Positions 1 through 64,000 are shown, counted from the stretch's first letter. The stretch is DNA of 64,000 bases from an uncultured Alphaproteobacteria bacterium (GCA_963735465.1 CAVTLA010000002.1:426069-490068), one strand, 5' to 3'. The notes: generated by a model from the letters alone, not told the origin. A program made the numbers and translations.

Positions 1-159
1 CACCGCTGGCACAAGAAATTCATCCGCCGCCTGGAGGCCGGCAACCCGCTCACGGCCGCCGAGGCGGACGAGGGCTTCCTCTGCTTCGACAGCAAGGATT
101 TCCAGATCGGCTTCCGCGCCTTCCTCGCCAAGCAGAAGCCGGAGTTCGAGGGGAAGTAG
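1..159 (+). CDS. enoyl-CoA hydratase/isomerase (crotonase) family protein, C-terminal fragment (5' end outside window)
   Basis: Frame 1 is open from the window edge to TAG at 157-159. The tail ..CFDSKDFQIGFRAFLAKQKPEFEGK resembles the usual crotonase-fold C-terminus. Confidence 0.55.
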   Translation, partial: HRWHKKFIRRLEAGNPLTAAEADEGFLCFDSKDFQIGFRAFLAKQKPEFEGK

Positions 160-185
160 GCACGTCACGAAGCCACCCTCTCCCC

Positions 186-270
186 GTCATGGCCGGGCTT
201 GACCCGGCCATCCACGTCTTCTTTCTTGCGACCGCAAGTCGTGGATGCCCGGCTCAAGGCCGGGCATGAC
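186..270. repeat. palindromic intergenic repeat (REP/MITE-like), family 1
   Basis: The arms GTCATGGCCGGGCTTGACCCGGCCATCCACG (186-216) and CGTGGATGCCCGGCTCAAGGCCGGGCATGAC (240-270) are near-perfect inverted repeats. Each arm contains its own GGCCGGG..CCCGGCC hairpin, and a central CTTGCG-AC-CGCAAG hairpin lies between them. Confidence 0.8.
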
Positions 271-284
271 GAACTCAGGAAAAC

Positions 285-1178
285 TCAGACTCCCAGCGCC
301 TCCGCCCGCGCCAGCAAACGCTGGGCGCTGAGATAGGTTGGCATCTCCACGATGAGGCCAGCGACCTCGATGCGGTCCTCGCCGCGGGCGCGGGCGGCCT
401 CGAAGGCGCCGATGACGGCGCGGGCCTGAGCCACCTCGGCGCTCGACGGCGTCATGACGGCGTTGACGGCGGCGACATGCGAGGGATGCACCGCACTCTT
501 CGAGACATATCCGATCGCCCGGGCGCGGCGCGCGTCGGCGGCGCAGCCCTCGGCGTCGGCGAAGGTGTAGGGGCAGTCGATCGAGACCACCCCGGCGGCG
601 ACGCACTCCACGTGAAGACGCTGGCGGGCGTAGGCGAGCTCGTGGGCTTCCCGGGTGCGGGGCGCGCCGAGATCGGCGGCCATGTCCTCGGTCGAGCCCA
701 GCACCGCGGTGACGCGGGGGCTGGCGGTGGCGATGGCGAGGGTCTGGACCAGGCCGCGGGCGGATTCGATGTTGGGCACGATCTCGGTCGCGAGGGCGGG
801 AATGCCGAGATCGTATTCCAGGCGCCGCACCTCCTCGGCGAGCGCCGCCACCTGGCGCGGCTCCGCCACCTTGGACATCAGCACGATGTCGGGCCGGCCT
901 CGCATGACAGCGGCGAGATCCACCAATCCCTCGGTCTCCAGCGGATTGACCCGCACCGCCGCCAGCGCCCCCGCCGTGCGCCAGGCGTCATAGAGACCGG
1001 CCGCCAATGCCCGCGCCTCCGGCCGCCGCGCCGGCGGCGTGAAATCCTCCAGCTCCTGGATCAGCACGTCGGCGCCAGTCGTGGCCGCCGCCATCAGGCC
1101 CGCGCGATCGGCGCCGGGCAGGAACAGCCAGCAGCGCCGGAGCGCGGGCGGCCGTCGGGAGGGCGGGCGTTCTGCCAT
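285..1178 (-). CDS. HpcH/HpaI aldolase / citrate-lyase beta (CitE)-like acyl-CoA lyase
   Basis: 297 aa from ATG at 1178 (MAERPPS..). The blocks LFLPGADR, VNPLETEG, NIESARGL and SKSAVHPSHV are typical of the CitE/malyl-CoA-lyase family. The rest of the 596-aa track ORF is a shadow extension over the divergent gene. Confidence 0.8.
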   Translation of the reverse strand: MAERPPSRRPPALRRCWLFLPGADRAGLMAAATTGADVLIQELEDFTPPARRPEARALAAGLYDAWRTAGALAAVRVNPLETEGLVDLAAVMRGRPDIVLMSKVAEPRQVAALAEEVRRLEYDLGIPALATEIVPNIESARGLVQTLAIATASPRVTAVLGSTEDMAADLGAPRTREAHELAYARQRLHVECVAAGVVSIDCPYTFADAEGCAADARRARAIGYVSKSAVHPSHVAAVNAVMTPSSAEVAQARAVIGAFEAARARGEDRIEVAGLIVEMPTYLSAQRLLARAEALGV

Positions 1179-1286
1179 GTCGGTATCGTGCCGCCTGCCC
1201 TCACCGCACGCAATCGCGGGGTTCCCACGGAGCCGCCGCGGCGGGCTATGATGGCGCCGCGGATATCGACGGGAGCGCCACACAGC

Positions 1287-2063
1287 ATGACCCTGCGTGC
1301 CATGAACAGCCTGGCCGAGCGCCTGTTCCAGGCGTGGCAGGCGAACGAGCCCCTGGGCGCGGTGCCGGCGGAGCTGGTGCCCACCACCGCCGCCGACGCC
1401 TATGCCGCCCAGAGCGCCCTGGTGGAGCGCCTGGCGCCGCGGCTCGGCGGCATCGTCGGCTGGAAGGTGGGAGCGCCGAGCCCGACCGCCGAGCCCAACG
1501 CCGCGCCGCTGCTGGCGGACCTCGTGCAGCCGTCGCCGGCCCGCATGGGCGGCAAGCGCCTCAGGGTACGCGGCCTGGAGGCCGAGCTGGCCTTCCGCTT
1601 CGGCACCTCGCTGCCGCCCCGCGCGCAACCCTACAGCGAGGCTGAGGTGGCTGCCGCCATCGCCTCCGTCCATCCCGCCATCGAGCTGGTGGAATCCCGG
1701 ATCGCGGACTGGCAGGGCGCGCAACCCCTGGCGCGGCTGGCGGACTGCCAGAGCAACGGCGGGTTCTGCTTCGGGCCAGCGGTCGCCGACTGGCGCGCCC
1801 TCGACTACCTCACGCAGCCGGTCATGCTGCTGGTGGATGGGCAGCCGGTGGCTGAGGCGGTCGGCGGCAATGCCGCCGGCCATCCGCTGCGCCTCCTCGC
1901 ATGGCTCGCCGGCCACGCGGGACAACAGGGCCGTGGGCTCCGCGCCGGCGACATCGTGACCACGGGAAGCCATACGCCGCTCAGATTTGCGCCACCGGTT
2001 TCCCGAGTTGTCGCCCGGTTTCCCGGGGTGGGCGAGTCGAGTTTCGATCTCACGACTCCGTGA
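1287..2063 (+). CDS. 2-keto-4-pentenoate hydratase-like (FAH-fold hydratase/decarboxylase family) protein
   Basis: 258 aa from ATG 1287 (MTLRAMNSLAERL..). It carries GWKVG, EAELAF and GDIVTTGS blocks as in MhpD/HpcG-type hydratases. The start is uncertain; ATG 1248 and 1302 are alternatives. Confidence 0.75.
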   Translation: MTLRAMNSLAERLFQAWQANEPLGAVPAELVPTTAADAYAAQSALVERLAPRLGGIVGWKVGAPSPTAEPNAAPLLADLVQPSPARMGGKRLRVRGLEAELAFRFGTSLPPRAQPYSEAEVAAAIASVHPAIELVESRIADWQGAQPLARLADCQSNGGFCFGPAVADWRALDYLTQPVMLLVDGQPVAEAVGGNAAGHPLRLLAWLAGHAGQQGRGLRAGDIVTTGSHTPLRFAPPVSRVVARFPGVGESSFDLTTP

Positions 2064-2271
2064 GGCGCCCCGCATCGGGGGAGAAACGCCCGATTATTCA
2101 AAGGTTTCTTGAATACCCTGGTGAGCTAACCAATTCTTAACTATACGCTATTAATTGATGATTGCCGGATTTTGCCTCAAACCCGGCAGAACGGTCTCAG
2201 GGGGCTGGGTCGTTCCTTAAGGGCTACTCGGGTCTAGTCGTTGCAACTGCGGCGCGGCCAGGAGCGGACGG

Positions 2272-3939
2272 GTGTCACCCGACGGGAACGTCAGGAGCGG
2301 ATTGACCGGTGTGAGACGCCAGATCGTAGCGATCGTCGACGATCGCATCACGAATCTAAAGATTCTGGAGCGGCTGGCCACGTCGCTCAATGACAGCGTC
2401 GTGGTCAAGACGTTCGATAGCCCGCTGTCGGCGCTGGAGTTCGCCGCCAAGCAGGAACCTGATATCGTCATCACCGATTTCAAGATGCCGGAGCTCGACG
2501 GCGCCGAGTTCATCCGCCGCTTCCGCGCGCTGGAGAACTGCATCGACGTCCCCGTCATGGTGATCACCGCCTACGAGGACAAGGACCTGCGCTACCGCGC
2601 GCTGGAGGCCGGCGCCACCGACTACCTGCTGAGCCCGGTCGACCACCACGAGTTCCGCGTCCGCTCGCACAATCTTCTGATGCTGCGGCGCCAGCAGCTC
2701 CTGCTCAAGGAGCGCGCCACCTCCCTCGAGGAGCGCATGATCGAGGAGGAGCGCCGGCACCAGGACGAGCTGCGCCACAGCCACGAGCTGCTGCTCAGGG
2801 TGATCGACGCGGTGCCGGTCCGGGTCAGCGCCACCGACCGCAACGGCCGCTTCGTCTTCGCCAACGACTGCTTCGCCCGGGCGATGAACCGTCCGGTGCA
2901 GGCGATCATCGGCAATACCCTGGCCGAGCTGCAGCCCGGCGAGGAGACCGACGCCGCGATGGAGCTGGACCGCAGCCTGATCGCCGGCGAGACCAAGCCC
3001 GCCGCCTTCGAGGTCGACGTCACCGACCCCGGCGGCGAGCAGATGGTGCTGCTGACCAACAAGGCGGTGCTGGACGACGACGTGGGCCGGCCGATGCTGG
3101 TGGTGACCGTCTCCCTCGACATCACCGACCGCAAGAACGCCGAGCTGGCCGTGCTTGCCGCCAAGGAGGTGGCCGAGCTCGCCAATCACAGCAAGACCGA
3201 GTTCCTGGCCAACATGAGCCACGAACTCCGCACGCCGCTCAACGCCATCATCGGGTTCTCCCAGCTGATGGCCGACGAGGTTCTGGGACCGCTCGGCAAC
3301 GCCAAGTACACCGGCTATGCCCGCGACATCTGCAACAGCGCCGAGCATCTCCTCGGCATCATCAACGACATCCTCGACGTCTCGAAGCTGGAAGCCGGCA
3401 AGTTCGAGCTCGAGGAGGAGATGATCGACATCACGCAGATCACCCGCAATCTCCTGCATTTCGTCGCCGATCGCGCCAGCGCGCTCGAGGTCACGATCGA
3501 GACCGACATCGAGAACGACCTGCCGCGCCTGCGCGCCGACGCGCGCAAGCTGAAACAGATCCTCCTCAATCTGGTCACCAACGCGCTCAAGTTCAGCCAG
3601 CCCGGCAGCCGCGTCACGCTGCGTGCCCGCACCCACAACGGCGCCATCATCCTCGAGGTGGTCGATCGCGGCATCGGCATGGACGAGACGGAAGTGACGA
3701 CGGCGATCACCCGGTTCGGTCAGGTGGCGAGCACCTGGAACCGCAAGCACGCCGGCACCGGCCTCGGCCTGCCGCTGGCGATCGGCCTGGTGGAGCTGCA
3801 CGACGGCAAGCTCGAGATCAGAAGCCGCAAGGGCGAGGGCACCACGGTGACCGTTACTTTCCCTGCGGAGCGCTCTGGCCCGCACGAAGCGATGCGCGCG
3901 GCGGAGCAGCATGCTCCGGACCCCGCCTCCGCGCCCTGA
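2272..3939 (+). CDS. soluble sensor histidine kinase with N-terminal receiver: REC-PAS-HisKA-HATPase_c
   Basis: REC: [30 protein letters not shown]. This is followed by a coiled coil and a PAS region ([25 protein letters not shown]). H-box: [42 protein letters not shown]-boxes: [14 protein letters not shown]. No TM segment. The start (GTG 2272) is uncertain. Confidence 0.85.
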
Positions 3940-3975
3940 GCAAATCCCGATAGCCGATCAGAGGGCAATGGACCC

Positions 3976-6744
3976 GTGATCGAGCACCGGACGTCACCGG
4001 CACAGGAGCCTCTGGACCCGACGATGCGGCGACGCAGCGTGCTGGTGGTCCTGACCCTGACCTTCGTCGCGATCTTCTCCCCGGGCTTCCTCGTGGTGGT
4101 GCTGTGGGGCCAGCACGAGGCGCCGCTCTTCCCGCTGAACGGCCTGCCCCTGGTGGCGGCGCTGGCGCTCGGCGCGGTCGCCTGCGGGATCACCGCGCTC
4201 TGGCGCGGCCTGGACACCCTCACCCGGGCCTTCTCCGCACGCGCGGATACCGAGCACGAGCAGATCATCATCCGGGTGATCTTCGTCAGCATCGTCTTCG
4301 ACTACAGCCTCGCGGCGATGAATTTCCAGCCCGGCGACGGCGGCACCGCCAAGGCCGCCTTCGCCATGGGAATCGGCGTCGCGGTGAGCTGGGTCTTCCT
4401 GCTGCACCTGATGGTGCGGCCGGGCCAGATGCCGTTGCGCCGCCTGCTCGCCATGCTGGCCGACCTCGGCTTCCTCTCGGCCTACATGCATTTCGGCGGC
4501 GGCGCCGCGGCCGCCTGGTACGGCATCTACCTCTGGGTCGGCATCGGCAACGGCCTGCGCTACGGCCTCAAGCCGCTGGTGCAGTCGACGGTGGTGGGCG
4601 TGGCGAGCTTCGCCGCCGTCATCGCCACTACGCCATTCTGGAACCAGCACCTGCCGCTCTCGGGCGGCCTCGTCTTCGCCCTCGTGGTGCTGCCGGCCTA
4701 TCTCACCTCGCTGATCCGCAACCTCACCGAGGCGAAGGCCCAGGCTGAGGAGGCGAACGCCGCCAAGAGCCGCTTCCTCGCCATCATGAGCCATGAGCTG
4801 CGCACGCCGCTCAACGCCATGATCGGCCTCGACGCGATCCTGCGCCGCACCCGCCTCGACGCGCGCCAGCGCGACATGCTGGCGACGATGAACTCGTCGG
4901 CGCGGGCACTCCTCACCCTCATCAACGATATCCTCGACATCTCCAAGATCGAGGCCGGCAAGTTCGCGCCGACGGTGGAATCCTTCGATCTCCATCAGGT
5001 GATGAACGGAACCCTCGCCATGCTGCGCCCGCAGGCGACGGCGAAGGACCTCCGGCTCGACTACCGCATCGATCCGGAGCTGCCCTTCGCGCTGCGCGGC
5101 TGGCCGCACCAGCTGCGCCAGATCGTCACCAACCTGGTGGCGAACGCGATCAAGTTCACCGACAAGGGCCGCATCTCCGTGGTGCTGGACGTGATTGCCG
5201 TCGATCCCACCAAGGCGGCATTCAGCCTGGCGGTGCGCGACGAGGGCATCGGCGTGCCGGCGGAGGCCCAGGAAAAGATCTTCGACCTCTTCACCCAGGC
5301 CGACGGCGCGGTGACCCGGCGCTACGGCGGCACCGGGCTCGGCCTCGCCATCGTGAAGCAGCTGGTGGAGCTCATGGGCGGCAACGTCGCGCTCACCAGC
5401 GCGCCGGGCAAGGGCAGCACCTTCACGGTGGAGCTGGTGTTCGCCCGCGAGCCCGAGCCGATGCCGGACAGCTTCGACCTGCGCGGCCATACGGTGCTGG
5501 CGGTGACCGACGACGCGGAATTCGCGGCGTGGCTGCGCGGCAATATCGAGCGCTGGCACGGCACGCTCCGCGCCTTCAAGGACGTGGCGGCGGCGACGCA
5601 GTTCATCGCCAACCGCCCGCCCGACGACACGCGCCCGATCCTGCTCGTCGACGGGCGGCGCGATCCCGTCGACGCGCTGGGCGCCGCCTCCCGCGCCGGC
5701 GGCACCGGGCCGGAGCCGATGACCCTGCTGCTGGCGGACGGCGACCACATCAATTCGCTGGCGACACTGGCGGGCGGCCGCGTGAGCTCGCTGCTGCGGG
5801 CGCCGATCGACGACATGCGGCTGGTGCGCGCGCTCCATGCGCTGCCGACGCCGGAGTCCGGCGCTCCCGCCGGCGAGGACGGCCGCACCGCCTCCAGCGG
5901 CGACATCACGCCGACGCGGCGGCCGCTCAAGATCCTGCTCGCCGAGGACAACGCGCCCAACCGCATGATCATCCAGCGCATCCTCGAGCTCGGCGGCCAT
6001 TCCGTCCTCACCGCGAGCGACGGCGAGGAAGCGCTGCAGATCCTGGATCAGCCCGGCATCGACCTCGTCCTCATGGACATCAACATGCCCGAGCTTTCCG
6101 GCTATGAGGCGGCGAAGCTCTATCGCATGGCGCACACCGACGGCCCGCGCCTGCCGATCCTGGCGCTCACCGCCGACGCCACCAGCCAGACCGAGCGTCT
6201 TTGCCGCGACGCCGGGATGGACGGCGTGCTCACCAAGCCGATCGAGGCGGCGCATCTCCTCGCCACCCTCGAATCGATCGCCGAGCGCATCTCGGCCGGC
6301 CAGGCGATCGACCCGCTGCCGCCGGTGGGGCCGCCGCCCAACGTGGTCACGCCCATCGCCCAGCATCCGCGCTACGGCGCCGAGACCGGCGCGGTGCTGG
6401 ACGACGCGGCGGTGGAGGCGTTGAAGGCGCTGGGCGCCGGCAGCGATTTCTTCAACGACGTGATCGAGAACTTCCGCTCCGACGTGCGCGAGATCCTGGA
6501 CCAGATGGCGCGCGCCGCGGCCAAGCGCGACCTGCGCGCCTTCCGCGATCACGCGCATTCACTGCGCAGCAGCGCCGCCCATATCGGCGCGGTGCGCTTC
6601 TACCGCACGCTCTTCGCGCTCAGGGATCTGACCGCCCAGCAGCTCGACAAGGACGGCAACGCGCTTCTGGAGAAACTCCGGGGCGAATACACCAAGCTCG
6701 ACGCGGCTCTGCGCCAGCAGGCGCAGGAAGCCCGTCGAGTGTGA
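3976..6744 (+). CDS. rpfC: RpfC-like membrane hybrid histidine kinase (multi-TM input, HisKA, HATPase_c, receiver-like insert, REC, HPt)
   Basis: About 8 hydrophobic helices lie in aa 20-245. A TEHEQ box precedes the bundle and WVGIGNGLRYG lies inside it, matching my recollection of the Xanthomonas RpfC input domain. Other blocks: H-box [19 protein letters not shown] (His about aa 273), GTGLGLAIV, REC KILLAEDN..LVLMDINMP..ALTA..KP (Asp about aa 701), and HPt RDHAHSLRSSAAHIGA (His about aa 861). The start (GTG 3976 or ATG 4024) is uncertain. Confidence 0.7.
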   Translation: MIEHRTSPAQEPLDPTMRRRSVLVVLTLTFVAIFSPGFLVVVLWGQHEAPLFPLNGLPLVAALALGAVACGITALWRGLDTLTRAFSARADTEHEQIIIRVIFVSIVFDYSLAAMNFQPGDGGTAKAAFAMGIGVAVSWVFLLHLMVRPGQMPLRRLLAMLADLGFLSAYMHFGGGAAAAWYGIYLWVGIGNGLRYGLKPLVQSTVVGVASFAAVIATTPFWNQHLPLSGGLVFALVVLPAYLTSLIRNLTEAKAQAEEANAAKSRFLAIMSHELRTPLNAMIGLDAILRRTRLDARQRDMLATMNSSARALLTLINDILDISKIEAGKFAPTVESFDLHQVMNGTLAMLRPQATAKDLRLDYRIDPELPFALRGWPHQLRQIVTNLVANAIKFTDKGRISVVLDVIAVDPTKAAFSLAVRDEGIGVPAEAQEKIFDLFTQADGAVTRRYGGTGLGLAIVKQLVELMGGNVALTSAPGKGSTFTVELVFAREPEPMPDSFDLRGHTVLAVTDDAEFAAWLRGNIERWHGTLRAFKDVAAATQFIANRPPDDTRPILLVDGRRDPVDALGAASRAGGTGPEPMTLLLADGDHINSLATLAGGRVSSLLRAPIDDMRLVRALHALPTPESGAPAGEDGRTASSGDITPTRRPLKILLAEDNAPNRMIIQRILELGGHSVLTASDGEEALQILDQPGIDLVLMDINMPELSGYEAAKLYRMAHTDGPRLPILALTADATSQTERLCRDAGMDGVLTKPIEAAHLLATLESIAERISAGQAIDPLPPVGPPPNVVTPIAQHPRYGAETGAVLDDAAVEALKALGAGSDFFNDVIENFRSDVREILDQMARAAAKRDLRAFRDHAHSLRSSAAHIGAVRFYRTLFALRDLTAQQLDKDGNALLEKLRGEYTKLDAALRQQAQEARRV

Positions 6745-6753
6745 CGCCGCCGC

Positions 6754-7740
6754 TTACTCGGCGGCTTCGGCGCCGACGCGGTTGCGGCGGCGATCCTGGG
6801 CGCTCACCAGGCGGGCCATCTTGCGCAGGTCCGCTTCCGCCAGTCCCAGCGCCGTATCGACCCAGCTCACGGCGATATCCATGAGCTCGTCGATCTTGAT
6901 GGGATTGACGCGGTCGCGGGCGCGGAAGATGGCGCGATGGGCGGCGTGGCGGCGGCCGCTGCGGCCGATGTACTCATAGAGCGCCTCGGTGCCGCAGCCG
7001 TCGTCGGCGAGCACGTCGACGACGCCCATCTGGTAGAGCTCCTCGGCGGTGTAGAGCCGGCCGCTGGTGATCATGCGCTCAGCCTGGGCCGGCGCGATGC
7101 GGCGCACGAGATAGCTGTAGGCGCCCATGCCGGGGAACAGATTGAACAGGATCTCCGGCAGGCCGAACTTGGCGCTGCGCTCGGCGATGATGAGGTTGGA
7201 CGAGAGCGCCGCCTCGAAGCCGCCGCCCAGCGCGTCGCCGCGCACCAGGGACACCGTGATGATCGGCAGGTTGAGGTTGGTGGCGTTGGCGTAGCCTTCC
7301 TCCACCACCGCGCGGGCATAGCGCAGCAGCCCGTCGCGATCCTGACGCCGGATCAGCGTCGCGAAGAGATCGAGATCGCCGCCGAGGTTCCACACCTGGG
7401 GCATCCGGGAATCCCACACGATGTATTTGACCGGCGACGTGCCGGCGCCCGCGGCGAACAGCGTGCGCACCATGTCCTGCACGCGCTGAATGTCGCGCAG
7501 CAGCGCCGGCGTGAAGCTGGGCCGGCCCTGGAAATGGAAGTACGCGAACAGCACGCCTTCGTTGCCGTCGAACACCACGTCCATTTCCTCGAACGGGATC
7601 GCGCCGATCCGGGCCTCGACGGTCGAGACGCTGATCTCGCCCCTTGTATTGGGGACGGCATTATCCGATCGGGTGGGGTTGAGGGTCGGCAGAGGGATGG
7701 AAGTTCTGCCGAGTTCTACTAATTGGATCTGCGCGCTCAT
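6754..7740 (-). CDS. rpfF: RpfF-like DSF-family signal synthase (crotonase-fold enoyl-ACP dehydratase/thioesterase)
   Basis: 328 aa. These blocks occur in the same order as in my recollection of X. campestris RpfF, including both catalytic Glu positions: WNLGGDLDLF, RGDALGGGFEAALSS, FGLPEILFNLFPGMGAYSYL, VSWVDTALGL and RLVSAQDRR. It has roughly 35-40 extra N-terminal residues. Confidence 0.75.
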   Translation of the reverse strand: MSAQIQLVELGRTSIPLPTLNPTRSDNAVPNTRGEISVSTVEARIGAIPFEEMDVVFDGNEGVLFAYFHFQGRPSFTPALLRDIQRVQDMVRTLFAAGAGTSPVKYIVWDSRMPQVWNLGGDLDLFATLIRRQDRDGLLRYARAVVEEGYANATNLNLPIITVSLVRGDALGGGFEAALSSNLIIAERSAKFGLPEILFNLFPGMGAYSYLVRRIAPAQAERMITSGRLYTAEELYQMGVVDVLADDGCGTEALYEYIGRSGRRHAAHRAIFRARDRVNPIKIDELMDIAVSWVDTALGLAEADLRKMARLVSAQDRRRNRVGAEAAE

Positions 7741-8245
7741 GTCAGAAGGTTCCCCTGGTCTGCCGGGACCGCCCGAACCGGGCCCCCGATCTGGAACTGC
7801 GCCAGTCGTTTTCTCTTACGAAAACTCTAAGGCACCTACCGGCTTTTCATCTAGCAATATTTCGTTAACCACTTGAGATCGTTCACGTAGTTTTAACGAG
7901 TGTTAACAATGCTTGTAATAGGTGAAGAATCCACTAGTAACCACCATACCTATGCCATACGCCCATATTCGGAGCCGGTTTCGACGGCACCCGGCGCGGC
8001 GCGGCTTGGGGGTATCCCCCCTAAATAGGTATAAACAGTAACTTCCACCAGACGGTTGAGATTCCGCCACGGCTGCGACCTCCAAGCGGGTGATCTCAAT
8101 CGCACACTGCCGCGTCACGTCTCCGCGACCGTCGCATCGGTTGAATTCCCAAGCGTCCATCGAAAGCAAATACCCGGCGCGAGCGCGCTCCGTACGCGCG
8201 AACGCACTTCGCTTTTTCTCGCACCGACGTTCACGGCGCAAACTT
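7741..8245. promoter_or_regulatory. long intergenic region with a markedly AT-rich core (about 7840-8050); presumed rpfF-like promoter/leader
   Basis: About 0.5 kb without a credible ORF. It contains TGTTAACA, CGTTAAC and TTTTAACG motifs at 7863-7910 and stands out against the GC-rich background. Confidence 0.5.
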
Positions 8246-8276
8246 CGCCGCGGGGCCGCGTGTCCGCGGCGTTTTT
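8246..8276 (+). terminator. intrinsic-terminator-like hairpin oriented for the plus strand
   Basis: CGCCGCGG (8246-8253) pairs with CCGCGGCG (8264-8271) and is followed by TTTTT (8272-8276). The minus-strand reading has no U-tract after the stem. Confidence 0.5.
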
Positions 8277-8286
8277 CGCCTGTCGG

Positions 8287-9315
8287 TTACACCGTCCCGA
8301 TCGGCGTCGCCGGCGAGCCCACCGCGCCCGGAAGCCTGAGCGGCGGCGCCGTCAGCAGGAAGCGGTAGCGGCTGCGCGCCCGCAGCCAGTCCGCGAGCTC
8401 GCTCAGATGCCAGATCTCGCCGAGATTGACGCCAAGCTTGAAGAGGCAGTGGGCGTGGAGCGGCAGGGAGGCGCAGTGATCGTCCTCGCAGGGCCTAGAG
8501 GGCGAGGCCTCCACCGCGTAGTTGTCGGCAATGAGCGAGACGAGGCCGCTCTTGGTGATCCAGTTGAGGAGCCGCTCGTCGCGGCCGTCGAGAGCGGCGC
8601 AGCTCCCATGCAGCGCCTCGTCGGTGGGGTTCTTCTTCATCTCGAGGAGCTGCTGGGCGAAGCCGGTGCGCAGGCACACCATGTCGCCCTCCTCCACCGT
8701 GACGCCGTCCTTCGCCATGATCTCCATGAGATCGTCGTAGCCCACGAGCTTGCGCGCGCGGCCATAGTGCGCCTCCAGATCGATCATGACCGCGCGGCCT
8801 TGCAGGCAGGCGGTCGCCATGTTCTCGACGCCCAGCGCCCGCGCGCCGGGCTCGGCGCCGCCGGGGTCCTGTGGCCCGACGATGTCGATGCCGGCGCGAT
8901 AGCCGTTGTAATAGACCTTCTGCGGCACGCCATCGCCGTTGACGTCGAAGAGCTGGCCGACATGGGCGAGGCTGTCCCACTGCGTCGAGTACTGCAGATG
9001 GATGAAGGCGGCGTCGTCGGAGACGACGTCGGTGAAGCGCGGGTCGATGTCGCGGAGCGCGAAGTTCATGTTGGGCCGGCCCTCGCGCACCGTCGGCTGC
9101 AGCTTCGGCGGGTGGCGGCGCGGGTTCAGCTTGCTGCCGCCGGGATAGTCGAGGGGCAGCGAGAGGCAGAAGGTGCGGCCTTCCTTCACCTCGGCGATGC
9201 CCTGGAGCACCTTCTTCGGCGTCAGCAGGTTGAGCCGGCCGCGCTGGTCGTCGGGTCCGAAATCGCCCCAGGTGGATCCCGGCGGGCGGCGCTTCCAGCG
9301 CGGATTGTCGGCCAT
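8287..9315 (-). CDS. cyclase family protein (kynurenine-formamidase-like fold)
   Basis: 342 aa. The N-terminal WGDFGPDDQRGRLNLLTP and the ..QWDSLAHVG.. and ..IADNYAVE.. blocks are typical of putative cyclase (PF04199-type) proteins. Confidence 0.75.
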   Translation of the reverse strand: MADNPRWKRRPPGSTWGDFGPDDQRGRLNLLTPKKVLQGIAEVKEGRTFCLSLPLDYPGGSKLNPRRHPPKLQPTVREGRPNMNFALRDIDPRFTDVVSDDAAFIHLQYSTQWDSLAHVGQLFDVNGDGVPQKVYYNGYRAGIDIVGPQDPGGAEPGARALGVENMATACLQGRAVMIDLEAHYGRARKLVGYDDLMEIMAKDGVTVEEGDMVCLRTGFAQQLLEMKKNPTDEALHGSCAALDGRDERLLNWITKSGLVSLIADNYAVEASPSRPCEDDHCASLPLHAHCLFKLGVNLGEIWHLSELADWLRARSRYRFLLTAPPLRLPGAVGSPATPIGTV

Positions 9316-9480
9316 CGCGTTTCTCCCCTCTGATGTTTTTCAGTCCGCGAGCAAGCCGCAGGGGCGCGCCCGCCGTCAAGCCCGAAGCTTCACGCGATTG
9401 TGGCCGAGCGGCCGGCCAGCCCGCCTGTATCCTCCGCTGGCCGCGGGCGCATCGCGCCCGTCAGGAACGGGGGGACATGC

Positions 9481-10365
9481 ATGGACGGAAATCATCTCAA
9501 AAGCCTGCAGCCGAAGTCGGAGTTCTCGCGCCGCGCCTTCGTGGTGACCGGCGTCACCGCGGGGTTCGCGCTCGCCGTGCAGCCGGTGCAGGCGCAGACC
9601 GTGATCACCACGGACACCAAAGGCCTGGTCGCCGGCGCGGTGCAGATCCCTGCCGAGGACGGCAACATCCCCGGCTACTATGCGCGACCCGCCGGCAAGG
9701 GCCCCTTCCCCACCATCCTCGTGGTGCAGGAGATCTTCGGTCTCCACGAGCACATCCAGGACATCTGCCGCCGCCTCGCCAAGGCCGGCTACTTCGCGGT
9801 GGCGCCGGCGCTCTACGCGCGCCAGGGCGATGCCGCCAAGCTGCCGGATGCGCAGGCGATCATGACGCAGATCGTTTCCAAAGTGGCGGACGTGCAGGTC
9901 GCCTCCGATCTCGACTCGACCGTGGCCTGGGCCCACAAGACGAAATACGCCGACACCTCCAGGCTCGGCATCACCGGCTTCTGCTGGGGCGGCCGGCAGG
10001 TCTGGCTGTATGCCGTGCACAACCCGAAATTGAAGGCGGCGGTCTCCTGGTACGGGCTGCTTGGCCATCCGAATTCGCCGATCACGCCATTGAGTGCGAT
10101 CGACCTCGTCGCCGATCTCCAGGTGCCCGTGCTCGGCCTCTACGGCGGCGACGATCCCGGCATTCCCGTGCCGCTGATCGAGGAGATGCGCGCCAAGCTC
10201 AAGGCCGCCAACAAGCCGTGCGAGATCGTGATCTATCCCAACACGCCGCATGGCTTCAACGCCGACTACCGCCCGAGCTACCGCGCCGATGCCGCGAAGG
10301 ACGGCTGGACGAAGATGCTGGCGTGGTTCAAGGGCCACGGCCTCGACAGTCACGGCATGGCGTGA
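9481..10365 (+). CDS. dienelactone hydrolase family protein, probable Tat-exported
   Basis: 294 aa from ATG 9481, after AGGAACGGGGGG. It has a twin-arginine-like signal SRRAFVVTGVTAGFALAVQPVQAQ. Blocks VVQEIFGL, GITGFCWGG and HGF are typical of DLH-fold hydrolases. Confidence 0.85.
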   Translation: MDGNHLKSLQPKSEFSRRAFVVTGVTAGFALAVQPVQAQTVITTDTKGLVAGAVQIPAEDGNIPGYYARPAGKGPFPTILVVQEIFGLHEHIQDICRRLAKAGYFAVAPALYARQGDAAKLPDAQAIMTQIVSKVADVQVASDLDSTVAWAHKTKYADTSRLGITGFCWGGRQVWLYAVHNPKLKAAVSWYGLLGHPNSPITPLSAIDLVADLQVPVLGLYGGDDPGIPVPLIEEMRAKLKAANKPCEIVIYPNTPHGFNADYRPSYRADAAKDGWTKMLAWFKGHGLDSHGMA

Positions 10366-10394
10366 AGGGCGAAAGCTCCATCAGATGACCTGAG

Positions 10395-10421
10395 GAAAGG
10401 CCCGCCAATGGCGGGCCTTTC
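10395..10421. terminator. GC hairpin between convergent genes (possible bidirectional terminator)
   Basis: GAAAGGCCCGCC-AAT-GGCGGGCCTTTC is a perfect 12-bp stem between the DLH stop (10365) and the cobT stop (10427). Confidence 0.5.
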
Positions 10422-10426
10422 GCTGC

Positions 10427-12301
10427 TCAGTGCATCCGCTTGCGCGCGGGCGACGAGGCGCCGGTGCGGGTGGGCGCGTCCTCGTCGAAGAGCTCGGCGA
10501 GCTTCTCCAGCATGGTGCCTCCGAGCTGCTCGGCGTCGACGATGGTGACGGCGCGGCGGTAATAGCGGGTCACGTCGTGGCCGATGCCGATCGCCACCAG
10601 CTCCACCGGCGAGCGGTGCTCGATCTCCTCGATCACCTGGCGCAGGTGCTTCTCCAGGTAGTTGCCGGGATTGACCGAGAGCGTGCTGTCGTCGACCGGC
10701 GCGCCGTCCGAGATCACCATCAGGATCCGGCGCTGCTCGTTGCGGGCGATCAGGCGGTTGTGCGCCCAGAGCAGCGCCTCGCCGTCGATGTTCTCCTTGA
10801 GGATGCCCTCGCGCAGCATCAGGCCGAGGCTGCGCCGGGCGCGGCGCCACGGTGCGTCCGCGGGCTTGTAGACGATGTGGCGGAGATCGTTGAGGCGGCC
10901 GGGATTCGGCGACTTGCCGGCGCCGATCCATTGCTCGCGGGACTGCCCGCCCTTCCAGGCGCGCGTCGTGAACCCCAGGATCTCCACCTTGACGCCGCAG
11001 CGCTCGAGCGTGCGCGCGAGGATGTCGGCGCTCATCGCCGCCACCGTGATCGGCCGCCCGCGCATGGAGCCGGAGTTGTCGATCAGCAGCGACACCACCG
11101 TATCGCGGAAGTCGGTCTCCAGCTCGCGCTTGTAGGAGAGCGGAAAGGTGGGATTGACCACCACGCGGGAGAGCCGCGCGGGATCGAGGATGCCTTCCTC
11201 GAGATCGAACTCCCAGGCCCGCGTCTGCTTGGCGAGGAGACGGCGCTGCAGGCGATTGGCGAGGCGCGCGATCACGCTCTGGAGATGGGCGATCTGCTGG
11301 TCGAGGAGACCGCGGAGCCGCGTCAGCTCCTCGGGATCGCAGAGCTCGTTGGCGTCGACGATCTCATCGTACTGCGCGGTGAAGGCGCGATAGGCCGTGG
11401 GATCGTCGGATCCCGCGGAATTGCGCGGCATGACGCCGGGGCGGCCCGGACGGCCGGGATCCTCGTCGCCGGCGCCGGGCATCAGCTCGCCCTGCACCTC
11501 GTCGGCGCCGGAGGGATCGCCGTCCTCCTCCTGGCCCTCGGGGATGCCGGCCTCGAGCGCGCTCTGGGCGCCGGACACGGAACCGTCGCCGGCCTCGCTC
11601 TGGCTCTCGGCGTCGGCGGCATCGTCGCCCTCGCCCTCCTTGTCGTCGCTCTCGCCGGAGGCGTCGGTGTCGCCGAGATCGAGATCGAGATCCTGGATCA
11701 GCTTGCGCGCCGCCTTGGCGTAGCCGTCCTGATCGGCGATGTGGCGATCGAGCTCGAGAATGTCGCGGCCGATCCGGCCCTCGAGCCAGGGACGCCACAG
11801 CTCCACCAGCTTCTGCGCCGCCGGCGGCGGCGGCGCGCCCGTGAGCTGCTCGCGGGCCAGCAGCCGCACCGCGTCGGCCAGCGTGCTCTCGTTGCGCTCG
11901 GAGAGGCGGTCGTAGCCCTGGCGGCGGTAGCGCGCCTCCAGCATGGCGGCGAGATTGCCGGCGACGCCGGCCATGTTCTTGACACCGAGCGCCTCGACTC
12001 GCGCCTGCTCCACGCCCTCGAAGACCGCGCGCGCCATCTCGCCTTGCGGCGCCCGGCGGGCATGCACCGCCGCGTCATGATGCCTGAGGCGAAGCGCCAG
12101 CGCATCGGCGGCGCCGCGCACCTGGGCCGCTTCCTGCTGGGAGAGATCGCGGGGCGGCGTCGGCAGGCGCGCGCGCGGACCGGCGAGGCCCGGCGGCTCG
12201 GGTCCGTAGCTCACGGTCACGTCGTCGCGCTCGGCGATCGCCCGCAAGGTGGCGGTCGTCGAGCGCTTGAAGATCTCGATAGGTGACGGCGGCTCGGCCA
12301 T
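10427..12301 (-). CDS. cobT: cobaltochelatase subunit CobT (VWA domain protein)
   Basis: 624 aa. N-terminus: [19 protein letters not shown]. It has an acidic low-complexity middle and a C-terminal VWA block ([16 protein letters not shown]). Confidence 0.9.
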
Positions 12302-12316
12302 CGTCGGCGTCCCCGC

Positions 12317-13321
12317 TCAGACCAGCGTCGCCTGGACCCCGGTCTCCTTGAGCTCGGTGCCGAAGCAGCGCTGGTAGTATTCCGCCACCGTCGGCCGCTC
12401 CAGCTCGTCGCACTTGTTCAGGAAGGTGAGGCGGAAGGCGAAGGAGATGTCGTTGAAGATGCGCGCGTTCTCCGCCCAGGTGATCACCGTGCGCGGCGAC
12501 ATGACGGTGGAGATGTCGCCGTTGATGAAGCCGGAGCGGGTGAGATCCGCCAGCGCCACCATGGCGCTGACGGTGCGGCGGCCATCCTCGTTGTCGTAGG
12601 TCGGCGCCTTCGCCAGCACAATTTCCACCTCGGCGTCGTGGGGCAGATAGTTGAGGGTCGCCACGATGTTCCAGCGGTCCATCTGGCCCTGGTTGATCTG
12701 CTGCGTGCCGTGATAGAGGCCGCTGGTGTCGCCGAGCCCCACCGTGTTGGCGGTGGAGAACAGGCGGAACGCCGGGTGCGGGCGGATGACGCGGTTCTGG
12801 TCGAGGAGGGTGAGCTTGCCTTCGACCTCGAGGACGCGCTGGATCACGAACATGACGTCGGGCCGTCCGGCGTCGTACTCGTCGAAGACAAGCGCCGTCG
12901 GATGCTGCAGCGCCCAGGGCAGCAGGCCCTCGCGGAACTCGGTCACCTGGCGCCCCTCGCGCAGCACGATCGCGTCCTTGCCGACGAGATCGATGCGGCT
13001 GATATGGCTGTCGAGATTGACGCGGATGCAGGGCCAGTTGAGGCGCGCCGCCACCTGCTCGATGTGGGTCGACTTGCCGGTGCCGTGATAGCCCTGGATC
13101 ATGACGCGGCGGTTGTAGGCGAAGCCCGCCAGGATCGCGAGCGTCGTGTCGCGGTCGAAGCGATAGGCCTCGTCGAGATCAGGGACGTGCTCGCTGGAGC
13201 TGCTGAAGGCGGGCACCTGCAGATCGGAATCGATACCGAAGGTCTGCCGGACCGAGACCGTGATGTCGGGGAGCCCGGCCGACGCATCCGCCGAGCCGTT
13301 GGAAGTCTGAGCCGAAGTCAT
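12317..13321 (-). CDS. cobS: cobaltochelatase subunit CobS (MoxR-like AAA+ ATPase)
   Basis: 334 aa from ATG 13321 (MTSAQTS..). Walker A: GYHGTGKST. Other blocks: [14 protein letters not shown] and FRLFSTANT. The upstream part of the 460-aa track ORF was rejected. Confidence 0.9.
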
Positions 13322-13374
13322 CGGAATGAACGAGTCCTTGAGCGAGGGGGAAAGGGGTGGTGGATCGTCTGGCC

Positions 13375-13935
13375 TCAGGTGCCGGGGAAGTAGCTGGCCT
13401 TCAGGGTCGCGTAGGCTTGGTTGATCACTTTGAGTTTCTCCTCCGCCGCCTTGTCCCCGCCGTGGGCGTCGGGATGGTGGCGTTTCACGAGTTCCTTGTA
13501 GCGGGCCTTGACCGCTCTGAAGGTCAGCGGCGGCGTCAGTTCGAAGACCGCCAGGGCCTCTTCCTCCGCCGTCAGCGGACGCTTGCGCTCCCGCGGCCGC
13601 GTGCTGGTGTCGTCCACATCGAAGAGCCCGTCGTCGCGCCAGCGTGGCTCGAAGCGAGCGCCGATGCGGCTGCCGAGCGGCCAGGTCGGTCGCTGCCAAA
13701 CGGTATCGGAGCGGATCTCCGCCTCGATCTCCGCCTCGCTCATCCCGGCATAGTAATTCCAGGCGGCGTTATAGGCGCGCACGTGATCGAGGCAGAACCA
13801 GTAGAAGGCATCGAGCTCCGACTTGGAGCGTGGCGCACGGAAGTCCCCCGCCGCCGCGCAACCGGGATGGTCGCAGGGTCTGAGCGCGGGATTTTCCGCG
13901 GAACGCGCCGTCAATTCGATCGAAAAAGACCGCAT
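13375..13935 (-). CDS. J-domain protein (DnaJ-class co-chaperone with C-terminal J domain)
   Basis: 186 aa from ATG 13935 (MRSFSIE..). It has a Cys-rich [16 protein letters not shown] block and a C-terminal J domain ([16 protein letters not shown]). Confidence 0.8.
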
Positions 13936-14070
13936 TATCACAGTATGGAGACGCTCTAGAAGCAAGACAAGCACATGAGCGCGTTGCAGCATTGCCGCTT
14001 GCAGCGCCGGGCCGCTTGACAGCGCGGCTGCCGTCTCCAAGCTTACTCAAACTTTCCGAAGACACCCCAA

Positions 14071-14343
14071 ATGCGCGTCGCCGCCCTCATCCGCACCAAG
14101 CTGACCGCCGCGTTAAGCCCTTCCCGCCTGGAAATTGTGGATGAATCTCACCACCACAAAGGACATGCGGGGGCAAGGCCAAATGGGGAGAGCCACTTCC
14201 GCGTCGAGATCGTCTCCGATGCCTTCCGGGGCAAGAGCCGGATCGAGCGCCAGCGCCTGGTCTACGCCGCCCTGGCGGATGAAATGTCGCATGACATTCA
14301 TGCCCTAAGCCTGATTACCCGAGCGCCCGGCGACACTCCTTGA
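14071..14343 (+). CDS. bolA: BolA family protein
   Basis: 90 aa. LEIVDESHHHKGHAG..HFRVEIVSDAFRGKSRIERQRLVY..IHALSL is a textbook BolA pattern. Confidence 0.9.
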   Translation: MRVAALIRTKLTAALSPSRLEIVDESHHHKGHAGARPNGESHFRVEIVSDAFRGKSRIERQRLVYAALADEMSHDIHALSLITRAPGDTP

Positions 14344-14345
14344 CG

Positions 14346-14359
14346 GTACGGAATCGTAC
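14346..14359. promoter_or_regulatory. candidate operator palindrome GTACG-N4-CGTAC (copy 1)
   Basis: GTACGGAATCGTAC is a perfect 5-bp inverted repeat with a 4-nt spacer. Confidence 0.35.
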
Positions 14360-14411
14360 TTTTCAGAAATCATGACGATAACCACGAAGGACAAGGTCTT
14401 GCGGCACGATA

Positions 14412-14425
14412 GTACGTCATCGTAC
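14412..14425. promoter_or_regulatory. candidate operator palindrome GTACG-N4-CGTAC (copy 2)
   Basis: GTACGTCATCGTAC has the same half-sites as copy 1. The centres are 66 bp apart and this copy lies about 80 bp upstream of the RHH gene start. Confidence 0.35.
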
Positions 14426-14501
14426 GCAACCTAGAGGGGTTCCAAAATTAGGCATACCCCTCGAGGTTGAAGACCCCAAAATTTGCCATAAATACTTTCT
14501 T

Positions 14502-14837
14502 ATGAAGCATGAAAACTACTACGACGGCGAACAGAGGCTTTTGGAGCCCTCCTTCGTCGTCACTCGCGATTCGACACTGGTCAGCGGCAACGTGACGGTG
14601 GCGGGGCGCCGCACCAGCATCCGTCTGGAACCGCAGATGTGGGGTGCGCTGCGGGAGGTCTGTGCCCGGGAAGGCAAGACCGTCCACATGCTCGTCACCG
14701 GCATCGATCACGGGCGCGCCGCCTCGAGCCTGACCGCCGCGATCCGGGTCCACGTCATGGACTACTTCCGGATTGCCGCCACCGAGGACGGACACCGCCG
14801 CGCCGGACACGGCGGAGAGGCTCAGCTCCCGGTATAG
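14502..14837 (+). CDS. ribbon-helix-helix (RHH_4-type) domain protein
   Basis: 111 aa. The block VTVAGRRTSIRLEPQMWGALREVCAREGKTV..LTAAIRVHVMDYF matches the RHH_4 pattern (..GH.TS..LE..FW..L.EIA...G.S...L...ID...NLSSA.R..). Confidence 0.7.
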   Translation: MKHENYYDGEQRLLEPSFVVTRDSTLVSGNVTVAGRRTSIRLEPQMWGALREVCAREGKTVHMLVTGIDHGRAASSLTAAIRVHVMDYFRIAATEDGHRRAGHGGEAQLPV

Positions 14838-15385
14838 AATTCCGGCCAGTAGCGCTTCACCAGCGCGCCGTCGGTCGCGTACGCGTAGCAGGTATCGAGG
14901 AGGCGCGGTTTCCGCGCCGGCTTCGCCGGGTCGCGATCGCCCTCGCGGCGATGCCGATGACGATAGGGAAATATCGTCTGAAAGCAGGTGGTGGCGAGCG
15001 GCGTCAACAGCTCCACCAGATGGGTGCAGCCCTGGGTCCCGCCCAGCAGCTCCCGCACCTTCGGCATGAAGCCCGGCCGGATCGACAGGCCGACGAGACG
15101 CTGATAGTTCACCGCCACTTCCGGACAGAGCTGATAGGGGCTGGCATCGGTCACCGCCTCCACCGCCTTGATCTCGAGATCGTCGGTGACGGTGAGACGG
15201 AGCCACATGTCGTGCACCGGCGTGCCCGGCGTCATCTCGCCGCGCCAGTCGCTCTCGAAGCTGTAGGTCTTGACGTCGGTCAGATGCGCCTCGACGTCCC
15301 AGAGGCCGTCGTCGCGGCGATAGCCGCGGCATTCGATCTGACGGGTGTGGATGTGCTCGCGGGGAGTGGGTGCTGAAAGGGGCAT
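14822..15385 (-). CDS. DUF2889 domain protein
   Basis: 187 aa from ATG 15385 (MPLSAPTPREH..). Blocks: RQIECRGYRRDDGLWDVEAHLTDVK and GCTHLVELL. Its 3' end overlaps the convergent RHH gene by 16 nt. Confidence 0.7.
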   Translation of the reverse strand: MPLSAPTPREHIHTRQIECRGYRRDDGLWDVEAHLTDVKTYSFESDWRGEMTPGTPVHDMWLRLTVTDDLEIKAVEAVTDASPYQLCPEVAVNYQRLVGLSIRPGFMPKVRELLGGTQGCTHLVELLTPLATTCFQTIFPYRHRHRREGDRDPAKPARKPRLLDTCYAYATDGALVKRYWPEFYTGS

Positions 15386-15454
15386 GGCGGGATATCTAGT
15401 CGTGCCGAAGTCCCGGCGCCAGCGCTTTTGCATCGACGCCCGGCATTTGGGCAG

Positions 15455-16564
15455 TTAACCAACCGCCGCCAGGAATTCGCCTACCGCGGCTTCCGGCACG
15501 TCGCGGGTGACGAACACTTCGCCGATCTCGCGCGGCAGGATGAAGGTCAGGCGGCCGTCCTGCACCTTCTTGTCACGGCGCATATGCGCCACCAGGCGAT
15601 CGGCGCTGAAGCGGCGGCCGGGAATTCCCTTGAGGGAGACCGGCAATCCCACCGCGGAGAGATGTCGGCGCACGCGCTCCGCCGTCTGCAGGGTGGCGTG
15701 GCCGAGGCGCACCGAGAAATCGAAGGCGAGCGTCATGCCGAGCGCCACCGCCTCGCCGTGCAGCAGCTCCGATCCGTAGCCGGTCTCCGCCTCCAGCGCG
15801 TGGCCGAAGGTGTGGCCGAAATTGAGGAGCGCCCGCTCGCCGGTCTCGCGCTCGTCGGCGGCCACCACCGCCGCCTTGTGCCGGCAGCTTTCCGCCACCG
15901 CGCGCGCCTGCAGCGCCGGATCGCCGGCGACGAGGGCCGCGCCGGCGCTTTCCAGCCACTCGAAGAAAGCTCGGTCGCGGATGAGGCCGTACTTCGCCAC
16001 TTCCGCATAGCCCGCCAGCAACTCGCGCCGCGGCAGCGTGGCAAGGGCGGCGACATCCGCCAGCACCAGCACCGGCTGGTGGAACGCGCCCACCAGATTC
16101 TTGCCGTGCGACGAGTTGATCGCGGTCTTGCCGCCGACGGAGCTGTCGACCTGGGACAGCAGCGTGGTCGGCACCTGCACGTAGTCGATGCCGCGCAGCA
16201 GGGTCGCCGCGGCGAAACCCGCGAGATCGCCAACCACGCCGCCGCCCAGCGCCACGATCAGGCTCTTGCGCTCGATGCCCAGCGCCAGGATGCCCTCGGC
16301 GAGGCGCGCGTAGTGCGCGAAGTCCTTGCTGCCCTCGCCCGACGGCACCACGATCTCCGCATGCCGGACGCCGGCGCCGTCGAGACTGGATGTCAGCGCC
16401 GGCAGATGCAGTCCCGCCACCGTCGCGTCGGTGACGACGACGATGCGCCGGCCGCCCGCGAGCGGCGCCAGATGCTGGCCCGCGCCGGCGATCAGGCCGG
16501 AGCCCACGTGAATATCGTAGCTGCGCGGGCCGAGCTCGACGCGAATGACGTGGGTATCGCTCAT
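15455..16564 (-). CDS. aroB: 3-dehydroquinate synthase
   Basis: 369 aa. Blocks: GGGVVGDLAGFAAAT, VQVPTTLLSQVDSSVGGKT, NFGHTFGHALE. Confidence 0.95.
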   Translation of the reverse strand: MSDTHVIRVELGPRSYDIHVGSGLIAGAGQHLAPLAGGRRIVVVTDATVAGLHLPALTSSLDGAGVRHAEIVVPSGEGSKDFAHYARLAEGILALGIERKSLIVALGGGVVGDLAGFAAATLLRGIDYVQVPTTLLSQVDSSVGGKTAINSSHGKNLVGAFHQPVLVLADVAALATLPRRELLAGYAEVAKYGLIRDRAFFEWLESAGAALVAGDPALQARAVAESCRHKAAVVAADERETGERALLNFGHTFGHALEAETGYGSELLHGEAVALGMTLAFDFSVRLGHATLQTAERVRRHLSAVGLPVSLKGIPGRRFSADRLVAHMRRDKKVQDGRLTFILPREIGEVFVTRDVPEAAVGEFLAAVG

Positions 16565-17130
16565 CGCGTCGCCTCGTCGGCGCGCGCGGCGCGGAGCGCG
16601 AGATACTCGTCGAGCGCCGTCATCACCCGCTCCAGCGTCGCCTCCGGCGGGCCGTCGACGGTGTCGACGGTGATCTCCGCCTGGGCGTAGATGGGGTAGC
16701 GCTGCTCGATCAGCCGCTCCAGGGTCTCGCGGTGATCGCCGTACTTGAGCAGCGGGCGATTGTTCCGGCGCGACACCCGCACCAGCAGCAGCTCGATGTC
16801 GGCGCGCAGCCAGATCGAGATGCCGCGCTCGCGGATCAGGCGCCGGGTGTCGGGATCGAGGAAGGCGCCGCCGCCGGTGGCGAGGACGTGCTTGGGTCCG
16901 TCGAGGAGACGCGCGATGACGCGCCGCTCACCGTCGCGGAACGCCGCCTCGCCGCGCCGCTCGAAGATCTCCTCGATGGTCTCGCCGGCGGCGGCCTCGA
17001 TCTCGCCGTCACCGTCGACGAAGGGCAGATTCAGGCGCAGCGCCAGGCGGCGACCGATATTGGTCTTGCCGGCACCCATCAGACCCACCAGCACGATGGT
17101 TTTGGGAACTTGGAATTGTGGCGCGCCCAT
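16561..17130 (-). CDS. aroK: shikimate kinase
   Basis: 189 aa from ATG 17130. The P-loop LVGLMGAGKT lies about 10 aa from the start. The stop overlaps the aroB start (ATGA). Confidence 0.9.
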   Translation of the reverse strand: MGAPQFQVPKTIVLVGLMGAGKTNIGRRLALRLNLPFVDGDGEIEAAAGETIEEIFERRGEAAFRDGERRVIARLLDGPKHVLATGGGAFLDPDTRRLIRERGISIWLRADIELLLVRVSRRNNRPLLKYGDHRETLERLIEQRYPIYAQAEITVDTVDGPPEATLERVMTALDEYLALRAARADEATR

Positions 17131-17308
17131 GGCCTGACGTGGTGGGGTTCCGGCGGTCCCATCGTTGAATCCGTCAGGTCGCGCCGATAGACTGTCGGCG
17201 CCCGACGAGTCGCGCACCCTAGCATAGAGCGGCGCGCGGCGGTCAACCGGCGCCGGAGCCGAGTTGCCCGACAGAATGCGGGCGGCGAACGAGGAAAAAA
17301 GGGACGAA

Positions 17309-17449
17309 ATGGTGAAGGTGGCCTTGATCGTAGTCGCGGCGGTGGTGGTTCTCCTCGCCGTTGGCGCCGCCGTGCTGGCGGTTTGGGACATCCCGGCGCC
17401 GACGCAGCCGGTCGAACGGGTGCTGCCCGATGCCCGCTTCCCGAAATGA
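17309..17449 (+). CDS. small single-pass membrane protein (hypothetical)
   Basis: 46 aa from ATG 17309, preceded by AAAAGGGA. It has one hydrophobic helix (VALIVVAAVVVLLAVGAAVLAV) and overlaps the next gene by 20 nt. Confidence 0.45.
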   Translation: MVKVALIVVAAVVVLLAVGAAVLAVWDIPAPTQPVERVLPDARFPK

Positions 17450-19187
17450 CCTGCGAGTCGCGAGCCTAGCCTCGGCTGCATTTGCCGCCCTGCTGAGTAC
17501 GCTTGTCCTGTTGCCGGGCCCGGCGCTGGCTCAGTCCGGAGGCCCCGTGCGCCTGGTGCCGGTTCCCGCGCCGGCGCCGGCACCGCCCCGGACCCCCGCC
17601 GCCGGCGGCGATCAGCCGCTGCCGACCGGCGTCCAGGCGACGCCCCTGGCGCCGGTGGATTCCGCCTGGCTCGGGACCCTCACGCCCGCGGAGGGCGCCT
17701 TCCCGGACACGCTCTGGCAGGGCACGCCCAGGAGCTACGTGGTGGCAGCATTGCCCCTGGTGCAGCCCACGGTCTCGCCGGCGCTTCAGGACCTGACGCG
17801 GCGCCTCCTCCTCAGCAACGCCGCCGCCCCGGGCGGCAACGACCCGCCCGATGGCCGCGGCCTGGTGTCGGTGCGCCTGGAGCGCATGGTGGCGCTGGGT
17901 CAGGAGGACGGCGCGCAGGCGATCATGGACCGCCTGCCCTGGAAGGGCGACGCCGAGCCGATGGATCGGCTGCGAGTCGATCTGTCGTTCATCAACAACG
18001 ACGTCGACGGCGCCTGCAAGCAGGTCGAGGCCGTCATCGGCCGTTATCAGGACATCTGGTGGGACCGCATGCAGATCGCCTGCCAGGCGCTGCACGGCGA
18101 CCAGGGCAAGGCGCAGCTCGGCCTCAGCCTGCTGCGCGAGCGCAAGGCGCCGCGCGACCAGCTCTTCGACACGCTGATCGACGCGCTGGGCGGACGGACG
18201 GCGAAGATCGACCGGATGCCGGACCCGACGCCGCTGCGCGTCGCGCTGCTGGCGGCGGCGAAGCTGCCGCTGCCGGCGGACGCGCTGCAGGCGGCGGATC
18301 CGGCGGTGCTGCATGCCTGGGCCACCAACGCCAACATCCCGAACGAGCGCCGGCTGCCGGCGGCGGAGCGCGCGGTGGCGGTAGGCGCGCTGCCGCTGGA
18401 GGAGCTGCGTCTCCTCTACACCGAGATCACTTTCAAGCCCGATGAATCGAAGACGGCGCTGCAGCAGGCGAGCGACAGTCCGCGCGCCCGCGCGCTCCTC
18501 TTCACCACCGCCAAGCAGGAGACGGTGCCGGCGGCGCGCGGCGAGATCCTGCAGGCGCTGCTGCAAGCCGCCGCCAAGCGCGGCGAGTTTCCAGTCACCG
18601 CGCGGCTGGTGGCGCCGATCATTCTGGAGATCCCGGCAACGCCCGACCTCGACTGGTTCGCGCCGCTGGCGGCGCGCGCGCTCTATGCCGCCGATCATCC
18701 GGCGGAAGCCGCCCGCTGGGCGCAGCTCACCGATCCCGCCGGCGCGGCGCAGCTCGTTCCCCTGGCGCGGATCGCCGCGGGCAACAACGGACCCGCCTGG
18801 CCCAAGGGCGGTCTCAAGGAAATCCTCGACGGGCTGCAGCCCAAGGACGGCAGCGCCGATCCCGGCAAGCTGCTGCTGACGGCGGCATTGCTCGCCGCGG
18901 CCGGCGAGCCGGTGACGGCGGCGGACTGGGCGAGCCTGGTTGCGGTGCCGCCGGCGGCGCCGACACCGCTGCCGAATGCGGCGATCTGGCTCGGCGGGCG
19001 CGACGCCGCCGCCAATCATCGGCTCGGCGAGACGGTGCTGGACGCGCTGCTGATGGCCCATGTGGGCGAGCATCTCACCGCCGAGCCCGACGTCATCGCC
19101 GAGGCGGTGGCGCGGCTGCGCGCGGTCGGCCTGGAGGCGGACGCGCGGCGCCTCGCGCTCGAGGCCGCCCTCGACGCCGGACTCTAG
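17430..19187 (+). CDS. secreted Ala/Pro-rich hypothetical protein
   Basis: 585 aa from ATG 17430. It has a signal-like N-terminus (..AAFAALLSTLVLLPGPALAQ) followed by a PAPAPAPP linker, and GC3-rich coding throughout. I recognise no family. Confidence 0.65.
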   Translation: MPASRNDLRVASLASAAFAALLSTLVLLPGPALAQSGGPVRLVPVPAPAPAPPRTPAAGGDQPLPTGVQATPLAPVDSAWLGTLTPAEGAFPDTLWQGTPRSYVVAALPLVQPTVSPALQDLTRRLLLSNAAAPGGNDPPDGRGLVSVRLERMVALGQEDGAQAIMDRLPWKGDAEPMDRLRVDLSFINNDVDGACKQVEAVIGRYQDIWWDRMQIACQALHGDQGKAQLGLSLLRERKAPRDQLFDTLIDALGGRTAKIDRMPDPTPLRVALLAAAKLPLPADALQAADPAVLHAWATNANIPNERRLPAAERAVAVGALPLEELRLLYTEITFKPDESKTALQQASDSPRARALLFTTAKQETVPAARGEILQALLQAAAKRGEFPVTARLVAPIILEIPATPDLDWFAPLAARALYAADHPAEAARWAQLTDPAGAAQLVPLARIAAGNNGPAWPKGGLKEILDGLQPKDGSADPGKLLLTAALLAAAGEPVTAADWASLVAVPPAAPTPLPNAAIWLGGRDAAANHRLGETVLDALLMAHVGEHLTAEPDVIAEAVARLRAVGLEADARRLALEAALDAGL

Positions 19188-19188
19188 G

Positions 19189-20145
19189 ATGCCCGTGGCC
19201 GCGCCCCGCGCAACGCGCCGCCCGCCCCGGCGTCCCCCATCGCTCGGCCGCCATGTCGAGGCGTTCCTGGAGATGCTCGCCGCCGAGCGTGGTGCCGCAC
19301 TCCTGACGATCTCCGCCTATCGCGGCGACCTCGCTCATGTCGCCTCTTTCCTCGCGCGCGGCGACGTCGCTCTCGAGCGCGCGCGGACCGAGGATCTCCG
19401 GCGCTATCTCGCGGCTCTCGCCCGCGCCGAGCTGGCGCCGCGCAGCGTGGCGCGGCGGCTCTCGGCGCTCCGGCAGTTCTACCGCTTCCTGGTGGTGGAC
19501 GGCGTACGCCCGGACGATCCCACCCTCGGCCTCGACGCGCCGCGTCCCGGTCGCCCCTTGCCGAAGACCCTGGGCGAGGAGGAAGTCACGGCGCTGATCG
19601 ACGCCGCCGGCCGCGACCCGACACCGTCCGGCGTCAGGCTGCGCTGCCTCCTCGAGCTCCTCTACGCCAGCGGGCTCCGGATCTCCGAGCTGGTGGGCCT
19701 GCCGTTCGCCGCCGCGCGGGCGGACGCGCGCTTCCTGGTGGTGCGCGGCAAGGGCGGCAAGGAGCGCCTGGTGCCGCTGGGCGCGCCGGCCCGCGCGGCG
19801 CTCAAAGCCTACCGCGACTGCCGCGTCGCTTTTCTCGCGGAGGGCGAGACATCGCCGTGGCTCTTTCCCTCACGGAGCGCGCCCGGCGCGCTCACCCGAC
19901 GGCGCGTCGCCCAGCTCCTGAAGGCGTTGGCGGTCGACGCCGGCCTGGATCCCGGCCGCCTCTCGCCCCACGTGCTGCGCCACGCGTTTGCCAGCCATCT
20001 CGTCGATCACGGCGCCGATCTGCGCAGCGTGCAGGAGATGCTGGGCCACGCGGATATTGCGACGACGCAGATCTATACCCATGTGGAGCGGCAGCGCCTC
20101 ACCCGTCTCGTCGAGGCGCATCATCCCCTGGCGCGCAAGAAATAG
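19189..20145 (+). CDS. xerD: site-specific tyrosine recombinase XerD
   Basis: 318 aa from ATG 19189. Blocks: N-terminal FLEMLAAERGAALLTISAYRGDL, C-terminal HVLRHAFASHL..GADLRSVQEMLGHADIATTQIYTHV. It sits in the aroK/accA neighbourhood. Confidence 0.9.
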   Translation: MPVAAPRATRRPPRRPPSLGRHVEAFLEMLAAERGAALLTISAYRGDLAHVASFLARGDVALERARTEDLRRYLAALARAELAPRSVARRLSALRQFYRFLVVDGVRPDDPTLGLDAPRPGRPLPKTLGEEEVTALIDAAGRDPTPSGVRLRCLLELLYASGLRISELVGLPFAAARADARFLVVRGKGGKERLVPLGAPARAALKAYRDCRVAFLAEGETSPWLFPSRSAPGALTRRRVAQLLKALAVDAGLDPGRLSPHVLRHAFASHLVDHGADLRSVQEMLGHADIATTQIYTHVERQRLTRLVEAHHPLARKK

Positions 20146-20234
20146 ATCATCGCCGGCAATCCCATCCATTGGCAGTTGACGGAGCGCGAGCCGCTCCCTT
20201 GAATGGCGCCGTTCCGGCGACCGAAAGATAGAAG

Positions 20235-20981
20235 ATGTCCTTATCCTTTCCCGGGCTGTTCCTCCTGGGCCTGCAGATCGTATGCGCCGTTCACGCGGGG
20301 AAAACCGGGCGGCCGTTCTTCTGGATCTACATCATCCTCTTCGTGCCGATGCTGGGCATGCTGGCCTATCTCGCGGTGGAGATTCTTCCGGAGCTGGTGC
20401 GCGGCCGCGCCGCGCGGCGCGCCGCCAGCGGCGTCGGCCGCGTCCTCGATCCCGGCCGCGGCCTGCGCGAGGCGGAGCGCCGGTTGGCGATGACGCCGAC
20501 CGCGGGAAACAAGGCGGCGGTCGCCGAGGGCTATCTCGCGACCGGCCGCGCGGCGGAGGCGATCGCGCTCTTCCGCGAGACGCTGGAGGGCGTGCACGCC
20601 ACCGATCCGTCGCTGATGCTGGGCCTGGCGCGCGCCTACTTCGCCGAGCATCGCTACGGCGACGTGGTGGATGTGCTGGACGCGCTCAAGGCGGCGAATC
20701 CCGAGTACCACTCGCCCGAGGGGCATCTGATCTACGCGCGCAGCCTGGAAGAGCAAGGCAAGACCGAGGCGGCGCTGCACGAGTACGCCGCCCTCGAGCG
20801 CTACTACCCCGGCCAGGAGGCGCGCTGCCGCTATGCCCTGCTGCTGGACAAGACCGGCGAGCATCGCGAGGCCGCGCGTCTCTTCCGCGAGATCGTGGAA
20901 GCCATCGAGCTGGGCCCGCGCCACCAGCGCCGCGACCAGCGCGAATGGTACGACATCGCGCGGCGCGCAATGGCGATCTAA
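20235..20981 (+). CDS. membrane protein with PLD-N-like two-helix N-terminus and TPR-like C-terminal domain (hypothetical)
   Basis: 248 aa. It has two N-terminal hydrophobic helices (LFLLGLQIVCAVHA.., FWIYIILFVPMLGMLAYLAV) followed by helical-repeat sequence. Confidence 0.6.
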   Translation: MSLSFPGLFLLGLQIVCAVHAGKTGRPFFWIYIILFVPMLGMLAYLAVEILPELVRGRAARRAASGVGRVLDPGRGLREAERRLAMTPTAGNKAAVAEGYLATGRAAEAIALFRETLEGVHATDPSLMLGLARAYFAEHRYGDVVDVLDALKAANPEYHSPEGHLIYARSLEEQGKTEAALHEYAALERYYPGQEARCRYALLLDKTGEHREAARLFREIVEAIELGPRHQRRDQREWYDIARRAMAI

Positions 20982-20995
20982 GGCGGAGCCGATCC

Positions 20996-21120
20996 CGTGC
21001 GTCCTTCGACGCGCGGCCCTACAGGGCCCTTGCTCAGGATGAGGACCATTGGAGATGGCACAGAGAAAGACCGCCTCATCCTGAGCAAGCGACCGAAGCG
21101 GGCGAGTCGAAGGACGCACG
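20996..21120. repeat. palindromic intergenic repeat (REP/MITE-like), family 2
   Basis: The outer arm CGTGCGTCCTTCGAC (20996-21010) pairs with GTCGAAGGACGCACG (21106-21120). The inner arm CTTGCTCAGGATGAGG (21029-21044) pairs with CCTCATCCTGAGCAAG (21074-21089). The middle parts differ. Confidence 0.75.
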
Positions 21121-21190
21121 ATGCTCCTCCAGCCCAGATCGACGACCCGTGCTGGCATCGCCGGGCGGGCTGTGCTAGGGATCGCCCCCC

Positions 21191-22144
21191 ATGCGGCATT
21201 TTCTCGACTTCGAGAAGCCGGTGGCGGAGCTCGAAGGCAAGATCGAGGAGCTTCGTCATCTCACCAACGGCTCCGATCTCAACATCGCCGAAGAGGTGGC
21301 GCGGCTGCAGGCGAAGGTGGATCGCCTGCTGCGCCAGCTCTATGCGAAGCTCACGCCGTGGCAGAAGGTCCAGGTGGCGCGCCATCCGGAGCGGCCGCAC
21401 GCCTCTGACTTCATCAAGGGACTGATCACCGACTTCACGCCGCTCGCCGGCGACCGCGCCTTCGGCGAGGACCGCGCCATCGTGGGAGGCCTCGGCCGCT
21501 TCCGCGGCCTCTCGGTGGTGGTGCTGGGCCAGGAGAAGGGCGCCGACACCGACAGCCGCGTGCGCCACAACTTCGGCATGGCGCGGCCCGAGGGCTATCG
21601 CAAGACACGGCGCCTGATGGAGCTGGCGCAGCGCTTCGGCCTGCCGGTCCTCACCTTCGTGGATACCGCCGGGGCCTATCCCGGCATCGACGCCGAGGCG
21701 CGCGGCCAGGCCGAGGCGATCGCGCGGGCGATCGAGACCTGCCTCACGCTGGAGGTGCCGCTCATCGCCTGCATCATCGGCGAGGGCGGCTCCGGCGGCG
21801 CCATCGCGCTCGCCGCCGGGAACCGCGTGCTCATGCTGGAGCATGCGATCTACTCCGTGATCTCGCCGGAGGGCTGCGCCTCGATCCTCTGGCGCAGCGG
21901 CGACAAGGCGCAGGAGGCGGCGGAGGCGCTGAAGATCACGGCGCAGGATCTGACGCGCCTCGGCGTCATCGACGAGATCGTGCCGGAGCCCCTCGGCGGG
22001 GCGCACCGGGAGCCCGCCAGCGCCATCGCCGCGACCGGCGCCACCGTCGAGGCGGCGCTCCGGCCGCTCCTGGGCCTCGACGGCGCGCGGCTGCGGGAGC
22101 AGCGGCGGGAGAAGTTCCTCGCCATGGGGACTGGCGGCCTCTGA
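21191..22144 (+). CDS. accA: acetyl-CoA carboxylase carboxyltransferase subunit alpha
   Basis: 317 aa. Blocks: [56 protein letters not shown]. Confidence 0.95.
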
Positions 22145-22192
22145 CCGGCTGCCTATATAGAGGTCGCCGCCCCCCAATGGACGAGGCACGCG

Positions 22193-22918
22193 ATGACCCC
22201 CCAGGAACAGCAGCTGATCAGCCAGCTTTTCGACCGCCTGAAGGCGGCGCCGGCCCAGGCCAAGGACCCTGAGGCGGACACGCTCATCCGCCAGGGCGTC
22301 GCGGTCCAGCCGGATACACCCTATCTGCTGGTGCAGACCGTGCTGATCCAGGACATGGCGCTCGGCAGCGCCCAGGCCCGCATCGCCGATCTCGAGCAGC
22401 AGGTGGAGGCGGCGAGAGCGGCGCCCCCGGCGCAGCCCACCAGCTTCCTCGGCGGCCTCCTCGGCCGCGGCAGCGTGCCGACGGCGGGCGCGCGCCAGCC
22501 GCAACCGCAGCAGCAGCAACCGGCGCCGATGCAGCCCGCCCCGGCCTGGGGTGTCGGCCCGCAGCCGATGATGGGCTCGCCCTGGTCGGGCGGCGGCGGA
22601 TCCGGTTTCCTGCGCGCCGCCGCCGCCACCGCGCTCGGCGTCGCCGGCGGCGAGCTGCTGTTCTCCGGCGTGCGCTCGATGTTCGGCTCGTCCATGGGCG
22701 GCCTCGGCGCCGGACAGCCATCCCTGAGCGAGACCGTGGTCAACAACTACTACGGCGACAACGGCGCCGGCGGCGACACGACGAAAGCCGACTACGCCGA
22801 CGCCGGCACTTCGCAGACGGATCCCGACAACGTCGTCCCCGCCGACTACGACACCAGCCAGGACTACAGCGACACCGGCGGCTCCGACTTCGGCGGCGAC
22901 GACAGCACCAGCATCTGA
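22193..22918 (+). CDS. DUF2076 domain protein
   Basis: 241 aa. The N-terminal MTPQEQQLISQLFDRLK..PYLLVQTVLIQDMAL is the DUF2076 signature. It has a Gln/Pro/Gly-rich middle and an acidic tail. Confidence 0.75.
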   Translation: MTPQEQQLISQLFDRLKAAPAQAKDPEADTLIRQGVAVQPDTPYLLVQTVLIQDMALGSAQARIADLEQQVEAARAAPPAQPTSFLGGLLGRGSVPTAGARQPQPQQQQPAPMQPAPAWGVGPQPMMGSPWSGGGGSGFLRAAAATALGVAGGELLFSGVRSMFGSSMGGLGAGQPSLSETVVNNYYGDNGAGGDTTKADYADAGTSQTDPDNVVPADYDTSQDYSDTGGSDFGGDDSTSI

Positions 22919-22927
22919 GGCCAGGCG

Positions 22928-23611
22928 CTACGTGATCTCCGGCACCCGGAGGCTGTAGCCGGCGCCGCGCACGGTGTGGAGAAGCGGCGGCGCGAAGTCG
23001 CGGTCGATCTTCTGCCGGAGCCGGCTCACGTGCACGTCGATCACGTTGGTCTGGGGATCGAAATGATGATCCCAGACCTTCTCCAGCAGCATCGTCCGCG
23101 TGACGATGTGCCCGGCGTTGCGCATGAGATATTCCAGCAGCCGGAATTCCCGCGGCAGCAGATCGATCTCGCAGCCGGCGCGCGTCACCGTGCGCTTGAG
23201 GAGATCCATCTCGAGATCCGCCACCTTGAGGCGGGTCTCGCTGACGGAATGGCTGCGCCGGTTGAGCGCCTCGAGCCGTGCCAGCAGCTCCGACAGCGCG
23301 AAGGGTTTCGAGAGATAGTCGTCGCAGCCGGCGCGCAAGCCCTCGACCCGGTTGTCGACATCGCCGAGGGCGCTCAGGATCAGCACCGGCGTCTCGTCCT
23401 TGCGCGCGCGCAGCTCGGCCAGGATCGAGAGCCCGTCGAGGCCCGGCAGCATGCGGTCGATCACCATGGCATCGAAGCTGCCGCTGGTGGCGTGGGCGAG
23501 GCCGAGACGGCCGTCCGCCGCGACGTCCACCTGGTGCCCGCTCTCGGTCAGGCCCTTGAGGAGATATGCGGCGGCCTCGTCGTCGTCTTCGATCAGCAGA
23601 ATTTTCATCAT
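22928..23611 (-). CDS. OmpR-family response regulator (REC + winged-helix DNA-binding)
   Basis: 227 aa. Blocks: KILLIEDD, MVIDRMLPGLDG, LILSA, SKPF, then LLPREFRLLEYL..VWD..NVIDVHVSRLRQKI. Confidence 0.9.
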   Translation of the reverse strand: MMKILLIEDDDEAAAYLLKGLTESGHQVDVAADGRLGLAHATSGSFDAMVIDRMLPGLDGLSILAELRARKDETPVLILSALGDVDNRVEGLRAGCDDYLSKPFALSELLARLEALNRRSHSVSETRLKVADLEMDLLKRTVTRAGCEIDLLPREFRLLEYLMRNAGHIVTRTMLLEKVWDHHFDPQTNVIDVHVSRLRQKIDRDFAPPLLHTVRGAGYSLRVPEIT

Positions 23612-23631
23612 CAGAGTCCCCGATCAGGAGT

Positions 23632-23666
23632 GCGCCGGCGGGCCCTTTAGGAGCCCGCCGGCGTTT
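23632..23666 (+). terminator. intrinsic-terminator-like hairpin oriented for the plus strand, in the degP-regulator spacer
   Basis: CGCCGGCGGGC (23632-23642) pairs with GCCCGCCGGCG (23652-23662) and is followed by TTTT (23663-23666). Both flanking genes are on the minus strand. Confidence 0.4.
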
Positions 23667-23679
23667 TCCGGTGCTTGGA

Positions 23680-25245
23680 TCAGCCGTTGTCGGATTGGCC
23701 CGACCACGCGACGAAGGCGTTGATGCCGTGGCGGTTGATCTGCAGCAGCAGGTTCTTGTCGTGACCGGACTCCGCCGCCTTGAGCTTGGCGGCGGCCTCC
23801 TGAGTCGTGGTGACCGGCTGCTGGTTGACCGAGACGATGACGTCACCGGCCTGCAGATCGACGTCGGCGAGCGGGCTCGAGTCCGCGATCGCGCTCACGA
23901 CGACGCCCTTGACGTGCCCGGGTACCTTGAGCTGCTTGCGCAGATCGGGGGTCAGCGCCTGCAGCTTGAGGCCGAGGGCGCTCGCCCGCTCCGGCTTCGC
24001 GCTGGGCTCCGGCTCGTTGGCGGCGAGCTTCTCCAGGTTCGCCGGCTGCTCGACGATCGTGGTGTTGAGCGTCGTCTCCTGGCCCTGGCGGCGCACCAGC
24101 ACCTTGGCGCTGGTGCCGACCGGAGTCTCCGCGACCATGATCGGAAGATCGCGCAGCTTGGCGATGGCGTGACCGTTGAAGCTCTCGATCACGTCACCCT
24201 GCTTGAAGCCGGCCTTCTCCGCCGGGCTGCTCTTGGTCACGTCGGCGACGAGCGCGCCCTGGTCGTTGGCAAGGCCGAGGCTCTTGGCGATCGCCGGCGT
24301 CACTTCCTGGATCTGCACGCCGAGCCAGCCGCGGCTCACCTTGCCGTGCTCGCGGAGCTGGTCGAGAACGGGCTTCGCGAGATTCGAGGGAATGGCGAAG
24401 CCGATGCCGACGCTGCCGCCGTTCGGCGAGTAGATCGCGGTGTTGATGCCGATGACCTCGCCCTTCAGGTTGAAGGTCGGGCCGCCGGAATTGCCGCGAT
24501 TGATCGGGGCGTCGATCTGCAGGAAGTTGTCGTAGGGGCCGGAATGAATGTCGCGGCCCTGGGCCGAGACGATGCCGGCGCTGACGGTGCCGCCGAGGCC
24601 GAAGGGATTGCCGACCGCGACCACCCAGTCGCCGACCTGCTCGGCGCCGCTGTCGCCGAAGGCGACGTAGGGCAGCGGCTTGCCGCCATTGTCGATCTTG
24701 AGGAGGGCGAGGTCGGTCTTGGTATCGCGGCCGACGATCTTGGCGACGTGCTTGCTGTCGTCCTGCAGGATCACCGTCACCTTCTCGGAGCCGTCGATCA
24801 CGTGGTTGTTGGTGACGACATAGCCCTGGGGATCGACGATGAAGCCGGAGCCGAGCGCCATCCGCTGCGCGTGCTGCTGCGGCTGTCCGGGCTGGCCAGG
24901 GTTGATGCCCTGCTGCTCAAAGAATTTGCGCAGGAAGTCGTCGAAGGGCGTGCCTTGCGGAAGATTGGGCACCTGGCCCGGCGAGGCGTCTTCGCTGTCG
25001 TCGGCGGTCTGGTCGTCGGCGCCGGCCTTCTCCACGACGGAGACATTGACGACCGCCGGCAGCACTTTCTTGGTGAGCGGCGCGAGGCTCGGCATCTGGA
25101 CGAGATTGGTGCTGGAAGCCGCGTCCTCGGCGCGGGCATAGGGGGCCAGCACGAGGGCCAGCCCCAGTCCCGCGGCGAGGACCGCGGTGCGCGTTCCGGC
25201 GTTGCCGCGTATCTGTGGCGAACGCGCGAGTAGAAGGTTGGTCAT
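23680..25245 (-). CDS. degP: DegP/HtrA-family periplasmic serine endoprotease with two PDZ domains
   Basis: 521 aa. It has a signal peptide. Blocks: GSGFIVDPQGYVVTNNHV, TDLALLK, INRGNSGGP, then two PDZ-like regions. Confidence 0.92.
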   Translation of the reverse strand: MTNLLLARSPQIRGNAGTRTAVLAAGLGLALVLAPYARAEDAASSTNLVQMPSLAPLTKKVLPAVVNVSVVEKAGADDQTADDSEDASPGQVPNLPQGTPFDDFLRKFFEQQGINPGQPGQPQQHAQRMALGSGFIVDPQGYVVTNNHVIDGSEKVTVILQDDSKHVAKIVGRDTKTDLALLKIDNGGKPLPYVAFGDSGAEQVGDWVVAVGNPFGLGGTVSAGIVSAQGRDIHSGPYDNFLQIDAPINRGNSGGPTFNLKGEVIGINTAIYSPNGGSVGIGFAIPSNLAKPVLDQLREHGKVSRGWLGVQIQEVTPAIAKSLGLANDQGALVADVTKSSPAEKAGFKQGDVIESFNGHAIAKLRDLPIMVAETPVGTSAKVLVRRQGQETTLNTTIVEQPANLEKLAANEPEPSAKPERASALGLKLQALTPDLRKQLKVPGHVKGVVVSAIADSSPLADVDLQAGDVIVSVNQQPVTTTQEAAAKLKAAESGHDKNLLLQINRHGINAFVAWSGQSDNG

Positions 25246-25432
25246 GAGGGGTTCTCTCCTTGGGGGTCGATCTGCCGCGCGCGGGGGACCATCCGCTCGG
25301 CACGTCCAGGAGAGATAAGCCAGGGCCGATTACGCCCCACCTACATCGGGATTAATTCGCTGTAATGAAGGAATACGCCGCAATTGCGGCAGCGACAGCC
25401 GACGTGGCGCGGCCGGAGCCGCGGCGCCGGCC

Positions 25433-28120
<2,688 letters not shown>

Positions 28121-28390
28121 TCAGGGGACCTCGAGGCAGGGTGCGCGCGTCGGTGGAGATCGCCGGGGCGACCGCCAGACAGATAGGGGCTGAAGCCCGC
28201 GCTGTCAATTATCGGGCGCCTCCGAGATGCCACATTTCCTTCATTTTCAGTCGATTGCCGGCATTTTACAGGCCGGGACCCGGAGTGACGCCTGCCGGCT
28301 TGCCCGGCGGTTCCCAATGTGCAAGATGGGCGCCACCGCCGCTCCGGAAGCGGCCGTGCCCGCTCTCTTGCCCGCAAGGATTACTCGACT

Positions 28391-29293
28391 ATGACCGGCC
28401 GCCTCCCGCTCGCGCTCGCGATGCTTCTGCTCGTTGCCGCCCCGACCTTTGCCCAGACCCCGGCGGCGGCGCCCGCCGCCGGCCAGTCCGACCCGGTGGT
28501 CGCCCGCGTCAACGGCGTCGAGCTGCATCGCTCCGATGTGCTGGCGGCGCGCCAGCAATTGCCGCCCCAGGTGCAGCAGATGCCCTTCGAGCAGGTCTAT
28601 CCCCTGCTGCTCGATCGCATGGTGACCGACATCGTCGTGGCCCAGGCCGGCCGCAAGCAGAAGCTCGCCGACGATCCCGAGGTCAAGAAGCGCATGGCGC
28701 AGATCCAGGATCAGGTGATCGAGGAGGCCTATCTCAACCGCTACCTCCGCACCGCCCTCACCGAGGACAAGATCAAGGCGCGCTACGAGAAGTTCGCCAA
28801 GGAGCAGAAGCCCCAGGAGCAGGTGAACGCCCGGCACATCCTGGTGAAGACCGAGGACGAGGCCAAGGCGGTCATTGCCGACCTCAAGAAAGGCGGCGAT
28901 TTCGCCGCCATCGCCAAGGAGAAGAGCAGCGATCCCGGCAGCAAGGAGAACGGCGGCGATCTCGGCTGGTTCGGCAAGGACGACATGGTGCCGGAATTCG
29001 CCACCGCCGCCTTCAAGCTGCAGAAGGGCCAGTTCACGGACACGCCGGTGAAGACCCAGTTCGGTTATCACGTGATCAAGGTGGAGGACCGCCGCACCGC
29101 GCCGCCGCCTACCCTCGAGGAAGCGCGCCCGCAGCTGGTGTCGATGCTGCAGCGGGAGATCTATGAGGCGAAGGTGAAGGAGCTGCGCTCCGGCGCCAAG
29201 ATCGAGACCTTTGCCATCGACGGCTCCAAGATGGCGCCCGCCCCGGCGGGTCCGACTCTGGCACCGGCGGCGCCGGCGCCCATCAAGCCCTAG
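28391..29293 (+). CDS. periplasmic parvulin-type peptidyl-prolyl cis-trans isomerase (SurA/PpiC-like)
   Basis: 300 aa from ATG 28391. Signal peptide: LPLALAMLLLVAAPTFAQ. Parvulin core: ARHILVKTEDEAKAVI..GGDLGWFGKDDMVPEFA..FGYHVIKVEDRR. Confidence 0.88.
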   Translation: MTGRLPLALAMLLLVAAPTFAQTPAAAPAAGQSDPVVARVNGVELHRSDVLAARQQLPPQVQQMPFEQVYPLLLDRMVTDIVVAQAGRKQKLADDPEVKKRMAQIQDQVIEEAYLNRYLRTALTEDKIKARYEKFAKEQKPQEQVNARHILVKTEDEAKAVIADLKKGGDFAAIAKEKSSDPGSKENGGDLGWFGKDDMVPEFATAAFKLQKGQFTDTPVKTQFGYHVIKVEDRRTAPPPTLEEARPQLVSMLQREIYEAKVKELRSGAKIETFAIDGSKMAPAPAGPTLAPAAPAPIKP

Positions 29294-29306
29294 GCGCGGG
29301 CCGCCC

Positions 29307-30536
29307 ATGTCCATGCTGTCGCCGCTGGCGCCTGCCCGCTTCCCGCATCTGCCGCCGTTGGCTGGCGTCAAGCTGGCGAGCGCCGCCTGCGGCATCCGCT
29401 ACCAGGGCCGCGACGACCTCATGGTGGCGGTGCTGGAGCCCGGCACCGCGGTTGCCGGCGTCTTCACGCGCTCGCAGACTCCGGGCGCGCCGGTGGACTG
29501 GTGCCGGAAATGCCTGCCCCACCGCATCGCCCGGGCGATCGTGGTGAACTCCGGCAATTCCAACGTTTTCACCGGCCGCGCCGGCCGCAAGGTGGTGGAA
29601 GCCACCGCCAAGACCGCGGCGAAGCTGGTGAAGTGCCGGCCGAACGAGGTCTATATCGCCTCCACCGGCGTGATCGGCGAGCCGCCGCCGGCGGAAAAGA
29701 TCCTGGCGGGACTGCCCGGCGCCTTCGCCGCGGCCGCGCCCGGCCATTGGCCCCAGGCGGCGCGGGCGATCATGACCACCGATACCTTCCCCAAGGGCGC
29801 CACGCAGACGGCGAAGATCGACGGCACGACGGTGACCATCAACGGTTTCGCCAAGGGCTCCGGCATGATCGCGCCGGACATGGCGACCATGCTGGTCTAT
29901 CTCTTCACCGACGCGGCGATCGCCGCGCCGGCACTGCAGCGCCTTCTCACCGAGACCAACGAGATCTCCTTCAACTCGATCACCGTCGACGGAGATACCT
30001 CCACCAGCGACACCGTGCTGCTCTGCGCCACGGGAAAGGCACCGCACAAGAAAGTGATGCGTGCCGCCGATCCCCGCCTCAAGAGCTTCAAGGCGGCGCT
30101 CAAGGCCGTCATGGTGGATCTTGCCCAGCAGGTGGTGCGCGACGGCGAGGGCGCGGAGAAGTTCGTCGCCATCGAGGTGAAAGGCGCGGTCTCCGATCTC
30201 TCGGCGCGCCGCATCGGCCTCGCCATCGGCAACTCACCTTTGGTCAAGACCGCGCTCGCCGCCAGCGACGCCAATTGGGGCCGCATCGTGATGGCGATCG
30301 GCAAGGCCGGCGAGAAGGCGGATCGCGACCGTCTCAAGATCTCCGTCGGCGGCATCAAGATCGCCGAGAAGGGCGGCCCGGTGCCGAACTACGACGAGGC
30401 GCCGGTGACCGAGCACATGAAGGGGCGCGAGATCTCCATGACCATCGAGCTCGGCCTCGGCAAGGGCCGCGCCACGGTGTGGACCTGCGACCTCACGCAT
30501 CGCTACATCGACATCAATGGCAGCTACCGGAGCTGA
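29307..30536 (+). CDS. argJ: bifunctional glutamate N-acetyltransferase / amino-acid acetyltransferase
   Basis: 409 aa from ATG 29307. Blocks: [28 protein letters not shown] (autoprocessing ATML site), and the C-terminal INGSYRS. Confidence 0.95.
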
Positions 30537-30939
30537 AACGGTCCCTGTCGTTCTCGTCGTGGCGGTGGCGCTCGTCGATGCGGACGGGCGCGTGCTGCTG
30601 GCCCAGCGCCCGGATGGCAAGTCGATGGCCGGGCTCTGGGAGTTTCCCGGCGGCAAGGTCGACGGCAGCGAGACGCCGGAGACGGCGCTCATCCGCGAGC
30701 TCAAGGAAGAGCTCGGCATCGACGTCACCGAGAGCTGCCTGGCGCCGCTCACCTTCGCGTCCCATCGCTACGAGCGGTTTCATCTGCTGATGCCGCTCTA
30801 TATCTGCCGGCGCTGGCAGGGCACGGTCACGCCCCTCGAGGGCCAGACCCTCTCCTGGGTGCGGCCGTCCCGTATGACGGCGTACCCCATGCCGCCGGCG
30901 GACAAGCCGCTGGTCGCGGTGCTGCGGGACCTGCTCTAA
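30517..30939 (+). CDS. mutT: 8-oxo-dGTP diphosphatase (NUDIX)
   Basis: 140 aa. Nudix box: [30 protein letters not shown]. It overlaps the argJ 3' end by 20 nt. Confidence 0.85.
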
Positions 30940-31189
30940 GCCGTCCGCCGCTGCACCGGCGCATCGCCGTGCCGCGTCCATGCATCACGGTTTCGCGACC
31001 CGGCCCGCGCATCACCGCAATGTGAAAAACTCATAGCGGCCAAAGGCTTCGGACTGCCTATATGACCACGTGCGGCCGGGAATAAGTGCGGCCCGCAGGG
31101 TGTCGATTTGATAACCGGCCGAGGGAGCCGCAAGCGAGGTCCAGACCTCGCCTGGGCTGGTCGGCGAGTGATCCACGCCACAGGGGGAA

Positions 31190-31630
31190 GTGACGGAGGG
31201 GTGCATGCTGCGCCCTCAGTCATTCGAATATTTGGTTAACGCCGCGGGCGCCGCCCGGCGGCAAACAGGAGAGATCGTCGTGACGCTATCGGAAGTCGGC
31301 ACCATCCGGACTCGCGCGAAGAAGCAGGCCGAAGCCCGGTCGCAGCCCAGAAAGATCGTCGGGACCGCAGCGCCGGCGGGCACCATCAGGAGTCGCTTGA
31401 TGAGCAGGTACCAGAATTCCACCTGGACCATGGGACGCGAGATCCTGGTGACCTGGCTCATTGCCGCAGCTGTCGTGACGGTGCTGCTGCTGCTGCCAGC
31501 GCAGCAGAGCTCAAGCCTCGACCAGACCTTGAACGCGATCTCGCCGGCATCGGCGGGCGAACAGCCGTCGGAAGATACGGAATTCCCCACCAAGTGCCTG
31601 GAGCGCGACTACGCCAACGAGCGTTGCTGA
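31190..31630 (+). CDS. orphan hypothetical protein with one TM helix
   Basis: 146 aa (alternative ATG 31205). It has one hydrophobic helix (ILVTWLIAAAVVTVLLLL). Codon usage is atypical for the window (AGA, AGG, AGT, TCA, CTA, TTG, AAT). I recognise no family. Confidence 0.35.
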   Translation: MTEGCMLRPQSFEYLVNAAGAARRQTGEIVVTLSEVGTIRTRAKKQAEARSQPRKIVGTAAPAGTIRSRLMSRYQNSTWTMGREILVTWLIAAAVVTVLLLLPAQQSSSLDQTLNAISPASAGEQPSEDTEFPTKCLERDYANERC

Positions 31631-31642
31631 CACGCCCGCGCC

Positions 31643-32554
31643 TTAGAGGCCCGGCTTCTCACCCGCGGATTTCTCCACCGCGCCGAGCGCGTCGGCGAGG
31701 CGCGCGGCGGCGCTGCCGGGCTTCAGCGGCTTGGGCTGGCTCTCGTGGGGCGCCCAGGCGGTGAGCGTCACGATCTCGAAGGTGGCGGGGATGCGTCCGT
31801 CCGCGCCGGCGAAGAGATCGCGATAGATCGCCGCCATGCGCGCGAGCGTCCCGCGCCGCGTGAAGCCGCGCCGGCGGTCGCTGAGCCGCGTTGCTCTCGC
31901 CCATGGCGCGCAGCTCCGACATCAGCGCCACGGCATCGTCGATAGGTAACGGTGACGCGGTCGGTGTCCACCACCGGCAGCGCGAAGCCCGCGCGCTGCA
32001 GCAGCCCCGCGAGGTCGCGCCCGTCCGCCATCGGCGAGACGCGGGGACCGACGCCGCCTTCCTCCTGCGAGCTCCGCCTCGAAGAAGGCGCGGCGCAGCT
32101 CGTGCAGCGTCTCGCCGCCGAGCACCGCCAAAAGCAGCAAGCCGTCGGGCCTGAGCGCGCGGCGCAGTTGGAGGAGTGCGCCCGGCAGATCGTTGGTCCA
32201 GTGCAGCGCCAACGGACTCACCACGAGATCGAAGCTGGCCTCGGCAAATGGCAGCGCCTCGGCTTCCGCCGCGACCCGCGCGCTCGCCCGCGGCGGCGCC
32301 AGGAATGCGGGCGCGTCGTCGCTTTCCACCAGCAGATCGACGCCGCCGCGCTCGGCAAGCGCCGCCTGCATTGCGCCGCGCCGGCTCCCCAGCACCAGCA
32401 CGCGGGAGAATTTCCGCGTCACGTCGTCGAGCCGCTCGATGAGACGCGCCGCCGCTTCCTCGAAGAGGAACTCGGCGGTGCCGATCGCGGCCGCGCGGGC
32501 GCGATGGCGGCGCACCGCCCGCCGATCGAAGACCTGAATTCCCTCGCCCGCCAT
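31643..32554 (-). pseudogene. class I SAM-dependent methyltransferase (Methyltransf_11-type, conserved next to comF/grxC) interrupted by three +1 frameshifts
   Basis: Conserved-looking sequence runs through four frame segments. (1) 32554 to about 32068: ..VLVLGSRRG..PFAEASFDLVVSPLALHWTNDLPGAL..GGETLHELRRAFFEAELA. (2) To about 31940: QEEGGVGPRVSPMADGRDLAGLLQRAGFALPVVDTDRVTVTY. (3) To about 31875: DAVALMSELRAMGESNAAQR. (4) To 31643: GFTRRGTLARMAAIYRDLFAGADGRIPATFEIVTLTAWAPHESQPKPL... Frames 1 and 4 are identical, but that frame has a TGA at 31922-31924. Confidence 0.75.
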
Positions 32555-32630
32555 GGCGCTATTGGGCGCGCGGGGCCGCAAAAGTCAACGCGAGTTGACA
32601 GGTCGCCGGCAGCCGCGCTCCCCTCTTCCG

Positions 32631-33383
32631 ATGGTATCGCTCGCGCCCACCGCCGCCGCGGCCAGACGCTGGGGAACGGCGGCTCTGAACCTGGTGCTGC
32701 CGCCGCGCTGCCTCGCCTGCGGCGAGGAGGTGGAGGCGACCCACGGGCTCTGCGCGCCGTGCTGGCGGAAGCTCACCTTCCTCGCCGAGCCCTGCTGCGC
32801 CTGCTGCGGCCTGCCCTTTCCCTACGAGCTGGGTGCCGGCGCGCTCTGCGGCGCCTGCACGCGGTCACCGCCCGCCTACGACTTCGCCCGGTCGGCGCTG
32901 CGCTACGACGACGGCAGCCGCGGCCTCGTGCTCGGGTTCAAGCACGGGGACCGCCTGCATGGCGCGCCGGCCTATGGCGACTGGATGCGCCGCGCGGCGG
33001 GCATCCTCCTCGCCGACGCCGATTTGCTGATGCCGGTACCGCTGCATCGCCTGCGGCTCCTCGGGCGGCGCTACAACCAGGCCGCCTTGCTCGCCTACGC
33101 CATCGGAAAACCCGGTGGGTTGCGGGTGGCGCCGGACTGGCTGCTCCGCAAGCGCCGCACGCCCTCCCAGGGCGAGTTCGGGCCGGAGGGCCGACGACTC
33201 AACGTGGCGGGCGCCTTCGCCTTGAGGCGCGGTAGATCCGTGAAGGGCCTGTCGGTGGTCCTGGTGGACGACGTGCTCACGACCGGCGCCACGGTGGAGG
33301 AATGCGCCCGCGTGCTGAAGCGCGCCGGGGCGCGTCGGGTCGGCGTATTAACGTTGGCGCGCAGCCTGCGGGCAGGTACTTGA
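32631..33383 (+). CDS. comF: ComF family protein (phosphoribosyltransferase domain)
   Basis: 250 aa from ATG 32631. It has an N-terminal Cys cluster (PPRCLACGEEV..GLCAPCW, CCACCGLPF..CGAC) and the PRTase motif VVLVDDVLTTGAT. Confidence 0.85.
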   Translation: MVSLAPTAAAARRWGTAALNLVLPPRCLACGEEVEATHGLCAPCWRKLTFLAEPCCACCGLPFPYELGAGALCGACTRSPPAYDFARSALRYDDGSRGLVLGFKHGDRLHGAPAYGDWMRRAAGILLADADLLMPVPLHRLRLLGRRYNQAALLAYAIGKPGGLRVAPDWLLRKRRTPSQGEFGPEGRRLNVAGAFALRRGRSVKGLSVVLVDDVLTTGATVEECARVLKRAGARRVGVLTLARSLRAGT

Positions 33384-33435
33384 CAGCGGCGGCCGGACCC
33401 CGACATTGGGAGCAGCAAGCCGAGCGGAGGGGCAT

Positions 33436-33702
33436 ATGGCCCAGGTCGAGATCTACAGCACCTTGTTCTGTCCCTACTGCGCGCGGGCGAAAAGCCTGCT
33501 GGATCGCAAGGGCGTCAAGTACGTCAACATCGACGTCATGGAGGATCCCAGCAAGCGCGACGAGATGCTGAGCCGCGCCGGCGGCCGTACCAGCGTGCCG
33601 CAGATCTTCATCGACGGCGAGCATATCGGCGGCAGCGACGAGCTGGCGGCCCTCGACCGCGCCGGCAAGCTCGATCAGAAGCTCGGGATCGCCAAGCCGT
33701 GA
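33436..33702 (+). CDS. grxC: glutaredoxin 3
   Basis: 88 aa from ATG 33436. Blocks: VEIYSTLFCPYCARAKSLL..TSVPQIFIDGEHIGGSDEL. Confidence 0.95.
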   Translation: MAQVEIYSTLFCPYCARAKSLLDRKGVKYVNIDVMEDPSKRDEMLSRAGGRTSVPQIFIDGEHIGGSDELAALDRAGKLDQKLGIAKP

Positions 33703-34553
33703 GCACGAGCTTCAAGGCGGCCTGCCTGCAGCTCAACTCGGCGCGCGACGTCGAGCCCAACATCGCGAGCCTGCGGGAGCTGGCGCGCCGCGCCCGCGAC
33801 CAGGGCGCCGATCTCATCATGTCGCCGGAAGTGAGCGACATGATCGAGCCCGACCGCGCCCAGCGCTTCGCCAAGGCGCGGACCGAGGCGGATCACCCGA
33901 TGCTGGCGGCCGGGCGCGAGCTGGCGCGGGAGCTGGGCGCACATCTTCTCCTTGGCTCGCTCGTCATCAAGCTCGACGTCGAGGCTCTCGCCAACCGCTC
34001 GTTCCTGATCCGGCCCGACGGCGAGATCGCCGCGCGCTACGACAAGATCCACATGTTCGACGTCGAGCTGCCGAACGGCGAGCGCTACCGGGAATCCGCG
34101 GTGTTTCGCCCTGGCGACAAGACGACGCTGACGCCGCTGCCGTGGGGCGTCCTCGGCATGACCGTCTGCTACGATCTGCGCTTCGCGCAACTCTATCGGG
34201 CGCTGGCTCAGGCGGGCGCCGATTTCCTCACCATCCCCTCGGCCTTCACCGTGCCGACGGGCCGCGCCCATTGGCACGTGCTGATGCGGGCGCGGGCAAT
34301 CGAGACCGGCTGCTTCGTCTTCGCGCCGGCGCAATGGGGCGAGCACGCCAACGGCCGCAAGACCTATGGCCACTCGCTCATGGTGGCGCCCTGGGGCGAG
34401 ATCCTGGCGGAAGCGGAGGACGGCGTCGGCGTCATCGTCGCCGAGATCGATCCCGCCAAGGTGCTGGAAGCGCGCCGCCAGGTGCCCTCGCTCTCCCACG
34501 ACCGCCCCTTCGTGGCGCCCATGGCGCTCAAGAAGTCGCTGGCGGCGGAGTAG
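33699..34553 (+). CDS. carbon-nitrogen hydrolase (Nit-like) family protein
   Basis: 284 aa. The catalytic triad context is present (..SPEVSDM.., ..YDKIHMFDV.., ..GMTVCYDLRF..). The GTG start overlaps the grxC stop. Confidence 0.88.
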   Translation: MSTSFKAACLQLNSARDVEPNIASLRELARRARDQGADLIMSPEVSDMIEPDRAQRFAKARTEADHPMLAAGRELARELGAHLLLGSLVIKLDVEALANRSFLIRPDGEIAARYDKIHMFDVELPNGERYRESAVFRPGDKTTLTPLPWGVLGMTVCYDLRFAQLYRALAQAGADFLTIPSAFTVPTGRAHWHVLMRARAIETGCFVFAPAQWGEHANGRKTYGHSLMVAPWGEILAEAEDGVGVIVAEIDPAKVLEARRQVPSLSHDRPFVAPMALKKSLAAE

Positions 34554-35113
34554 CCGCGCTCGGCAGCGGCGCCTCCTTCGCCTTCACCGCGGCGATGCGC
34601 TGGATCGCCGCCGGGCGCGGCTGATCGACGATCCCCTGCTCGAAGGCGACCACGGTAAGGGCGGAGCCGAATGCCGCCAGCAGCTCGCCCGGGCCGGAGC
34701 AGGAAATCCGGATTGCTGGGACGGCCGAAGCGCTCGTTCCCGATCATGAAGGTCTCGTAGAGCACCGCGCCGCCCGCCGCGAGGGCGTCGACCATGGCGG
34801 GAAACAGCGGCCGGTGAAAATAATTGGTGACGACGATGCCGTCGAATCCCTGGCCGAGACGCCAGGGGCCGCCGTCCTCGAGATCGAGGGCGAGGATCTC
34901 GACGCCGGCATCGTCCGCGAAGCGCCGGCGCAACGCCTCGACATCGCGATCGACGGCCGTCACGGCGAAGCCCCGCGTCCTCAAAAGCTGCGTATGCCGG
35001 CCGCCGCCGGCGGCCAGATCCAGCACCCGGCCGCCCCGGCGAAAGAGGGGAATAAACCTTTCAATCCAAAGGGATGTCGGAACGTCGGCGGGCTGCGGCA
35101 GAGCGCTTGGCAC
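34528..35113 (-). pseudogene. class I SAM-dependent methyltransferase with a +1 frameshift at a CCCGGG run (pseudogene or sequencing indel)
   Basis: The GTG start is at 35113. The N-terminal part ..GGRVLDLAAGGGRHT..VTAVDRD..GIVVTNYFHRPLF..GGAVLYETFMIGNERFGRPSNPDFLLRPG is in one frame. After GCCCGGGCC (34687-34695), the plausible continuation ELLAAFGSALTVVAFEQGIVDQPRPAAIQRIAAVK..* is in the +1 frame and ends at TGA 34528-34530. The uninterrupted 249-aa track ORF would instead run 190 nt into the convergent nit gene with low-complexity Arg/Gly sequence. Confidence 0.7.
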
Positions 35114-35187
35114 TTGAACCCCGAGATTGCTAAACCACCTCTTAACATGTCACAGTCTAGCGTGAGGCACGGGAGTCAAGGTCGCAC

Positions 35188-35589
35188 ATGATCCTGTACA
35201 CACTGCGCTGCGAGGCCGAGCACCAGTTCGAGGCGTGGTTCCGCGACGGCGCCACCTACGATGCCCAGGCGGCGGACGGCGAGATCGCCTGTCCCCATTG
35301 CGGCGGCACCGGCATCGAAAAGGCGCCGATGGCGCCCAGCGTCGCGCGCCCCCGCGCCGAGCCCTCTCCCGCGCAAGTACGCCGGATGCTGCAGCAGGTG
35401 CGCCAGCACGTGGAGACCAACTGCGACTACGTCGGCGACAAGTTCGCCGACGAGGCCCGCGCCATGCACGAAGGCAAGTCCGAGCGCCGCGGCATCTACG
35501 GCGAGGCCAGCGACGAGGAGCATCGCGAGCTCGCCGAGGAGGGGATCGAGGTGCAGCGCATTCCCTGGGTCCCGCCCAACGACGCCTGA
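35188..35589 (+). CDS. DUF1178 family protein
   Basis: 133 aa. MILYTLRCEAEHQFEAWFRDGATYD..CPHCG.. is the DUF1178 signature. Confidence 0.8.
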   Translation: MILYTLRCEAEHQFEAWFRDGATYDAQAADGEIACPHCGGTGIEKAPMAPSVARPRAEPSPAQVRRMLQQVRQHVETNCDYVGDKFADEARAMHEGKSERRGIYGEASDEEHRELAEEGIEVQRIPWVPPNDA

Positions 35590-35679
35590 ACGACATCCCT
35601 TCTCCCTAGTTCTGTAGTTTGACGGCGCCCGATCGATCGGGCAGAACCGGCGCGCGCGCAACAACGACGCTCATACCCC

Positions 35680-36879
35680 ATGCCCAAATTCCGCACCCTC
35701 GACGACATCGATCCCGCCGGCAAGCGCGTGCTGGTGCGCGTCGACCTGAACGTGCCGATGAAGGATGGGCGCGTCACCGACGCCACTCGCATCGAGCGCC
35801 TGGCACCGACGCTCCTCGATCTCGCCGGCAGGGGCGGCAAGGTGATCGTGCTCTCCCATTTCGGACGGCCGAAGGGCAAGCCCGATCCCGCCTTCTCCCT
35901 GAAGCCCCTGGTGGCGCCGCTGAGCCAGGCCCTGGGCGGCCGTCCCGTCGCTTTCGCGGCGGATTGCATCGGTCCCGAGGCCGAGCGCGTGGTGAAGGCG
36001 CTGGCGCCCGGCGGCATCGCGCTCCTGGAGAACCTGCGCTTCCATCCCGAGGAGGAGGCCAACGATCCCGCCTTCGCCAAATCCCTCGCGGCGCTGGGCG
36101 ACCTCTACGTCAATGACGCCTTCTCCGCCGCGCACCGCGCCCACGCCTCCACCGCGGCGCTCGCGCATCTGCTGCCGGCGGCGGCGGGACGGCTTATGCA
36201 GGCGGAACTCGAAGCCTTGGGTGCCGCGCTCGAAACGCCGAAGCGCCCGGTGGCGGCCCTGGTGGGCGGCGCCAAGGTCTCCACCAAGCTCGACCTCCTC
36301 AGCTTCATCGTGAAGAAGGTCGATGTGCTGGCGATCGGCGGCGCCATGGCGAACACGCTGCTCTTCGCCCAGGGCGTCGAGGTCGGCAAATCCCTCTGTG
36401 AGCGCGACATGGCGGAGACCGCCCGCGGCATTCTCGCCGCGGCGAAGGCCGCGGGCTGCACGCTGATGTTGCCGGTGGACGCGGTGGTGGCCCGCGAGTT
36501 CAAGGCCAATGCGGCGACGGAGACCGTGGCGATCGACCGCGTGCCGGCGGATGCCATGATCCTCGACATCGGCCCCCAGACCGTTGCGGCCCTCGGCGCC
36601 AAGCTCGCCGAGTGCAAGACGGTGATCTGGAACGGACCCGTTGGCGCCTTCGAGACGCCGCCCTTCGATCGCGGCACGGTCGCGCTGGCGCGCCGCGTCG
36701 CCGAGCTCACGAAATCCGGCGCGCTCTTGAGCGTGGCCGGCGGCGGCGATACCGTGGCGGCGCTGGCGCAGGCCGGCGTCACGGAGAGTCTCACCTATGT
36801 CTCGACCGCAGGCGGCGCCTTCCTCGAGTGGCTGGAAGGCCGCGAGCTTCCGGGCGTCGCGGCGCTGGCGCGCAACTAG
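35680..36879 (+). CDS. pgk: phosphoglycerate kinase
   Basis: 399 aa. Blocks: [35 protein letters not shown]. Confidence 0.97.
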
Positions 36880-38089
36880 CAAGGCGATCGCCGTCTTTCT
36901 CCTGAGCGCCGCGCCGGCGTTCGCCGTCGATCAGGCGCCGGGCGAGCGCATCACCATCGATCCGACGCAGCTGCCGCCGCCCTTCGAGACGAAGAGCAGC
37001 TCCAACTCGCCCCGCGAAGTGCGCCGTCCGCCGGACGCCGGCTTGCGCGTACCCGAGGATTTCCGCGCCAATCTCTTCGCCGACAAGCTGAGCCACGCGC
37101 GCTGGCTCGCGGTGGCGCCCAATGGCGACGTGTTCCTGGCGGAGCCCGGCCTTGGCATCATCACGCTGCTGCGCGATGCGAACGGCAGCGGACAGGCGAC
37201 CCTCCGCGCCACCTTCGCCGGCGGTTTCGAGGAGCCGCACGGCATCGCCTTCCGTCCCGGCTACATCTACATCGCCGATATCAGAGCGGTCTGGCGCATT
37301 CCCTATACCGACGGCGACGAGACCGCGCACGGATTGCCGGAGCGCGTGACGCCGCCGGAGGCGCTGGGCGATGGCGGCGGACATTGGACGCGCAACATCG
37401 CCTTCGCGCCGGACGGGCAGCACTTCTACGTCTCGATCGGCTCCAGCAGCAATGTCGCGGAGGATCCGGAGCCGCGCGCCACCGTGCGCGTCTTCAATTC
37501 CGACGGCAGCGGCGGCCGCACCTTCGCCAGCGGACTGCGCAATCCCGTCGGCATCGCCATTGAGCCCGGCACCAACGATCTCTTCGCCGTGGTGAACGAG
37601 CGCGACGGGCTCGGCGACGGGCTGGTGCCGGACTACCTCACCCATCTGCAGGACGGCGGGTTCTACGGCTGGCCCTATTCCTATCTGGGGCAGCATCCGC
37701 AGCCGCGTCTCGCCGAGCGCCGGCCCGATCTGGTCAAGCGGGCGATCGTGCCGGACCTGTTATTCCGTTCCCATTCGGCGCCGCTCGGCCTCGTCTTCTA
37801 TACCGGCACGCAATTCCCGAAGGAGTATCAGGGCGACGCCTTCGTGGCGCTGCATGGCTCCTGGAACAGCGCGAAGCCCACCGGCTACATGGTGGTGCGG
37901 GTGCCGTTCCGGGACGGCCGACCCGCGGGCTACTCCGAGACCTTCGCCAGCGGTTTCTGGGTCGCCGGCGAGACCAGAGCCGAGGTCTGGGGTCGGCCGG
38001 TGGGGCTCGCCATTGCCAAGGACGGCAGCCTGCTGATCGCCGACGACGTCGGCAACACAGTCTGGCGCGTGAGCTTCACCGGCAAGTAA
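36797..38089 (+). CDS. PQQ-dependent sugar (sorbosone/glucose) dehydrogenase-like beta-propeller protein
   Basis: 430 aa. Blocks: [56 protein letters not shown] and [10 protein letters not shown]. The signal-like segment is [15 protein letters not shown]. The only in-frame ATG/GTG/TTG start is ATG 36797, which lies 83 nt inside pgk. Confidence 0.75.
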
Positions 38090-38179
38090 CTGCGCCGGCA
38101 GGGAATTCCCCACCCTATCGCCGCGGGCCGCTTTGGGGTATAATAAGCCGTTGAATTTTAACCATATTCGCAGAATCCA

Positions 38180-38419
38180 GTGATCGATATCCTGCCTGGC
38201 CAGACGATCGCCACGCCCAATCCGGTGCCCCCAGCACCGGTTCTGGGACAGGTGGACCGCGCCCAGGTGGTGGAGCCGGCGCGGCAGGTAACGGCCGCCC
38301 GCCGGGGCGGCGAGACCTCCAGCAAGTCACGCTCGCGGCCCGGCCAAGGCGACGCGCCCCAGAGCAGCGCGAGCCACCGCACCCGGTCTCGCGGCGCTCT
38401 CATCGACGTCACGATCTAG
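38180..38419 (+). CDS. small hypothetical protein (Pro/Arg/Ser-rich)
   Basis: 79 aa from GTG 38180. Third codon positions are strongly G/C-biased in this frame, consistent with coding. An AT-rich TATAAT-containing segment lies just upstream. There is no clear SD and I recognise no family. Confidence 0.35.
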
Positions 38420-38484
38420 CGACTGGCCTGGGCCGCGCCGGCCGGGTGCTGGACGCGTGCCGGCATCCTCGCCATGCTCAGGGC

Positions 38485-39030
38485 ATGACGACGGACGCTG
38501 GGGCCCGCGGACCAAGCCTGCTGAAGATCCCGGATGGCGACACGCGCGAGCGCCGGGTCTGCGCCGAGTGCGGCTTCATTGCCTACGAGAATCCGAAGGT
38601 GGTGGTGGGGTCGGTGGTCACGCTGGAGGACCGCATCCTGCTGTGCCGCCGCGCGATCGAGCCGCGGCTCGGCTACTGGACGCTGCCCGCCGGGTATCTC
38701 GAGCTCAATGAATCCACCGCCGCGGGTGCGGAGCGCGAGGCCTATGAGGAGGCCCGCGCCCGGATCGCCATCGAGGGACTGTTGGCGGTCTACGACATCC
38801 CGCGCATCAGCCAGGTTCAGGTCATCTATCGCGCGCGCCTCGCCGATCCCCACGTGGAGCCCGGACCCGAGAGCCTGGAGGTGCGGCTCTTCCACTGGGA
38901 CGAGATTCCCTGGAGCGACCTGGCCTTCCCGTCCGTGCACTGGGCCCTCGATCACTTCCGCGACTGGCGCGACACCGGCAACCACCGCACCCGGGCCAAC
39001 CCGCCAGGCAAGACCGGTGCGGGCGAGTAG
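38485..39030 (+). CDS. NUDIX hydrolase with N-terminal zinc-ribbon-like motif
   Basis: 181 aa from ATG 38485. Blocks: [12 protein letters not shown], and the Nudix box [30 protein letters not shown]. Confidence 0.82.
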
Positions 39031-39132
39031 CAAGCCAGAAGCCGGTTGCATCGGTCTTCCGCCTCCCCGATCATGGCCGCAAGCAAAACGCAGGCAGCGA
39101 GCAATGCCGCCGCAGCAACGGGGAGAGACCGG

Positions 39133-40365
39133 ATGACTATGACAGTAACGGGTCACGCGACGTCTCGATGGACGTGGCGGCTGAGCGTTGCCGCGGCCGT
39201 CGTTCTGCTGTCGCTGGCACTGCCTCAGGCCGGCGCGGCGCAGACGGTGAAGGTCGGCGTCATCTTGACCTATTCCGGCCCGCAGGCCTCCCTCGGCGAC
39301 CAGATCGAGAAGGGCATCGATCTCTACGTCAAGGAGCACGAGAAGGACCTGCCACCCGGCGTGAAGCTGGAGCTGGTGAAGCGCGACGACACCGGCCCCA
39401 ATCCCGACGTGGCGAAGCGGCTGGCCCAGGAGCTCATCACCCGCGATCATGTGCAAATGCTGGCGGGCGTGGTGTGGACGCCGAACGCGCTGGCGATCGC
39501 GCCGCTCACCAAGGAGGCGAAGGTGCCGTTCATCACCATGAACGCCGCCGGGGTCACCTTCACCCGCCTCTCGCCCTATGTGGCGCGGGTCTCCTTCACC
39601 CAGTGGCAGCCGAACTACCCGCTCGGCCAATGGGCGGCGAAGCAGGGCTGGAAGAAGGCCTATACGGCGGTGAGCGATTTCGCGCCCGGCCACGACGCCG
39701 AGGCGGCCTTCATCAAGGGCTTCACCGAGGCCGGCGGCACGGTGATGGGATCGGTGCGCTTCCCGCTTGCCAATCCCGACTTCGTGCCCTTCCTGCAGCG
39801 GGTGAAGGACGACAAGCCCGACGTTCTCTTCATCTTCATTCCCGCCGGCAAGCAGGCGACGCAGATCATCAAGAGCTACGGCGAGCTCGACCTCGCCCAG
39901 GCCGGCATCAAGCTGGTGGGTCCCCAGGACATCGTCACCGACGAGGAGCTGCCGAACATGGGCGACGTGCCCCTCGGCGTCGTCACCGCCGGCAACTATT
40001 CGCCGGTGGCGAACCGCCCGGCCAACAAGGAATTCCTCGCCGCCTGGAACAAGGCTTACGGCGACAAGGCGATCCCGAACTTCATGTCGGTGGGCGGCTG
40101 GGACGGCATGGCGGCGATCTTCACGGTCATCAAGGATCTCAAGGGCAACATCGATCCCGACAAGGCGATGGCAATCCTGAAAGGCTGGAAGAATCCGATG
40201 AGTCCGCGCGGCCCGATCTCGATCGATCCCGAGACCCGGGACATCATCCAGAACATCTACATTCGTCGGGTGGAGAAGGTGAACGGCAAGCTCGCCAACG
40301 TCGAGTTCGAGACCATCCCCGACGTGAAGGATCCCTGGAAGATCCTCAATCCGGAGAAGCCCTGA
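39133..40365 (+). CDS. ABC transporter substrate-binding protein (LIV/branched-chain amino acid type)
   Basis: 410 aa from ATG 39133, after GGGAGAG. It has a signal peptide (..VVLLSLALPQAGAAQ), then VKVGVILTYSGP, typical of Peripla_BP_6-type proteins. Confidence 0.88.
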   Translation: MTMTVTGHATSRWTWRLSVAAAVVLLSLALPQAGAAQTVKVGVILTYSGPQASLGDQIEKGIDLYVKEHEKDLPPGVKLELVKRDDTGPNPDVAKRLAQELITRDHVQMLAGVVWTPNALAIAPLTKEAKVPFITMNAAGVTFTRLSPYVARVSFTQWQPNYPLGQWAAKQGWKKAYTAVSDFAPGHDAEAAFIKGFTEAGGTVMGSVRFPLANPDFVPFLQRVKDDKPDVLFIFIPAGKQATQIIKSYGELDLAQAGIKLVGPQDIVTDEELPNMGDVPLGVVTAGNYSPVANRPANKEFLAAWNKAYGDKAIPNFMSVGGWDGMAAIFTVIKDLKGNIDPDKAMAILKGWKNPMSPRGPISIDPETRDIIQNIYIRRVEKVNGKLANVEFETIPDVKDPWKILNPEKP

Positions 40366-40403
40366 GCTTGCAGCAGGGTGACGTCGCTTTTCCGGTGAGA
40401 ACG

Positions 40404-40511
40404 GCCCTCACCCTGTCCCTCTCCCGCTCGCGCGGGCGAGGGGACGCTGTTGATGTGCTGAGCACAGCTGGCCCCCTCGCCCGCGAAGCGGGAGAGGGTG
40501 GGGGTGAGGGC
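40404..40511. repeat. palindromic intergenic repeat (REP/MITE-like), family 3
   Basis: GCCCTCACCCTGTCCCTCTCCCGCTCGCGCGGGCGAGGGG (40404-40443) is an imperfect inverted repeat of CCCCCTCGCCCGCGAAGCGGGAGAGGGTGGGGGTGAGGGC (40472-40511). Confidence 0.75.
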
Positions 40512-40553
40512 GACTTATCTTTGCGGGCCGCAAGAGACTAGATCGCGCCCGCA

Positions 40554-41429
40554 ATGGACGCCGTCGCCTCCGCCGCCATCAGCATCGCCTTTCACGGCCT
40601 CGCCCTCGCGATGGTGCTCTATCTTGTGTCGGTCGGGCTTTCCATCACGCTCGGCTTGATGGGTTTCGTGAACCTCGCCCATGGCGCCTTCGCCGCGGCG
40701 GGCGGCTACATCGCGCTCACGCTGATGAACCGGCTGGCGGTGCCGTTCCCGGTCGCGCTGGCGATGGGCGCTATCGCGGTCGGCGCGATCGGCATGGTGC
40801 TGGAGCGCCTGCTCTACAGCCGCCTCTACGGCGCCCACGAGCTCGATCAGGTGATGTTCACCATCGGCCTGATCTTCATCGCGGTAGCGACGGCGAAGCT
40901 GATCTGGGGACCGCTGGCGCTGCCGGTGCAGCCGCCGGCCTATCTCCGCGGCGATATCGATCTGGGATTCCGAACCTTTCCCGCCTATCGCAGCTTTCTC
41001 ATCCTCGCCGGTGCTGTCGTGGTGACGCTGCTGTGGCTGGGATTGGAGAAGACGCAATTCGGCGCTCAGATCCGTGCCGCCGTCGACAACAGGCGCATGG
41101 CGCAGTCGGTCGGCATCAACACGCGCCGGCTCTTCACCCTCACCTTCGCGCTGGGGAGCGCGCTGGCGGCGCTGGGCGGCGCGATAGGCGCCGACATGCT
41201 GGCGATATATCCCGACTATCCCCTGGAGCATCTCATCTACTTCCTGATCGTCGTCGCGGTGGGCGGCCTCGGCAGTATTCGCGGGCCCTTCGTGGCGGCG
41301 GTGCTCCTCGGCGTCTCCGACACGGCCTTCAAATATCTGGTGCCGGAGCTCGGCGCCTTCTTCATCTACGCGCTGACCCTGGTGATCCTGCTGTGGCGCC
41401 CACAGGGATTGTTCGGGCGGGTACGATGA
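40554..41429 (+). CDS. livH: branched-chain amino acid ABC transporter permease (LivH-type)
   Basis: 291 aa, polytopic. Blocks: VNLAHGAF, and the C-terminal RPQGLFGR. Confidence 0.9.
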   Translation: MDAVASAAISIAFHGLALAMVLYLVSVGLSITLGLMGFVNLAHGAFAAAGGYIALTLMNRLAVPFPVALAMGAIAVGAIGMVLERLLYSRLYGAHELDQVMFTIGLIFIAVATAKLIWGPLALPVQPPAYLRGDIDLGFRTFPAYRSFLILAGAVVVTLLWLGLEKTQFGAQIRAAVDNRRMAQSVGINTRRLFTLTFALGSALAALGGAIGADMLAIYPDYPLEHLIYFLIVVAVGGLGSIRGPFVAAVLLGVSDTAFKYLVPELGAFFIYALTLVILLWRPQGLFGRVR

Positions 41430-42430
41430 CGCCGGCGGAAACCGCTTCCTCTGCCGCGATCGAGACCCTGGCACGGCGGCATCGGCTGCATCCGCTGGAG
41501 GTGCTGCCGTGGCTGCTGGCGGGGGCCGCCTATTTCCTCTTCCCCAACTATCTCGCCCTCGGCGCGCAGATCCTGATCATGACGCTATTTGCGCTCTCCC
41601 TCGATCTCATCCTGGGCTACGCGGGCATCGTCACCCTGGGACAGGCGGCGTTCTTCGGCACCGGCGCCTATGTGGCGGGGCTCCTCGGCGCCCATGGTTG
41701 GACCGAGCCGCTGAGCGGGCTGGTGATTTCCGGCGCGGTCGCCGGTGCCCTCGGCGCCGTCACCGGCGTCATCGTGCTGCGCACCGAGGGCCTGACGCTC
41801 CTCATGCTCACCTTGATGATCACGGTCATGGTGCAGGAAGCCGCCAACAAGGCGACGAGCATCACTGGCGGCGCCGACGGGCTCCAGGGCATCACCATCG
41901 CGCCGGTGCTGGGGCTTTTCCGTTTCGACATCTTCGGCCGCACCGCCTATCTCTACAGCCTCGCCGTGCTGTTTCTCGGCTGGCTGGCGATCCGCATGGT
42001 CGTGCATTCGCCGTTCGGCCGCTCCCTCACCGGCATCCGGGAGAACGTCGCCCGCATGCACGCGATCGGTTCGCCGGTGCGGCAGCGCCAGGTCGTGGCC
42101 TATACGATCGCGGCGGCGCTCTCCGGTGTCGCCGGCGCGCTGCTGACGCAGACGACGCAGTTCGTGGCGCTGGAGGTGCTGAGCTTTGGCCGCTCCGGCA
42201 GCGTGCTCATCATGCTGATCCTCGGCGGCGTCGGCCGACTCTACGGCGCCTTCGTGGGCGCGCCGATCTACATGCTGGCCCAGGACCGCCTTGCCGCCCT
42301 CGATCCCGCCTATTGGTTCCTGCCGATCGGCATTCTGCTGGTGGCGGTGGTGATGCTGGCGCGGGGCGGCGTGCTCGGCGTCTACGATCGTGTGGTGGCG
42401 CAGGTGCAGCGCCTGAGGACGCGGCGATGA
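41426..42430 (+). CDS. livM: branched-chain amino acid ABC transporter permease (LivM-type)
   Basis: 334 aa from ATG 41426 (ATGA overlap with the livH stop). Block: LDLILGYAGIVTLGQAAFFGTGAY. Confidence 0.9.
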   Translation: MTPAETASSAAIETLARRHRLHPLEVLPWLLAGAAYFLFPNYLALGAQILIMTLFALSLDLILGYAGIVTLGQAAFFGTGAYVAGLLGAHGWTEPLSGLVISGAVAGALGAVTGVIVLRTEGLTLLMLTLMITVMVQEAANKATSITGGADGLQGITIAPVLGLFRFDIFGRTAYLYSLAVLFLGWLAIRMVVHSPFGRSLTGIRENVARMHAIGSPVRQRQVVAYTIAAALSGVAGALLTQTTQFVALEVLSFGRSGSVLIMLILGGVGRLYGAFVGAPIYMLAQDRLAALDPAYWFLPIGILLVAVVMLARGGVLGVYDRVVAQVQRLRTRR

Positions 42431-43185
42431 CGGCGCCATCGGCTCTGGAGACGCGCGGACTCTGCAAGAGCTTCGGCGCGCTGCAGGTCGCCGACAACAT
42501 CGACTTCCGTCTGGAGCGCGGCGCACGCCACGCGCTGATCGGCCCAAACGGTGCGGGGAAGACCAGCTTCGTCAATCTCGTGACCGGCGCGCTCGGCGCC
42601 GGCGCCGGCCGCATCCTGCTGGAGGGTGAGGACGTCACCTCCCTCTCCCAGGCGCGGCGGGTAAAGCGCGGCCTGGCGCGAACATTCCAGATCAACACGC
42701 TCTTCCGCGGTCTCAGCGTGCTGGAGAACACGTGTCTCGGGATCGCCGAGCGGCTCGGCGTCGCCGGACGCCTCGTCCGCCCCGCCGGATCGCGCCGCGA
42801 CGTGATCGAGCAGGCCTACGCGGCGCTGGAGCAGCTCGGCATCGCCGACGACGCCGGCCGCCTCGTGCGCGAGCTGCCCTATGGCCGTCAGCGCCTGGTC
42901 GAGATCGCGGTGGCGCTGGGTCTGGCACCCTCGGTGCTGCTGCTGGACGAGCCCGCGGCGGGCGTGCCCTCCGGGGAGAGCGGCATCATCGTCGAAACCA
43001 TCGAGAGCCTGCCGCCTGAGATCGCCGTGCTCATCATCGAGCACGACATGGATCTCGTGTTCCGTTTTGCCCGGCGCATCACCGTGCTGGTGCAGGGATC
43101 GGTGCTGGTGGAGGGAACCCCGGCGGAGATCGCCGCCGATCCCCGCGTGCGCGAGGTCTATCTCGGCGAGGAGCACGGGCGATGA
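42427..43185 (+). CDS. livG: ABC transporter ATP-binding protein (LivG-type)
   Basis: 252 aa from ATG 42427 (ATGA overlap). Walker A: GPNGAGKTS. Signature-like block: LPYGRQRLVEIA. Walker B: LLLDEPAAG. Confidence 0.9.
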   Translation: MTAPSALETRGLCKSFGALQVADNIDFRLERGARHALIGPNGAGKTSFVNLVTGALGAGAGRILLEGEDVTSLSQARRVKRGLARTFQINTLFRGLSVLENTCLGIAERLGVAGRLVRPAGSRRDVIEQAYAALEQLGIADDAGRLVRELPYGRQRLVEIAVALGLAPSVLLLDEPAAGVPSGESGIIVETIESLPPEIAVLIIEHDMDLVFRFARRITVLVQGSVLVEGTPAEIAADPRVREVYLGEEHGR

Positions 43186-43916
43186 GCGAGCTCGTGCTCG
43201 CCGGCGTCCGCGCCGGCTACGGCGAGACCGTGGTGCTGGATGGCATTTCCCTGACGCTGCCGGCGGCGGGCGCATTGGCGGTGCTGGGGCGGAACGGCGT
43301 CGGCAAGACGACGCTGCTCGCCACCATCGCCGGTCACACCACGCTGCACGGCGGGACGATTCATTTTGCCGGCACCGGGATCGGCGGCCTTCCCGCCTAT
43401 CGCCGGGCCCGGCTCGGCATCGGCTATGTGCCGCAGGAGCGCGAGATCTTTCGCTCCCTCAGCGTCGAGGAGAACCTGACTGTTGCCGGGCGTCCCGGCC
43501 GCTGGACGCTGGCCCGGGTCTACGATCTGTTTCCGAGCCTCGCCGAGCGACGGCGGCACCAGGGCAACCAGCTCTCCGGCGGCGAGCAGCAGATGCTGGC
43601 GATCGGCCGCGCCCTCATGGGCAATCCGACGCTGCTGCTGCTGGACGAGCCCCTGGAGGGGCTGGCGCCGGTCATCGTCGAGGCCGTGCTGGCGGGGATC
43701 GTCAGGCTGGCGGCGGAGGACAGCCTCGCCTTCGTGCTGGTGGAGCAGCACGCGCGCCAGGCCCTGGCGGTCACCCAGCAGGCGATCGTTCTCGACCGCG
43801 GGGTTATCGTGCATGAAGGACCGAGCGCGGACCTCACCGCCGCGCCCGATCGGCTCGCTGCCTTGATGGGCGTGGCACGGTCTTCCGCGGGCAAAAGCAG
43901 AGGCGGGGGCGAATGA
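43182..43916 (+). CDS. livF: ABC transporter ATP-binding protein (LivF-type)
   Basis: 244 aa. Blocks: GRNGVGKTT, LSGGEQQMLAIGRAL, LLLDEPLEGLAP. Confidence 0.9.
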   Translation: MSELVLAGVRAGYGETVVLDGISLTLPAAGALAVLGRNGVGKTTLLATIAGHTTLHGGTIHFAGTGIGGLPAYRRARLGIGYVPQEREIFRSLSVEENLTVAGRPGRWTLARVYDLFPSLAERRRHQGNQLSGGEQQMLAIGRALMGNPTLLLLDEPLEGLAPVIVEAVLAGIVRLAAEDSLAFVLVEQHARQALAVTQQAIVLDRGVIVHEGPSADLTAAPDRLAALMGVARSSAGKSRGGGE

Positions 43917-44428
43917 ACTCCATGAGCGAGACGCCGGGCGCCAGCCTGCTGGAGCGCATGATCGCGAGACTGACCACCCAGCGCGACCTCCTCGCCGAGG
44001 CGGCGCGGCTGATCCAGGGGGTGGAGGGGGCGGTGCTGGAAGTGGGGCTTGGCAAGGGCCGCACCTACGATCATCTCCGCCGCCTGCTGCCGGGCCGCGA
44101 GATCCTGGCCTTCGACCGCGACCTGCATGCCCCGGCCACCGCGTCACCCGATGCCGGCCACCTTCTGCTGGGCGAGTTCACGCAAACCCTGCCGGCCGCG
44201 GCGGCGCGCATCGGCCGGACGGCGGCGCTGGCCCACGCGGACTTCGGCAGCCCCGACCGCACCCATGACAGCCGCCAGGCCCAGGTATTGGGGCCGCTTC
44301 TGCAACGACTCGTCGTCCGCGGCGGCGTCGTGCTGGCGGACCGGGAGCTCACGGTCGAGGGCTGGGTCCGGCTGCCGATCGAGCCGGCACCGGCGTGGCC
44401 CTATTTTCTCTGGCGGGTCGAGGTTTAG
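43913..44428 (+). CDS. small class I SAM-dependent methyltransferase-like protein
   Basis: 171 aa. The ATG overlaps the livF stop (ATGA). The block AVLEVGLGKGRTYDHLRRLLPGREILAFDR resembles the glycine-rich SAM-binding motif of a small MTase family. The assignment is tentative. Confidence 0.55.
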   Translation: MNSMSETPGASLLERMIARLTTQRDLLAEAARLIQGVEGAVLEVGLGKGRTYDHLRRLLPGREILAFDRDLHAPATASPDAGHLLLGEFTQTLPAAAARIGRTAALAHADFGSPDRTHDSRQAQVLGPLLQRLVVRGGVVLADRELTVEGWVRLPIEPAPAWPYFLWRVEV

Positions 44429-44452
44429 CCGCTCCGCGAAATCGGCGCCGGC

Positions 44453-44486
44453 AAAGAAAAACCCGCCGGCCTTCCGGCCGGCGGGT
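44453..44486 (-). terminator. rho-independent terminator of the porin gene
   Basis: An 11-bp perfect stem ACCCGCCGGCC/GGCCGGCGGGT with loop TTCC (44461-44486) is followed on the minus strand by TTTTCTTT (44453-44460). It lies 27 nt downstream of the porin stop. Confidence 0.8.
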
Positions 44487-44512
44487 TGATCGCTACAGCC
44501 CTTGCGGACTGC

Positions 44513-45856
44513 TTAGAACTTCCACTTCGCCGAGTACTGGAAGCGGTCGGTATTGCCAGTCTGACCGGTCTGGGTTTCGCGCTCACCGAAGATGAACTCG
44601 ATTCCGGTATCGACACTCGGAACCGGGCTCCAGATCAGGTTCACGTGAGCCGTGATGTAGTGCTTGTTCAGCGCGTTGAACGCCGACACCGTCGTCACGA
44701 AACCAGAGTCGTTCTGGAATTCGATGTACGACGCACTGGCGTTCGACCGCAGATTGTCCGCCCACCAGTGCTGGTAGCCGATCATGGCACCCCAGGCAGA
44801 GACGGACTGCGACGAGTTCACGGTCGGGTTGTTGTTCACGTACATATCAGGGCAACCACCCTGAGAGCAGTTCGGCGAGAGGTAGCGGCCCATGCCGTCG
44901 CCGCCCCAGACCTGGCCAACCAGGTCATCCTTGCCGAAGGTCTTGAAGTCGCCGCCCAGCGCGAGGCCGTAACCGAACTGCGACGTCGAGGTGGTCAGGC
45001 CGGTATTGCCACCGGTCGCGCCATCTTGATGGTCGTAGAGGTCGCGGAACACGCCACGCAGAGACACGTGGCCCCAGGGCTGCGTGAACACGCCGCCGAG
45101 GACGAAGTCCGGGATCTTCTGGTTGTTGTTCGCGTTGTTGCTGGTGCCGTAGCTGGTAGAGGCAGCAGCGCCGGAGGTCGCATCAGAGAAGCTGGTCGCC
45201 GGATTCTCCATCGCGCCGATGATGTTCAGGCCGATGCCGGTGTCGTAGGTGTACCGGATCTGCGGCTGACGGTTTGCACCGGGAACGTTGTCGCCGCCGA
45301 AGTCCAAGGTCTCAGGCTCGGCGTTCAGATCGCGCAACGCGTCGAACGTCTGACCGGCGAGGAACGGACCGATGGTGCCGTAGGCCTGACGGAGACGGAA
45401 GCCAGACGAGTTGCTCTCGGTCTGGAACGTCGCGTTGTTCGTGAGGCCGCTGGGGTTCGTGAAGTCACCTTCGATGAAGGTCTTCACTTCGCCATAAGCC
45501 GTCGGCGTGCGGGTCTGAATGTTGAACCGCGACTCTGACGCCGTCATTGCCGAGGTGCCGTGCGTGCTGTGTCCAGCGCTCGCGGCATGTCCGTAGGCGG
45601 CGTCGAGCGGAATACCGACCGCGCCCGGAGCGCCACCCACAGCGCCGGCAGACGTCGTGAAGTCGTAGAAGTAGTCGAGCTTCACATAGCCGCCCACGCT
45701 GAACGACGTGTTCGTGCCCGGAACGAGGAACGAGCCCGGATAAGAGCCCGCGCCCGGCGCGCCTTGGGCATGGGCGCCAGTCATGCCAGCGAGCAGGGCG
45801 ACGGTGGCCGTTAGGCTCCCCATTGCCGCCGCGGCTGTTAGTTTGCGAAGTTTCAT
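44513..45856 (-). CDS. outer-membrane porin (beta-barrel, C-terminal Phe)
   Basis: 447 aa from ATG 45856. Signal peptide: MKLRKLTAAAAMGSLTATVALLAGMTGAHAQ. It has alternating beta-strand patterns, a Gly/Asn/Thr/Ser-rich composition and the terminal ..YSAKWKF. Its GC is visibly lower than that of neighbouring genes. Confidence 0.85.
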   Translation of the reverse strand: MKLRKLTAAAAMGSLTATVALLAGMTGAHAQGAPGAGSYPGSFLVPGTNTSFSVGGYVKLDYFYDFTTSAGAVGGAPGAVGIPLDAAYGHAASAGHSTHGTSAMTASESRFNIQTRTPTAYGEVKTFIEGDFTNPSGLTNNATFQTESNSSGFRLRQAYGTIGPFLAGQTFDALRDLNAEPETLDFGGDNVPGANRQPQIRYTYDTGIGLNIIGAMENPATSFSDATSGAAASTSYGTSNNANNNQKIPDFVLGGVFTQPWGHVSLRGVFRDLYDHQDGATGGNTGLTTSTSQFGYGLALGGDFKTFGKDDLVGQVWGGDGMGRYLSPNCSQGGCPDMYVNNNPTVNSSQSVSAWGAMIGYQHWWADNLRSNASASYIEFQNDSGFVTTVSAFNALNKHYITAHVNLIWSPVPSVDTGIEFIFGERETQTGQTGNTDRFQYSAKWKF

Positions 45857-46236
45857 CTCTGTAACCCCCAAAGCCATGAATTCATGGACCAACGAAAGGA
45901 TGGCGTCCTTTCTGCCGTGGTAGGAGGCCCGTTTCCGCCGCCCCAAACAAGGCGAAAACGCCAAATTGGCGCTATTTTCCGGCGGATGTGATGATTCTGC
46001 AACAGATTGACGACCGTTCCGCGGGGTCGCCCGGCAACCGCCCCAACACGTCGGCATCAGTCCGAAATCTCGACGATTACCGTTCTATATCAGACGGATG
46101 ACCCATTAACCAAAAGATTGCGCCGGGCCACCGATCCCGCGCCTGCTGGCCTCCCCATGGAGAACGCCGCTATCCTCTGCCGGGCAGCAGCCGCATCGCT
46201 CCACCCCGGTCGGAACACACTTCTGGAGGACATTCC

Positions 46237-47139
46237 ATGAAGCCAAATGCGCGCACTACGTACTCCGCCATCGTCGACCGCCCGCCGTTGACGCTGCCGG
46301 CAGGGACTCGGCTGGTGATCTGGCCGATCGTCAATCTCGAGGTCTGGGAAATCGAGCGCGCCATGGCACGCCAGATCCTGCCGCCGCCCACCGGGATAAC
46401 CGTGGTGCCCGACGTGCCGAACTGGAGCTGGCACGAATACGGGATGCGGGTCGGGATCTGGCGTTTCATCGCCGCCTTCGACCGCTTCGGCATCGCGCCG
46501 ACCTTGTCGATCAACGCCAAGGTGACCGAGGACTATCGTCGGGTGTCCGCGGCCTGCCTGGAGCGCGGCTGGGAGTTCATGGGGCACAGCTTCGTCCAGG
46601 GGCCGATCCACGCGGTGGAGGATCAGCGCGGCCTCATCGAACAGTCTCTCGAAACGCTGAAAGCGTTCACCGGCAAGCGCCCGGTGGGCTGGCTCGGCCC
46701 CGGCCTCACCCAGACCTACGACACGCCCGACCTGTTGGCCGCCGCCGGCGTGCAATACATCGGCGACTGGGTCTATGACGACGAGCCCACGGAGATCCGC
46801 ACCAAGCATGGTCCGCTGGTGACGCTCCCCTATACGGTGGAGCTCAACGACATCCCCATGATGGTGATCCAGCACCACACGGCGGAAGAATTCCTCAAGC
46901 GCGCCACCGACCAGTTCGACCGCCTCTACATGGAAGGCGCCGAGCGCGCCAAGATCCTCTCCATCGCCATCCATCCCTACATAACGGGCGTGCCGCACCG
47001 CATCCGATACCTCGAGGCATTCCTGGAATACGCCAGCCGCCATTCCGGCGTCGTGTTCTGGACCGGCGAGCAGATCCTCGACTGGTATCGCGGCGCGCGG
47101 CCGGCGTCGGCAGCTAGCGCGACATCGCCGGCACCATGA
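46237..47139 (+). CDS. polysaccharide deacetylase family protein (PuuE/allantoinase-like subgroup)
   Basis: 300 aa. The blocks ..VIWPIVNLEVWE.., WHEYGMRVG, GHSF and ..IAIHPYITGVPHRIRYLE.. are typical of this NodB-fold subgroup. Confidence 0.8.
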   Translation: MKPNARTTYSAIVDRPPLTLPAGTRLVIWPIVNLEVWEIERAMARQILPPPTGITVVPDVPNWSWHEYGMRVGIWRFIAAFDRFGIAPTLSINAKVTEDYRRVSAACLERGWEFMGHSFVQGPIHAVEDQRGLIEQSLETLKAFTGKRPVGWLGPGLTQTYDTPDLLAAAGVQYIGDWVYDDEPTEIRTKHGPLVTLPYTVELNDIPMMVIQHHTAEEFLKRATDQFDRLYMEGAERAKILSIAIHPYITGVPHRIRYLEAFLEYASRHSGVVFWTGEQILDWYRGARPASAASATSPAP

Positions 47140-49345
47140 AGGGCCGCGGCGGGCCGCCGCGGCGCAGGATCTCCAGCATCCGTTCATAGGCATCCTCGAG
47201 ATGCCGCCGGAAGCGGTCGGTATCGAAGAGCGGCGTCGTGGAGTTGACCTCGGCGAGCCGGCGCCGGAAGCCGGACAGCAGCTCCGGCGTCCGCGCCAGC
47301 CGCAGCGCCATCGCCTCGTATTCGGCGAAGCCCGCCACCGCCAACTCCGGCAATCCGACGGTATGGAGCAGGCTGCCGGCGACCCGCGTCGTGAAGCTCC
47401 TGCCGGTACAGGTCAGCAGCGGCACGCCGGCCCAGAGCGCGTCGCTCGCCGTCGTGTGGGCGGTATAGGGAAAGGCGTCCAGGAACAGATCCGCCAGGCG
47501 ATGTCGCGCCAGATGCTCGGCGAGCGGACGCGAGGGCGCGAAGACGATGCGGTCCCGCGCAACGCCACGCGCCGCGGCGGCGTTCCGCAGATTGGCGACG
47601 ACCGCTGGATGCTCCGCCAGCAGCCACAGCACGGAATCCGGCACCGCCGTCAGGAGCCGCATCCACAGGTCGAACACGGCGGGCGTGATCTTGTAGGTGT
47701 TGTTGAAGCAGGCGAACACGAAACCCCGCTCGGGGAGCCCGGCCTCGCTGCGCGATGCCGGCTGATCGGCGATCGCGCGCTGCCGGTCGTTGGGCTGATA
47801 GCAGTCGGGCAGATGCACCAGCTTCTCGGCGAAGAAGTCCTGCTGGTCGGCGGGCGCGACGAACCGATCCACCAGGAGGTAGTCGATGAAATCGGCGCCC
47901 ATGGTGGCGGGGTATCCGACAAAGCTCACCTGGATCGGCGCCGGCCGATACGCCATGATTTTCGGGCGCGAGCCCTGCATGAAGCCGTTGAGGTAGACCG
48001 CCACGTCGATCTCGAGATCGCGGATCCGCTGCGCCGCCTCCCGGTCGGAGATCCCGCCGATCTCGACGAAGCGATCGAAAGCGCGTTCCATCCGGCGCCG
48101 CATCGGCGTCCCGTCGTCGGGTCCCCAGGAGATCGCGGTTATCTCAAAGCGATTCCTGTCGTGCCGCTCCATCAGCTCGGCCATCAGGAATGATGTCGCG
48201 TGATGACGGAACTCGGAGGAGAGATAGGCGACGCGAATTTTCTCATGCTTGTAAGACGCGTCGCGCCACAGTTTCGGCAATCCTTCGCAACCGAGATCCC
48301 GCACATGGTTCCGCGCTGATTTCAGCTGGATCGCGGGATCGTCGACGCGCGTGACGAGCACGAAGGGTGAGATATCGCGCTCATCGGACTCGAGCGCCGC
48401 GACCAGACCCGCGACGTCCTCCGCCGCGGTCGTCCAATCGCAGATCCGCTGGCGCAGCATCACGTAGTTCGATCGGGCGATGCCGAGCCTGGGATCGAGC
48501 TCGTGGGCGCGGCGATAGGCCGCGATCGCCTCCTCGAAGCGCTCCAGCTTCTCCAGGGCCGTGCCGAGGCTGTTGCAGGCATCGGCGAGATCCGGCTTGA
48601 GCGCCATCGCCCGGCGATAGCTCTCGACCGCGGCCTCCTGCTTGCCGAGCTGCTGCAGCGCGCGTCCGAGATTGTCGTGCGCCTGGGCGTTCCGTGGATT
48701 GAGAGCCACCGCCCGCTGCAGATGGCCCACCGCTTCCTCGACGCGGTTGAGCGATCTCAGCACGACGCCCAGATTGTTCTGCGCCTCCGCATAGTCCGGG
48801 TTGAGAGCGAGCGCCTGGCGATAGCGCTCGACGGCCTCCGCCGGCCGATCGAGCGATTGCAGCGCGTTCGCGAGATTGTACGGGGTCGTCGCGTCCGCGG
48901 GATCGATCGCGATCGCCTGCTCGTAGTGCGCGACGGCTTCCTGGTGGCGACCGAGGCGCTCCAGCGCCGCGCCGAGATTGGCATGCGCCGCGGCGTAGCG
49001 CGGCCGGCGTGCGAGCGCCGCTTCGTATTGCGCGACGGCCTCTCCGGTCCGGCCCAGCTCCGCCAGCGCCACGCCGAGATCGTTGCGCGCCTCCGCCAGC
49101 CCGGGATTGCCGTCCACCGCCATCTGGATCAGCCGCACGGCCTCGCCAAGCTCGCCGCGCTGCGCGTGCAGCACACCCAAATGGTGCAAGGTATCGCCGT
49201 GCGCCGGATCCGCCTGCAGCGCCGCCCGGTAGAGCGTCTCCGCCTCGCGCAAGCGACCCTGCTGATGCAGCGCGAGGCCGGCGGCAAAGGCCCGCGCGGC
49301 GTCGCGGCGGCGCGCTGATCGGCCCGACGGGTCCTGCCCGGTCAA
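47114..49345 (-). CDS. TPR-repeat protein fused to SPINDLY/OGT-like glycosyltransferase (GT41) domain
   Basis: 743 aa. About 8 TPR units lie in the N-terminal half (..AEA.NNLG.AL..LGR..EA...Y..A..L.P..). The C-terminal half carries ..IRVAYLSSEFRHHATS..FACFNNTYKITP..DAFPYTAHTTASDALWAGVPLLT.., as in O-GlcNAc-transferase-like proteins. Confidence 0.85.
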   Translation of the reverse strand: MTGQDPSGRSARRRDAARAFAAGLALHQQGRLREAETLYRAALQADPAHGDTLHHLGVLHAQRGELGEAVRLIQMAVDGNPGLAEARNDLGVALAELGRTGEAVAQYEAALARRPRYAAAHANLGAALERLGRHQEAVAHYEQAIAIDPADATTPYNLANALQSLDRPAEAVERYRQALALNPDYAEAQNNLGVVLRSLNRVEEAVGHLQRAVALNPRNAQAHDNLGRALQQLGKQEAAVESYRRAMALKPDLADACNSLGTALEKLERFEEAIAAYRRAHELDPRLGIARSNYVMLRQRICDWTTAAEDVAGLVAALESDERDISPFVLVTRVDDPAIQLKSARNHVRDLGCEGLPKLWRDASYKHEKIRVAYLSSEFRHHATSFLMAELMERHDRNRFEITAISWGPDDGTPMRRRMERAFDRFVEIGGISDREAAQRIRDLEIDVAVYLNGFMQGSRPKIMAYRPAPIQVSFVGYPATMGADFIDYLLVDRFVAPADQQDFFAEKLVHLPDCYQPNDRQRAIADQPASRSEAGLPERGFVFACFNNTYKITPAVFDLWMRLLTAVPDSVLWLLAEHPAVVANLRNAAAARGVARDRIVFAPSRPLAEHLARHRLADLFLDAFPYTAHTTASDALWAGVPLLTCTGRSFTTRVAGSLLHTVGLPELAVAGFAEYEAMALRLARTPELLSGFRRRLAEVNSTTPLFDTDRFRRHLEDAYERMLEILRRGGPPRPFMVPAMSR

Positions 49346-49520
49346 AGTCGTCTCCCCGCCCTCTGTCTCGCGCCGGAGGTGATCGCGCTGAAGGGTTCAT
49401 CATCCCTCCCCGCGTGCAGAGGCGTCAACGCGGAGGAGTCGGTCGACTCCGTGCGGCTCCACCTCTTACGACTCGCCCTCGATCACGCTCTCCGAAGCCT
49501 CCGGCATAAAGCTCATCCCC

Positions 49521-51611
49521 GTGACACCTGAACAGTCCCATGCCCGCCTCGGCGTCGACATCGGCGGCACCTTCACCGACGTCGCCCTCGAAGTCGGCGA
49601 TCGCCGATTCACCGCGAAGATCCTGACCACGCCGCGCGCCCCCGAAGAGGGTGTGCTGACGGCGGTCCGCACCGTCATCGCCGAAGCCGGGATCGACCCG
49701 GCCCAGGTGAGCCTGGTGATCCACGGCACGACGCTCGCCACCAATGCGCTGATCGAGCGGAAGGGCGCCCGGACCGCGCTCCTCACCACCGAGGGCTTCC
49801 GCGACGTCATCGAGATCCGTCACGAGAACCGCTTCGAGCAGTACGACGTCAACATCGACCTGCCGCCGCCCCTGGTGCCGCGGCGCCTGCGCCTGCCGAT
49901 CCGCGAGCGCACCGATGCCGCCGGCCGCGTGCTGGTGCCCCTCGACGACGCCAGCGTCCAGCGCGCCATCGACACCCTGGAGGCACAAGAGGTGGAGGCG
50001 GTCGCGGTGGGCTTCCTGCACAGCTTCACCAACGGCGATCACGAGAAGCGGGTCGGCGATGCCGTCGCCAAGCGGCTGCCGAAGATGATGGTGACGCTCT
50101 CCTCGGAAGTGTCGCCGGAGATGCGGGAATACGAGCGCTTCTCCACCGCCTGCGCCAACGCCTATGTGCAGCCGCTGATGGGGCACTATCTCACCAAGCT
50201 CGACAACGAGCTGAAGCGCGCGGGCTTCCGCTGCCCGCTTTTCCTGATGACCTCGGGCGGCGGCGTCACCACGGTGGAGACCGCGATCCGCTTCCCCGTG
50301 CGTCTGGTGGAATCCGGCCCCGCCGGCGGCGCCATCTTCGCCAGCCGCATCGCCAAGCAGGGCGGTCTCGATCAGGTGATCTCCTTCGACATGGGCGGCA
50401 CCACCGCGAAGATCTGCCTCATCGATCACGCGCAGCCGCAGACCAGCCGCTTCTTCGAGGTCGCGCGCATCTATCGCTTCCTGCGCGGCAGCGGATTGCC
50501 GCTGCGCATTCCCGTGATCGAGATGGTGGAGATCGGCGCCGGCGGCGGCTCGATCGCGCGCCTCGACGCGCTCGGCCGCATCGCGGTGGGCCCGGACAGC
50601 GCCGGCTCCGAGCCCGGCCCGGTCTGCTACGGCCGCGGCGGCACCGAGCCGACGGTGACCGATGCCGACGTGGTGCTGGGCCGCATCGATCCCGGCACCT
50701 TCTCCGGCGGCGACATGAGCCTCGACGTCGAGGGCTCCCGGCGCGCCGTCGGCGAGCGGATCGGCAAGCGCCTCGATCTCGCCGCCGAGCTCGCCGCTCT
50801 CGGCATCAGCGAGATGGTGGACGAGAACATGGCAAACGCAGCCCGCGTGCACGCGATCGAGAGCGGCAAGGACGTGCGCGGGCGCACCCTCATCGCCTTC
50901 GGCGGCGCGGCGCCGCTGCACGCGGCGCGGGTCGCGGAGAAGCTCGGCATGGCACGGGTCCTGATCCCCGCCAACGCCGGCGTCGGCTCCGCGGTGGGTT
51001 TCCTCCGGGCGCCCGTCGCCTACGAGATCGTGCGCAGCCACGTGGAGCGCATCGGCAGCCTCGATGCGCCAGGCGTCAACCGGCTGCTGGCGGAGATGCG
51101 CGGCGAGGCGGAGGCGATCGTGCGCCGGGGCGCGCCCGACGCACCGCTCACGGAGGCGCGTACCGCCTTCATGCGCTATCGCGGCCAGGGCCACGAGATC
51201 GCGGTGAACCTGCCGGTGCGGGACTTCACCGCCGGCGATCGCGCGGCGCTCACCGAGCTTTTCGAGACCGCCTATCGCCGCCTCTACGGCCGCTCCATCC
51301 CCGGCGTCGACATCGAGATCCTGAGCTGGGTGGTGGCGGTGAGCGCCCCCGCCGAGGGCAGCCTCGCCACGCCGAGCAAGGTCACGCCCTACGAGCCCAA
51401 GCCTGGGGCGTACCGGAAGGTCTTCGATCCCAACCGCGGCGAGTTCCTGGAAGTGCCGATCTACTGGCGCCCGGATTTGAAGCCCGGCGCGCGATTCAAA
51501 GGCCCGGCCGTCATCGCCGAGGACGAGACCTCTACCGTCGTGAGCCCGATCTTCGACGCCGGGATCGACGGCTTCGGCTATATTGAGCTCACTCGTAATC
51601 GGGAGCGCTGA
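49521..51611 (+). CDS. hyuA: hydantoinase/oxoprolinase family protein, A subunit
   Basis: 696 aa from GTG 49521. Blocks: LGVDIGGTFTDV, HGTTLATNALIERKG, FDMGGTTAK. Confidence 0.9.
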   Translation: MTPEQSHARLGVDIGGTFTDVALEVGDRRFTAKILTTPRAPEEGVLTAVRTVIAEAGIDPAQVSLVIHGTTLATNALIERKGARTALLTTEGFRDVIEIRHENRFEQYDVNIDLPPPLVPRRLRLPIRERTDAAGRVLVPLDDASVQRAIDTLEAQEVEAVAVGFLHSFTNGDHEKRVGDAVAKRLPKMMVTLSSEVSPEMREYERFSTACANAYVQPLMGHYLTKLDNELKRAGFRCPLFLMTSGGGVTTVETAIRFPVRLVESGPAGGAIFASRIAKQGGLDQVISFDMGGTTAKICLIDHAQPQTSRFFEVARIYRFLRGSGLPLRIPVIEMVEIGAGGGSIARLDALGRIAVGPDSAGSEPGPVCYGRGGTEPTVTDADVVLGRIDPGTFSGGDMSLDVEGSRRAVGERIGKRLDLAAELAALGISEMVDENMANAARVHAIESGKDVRGRTLIAFGGAAPLHAARVAEKLGMARVLIPANAGVGSAVGFLRAPVAYEIVRSHVERIGSLDAPGVNRLLAEMRGEAEAIVRRGAPDAPLTEARTAFMRYRGQGHEIAVNLPVRDFTAGDRAALTELFETAYRRLYGRSIPGVDIEILSWVVAVSAPAEGSLATPSKVTPYEPKPGAYRKVFDPNRGEFLEVPIYWRPDLKPGARFKGPAVIAEDETSTVVSPIFDAGIDGFGYIELTRNRER

Positions 51612-51612
51612 C

Positions 51613-53352
51613 ATGGTCGCCCGTCCCAACGCCGCCCTCGCCCAGATCCATACGCAGATCATGTGGAGCCGCCTCATCGCCGTGGTGGAGGAGCAGGCGC
51701 AGACCATGATCCGCACGGCTTTCTCGACCTCGGTGCGCGAGGCCGGCGATCTCTCCGCCGGCGTCTTCGACCGCGAGGGCCGCATGCTGGCGCAGGCGGT
51801 GACGGGCACGCCCGGCCACGTGAACTCGATGGCGAACGCGGTCATCCACTTCCTCAAGGTCTATCCGCTGGAGACCATGAAGGACGGCGATCACTACATC
51901 ACCAACGACCCCTGGCTCACCTCGGGCCACCTCCACGACATCACCGTGGTGACCCCGAGCTTCTACCAGGGGAAGCCGGTGGGCCTCTTCGCCTGCACCG
52001 TCCATGTCGTCGACATCGGCGGGCTCGGCATGGGACCGGACGGGCGGCAGGTGTTCGAGGAAGGCCTCGCGATCCCGATCATGCCGCTGGCCCGCGAGGG
52101 CAAGATGAACGAGGACCTGCTGGGCATGGTGCGCGCCAATGTGCGCGAGCCGCTGCAGGTGGAAGGCGACATCTACGCGCTCTGCGCCTGCAACGAGGAA
52201 GGATCGAAGCGCCTCGTCGAGATGATGGACGAGTTCGAGATCGCCAATCTCGACCGCCTCGGCGCCACCATCATGGAAGCGTCGCGCGAGGCGACGCTGG
52301 CCAAGATCCGCGCGCTCCCCAAGGGCACCTATCGCAACAGCGTCACCATGGACGGCTACGACAAGCCGCTGCTGCTGAACGCCGCCCTCACCATCTCCGA
52401 CGACGGCATCAACGTGGATTTCGACGGCACCTCGCCGGCCTCGAGCTACGGCATCAACGTCGTCTACAATTACTGCCTCGCCTACACCGCCTTCGGCGTC
52501 AAATGCCTGGTGGCGCCGGAAGTGCCGAACAATGCCGGCTCGCTGGCACCGCTCACGATCACCGCGCCGGAAGGCTGCGTCCTCAATGTGAAGCGGCCCT
52601 GGGCGGTGGCGGCGCGCCACACGGTCGGCCACATGCTGCCGGACCTGGTCTTCGGCTGCCTGCATCAGGTGATGCCCGGCGGCGTTCCCGCCGAGGGCGC
52701 CTCCTCGCTCTGGAATCCCCAGGTGTTCGGCGGCGGCTCGCTCGTGGACGAGGTGGCGGAGGGCAGCGACGCGGGCAGCCTCCCCGAATTCAGCACCGTG
52801 ATCTTCCACTGTGGCGGCGCCGGCGCGCGGCCGACCAAGGACGGCCTCAGCGTCACCGCGTTCCCGAGCGGCGTCCGCACCATCCCCGTGGAGGCGACCG
52901 AGAGCATCGCGCCCGTGGTGTTCAAGCGCCGGGAGTTCCGCGAAAGCTCCGGCGGCGCCGGCAAGTTCCGCGGCGGCCTCGGCCAGGTGATCGAACTGAC
53001 AGGCGCCGACAACGCGCCGGTGGCACTCCTCTGCAACTTCGAGCGGGTGAACAACCCCGCCCGCGGCCGCGACGGCGGCGGCAAGGGCGCGCCGGGCGGC
53101 GTGAGCCTGCTCTCCGGTCGCGCGATCCGTCCCAAGGGCCGGCAGACCGTGCCGCCCAAGGACACGATCCGCCTGGAACTCCCCGGCGGCGGCGGCTTCG
53201 GCGATCCCCGCGCCCGCGATGCGGAGCAGGTGCGCGCCGACGTCCTCGACGGCCTGATCACGCGGGAGGAGGCGGCACGGGACTATGGCGTCAAGCTGAC
53301 CGCGGACGGCCATCTCGACGCGGCCGCGACGGCAAAGCTGCGGGCAACCTGA
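51613..53352 (+). CDS. hyuB: hydantoinase B/oxoprolinase family protein
   Basis: 579 aa from ATG 51613. Blocks: IMWSRLIAVVEEQAQTMIRTAFSTSVREAGDLSAGVFD, NDPWLTSGHLHDITVVTP, GGGGFGDP. Confidence 0.9.
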   Translation: MVARPNAALAQIHTQIMWSRLIAVVEEQAQTMIRTAFSTSVREAGDLSAGVFDREGRMLAQAVTGTPGHVNSMANAVIHFLKVYPLETMKDGDHYITNDPWLTSGHLHDITVVTPSFYQGKPVGLFACTVHVVDIGGLGMGPDGRQVFEEGLAIPIMPLAREGKMNEDLLGMVRANVREPLQVEGDIYALCACNEEGSKRLVEMMDEFEIANLDRLGATIMEASREATLAKIRALPKGTYRNSVTMDGYDKPLLLNAALTISDDGINVDFDGTSPASSYGINVVYNYCLAYTAFGVKCLVAPEVPNNAGSLAPLTITAPEGCVLNVKRPWAVAARHTVGHMLPDLVFGCLHQVMPGGVPAEGASSLWNPQVFGGGSLVDEVAEGSDAGSLPEFSTVIFHCGGAGARPTKDGLSVTAFPSGVRTIPVEATESIAPVVFKRREFRESSGGAGKFRGGLGQVIELTGADNAPVALLCNFERVNNPARGRDGGGKGAPGGVSLLSGRAIRPKGRQTVPPKDTIRLELPGGGGFGDPRARDAEQVRADVLDGLITREEAARDYGVKLTADGHLDAAATAKLRAT

Positions 53353-53474
53353 GCCGACCTCCTGCCGTTTTTTTGCGCGCGACGGGTCGGCGCGAGCCGG
53401 GCTAGACTTCGCCGCAACTTACGGGACCGCAGCGCACAATGCGGACCGCACGACACCAGGCAGGGAGGCCAAAA

Positions 53475-54722
53475 ATGCGGAAGTACTACGCCTATATTTG
53501 CGCGACGGCCGTTGTCGCGATGCTCTCGGCAAGCCCGGCGCTCGCCGCCGATCCCGTCAAGATCGGCGTGCTGCAGCCGCTTTCCGGCAATTCCGCCAAC
53601 GCCGGCAAGTCGGCCCTCGACGCCATCAGCCTCGCGGCGGAGCTGGTCAATACCGTGCATCCGGAATTCGCGGCGCTCCCCTCCGTCGGCAAGGGCGGCC
53701 TCAGCAACCTCGGCGGCGCCAAGATCGAGATCGTCAGCGCCGACCACCAGGGCAATCCCGCGGAAGGCCAGGCGCAGACGCTCCGCCTCATCACCCAGGA
53801 GCATGTGGCGGCGCTGCTGGGCTCCTACCACTCGAACGTGACCTTCACCGCGAGCGCGGTCGCCGAGCGTCAGGGCGTGCCGTTCGTGGTCGGCGATTCC
53901 GTCGCCGCCAACATCACCAGCCGCGGCTACAAGTGGCTCTTTCGCGTCACGCCGATCGCCTCGGACTTCGCCGCCAACTACATGGAATTCCTCTCCGACA
54001 TGAAGAAGGCCGGCCACAAGGTCGACAGCATCGCGGTCATCAACGAGAACACCGACTACGGCACCTCCGTCGGCGGCACCGTCGTCGAGCAGGCGAAGAA
54101 GCACGGCTTCACCGTGGCGGCGCAGATCCCCTACAACGCCAATTCCGCCGACGTCTCGGCGCAGGTGCTGCAGCTCAAGGAGAAGCAGCCGGATTGCGTG
54201 ATCTTCGTCTCCTATACCGCCGACGCGATCCTCTACATGAAGACGATGAAGAACCTCGACTACCTGCCACCGATGATCATCGGCGACGACGCCGGCTTCG
54301 CCGATCCCTCGTTCATCCCCGCGGTGGGCGACGTCGCGCAGGGCGTGATGAACCGCAGCTCCTGGGATGTGGGCAAGCCCGGCAGCGTCACGGCCAAGAT
54401 CAACGACCTCTTCAAGGCCAAGACCGGCCACGAGATGGACGACACCTCCGCCCGCGACATGCAGGCGATGTTCGTCCTGGCGGATGCCATCAACCGTGCG
54501 GGCTCCACCGATCCCGCGAAGATCCAGAAGGCCCTCGTCGAGACCGACCTCAAGCCCAGCCAGCTGATGATGGGATACAAAGGCGTCAAGTTCGACGCGA
54601 CCGGGCAGAACGTGCTGGCGGCCACGTATCTGATCCAGCTCAAGGGCAAGGACTACGTCTCGGTCTGGCCCGACAAGTCCGCCACCGCGCCCGTGGTGTG
54701 GCCGATGAAGGGCTGGAAATAG
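53475..54722 (+). CDS. ABC transporter substrate-binding protein (LIV type)
   Basis: 415 aa from ATG 53475, after GGGAGG. It has a signal peptide (..VVAMLSASPALAADP), then VKIGVLQPLSGNSA. Confidence 0.88.
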   Translation: MRKYYAYICATAVVAMLSASPALAADPVKIGVLQPLSGNSANAGKSALDAISLAAELVNTVHPEFAALPSVGKGGLSNLGGAKIEIVSADHQGNPAEGQAQTLRLITQEHVAALLGSYHSNVTFTASAVAERQGVPFVVGDSVAANITSRGYKWLFRVTPIASDFAANYMEFLSDMKKAGHKVDSIAVINENTDYGTSVGGTVVEQAKKHGFTVAAQIPYNANSADVSAQVLQLKEKQPDCVIFVSYTADAILYMKTMKNLDYLPPMIIGDDAGFADPSFIPAVGDVAQGVMNRSSWDVGKPGSVTAKINDLFKAKTGHEMDDTSARDMQAMFVLADAINRAGSTDPAKIQKALVETDLKPSQLMMGYKGVKFDATGQNVLAATYLIQLKGKDYVSVWPDKSATAPVVWPMKGWK

Positions 54723-54740
54723 CCGGACGTCGCCGGCGCG

Positions 54741-55598
54741 ATGATCCTGCTGCAAGTCGTCGTGGGCGGCCTCCTTCTGGGGGCCGTCTACGCGCTGTTC
54801 TCGTCGGGCCTCACCCTCATCTGGGGGATGATGAACTTCATCAACTTCGCCCACGGCGAGTTCGTGATGCTCGGCATGTACGTGGCCTTCGTGGTGGCGA
54901 CGGGATTGCACGGCGGTCCCGCGGTGTTCGCGCCGGTCGCCGCGGTGGTTTTGTTCCTCCTAGGTGTCTTCGTCTACGGCGCCCTCATCAAGCATGTGAC
55001 ACGCGGCCCCATGCTGGCGCAGATCCTCTCCACCTTCGGGCTCGCGCTGCTGCTGCGCTATAGCGCGTTCTTCATCTTCAAGTCGGATTTCCGCACGCTG
55101 CCGGAAAGCGCGCTCTCGGGCTCCATCAACCTCGGCGGCATCTTCATCGGCAGGGCGCAGCTCGTGGCCGGCGTCGTCGCCGCCATCCTCACCCTCGGCA
55201 TGCACGTGCTGCTGACGCGCACTTCCCTCGGCAGCCGCCTGCTCGCTGTCGCCGAGGACCGCAACGCCGCCATGCTGATGGGAATCCGCCCCGACCGAAT
55301 GCAAGCGCTGGCCTGGGGCCTCTCGGCGGCGAGCGCGGGCATCGCCGGGGCGCTGATGGCGGTGGCCTATCCCTTCTCGCCCTCGGTCGGCGAGACCTTC
55401 GCCCTCACCGCCTTCGTCGTGGTGTCGCTCGGCGGCTTCGGCAGCGTGCCCGGCGCGATGATCGCCGGCGTCATCATCGGCCTCGTCGACCAGCTTTCGG
55501 GCTTCTACGTCGGGCCGATCTACAAGGACGTGGTGGTCTACGGCCTCTTCGTCGCGATTCTCTGGGTGCGCCCCCAGGGACTCCTTGGTCGGCTCTAG
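54741..55598 (+). CDS. livH: branched-chain amino acid ABC transporter permease (LivH-type)
   Basis: 285 aa, polytopic. Blocks: INFAHGEF, and the C-terminal RPQGLLGR. Confidence 0.9.
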   Translation: MILLQVVVGGLLLGAVYALFSSGLTLIWGMMNFINFAHGEFVMLGMYVAFVVATGLHGGPAVFAPVAAVVLFLLGVFVYGALIKHVTRGPMLAQILSTFGLALLLRYSAFFIFKSDFRTLPESALSGSINLGGIFIGRAQLVAGVVAAILTLGMHVLLTRTSLGSRLLAVAEDRNAAMLMGIRPDRMQALAWGLSAASAGIAGALMAVAYPFSPSVGETFALTAFVVVSLGGFGSVPGAMIAGVIIGLVDQLSGFYVGPIYKDVVVYGLFVAILWVRPQGLLGRL

Positions 55599-55612
55599 GG
55601 CGAGGGCGCGCG

Positions 55613-56617
55613 ATGCGGAAATGGCGGGGACCGATCGCACTCTGGGCGGCGCTGCTGCTCTATCCCCTCGTGGTCTCCGGCAGCAACAGCGGCGCCTTCC
55701 TGCAGGATGTGGGTGCGACGCTGGTGCTGGCGGCGATCGGCGCCTCGGCGTGGAACATCGTCGGCGGCTACGCCGGCCAGGTCTCGGTGGGCCATGCGAT
55801 CTTCTTCGGCGCCGGCGCCTATATGCCGCTGCTGCTCTACAATCTCTGGGGCGTGCCGCCGCTCCTGGGCGTGCCGCTCGGCGTGGCGGTAGCGGTGCTG
55901 ATCGCGCTCGGCATCGGTTTCCCGACCTTCCGGCTGCAAGGCCACTACTTCAGCATGGCGACCATCGCGGTGGCCGAGCTCATCCGCCTGGTGGTGGGCA
56001 ACACGGAGATACTGGGCGCCGCCATCGGACTCCAGGGGCCGGCGAGCCCGCGCGGCTGGTACGATCTGATCTTTCGCAGCTCGGTGCCCTACTACTACAT
56101 CTTCCTTGCCGTGCTCGCCGTCGTGCTCTACGTCACCTGGGCGATGGAGCGCAGCCGCTTCGGCTATTACCTGCGCGCGATCCGCTCCGGCGAGCGCGCG
56201 GCACGCAGCCTCGGTGTCCCCGTGCGGCGGATGAAGCTGATGGCGCTGATGCTGAGCGCGGGTTTCACCGCGATCGCGGGCTCGCTCTACGCGTTCAAGG
56301 TCGGCTACATCAGTCCCGAGAGCGGGCTCGGCATACTGGTCTCGGTGCAGCTCATCATCACCGCGGCGCTCGGCGGCGCCGGCACGCTCTACGGCCCCGT
56401 CATCGGCGCCATCATCCTGATCCCGCTCCAGAGCGCCACCAACACCTGGTTCGGCGGCGGCGGCAGCGGCCTCACCTACATCATCTACGGCGGCATCATC
56501 GTGCTGCTGGCGCGCTTCGAGCCCGGCGGATTGATCGAGCTCTGGCATCGCCTCATGGCGCCGGCGCTGGCGCGCCTCACCCAGCGCAATCCCGGGAGGC
56601 GGCCCCGTGCTGCTTGA
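55613..56617 (+). CDS. livM: branched-chain amino acid ABC transporter permease (LivM-type)
   Basis: 334 aa. Block: NIVGGYAGQVSVGHAIFFGAGAY. Confidence 0.9.
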   Translation: MRKWRGPIALWAALLLYPLVVSGSNSGAFLQDVGATLVLAAIGASAWNIVGGYAGQVSVGHAIFFGAGAYMPLLLYNLWGVPPLLGVPLGVAVAVLIALGIGFPTFRLQGHYFSMATIAVAELIRLVVGNTEILGAAIGLQGPASPRGWYDLIFRSSVPYYYIFLAVLAVVLYVTWAMERSRFGYYLRAIRSGERAARSLGVPVRRMKLMALMLSAGFTAIAGSLYAFKVGYISPESGLGILVSVQLIITAALGGAGTLYGPVIGAIILIPLQSATNTWFGGGGSGLTYIIYGGIIVLLARFEPGGLIELWHRLMAPALARLTQRNPGRRPRAA

Positions 56618-57341
56618 GGCCCAGGACGTCTCCCGCGCCTTCGGCGGCTTCCTCGCTCTCTCCGGTGCCAGCCTCGCGGTGGCACCCGGCGAGATCGTGG
56701 GATTGATCGGCCCCAACGGCGCCGGCAAGTCCACCTTCTTCAACTGCGTCGCCGGCGACCTCGTGCCCACCGGCGGCCGCATCCTCTTCGACGGCGCCGA
56801 TCTCACCAGCGCGTCCGCCGAGGCGCATGCCCAGGCCGGCATCGGGCGCACCTTCCAGGTGCCCGCCACCTTCGAGGACATGACGATCCTGGAGAACGTC
56901 ATGGTGGGCGCCTTCCTGCGCCACCCCCACGCCCGCGACGCGCGCGCGAAGTCGATCGAGGTGCTGCGTCTCACCGGTCTCGAGGCCCAGGCGGAGCAGC
57001 GCGCGCGCAGTCTCGGCACGCCCGGTCGCAAGCGCCTGGAGATCGCCCGCGTGCTGGCGACCGAGCCGAAGCTGCTGCTTCTCGACGAGGCCCTCGCCGG
57101 CCTCACCCCCGGCGAAGTGCAGCGTGCGATCGAGTTGGTGCGGCGCATCCACGCAACGGGCATCACCATCGTCATCGTCGAGCACATCATGGAGGTGATC
57201 CTGACGCTCGCCCAGCGCGTGCTGGTGTTCAACCAAGGCCGCACCATCGCCCAGGGCAAGCCCGCCGACGTCGTCAACGACCCCGTGGTGATCGAGGCCT
57301 ATCTCGGCCGCCAGCACCGCCGGCGGCGCGCGCGAGGCTGA
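56607..57341 (+). CDS. livG: ABC transporter ATP-binding protein (LivG-type)
   Basis: 244 aa. Blocks: GPNGAGKST, LLLDEALAGL. Confidence 0.9.
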   Translation: MLLEAQDVSRAFGGFLALSGASLAVAPGEIVGLIGPNGAGKSTFFNCVAGDLVPTGGRILFDGADLTSASAEAHAQAGIGRTFQVPATFEDMTILENVMVGAFLRHPHARDARAKSIEVLRLTGLEAQAEQRARSLGTPGRKRLEIARVLATEPKLLLLDEALAGLTPGEVQRAIELVRRIHATGITIVIVEHIMEVILTLAQRVLVFNQGRTIAQGKPADVVNDPVVIEAYLGRQHRRRRARG

Positions 57342-57346
57342 GAACG

Positions 57347-58087
57347 ATGACAGGCGCCCCCATCCTCAACGTCGAGCATCTCGAGGTTCGTTACGGCGAT
57401 CTCGTCGGCGTTGCGGACGTATCGCTTGACGTCGCCGAGGGCGGCATCGTGGCGCTGCTGGGATCGAACGGCGCCGGAAAGACCACCACGCTCAACGCGA
57501 TCGCCGGGCTGGTGCCGGCGAGCGGCGGCGCGATCCACTGGCGCGGCGAGGCGATCACCAATCTGCCGGCCTATGCCATCGTGCCGAAGGGGCTGGCGCT
57601 CTCGCCGGAAGGCTGGCGGCTCTTCGTCAGCCAGACCGTCGAGCAGAACCTGCATCTGGGCGCCACCGCGCTCGGCGACAAGAAGCGCCTGGGCGCGCTG
57701 CTGGAGCGCGTCTTCGCGGTCTTCCCGCGCCTCGCGGAGCGCCGGCGCCAGCGCGCGGGAACCCTCTCCGGCGGCGAGCGCCAGATGCTGGCGGTGGGGC
57801 GCGCCCTCATGAGCGAGCCCAAACTCCTGATGCTGGACGAGCCCAGCCTCGGCCTCGCTCCCGCGGTCGTGGAGCAGCTCTACGACAGTCTGGAGCGCCT
57901 GCATCAGGACGGGCTCACCCTGCTGCTGGCGGAGCAGTCGGTGCCGCTGGCGCTCGAGATCGCGGACTACGCCTATGTGCTGCAGACCGGCCGCACCGTG
58001 CTCGACGGTCCCGCCGAAAAATTGGAGACCGATCCGCAGGTGCAGCGGATCTATCTCGGCCTCGCCGAGGCGACGACCGGACAATGA
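57347..58087 (+). CDS. livF: ABC transporter ATP-binding protein (LivF-type)
   Basis: 246 aa. Blocks: GSNGAGKTT, LSGGERQMLAVGRAL, LMLDEPSLGLAP. Confidence 0.9.
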   Translation: MTGAPILNVEHLEVRYGDLVGVADVSLDVAEGGIVALLGSNGAGKTTTLNAIAGLVPASGGAIHWRGEAITNLPAYAIVPKGLALSPEGWRLFVSQTVEQNLHLGATALGDKKRLGALLERVFAVFPRLAERRRQRAGTLSGGERQMLAVGRALMSEPKLLMLDEPSLGLAPAVVEQLYDSLERLHQDGLTLLLAEQSVPLALEIADYAYVLQTGRTVLDGPAEKLETDPQVQRIYLGLAEATTGQ

Positions 58088-58968
58088 CGACATCGGTGAT
58101 CCTCGGCACGGCGACGCCGGGCGGCGGCTTTCCGCTCTACGGCGCCGCCGTCATCGAGACATTGCGCGAGATCGATCCCTCCCTCGCGATCGAGGCGCGC
58201 AACACCAAGGGCAGCACCGAGAACGTGCCGCTCCTGGAAGCGGGAAAGCTTGACATCGCCCTGGTGCAAGGCGAGGTCGCCCACGAGGCTCTGGCCGGAA
58301 TCGGGCGGCCGCCGGCGGATCTCCGGATTCTCGCCGCCATGTATTCGACGGCGGGCATGTTCGTGACGCGTGCCGACAACGCCGCGCGCGCGATCGGCGA
58401 TCTCCGCGGCAAGCCCGTGGCTTTCGGCGCCCGCGGTTCCGGGTTGGTGATCCTCGCGCGCTACGTGCTCGACGGCATCTCCCTCGATCCCGACCGGGAT
58501 TTCCAGGCGATCTATCTCGAGCGCGCCGGCGACGGTCCCGCCATGGTGCTGGACGGGCGCGCCGCGGCGCTCTGGGGCGGCGGCATCGGCTGGCCCGGCT
58601 TCGCCGCGGTGGCGCGCGATCCCGCCGGGGGCCGCTTCATCGCGCCCGACGCCGAGGAAATCGCGCGCATCCGCGCCAAACACCAATTCTTGAAGCCGAT
58701 GACGGTGCCCGCCGGCAGCTATCCTGGCCAGGCGGCGGCGATTCCGTCGGTCGGATCCTGGAGCTTCGTCATGACGCGGCCGGATCTCCCCGACGATGTG
58801 GCCTATCGCTTGGCGCGCGCACTCCATCGGGGCGAGGCGGCGCTCGCCAGGCGCCTGCCTCAGGCCGCGGAGACCACCGCCGCCAACACCCTTGCGGCAG
58901 CACCCCGGGTCGACCTTGTCCATCCCGGCGTGCTGCGCTATCTCCGCGACATCGGCTTGGCGCGCTGA
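58084..58968 (+). CDS. TAXI-family (TRAP-associated, NMT1-like) solute-binding protein homologue lacking a signal peptide
   Basis: 294 aa. Blocks: LGTATPGGGFPLYGAA..NTKGSTENVPLLEAGKLDIALVQG and ..VHPGVLRYLRDIG. These are typical of TAXI receptors. The ATG overlaps the livF stop (ATGA). No hydrophobic N-terminal segment is present, and I found no in-frame alternative start in the roughly 90 nt upstream that I read. Confidence 0.7.
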   Translation: MTTSVILGTATPGGGFPLYGAAVIETLREIDPSLAIEARNTKGSTENVPLLEAGKLDIALVQGEVAHEALAGIGRPPADLRILAAMYSTAGMFVTRADNAARAIGDLRGKPVAFGARGSGLVILARYVLDGISLDPDRDFQAIYLERAGDGPAMVLDGRAAALWGGGIGWPGFAAVARDPAGGRFIAPDAEEIARIRAKHQFLKPMTVPAGSYPGQAAAIPSVGSWSFVMTRPDLPDDVAYRLARALHRGEAALARRLPQAAETTAANTLAAAPRVDLVHPGVLRYLRDIGLAR

Positions 58969-58990
58969 GCCTCGCGGCAAGAAGGAGAAA

Positions 58991-60121
58991 ATGGTGGAGA
59001 TGCCGGCACGCCGATACCTCGGCGACTGGCTGCACCGGCGCCGCTCGGAGCTTCGCCTCGGCGCGCGGGTGACGGTCGCGGCGCTTGCCGGCTACGCGCT
59101 TGCCGAGCTTCTGCATCTGGCCCAGGGCTACTGGGCGGTGCTGACCGCCGTGGTGGTGACCCAGTCCAGCGTCGGCGGCTCCCTCAAGGCGAGCATCGAT
59201 CGATTCATCGGCACCTTCAGCGGCGCCCTCTTCGGCGCGGTCATCGCGCTCCTGATCCCGCATCAGAATGCGCTGGCGCCAGCCGTCGCCCTGGCGGTGG
59301 CGGTGGCGCCGCTCGCGGTCCTCGCCGCGATCAGCGCCAGCTTCCGCATCGCGCCGGTGACTGCGATCATCGTGCTGCTGGGCACCTCCAGCGCCCAGGC
59401 GGGCCCGCTTGGCTCGGCGACCGCGCGGGTGATCGAGATCAGCCTCGGCTGCGTCGTGGGGTTGGCAGTGTCGCTGCTGGTCCTGCCGGCGCGGGCCTAC
59501 CGGGCCGCAGGCGCTGGAACCGGACGTGCCCTCGACGTCCTGGCGGATCTCCTCGCCGCCTTGGTTGCGGGCCTGACGGCGACCCCGGACGGCGCGCTTT
59601 ATCAGCGGCTCCACGAGCGGGTGCGCGGAGCGATCGCGGCGCTGGAGACCAGTGCCGCGGAGGTCGAGCACGAGCGCCGCATCTACCTCGCCGGCGGACT
59701 CGACGCCAAGCCGCTGGTGCGCGGCGCGCGGCGGCTGCACGCCGACCTCGTCATGATCGGCCGCGCCGCCGCGGTGCCGTTGCCGGAGCCGATGCGCACG
59801 CGGCTCGCGCCACGGCTCGCGGAGGCGTCTACGGCAATCGGCGAGTTCCTGCGCGGCACCGGCACGGCGCTCGCCGAGCGTCGCGATCCGCCGCCCATCC
59901 GTACGGTGAATGCAGCCCTCGACGGCTACGCCGCAGCGATGACGGAGCTCCGCCGCGAGCATCTCACGCGAGACTTGTCCGACGAGGAGGCCGGGCGCAT
60001 CTTCGCCCTCGGCTTCGGGCTGGAGCAGCTGCGCCGCGATCTCGACGAGCTCGCGAGCCGCGCCGCCGAGTTCGCGCGGCCGCTGCGGCGCCTGCTGAGC
60101 GGGCACGCCGAGGCCGAGTGA
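58991..60121 (+). CDS. FUSC/ArAE-family (aromatic acid exporter-like) membrane protein
   Basis: 376 aa from ATG 58991, after GAAGGAG. The block ..LHLAQGYWAVLTAVVVTQSSVGGSLKASIDRFIGTFSGA.. and about 5 TM segments are followed by a soluble helical C-terminal half. Confidence 0.78.
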   Translation: MVEMPARRYLGDWLHRRRSELRLGARVTVAALAGYALAELLHLAQGYWAVLTAVVVTQSSVGGSLKASIDRFIGTFSGALFGAVIALLIPHQNALAPAVALAVAVAPLAVLAAISASFRIAPVTAIIVLLGTSSAQAGPLGSATARVIEISLGCVVGLAVSLLVLPARAYRAAGAGTGRALDVLADLLAALVAGLTATPDGALYQRLHERVRGAIAALETSAAEVEHERRIYLAGGLDAKPLVRGARRLHADLVMIGRAAAVPLPEPMRTRLAPRLAEASTAIGEFLRGTGTALAERRDPPPIRTVNAALDGYAAAMTELRREHLTRDLSDEEAGRIFALGFGLEQLRRDLDELASRAAEFARPLRRLLSGHAEAE

Positions 60122-60162
60122 CGCCGTTGCAGGATTAGAGTCGGATACCGAAGGAGCAGCTC

Positions 60163-61074
60163 ATGTACGCAGCGCCTCCCGTCATCGAGACCACGGTCTT
60201 TGCCCGCATCCCCGAGAGTCTCTGGCGCGACAGGCCCTCGCATTGGGTCGAGTTCAATCAGATGGGCGTGCCGCATCCGACGTTTCTCGAAGGTCCGTCC
60301 TTCGACCGCGAGGGCAATCTCTGGGTCACCGACATTCCCTGGGGGCGCCTCTTCAAGATCGTGCCGGACGGATCCATCACCGTGGCCCTCGAATATGACG
60401 GCGAGCCGAACGGCCTCAAGTTCCACAAGGACGGCCGCGCCTTCATCACCGATCACAAGCACGGGATCATGGTGTTCGATCCCAAGACCGGAAAGATCGC
60501 GGCCTATCGCGACCGCGGCGTCGTCGAGCGCTTCAAGGGCGTGAACGATCTGGTGTTCGCCTCGAACGGCGACATGTACTTCACCGATCAGGGCCAGACC
60601 GGGCAGCACGACCGCACGGGCCGGCTCTATCGCCTGCGCGCCAGCGGCGAGCTCGAGTGCATCCTCGATTGCATCCCGAGCCCGAACGGCCTCGTCCTCA
60701 ACAAGACGGAGACCGTGGTCTTCCTCTGCGTCACCCGGGACAACGCGATCTGGCGGGTGCCGCTGCTGAAGGACGGCAGCGCCACCAAGGTCGGCGTCTT
60801 CATTCAGATGTCCGGCGGCGTCGGCCCCGACGGCATGGCGATCGACGAGGAGGAAAATCTCGTCGTCTGCCACGTGGGCATGGGCTCAGCCTGGGTCTTC
60901 AGCCCGATCGGCGAGCCGCTCTATCGCCTCAAGTCCTGCACCGGCCTCGCCGTCACCAACTGCGCCTTCGGCGGGCCCGAGCGCAAGACGCTGTTCATCA
61001 CGGAGTCGAAGACCGGCACCATCCTCAAGGCCGAGCTGAAGGTGCCCGGCCGGAGGATGTACTCCCACATGTAA
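60163..61074 (+). CDS. SMP-30/gluconolactonase/LRE family protein
   Basis: 303 aa. Blocks: EGPSFDREGNLWVTD, PNGLKFHKDG, NDLVFASNGDMYFTD, PNGLVLN, GPDGMAID. Confidence 0.88.
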   Translation: MYAAPPVIETTVFARIPESLWRDRPSHWVEFNQMGVPHPTFLEGPSFDREGNLWVTDIPWGRLFKIVPDGSITVALEYDGEPNGLKFHKDGRAFITDHKHGIMVFDPKTGKIAAYRDRGVVERFKGVNDLVFASNGDMYFTDQGQTGQHDRTGRLYRLRASGELECILDCIPSPNGLVLNKTETVVFLCVTRDNAIWRVPLLKDGSATKVGVFIQMSGGVGPDGMAIDEEENLVVCHVGMGSAWVFSPIGEPLYRLKSCTGLAVTNCAFGGPERKTLFITESKTGTILKAELKVPGRRMYSHM

Positions 61075-61095
61075 GGGAGGCCGCGACGGGTGCGG

Positions 61096-61503
61096 CTAGG
61101 GCCGCACGCGCCAGAACGGGAGGTTGCCCTCGTAGTCGGCGCTGGCGCGATCGAGGCCGATGTCGCGGAGCGCCCGGTCATCCATCGACAGCAGGGCCTG
61201 CCGGCTCCGGGACCGCTCCTGCCACAGACCGACCTGGTCGAGCGCCACCGTCAGCATCTCGCGGACGGGGGTCCACCACTGGTGGGCGGTCTGCGCCTCC
61301 AGGCGGCGCGGCCGCCAGCCGTACAGGATCGCCGCCGGATTCGGCCGCCAGGCGGTGTCGAAAATCTCGCCCCGCGGGCCTTCCGTGCGCCAGCGGAACA
61401 TCGGCCCCGCGCCACGAAATGCGGGCGCCGCCGAGGCGGTGGTGAGGGCCGCGATATGAGCCGCCGCGATGGCGGGAATTGAGCTCTGCTGAAACCGTTC
61501 CAT
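61096..61503 (-). CDS. DUF1127 domain protein with an unusually long N-terminal extension
   Basis: 135 aa from ATG 61503, with AAGGAG 7 nt upstream. The C-terminal block RSRQALLSMDDRALRDIGLDRASADYE is the DUF1127 signature. I recognise nothing in the preceding roughly 95 aa. Confidence 0.65.
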   Translation of the reverse strand: MERFQQSSIPAIAAAHIAALTTASAAPAFRGAGPMFRWRTEGPRGEIFDTAWRPNPAAILYGWRPRRLEAQTAHQWWTPVREMLTVALDQVGLWQERSRSRQALLSMDDRALRDIGLDRASADYEGNLPFWRVRP

Positions 61504-61598
61504 GATCGAATCTCCTTTGGCCATGCGTTCGTCCTGCGGAGAGAATGGCGCCGGAAAACATTGGCCACAAACGAGGTCTTTTCATATAATGGCCCAGA

Positions 61599-61613
61599 TT
61601 AATTAGGCCTTAA
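61599..61613. promoter_or_regulatory. dyad TTAA-N7-TTAA (also fits LysR T-N11-A) overlapping the LysR gene start
   Basis: TTAATTAGGCCTTAA lies at 61599-61613. It sits in an AT-rich stretch of the DUF1127/LysR divergent intergenic region. Confidence 0.3.
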
Positions 61614-62515
61614 TGCCGATGCAGGGATCGCTTCCGCTCAATGGACTCAAGGCCTTCGAGGCCGCCGCCCGGCACCTCAGTTTCACCCGTGCGGCGGCGG
61701 AGCTGCACGTCACCCAGGCGGCCGTCAGCCACCAGGTAAAGACCCTGGAGCTGCGCCTCGGGGTGAAGCTGTTCCGGCGCCTGCCGAAGAGCCTCCTGCT
61801 TACCGATGAAGGCCAGGCTCTGCTGCCGGATCTGCACGATGCCTTCGAGCGCATGGCCCGGGCGCTGGCGCGGGTGAGCTCCGGTCGCGGCGCCGCCACC
61901 CTCTCGGTCACCACCCTCACCACCTTTGCCCTCACTTGGCTGGTCTCGCGGCTGCCGCGCTTCCAGGCAGCGCATCCCGACATCGAGGTCCGCCTGGCGA
62001 CGACGGCGCGCATGGTGGATTTCGTGCGCGAGGACGTCGACGTCGCCATCCGCTATGGCGACGGGCGATGGCCGGGCCTCGTCGTCACCAAGCTGTTCGA
62101 CGACGAGCTGACGCCGCTCTGCGGGCGCACGCACCGCGACCGGCTGCGCCGGCCGGAGGACCTTCGCCACGTTCCGCTGATCGATGCCTCCAGCGTCGAG
62201 CCGGCCTCGGTGGGAGACTGGCCGACCTGGCTCGCCGCCGCGGGCATTCCCGACCTTCCGCTAAATCTGGGCGCCCATTTCAATTCGACGAAGATCGCCG
62301 TGCAGGCCGCCATCGACGGGCTGGGCGTGGCAATCGGCTCGCCCTACCTCTTTAACGAGGACATCGTCGCGGGCCGATTGTTCCAGCCGTTTCCTCTCAC
62401 GGTGGGTCACGGCAAGGCCTATTGGCTGGTGCACCAGGAATCGGCGGGGGAGCGGCGAAAGGTGAAGGCGTTCCGTGACTGGATCCTGTCGGAGATGGCC
62501 AGCAAAACCGCATAG
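61613..62515 (+). CDS. LysR-family transcriptional regulator (GcvA/AmpR-like subgroup)
   Basis: 300 aa. HTH block: LNGLKAFEAAARHLSFTRAAAELHVTQAAVSHQVKTLE..LFRRLPKSLLLTDEG. Confidence 0.9.
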   Translation: MPMQGSLPLNGLKAFEAAARHLSFTRAAAELHVTQAAVSHQVKTLELRLGVKLFRRLPKSLLLTDEGQALLPDLHDAFERMARALARVSSGRGAATLSVTTLTTFALTWLVSRLPRFQAAHPDIEVRLATTARMVDFVREDVDVAIRYGDGRWPGLVVTKLFDDELTPLCGRTHRDRLRRPEDLRHVPLIDASSVEPASVGDWPTWLAAAGIPDLPLNLGAHFNSTKIAVQAAIDGLGVAIGSPYLFNEDIVAGRLFQPFPLTVGHGKAYWLVHQESAGERRKVKAFRDWILSEMASKTA

Positions 62516-62714
62516 ACTTTTTACGCCCAGAACTGGCAAGAAGTTTGCAGCGTCGTCGCGTGATGTGGCGCTGACACTGCATCCCGTGGAGTCGACGCCG
62601 CATTTCGCGGCACGCCGCCCGGAAAACGGTCATCTCTGGGACCGATCCGGCGGCGTGTCGACCAGGGGTTTGTGCTGTCCCGCGATACAATTTTGGGGGG
62701 AGATATCACCAGTT

Positions 62715-63995
62715 ATGGTCAGAAACTGTAGGCTAATTGGGGCCGTCAGTACGCTCGTACTGATCGCCGCGCTTTCCGCTGCGACTCCCGCCGCCGCGCA
62801 GACCGCTGCTGCGGCGCCCGCAGCGCCGGCGGCACCGGCCGCCTGGGCCGATACGCTCACCTTCACCGGCCAGGTGGAAGCCGGCTTCACGGCGAATCCC
62901 GAAGGTCCGCCCGACCACCGCAATTTCGGCCAGCTGTTCACGGATCACGCCAACCAGCCGGTGCTGAACCAGATCCTGCTCACCGCGCAGCGGCCGCTCG
63001 ACCCCAAGGCCGAGGGCTGGGATTTCGGCTTCAAGCTCCAGGGCATGTACGGATCCGACGCGCGCTACACGCATTTCATGGGCGAGTTCGACCGCGTCAT
63101 CCACGACACCAACCAGATTGACCTGGTGGAGGCGAACGCGCTGATCCACGCGCCGATCATCAGCGACGGCGGCATGGACCTGAAGATCGGCCAGTACTCG
63201 ACGCCGCTGGGCTACGAGGTGATCGACGCCAGCGCCAATCCGCTCTATTCGCACTCCTACATCTTCAACTTCGGCATTCCGCTGAAGCACACGGGCGCGC
63301 TCACGACCACGCATGTGACCGACGTCCTCGATCTCTGGGCGGGCGTCGACACCGGCGTCAATACCTGGGTCGGCAAGCACGGCGACAACAACGGCGCCCT
63401 CGCGGGCATCGGCGGCTTCGGTCTCAACCTGATGGACGGCAAGCTGACGGTCCTCGCCCTCTCGCACTTCGGACCGGAGAACCCGCGCGGCGCCGTCGAC
63501 CTGGCCGGCAAGCCGATCGACGTCAACGGCGAGTTCCGCTACGAAAATGACGTGGCCATCACCTGGAAGGTGAGCGACGCGCTGACCTCCGTCACCGAGC
63601 TCAATTTCATCCGCGACGACGGCGTCAACGCGAACGGCGGCGGCATCGCCCAGTACATCACCTACGCCTTCGACGAGCAGTGGTCGATTACCGGCCGCGG
63701 CGAGGTCTGGGACGACTCCAAGGGCTTCTACGTCGCGAAATTCGAGCACCCCCTCGACTTCGTGAACTTCGAGCGCGGCCTGCCGACAAGCTCCGGCGGC
63801 GTGGTGGGCGGCGGCAAGAACACCTATACGGAGCTGACCCTGGGCGTCACCTGGAAGCCCGAGCTGCCGAAGCCGATCTCCGGCTTCATGCTGCGGCCGG
63901 AAATCCGCTACGACCACGCCGCCAAGCCGGTTTTCGGCAACGGCAGCGACGACAACCAGATCACCTTCGCGGCGGATTTCGTCCTGCAGTTCTGA
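62715..63995 (+). CDS. outer-membrane beta-barrel protein (porin-like, C-terminal Phe)
   Basis: 426 aa from ATG 62715. Signal peptide: ..LVLIAALSAATPAAAQ. It has an Ala/Pro linker and alternating-strand sequence, and ends ..ITFAADFVLQF. Confidence 0.8.
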   Translation: MVRNCRLIGAVSTLVLIAALSAATPAAAQTAAAAPAAPAAPAAWADTLTFTGQVEAGFTANPEGPPDHRNFGQLFTDHANQPVLNQILLTAQRPLDPKAEGWDFGFKLQGMYGSDARYTHFMGEFDRVIHDTNQIDLVEANALIHAPIISDGGMDLKIGQYSTPLGYEVIDASANPLYSHSYIFNFGIPLKHTGALTTTHVTDVLDLWAGVDTGVNTWVGKHGDNNGALAGIGGFGLNLMDGKLTVLALSHFGPENPRGAVDLAGKPIDVNGEFRYENDVAITWKVSDALTSVTELNFIRDDGVNANGGGIAQYITYAFDEQWSITGRGEVWDDSKGFYVAKFEHPLDFVNFERGLPTSSGGVVGGGKNTYTELTLGVTWKPELPKPISGFMLRPEIRYDHAAKPVFGNGSDDNQITFAADFVLQF

Positions 63996-64000
63996 GATCA

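Follow-up and report, generated by a model that had tools for sequence, protein, structure and literature searches.

A predicted DSF-family signaling cassette with a histidine kinase in the rpfG position of a soil alphaproteobacterium

Nearly all that is established about signaling by fatty acids of the DSF family comes from the Xanthomonadaceae and Burkholderia, where the output is c-di-GMP turnover. In Xanthomonas, the receiver of RpfG switches on an HD-GYP c-di-GMP phosphodiesterase. Although homologues are abundant in the Alphaproteobacteria, we found no characterized DSF system from this class in the literature searched, as the original prediction for this locus had supposed. An RpfC-RpfG pair has been reported in alphaproteobacteria from KEGG taxonomy data (PMC8895600).

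Here we analyze a stretch of 64,000 nucleotides (the window) from a soil alphaproteobacterium; its nearest relatives are Stellaceae (order Rhodospirillales), in agreement with the predicted host class. Three adjacent genes encode a putative DSF-family synthase, an RpfC-type hybrid sensor kinase and a second histidine kinase. They are best read, from sequence comparison, as sharing an ancestor with the Xanthomonas rpfG-(rpfH)-rpfC / rpfF genes and as forming one fatty-acid quorum-sensing cassette. The cassette is a widespread, apparently uncharacterized variant of a known system and not a new kind.

Organization and conservation of the cassette

The open reading frame coordinates, the spacing (the kinase genes lie 36 nt apart, the convergent sensor and synthase genes 9 nt) and the motifs quoted in the original prediction were all verified against the sequence (Table 1). 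The GC content at third codon positions (GC3) is 0.86-0.93 in all three cassette genes, indicating that they are real genes. The REC-PAS-histidine kinase gene lies upstream of the RpfC-like gene on the same strand, as proposed, and this arrangement is conserved across loci. The convergent orientation of the synthase and sensor genes had been taken as non-canonical, which is incorrect: rpfF (+) is convergent with rpfC (-) across an 11-nt gap in Xanthomonas (L081), the Lysobacter pair (L083) is also convergent with a 51-nt gap, and at both loci rpfG precedes rpfC in the same orientation.

Table 1. Coordinates of the cassette genes, their domains and key residues, and the adjacent non-coding region.
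Feature	Position (nt)	Strand	Basis
REC-PAS_4-HisKA-HATPase protein, 555 aa	2272-3939	+	ORF call and Pfam
RpfG-type receiver and linker helix (aa 19-175)	2326-2796	+	Identity to RpfG receivers
PAS_4 domain (aa 179-288)	2806-3135	+	Pfam PAS_4, 57.5 bits
HisKA-HATPase core of second kinase (H317)	3190-3870	+	Pfam
RpfC-type hybrid sensor kinase, 922 aa	3976-6744	+	ORF call, Pfam, BLASTP
Lineage-specific N-terminal extension of sensor, two extra hydrophobic helices	3976-4215	+	Hydropathy, GC3
RpfC/RpfH-type multi-pass membrane input (aa 82-250)	4219-4725	+	Match to RpfC, RpfH
Putative DSF-sensor box R89-A-D91-T92-E93-H-E-Q96	4240-4263	+	Alignment with RpfC
Pseudo-receiver between HATPase and true REC (aa ~506-622)	5491-5841	+	hhalign
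True receiver of sensor (aa 653-765, acceptor D701)	5932-6270	+	Pfam Response_reg, 83.6 bits
HPt domain of sensor (aa 829-910, H861)	6460-6705	+	Pfam Hpt, 34.9 bits
RpfF-clade crotonase, putative DSF-family synthase, 328 aa	6754-7740	-	Pfam, NCBIfam, PDB search
Catalytic Glu196 of synthase	7153-7155	-	Aligns with RpfF E161
Catalytic Glu176 of synthase	7213-7215	-	Aligns with RpfF E141
Non-coding region 5' of synthase gene, 546 nt, presumed promoter/regulatory	7741-8286	.	Sequence and ORF listing

A motif scan of the full window revealed no HD-GYP domain, as predicted, and none of the called genes contains a GGDEF or EAL motif. Nor did Pfam detect an RpfB-type acyl-CoA ligase, likewise expected to be missing, among the products of the cassette's flanking genes. 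The region 5' of the synthase gene appears by eye to be AT-richer than its surroundings; it contains no convincing open reading frame in the sequence and ORF listing, no Rfam match, and a single weak sigma-70-like site that is not above chance expectation.

More than 551 genome loci match the synthase-sensor core, many of them from soil and plant-associated genera, and the JGI annotation of relatives reads "DSF synthase". We carried out the co-occurrence survey that the original prediction had recommended, and find that the synthase and sensor genes remain linked to one for a receiver-bearing partner in 65% (52/80) of related loci, across many families. No other neighbor is conserved among the 80 loci, including genes for fatty-acid oxidation. 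In the closely related locus L084 (95% identical) the cassette is positioned between the same flanking genes.

The output domain of the partner differs among these 80 loci. It is HD-GYP in four gamma- or zetaproteobacterial loci, PAS-GGDEF-EAL in about 28, a PAS-HisKA kinase in 15 including the window (plus one without PAS), and PAS-HisKA_2 in Skermanella; a kinase output is carried by the cultured species Skermanella stibiiresistens and S. aerolata. Most alphaproteobacterial relatives have a REC-PAS-GGDEF-EAL protein in the rpfG slot, not a kinase. Synthase and sensor form a core that is widespread among Alphaproteobacteria, and the receiver of the regulator has been re-fused to different outputs. 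Over 53 loci, the identity of the receiver tracks that of RpfF even across output types (Spearman 0.50), and none of 999 permutations in a Mantel test reached the observed value.

The RpfF-clade synthase and the RpfC-type sensor

The synthase has the crotonase fold (Pfam ECH_1, 80.4 bits, cut-off 27). Its only Pfam matches are the generic families ECH_1 and ECH_2, as would be expected of an ordinary beta-oxidation enoyl-CoA hydratase placed by chance beside two unrelated histidine kinases, an explanation that further comparisons effectively refute. The protein scores 345 bits, above the cut-off of 177, with the clade-specific NCBIfam model NF006452, which also captures the RpfF proteins of Xanthomonas (422 bits), Lysobacter (400 bits) and Cronobacter (396 bits). 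Its best PDB matches are 7zq7 (186-187 bits) and Xcc RpfF (3m6m, 177 bits), followed by Cronobacter RpfF (6dgn, ~158-159 bits) and Bcam0581 (5fus, 158 bits), whereas non-RpfF crotonases in the PDB score at most 56 bits, more than 100 bits below the RpfF structures. The search against characterized RpfF proteins advised in the original prediction therefore groups the protein with DSF synthases and not with beta-oxidation hydratases. The three-gene linkage, together with the lack of conserved fatty-acid-oxidation neighbors, also argues against a chance association.

The RpfF motif blocks read at the outset (NLGGDL, ALGGGFEAALS, GLPE.LF.LFPGMGAYS, WVDTA and RLV.AQ.RR) all align with 3m6m, and this structure confirms the glutamates at the E141 and E161 positions. 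The two residues, E176 and E196 in the window's protein, are invariant in alignment A1 (14 sequences). We therefore assign the product of 6754-7740, by homology, to the RpfF clade of crotonases. In a neighbor-joining tree of RpfF, the only tree type computed, the split between alpha and gamma sequences is weakly supported (52%).

The sensor is predicted to comprise an N-terminal transmembrane extension, an RpfC/RpfH-type input, HisKA, HATPase, a pseudo-receiver, REC and HPt, in that order. Pfam finds HisKA, HATPase, REC and HPt, which agrees with the kinase core, receiver and HPt originally noted, and leaves the N-terminal region without a match. By BLASTP, residues 82-499 align contiguously with residues 8-424 of Xanthomonas RpfC (40% identity, E = 7e-90); over the REC-HPt part the identity is 29% (E = 7e-32). 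The REC domain aligns with that of RpfC (PDB 3m6m_D, 79 bits). The relay residues H273, D701, K754 and H861 are kept in 52-54 of 54 family sequences (D701 and K754, 53 each; H861, 52).

The membrane input matches RpfC on its own. Residues 82-255 match residues 1-185 of Xanthomonas RpfC with 35% identity over 173 aa (101 bits, E = 3.6e-32), far above shuffled copies of the RpfC segment scored against the same input (13 +/- 3.6 bits, maximum 21), and the kinship with RpfC-type inputs that had been proposed is thereby substantiated. Scores against Lysobacter RpfC (99 bits) and RpfH (90 bits) are similar. Both input motifs singled out earlier have counterparts in Xanthomonas RpfC of the canonical rpf locus: WVGIGNGLRYG aligns with WVTIGNGLRYG, and RADTEHEQ, the (S/T)EHEQ box, aligns with RADSEHAQ. 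The first belongs to a W-x-x-x-G-N-G-F/L-R-F/Y-G motif that is nearly invariant in the 54 family members. In the second, R89, D91, T92, E93 and Q96 align with R15, D17, S18, E19 and Q22 of RpfC, which are essential for DSF detection, an S18T variant being still functional (PMC5391125). By alignment, the five residues experimentally needed for DSF sensing in RpfC are kept in our sensor, with T for S18. Across the 54 family members these columns contain R in 42, D in 45, S or T in 38, E in 51 and Q in 30 sequences (M in 15). On the strength of these alignments we classify the 922-aa product as an RpfC-type sensor.

Two parts of the predicted sensor are absent from Xanthomonas RpfC. The first is the N-terminal extension, in which a hydropathy scan places the extra helices at aa 22-38 and 59-75. 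GC3 is 0.97-1.0 in the extension from nt 4030 on, indicating that it is coding, and it is present in a minority of orthologues (mean occupancy 0.17-0.50 over its three 25-residue blocks). The side of the membrane on which the DSF-binding box lies is disputed, and the two helices offer an independent test of it. The second is the pseudo-receiver, missing from the 726-aa Xanthomonas protein and shared by almost all orthologues of the alpha clade (occupancy 0.94-0.99), where it is poorly conserved. A profile of this insert matches a REC profile in hhalign (probability 95.8%, E = 8e-9, 113 columns). The Asp at the acceptor position is kept in 41/54 sequences; neither a Thr nor a Lys is conserved. 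A PDB sequence search with the pseudo-receiver gave no match.

The clade model, the RpfF structures, the match of the input and the conserved residues support the earlier proposal of an RpfF-like synthase paired with an RpfC-like sensor. It is improbable, and in our estimate distinctly so, that the signal is instead a lipid other than a classical cis-2-unsaturated DSF acid, or that the crotonase serves chiefly to release ordinary fatty acids as an acyl-ACP thioesterase, such that the cassette would report membrane or lipid status and not cell density. Such a function would fit the modest identity of the synthase to Xcc RpfF (44%), its variable ~45-aa N-terminal extension, which Xcc RpfF lacks, the absence of a linked RpfB-type turnover enzyme, and a score below the cut-off of the NCBIfam RpfF equivalog NF053515 (224 versus 550 bits). 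That model is narrow, however, as Lysobacter RpfF (512 bits) and the studied Cronobacter RpfF (185 bits, lower even than the window's protein) also fail it, so that a failing score excludes a Xanthomonas-type orthologue and not a DSF synthase. The synthase retains its catalytic Glu pair with the surrounding motif blocks and the sensor its DSF-contact residues, which favors a DSF-family acid.

A second kinase with an RpfG-type receiver

Pfam resolves the 555-aa protein into REC-PAS_4-HisKA-HATPase, and an identical architecture is found at the equivalent position in 14 further loci. As it has no HD domain, the protein is not an RpfG; the GGDEF and EAL domains of an RpfR are absent as well. All or nearly all of the 15 kinase-type proteins have DD23-24, D69, T99 and H317, and the H, N, G1 and G2 boxes of the kinase are conserved. 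Its receiver (aa 19-158) is 49% identical to that of a true REC-HD-GYP RpfG (L061), with homology stopping at the linker helix, and 34-39% identical to the receivers of Xanthomonas and Lysobacter RpfG. Among all open reading frames of the ~1.4 Mb of fetched loci, the next matches after the orthologues are RpfG receivers (104-111 bits), below which scores drop to ~48 bits and lower. The first receiver of PleD is about as similar as the RpfG receivers (80 bits by phmmer), so the RpfG-type assignment rests partly on position and co-evolution. We conclude from homology and gene order that the 555-aa protein occupies the position of rpfG with an RpfG-type receiver, a relationship missed in the original prediction, and that the true novelty of the locus would be a swap of the output domain.

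These comparisons show homology, conserved residues, a shared gene order and a cassette kept across loci; from them we infer what the signal is, which way phosphate passes and where the relay ends. The RpfF-clade crotonase would convert a carrier-bound acyl chain into a cis-2-unsaturated fatty acid of the DSF family, and the membrane input of the hybrid kinase would detect it. The sensor would then autophosphorylate at H273 and pass the phosphate to D701 and on to H861 of the HPt domain, which would phosphorylate D69 in the receiver of the presumably co-transcribed 555-aa protein. As this receiver is fused to PAS-HisKA-HATPase, we propose that its phosphorylation gates the second kinase, which, possibly also reading a PAS-bound cue, would phosphorylate a response regulator encoded elsewhere. 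A path from a DSF-family signal through an RpfC-like phosphorelay and the receiver of the second kinase to an unlinked regulator is, in our judgment, the probable wiring of the cassette.

A feature of the receiver itself bears on this order of events. Its conserved Lys is replaced by Ser121, and all PAS-type partners have Ser or Thr at this position whereas true RpfG retains Lys, so phosphorylation behavior may be atypical. The REC-PAS-kinase could be a parallel or upstream input and not lie downstream of the sensor, its cytoplasmic PAS cue, possibly the fatty-acid signal itself as reported for RpfS, driving the kinase; we regard this as unlikely. The second kinase would then feed the REC or HPt of the sensor, or its own receiver would act as a phosphate drain, and the two kinases would converge on an unlinked regulator in a GacS/RetS-style network. 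The two kinase cores are 39% identical, which is compatible with cross-talk, and none of the loci surveyed has a cassette-linked response regulator cognate to the second kinase. RpfS of X. campestris is a soluble kinase whose PAS_4 domain binds DSF (PMC5391125), and the PAS of the 555-aa protein is also PAS_4. Against such an input, a PDB sequence search with this domain (E <= 1) gave five weak matches, none named RpfR. Sequence, position and co-evolution moreover make the receiver an orthologue of that of RpfG, the established acceptor of the RpfC HPt. Sister loci encode this receiver joined to HD-GYP or GGDEF-EAL, enzymatic outputs with which it can only be an acceptor.

More tentatively, placing the second kinase downstream of the sensor could mean that DSF sensing in this lineage is uncoupled from c-di-GMP, with the two-tier cascade acting as an AND gate that combines an extracellular fatty acid with an intracellular cue to control an unlinked regulator. 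As part of this scheme, the RpfG-type receiver would be a portable adaptor serving at least four outputs (HD-GYP, GGDEF-EAL, HisKA and HisKA_2). If confirmed, the kinase-output version would be a case of fatty-acid quorum sensing that drives a pure phosphorylation cascade.

Comparison with known DSF systems

The sensors PA1396 of P. aeruginosa and BCAM0227 of B. cenocepacia, which we take to be hybrid kinases with an RpfC-type input, are likened to the window's sensor by description only. They are orphan sensors to which no synthase gene is linked, whereas the sensor studied here adjoins its synthase. Both are said to share the RpfC-type input and to respond to DSF-family acids (PMC6536496). 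RpfS is, again by description, a soluble PAS_4 histidine kinase in a DSF circuit like the 555-aa protein, but is encoded outside the rpfG slot.

In the RpfF-RpfR systems of Burkholderia cenocepacia and Cronobacter turicensis the synthase is of the same clade (6dgn and 5fus both match NF006452), and its gene is convergent with that of the BDSF receptor RpfR (PAS-GGDEF-EAL). Unlike the window, these systems have no membrane RpfC-type sensor, and RpfR binds the signal directly through its PAS domain and has no receiver, in contrast to the window's partner protein. Among related alphaproteobacterial loci, an RpfR-like neighbor is found in Sphingomonadales (L072, L075 and L076) and in Chelatococcus (L042).

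The apparently uncharacterized REC-PAS-GGDEF-EAL variant of other Alphaproteobacteria, including cultured ones such as Rhizobium sp. FY34 (L054), Gluconacetobacter liquefaciens (L071) and Aureimonas altamirensis (L050), has the same synthase and the same sensor, including the pseudo-receiver, and the same REC-PAS_4 front half of the partner, including the Lys-to-Ser replacement. Receivers of the GGDEF-EAL and kinase types share a mean of 56% identity, compared with 59-64% within a type. This variant retains an output for c-di-GMP turnover, whereas that of the window is a histidine kinase.

The rpf locus of Xanthomonas campestris (rpfB, rpfF / rpfC, rpfH, rpfG) shares with the window the crotonase clade with its catalytic Glu pair, the membrane input with five DSF-sensing positions, and the HisKA-HATPase-REC-HPt relay. 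Its geometry is also shared, with the synthase gene convergent with the sensor gene and the gene for a receiver protein immediately preceding the latter on its strand, and the receiver and linker helix of RpfG are homologous to those of the window's partner. The window differs in that the synthase has the additional ~45 aa at its N-terminus, the sensor adds the pseudo-receiver and, in its lineage, two N-terminal helices, and rpfB and rpfH are not linked to cassettes of this type. In the partner protein the receiver Lys is Ser, and the output is PAS-HisKA-HATPase in place of the HD-GYP of RpfG.

Synthase and sensor of the cassette

The three ORFs of the DSF (cis-2-unsaturated fatty-acid signal) cassette, and the 36-nt and 9-nt gaps between them, lie where the original prediction placed them. 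Their GC3 of 0.86-0.93, in a window of 65-72% GC, indicates that all three are real genes.

Features of the cassette, its surroundings and related loci
Feature	Locus	Position (nt)	Strand	Length	Description
Partner	window	2272-3939	+	555 aa	REC-PAS_4-HisKA-HATPase (Pfam)
Partner Ser121	window	2632-2634	+
Partner kinase core	window	3160-3939	+
Sensor	window	3976-6744	+	922 aa	HisKA, HATPase, REC, HPt; N-terminus unannotated (Pfam)
Sensor aa 1-250	window	3976-4725	+
Sensor kinase core	window	4720-5460	+
Synthase	window	6754-7740	-	328 aa	crotonase (Pfam)
Non-coding stretch	window	7741-8286		546 nt	upstream of synthase gene
GC-rich hairpin, then T-run	window	8246-8271			just past cyclase gene end
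OmpR-type response regulator	window	22928-23611	-
DegP-like protease	window	23680-25245
SecA	window	25433-28120
Sensor gene call	L084 (95%-identical relative)	11007-13905		576 aa	fragment
Partner	L003 (Skermanella stibiiresistens SB22)	2649-4232	-		REC-PAS-HisKA_2
Partner	L011 (S. aerolata KACC 11604)	2611-4161	-		REC-PAS-HisKA_2

Sequence comparison places the crotonase in the RpfF clade. Its top four matches among all PDB sequences are RpfF-type (7zq7; 3m6m, Xcc RpfF; 6dgn, Cronobacter RpfF; 5fus, Burkholderia Bcam0581; 158-187 bits), and the best crotonase after them scores 56 bits. In the alignments from this search, E176 and E196 align with E141 and E161, the catalytic pair of RpfF. Every RpfF block that had first pointed to a DSF synthase is present in these alignments, and an alignment of 14 sequences shows no variation in the blocks. 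The synthase passes NCBIfam model NF006452 (345 bits, cut-off 177), on which the RpfF proteins of Xanthomonas, Lysobacter and Cronobacter score 422, 400 and 396, and fails the RpfF "equivalog" NF053515 (224 bits, cut-off 550). Lysobacter RpfF (512) and Cronobacter RpfF (185) also fail NF053515, a model so narrow that failure marks the synthase as not a Xanthomonas orthologue rather than not a DSF synthase. The 550-bit cut-off excludes Lysobacter RpfF though its locus has the canonical rpfB-rpfF / rpfC-rpfG organization. With the cut-off this high, annotation pipelines will name most DSF synthases only "crotonase family protein"; the JGI annotation names relatives of the synthase "DSF synthase".

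The closest synthases (93-98% identity) are found on metagenome contigs, the taxon-named ones being Stellaceae, order Rhodospirillales. A neighbour-joining tree of synthases places the window inside a 10-member clade (71% bootstrap), within which the partner output is a kinase wherever visible; the deeper splits of this tree are weak (52%).

Only five close fragments, none of them an RpfC, came back when the membrane input of the sensor was used in a word-indexed search. The RpfC reference was taken from a canonical Xanthomonas rpf locus, reached via a search with an Xcc RpfF fragment. Using BLASTP, sensor aa 82-499 align contiguously with Xanthomonas RpfC aa 8-424 (40% identity, E 7e-90), and the REC-HPt part is 29% identical. 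On its own, the membrane input reaches 101 bits against RpfC (E 3.6e-32) and 90 bits against RpfH, versus 13 +/- 3.6 bits for shuffled RpfC segments. The assignment of the kinase as RpfC-type, membrane input included, is therefore upheld. Cai et al. found RpfC residues R15, D17, S18, E19 and Q22 to be essential for DSF detection and an S18T variant to be functional (PMC5391125). These positions are occupied by R89, D91, T92, E93 and Q96 in the sensor, and the corresponding columns among 54 family members contain R in 42, D in 45, S/T in 38, E in 51 and Q in 30 (M in 15). For H273, D701, K754 and H861, the same residue is found in 52-54 of these 54 sequences.

Two features set the sensor apart from RpfC. 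Nearly all alpha-clade orthologues carry an insert of ~120 aa between HATPase and REC that the 726-aa Xanthomonas RpfC lacks. Searching PDB sequences with the 156-aa insert of the sensor gave no match; a receiver-like fold emerges only in profile-profile comparison, in which the insert profile matches the sensor-family REC profile (95.8% probability, E 8e-9). The insert usually retains Asp at the acceptor position and has neither a conserved Thr nor a conserved Lys; we read it as a putative pseudo-receiver. The sensor of the window lineage also has two extra N-terminal hydrophobic helices, coding by GC3, which occur in a minority of orthologues only. Crude hydropathy and positive-inside analysis of aa 1-250 places the N-terminus inside, followed by the two extra helices and a cytoplasmic R89-Q96 box, with loops of 0-1 Lys/Arg alternating with loops of 3-5. 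The published RpfC model has the DSF-sensing box "putatively" periplasmic (PMC5391125); the N-terminus of Xanthomonas RpfC is itself Lys/Arg-rich.

Locus layout and surroundings

In the Xanthomonas reference locus, rpfB and rpfF lie on one strand and rpfC, rpfH and rpfG on the other, so that rpfF and rpfC converge across an 11-nt gap; Lysobacter has the same layout without rpfH. Convergence of synthase and sensor genes had been put forward as the main structural departure from the canonical arrangement. As both reference loci show identical convergence, this argument was mistaken. The real departure is the gene in the rpfG slot.

The cassette of the 95%-identical relative lies between the same flanking genes as in the window: FAA-hydrolase and HpcH-lyase on one side, and cyclase, dienelactone hydrolase, CobT, CobS and BolA on the other. 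In that relative, the sensor gene call is overlapped by a call on the opposite strand, which probably reflects frameshift errors of long-read metagenome assembly and not a real pseudogene. A motif scan of the whole 64 kb found no HD-GYP, and no GGDEF/EAL motif in called genes. The only other receiver protein found in the window is the OmpR-type regulator near the DegP-like protease and SecA; nothing evident ties it to the cassette. The non-coding stretch is unusually long and by eye AT-richer than its surroundings, and contains no convincing ORF; Rfam gave no match. The promoter and terminator scan was uninformative.

Partner outputs in related loci

Scanning one genome per species identified more than 551 loci encoding relatives, of which the best 80 were analyzed. 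These are mostly from Alphaproteobacteria (Stellaceae, Skermanella, Inquilinus, Gluconacetobacter, Rhizobium, Aureimonas, Chelatococcus, Methylopila and others), and 52 of the 80 combine a synthase, a convergent RpfC-type sensor and an upstream receiver-bearing partner. Pfam ruled out that all 52 partners are REC-PAS-kinases, the largest group carrying GGDEF-EAL.

Partner architectures at related loci
Architecture	Loci	Occurrence
REC-PAS-GGDEF-EAL	27-28	Rhizobium, Gluconacetobacter, Aureimonas, others
REC-PAS-HisKA-HATPase	15	window; rest all metagenome-assembled genomes (MAGs)
REC-HisKA-HATPase without PAS	1	L056
REC-PAS-HisKA_2	2	two cultured Skermanella species
REC-HD-GYP	4	gamma-/zetaproteobacterial L027, L051, L061, L066; also Xanthomonadaceae reference loci

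The four REC-HD-GYP loci have synthases of the same RpfF clade. In the Skermanella loci the partner, which has the RpfG-type receiver, is encoded on the opposite side of the synthase gene, and HisKA_2 is a different kinase class; being cultured, these strains are suited to experiments. Four other alphaproteobacterial loci (Sphingomonadales MAGs L072, L075 and L076, and Chelatococcus albus L042) resemble the Burkholderia/Cronobacter RpfR wiring: the synthase gene converges with a gene for an RpfR-like GGDEF-EAL protein (673-787 aa, ~0.9-3.5 kb downstream; in L042 the protein has a PAS domain as well), and the RpfC-type sensor is absent from these loci. All-against-all clustering of the best 80 loci revealed no conserved extra neighbour (HD-GYP, FadD/RpfB or response regulator); other neighbour clusters are antisense shadow ORFs, and RpfB-like matches occur in only 2 of the 80.

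Over 193 aa, spanning the receiver and linker helix, the window partner aligns with Xanthomonas RpfG (34% identity, E 9e-30); beyond this the two diverge. Searched against all ORFs of ~1.4 Mb of retrieved loci, its receiver matches orthologues first. Next, at 104-111 bits, come the RpfG receivers of the three Xanthomonadaceae proteins, and all further scores are ~48 bits or lower. The RpfG receiver of L061 is 49% identical to the window partner (aa 19-158), with homology ending in the linker helix. PleD is the best PDB receiver match (80 bits), so assignment to the RpfG type leans also on position and co-evolution. Identity between receivers correlates with identity between synthases (53 loci, Spearman 0.50, reached by 0/999 permutations), also between loci with different outputs. 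Receivers of kinase and GGDEF-EAL type are 56% identical, close to the 59-64% within a type, indicating that the cassette retained its receiver through changes of output.

The partner PAS gave only five weak PDB matches, none named RpfR; the domain may bind the signal directly, but this search lends the idea no support. The kinase cores of partner and sensor are 39% identical over 238 aa, too ordinary a value among HisKA kinases to claim local duplication; the likeness may reflect an old local duplication or ordinary HisKA-family similarity.

Candidate signaling cascade

The homology, residues, geometry and conservation observed for the cassette are best accounted for by a six-step cascade from signal to regulator. 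The synthase would produce a DSF-family acid, to be detected by the RpfC-type input of the sensor. Phosphate would then pass from H273 to D701 to H861 within the sensor and on to D69 in the RpfG-type receiver of the partner, where phosphorylation would gate the PAS-kinase, which in turn would phosphorylate an unlinked regulator. We infer the signal chemistry, the direction of phosphate transfer and the final target.

The main doubts about the cascade concern the state of the partner receiver, the lack of a cognate regulator linked to the cassette, and the nature of the PAS ligand. Ser121 replaces the conserved receiver Lys (KP motif) in the window partner, and all but two PAS-type partners, kinase or GGDEF-EAL, among the best 80 loci have Ser/Thr at this position, whereas true RpfG receivers keep Lys. 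The loss of Lys goes together with the gain of the PAS domain. The chief rival to the six-step cascade is that the second kinase acts in parallel to or upstream of the sensor, in a RetS/GacS-like or RpfS-like manner; the six-step cascade remains the best-supported reading.

A literature search, with most subscription journals outside its reach, found no characterized alphaproteobacterial RpfF/RpfC system and no account of the output swap; RpfC-RpfG in alpha-proteobacteria has been reported from KEGG taxonomy data (PMC8895600). Both the synthase and the sensor represent new members of families already known, and the cassette is a well-supported rewiring of the well-known DSF system rather than a system of a new class.
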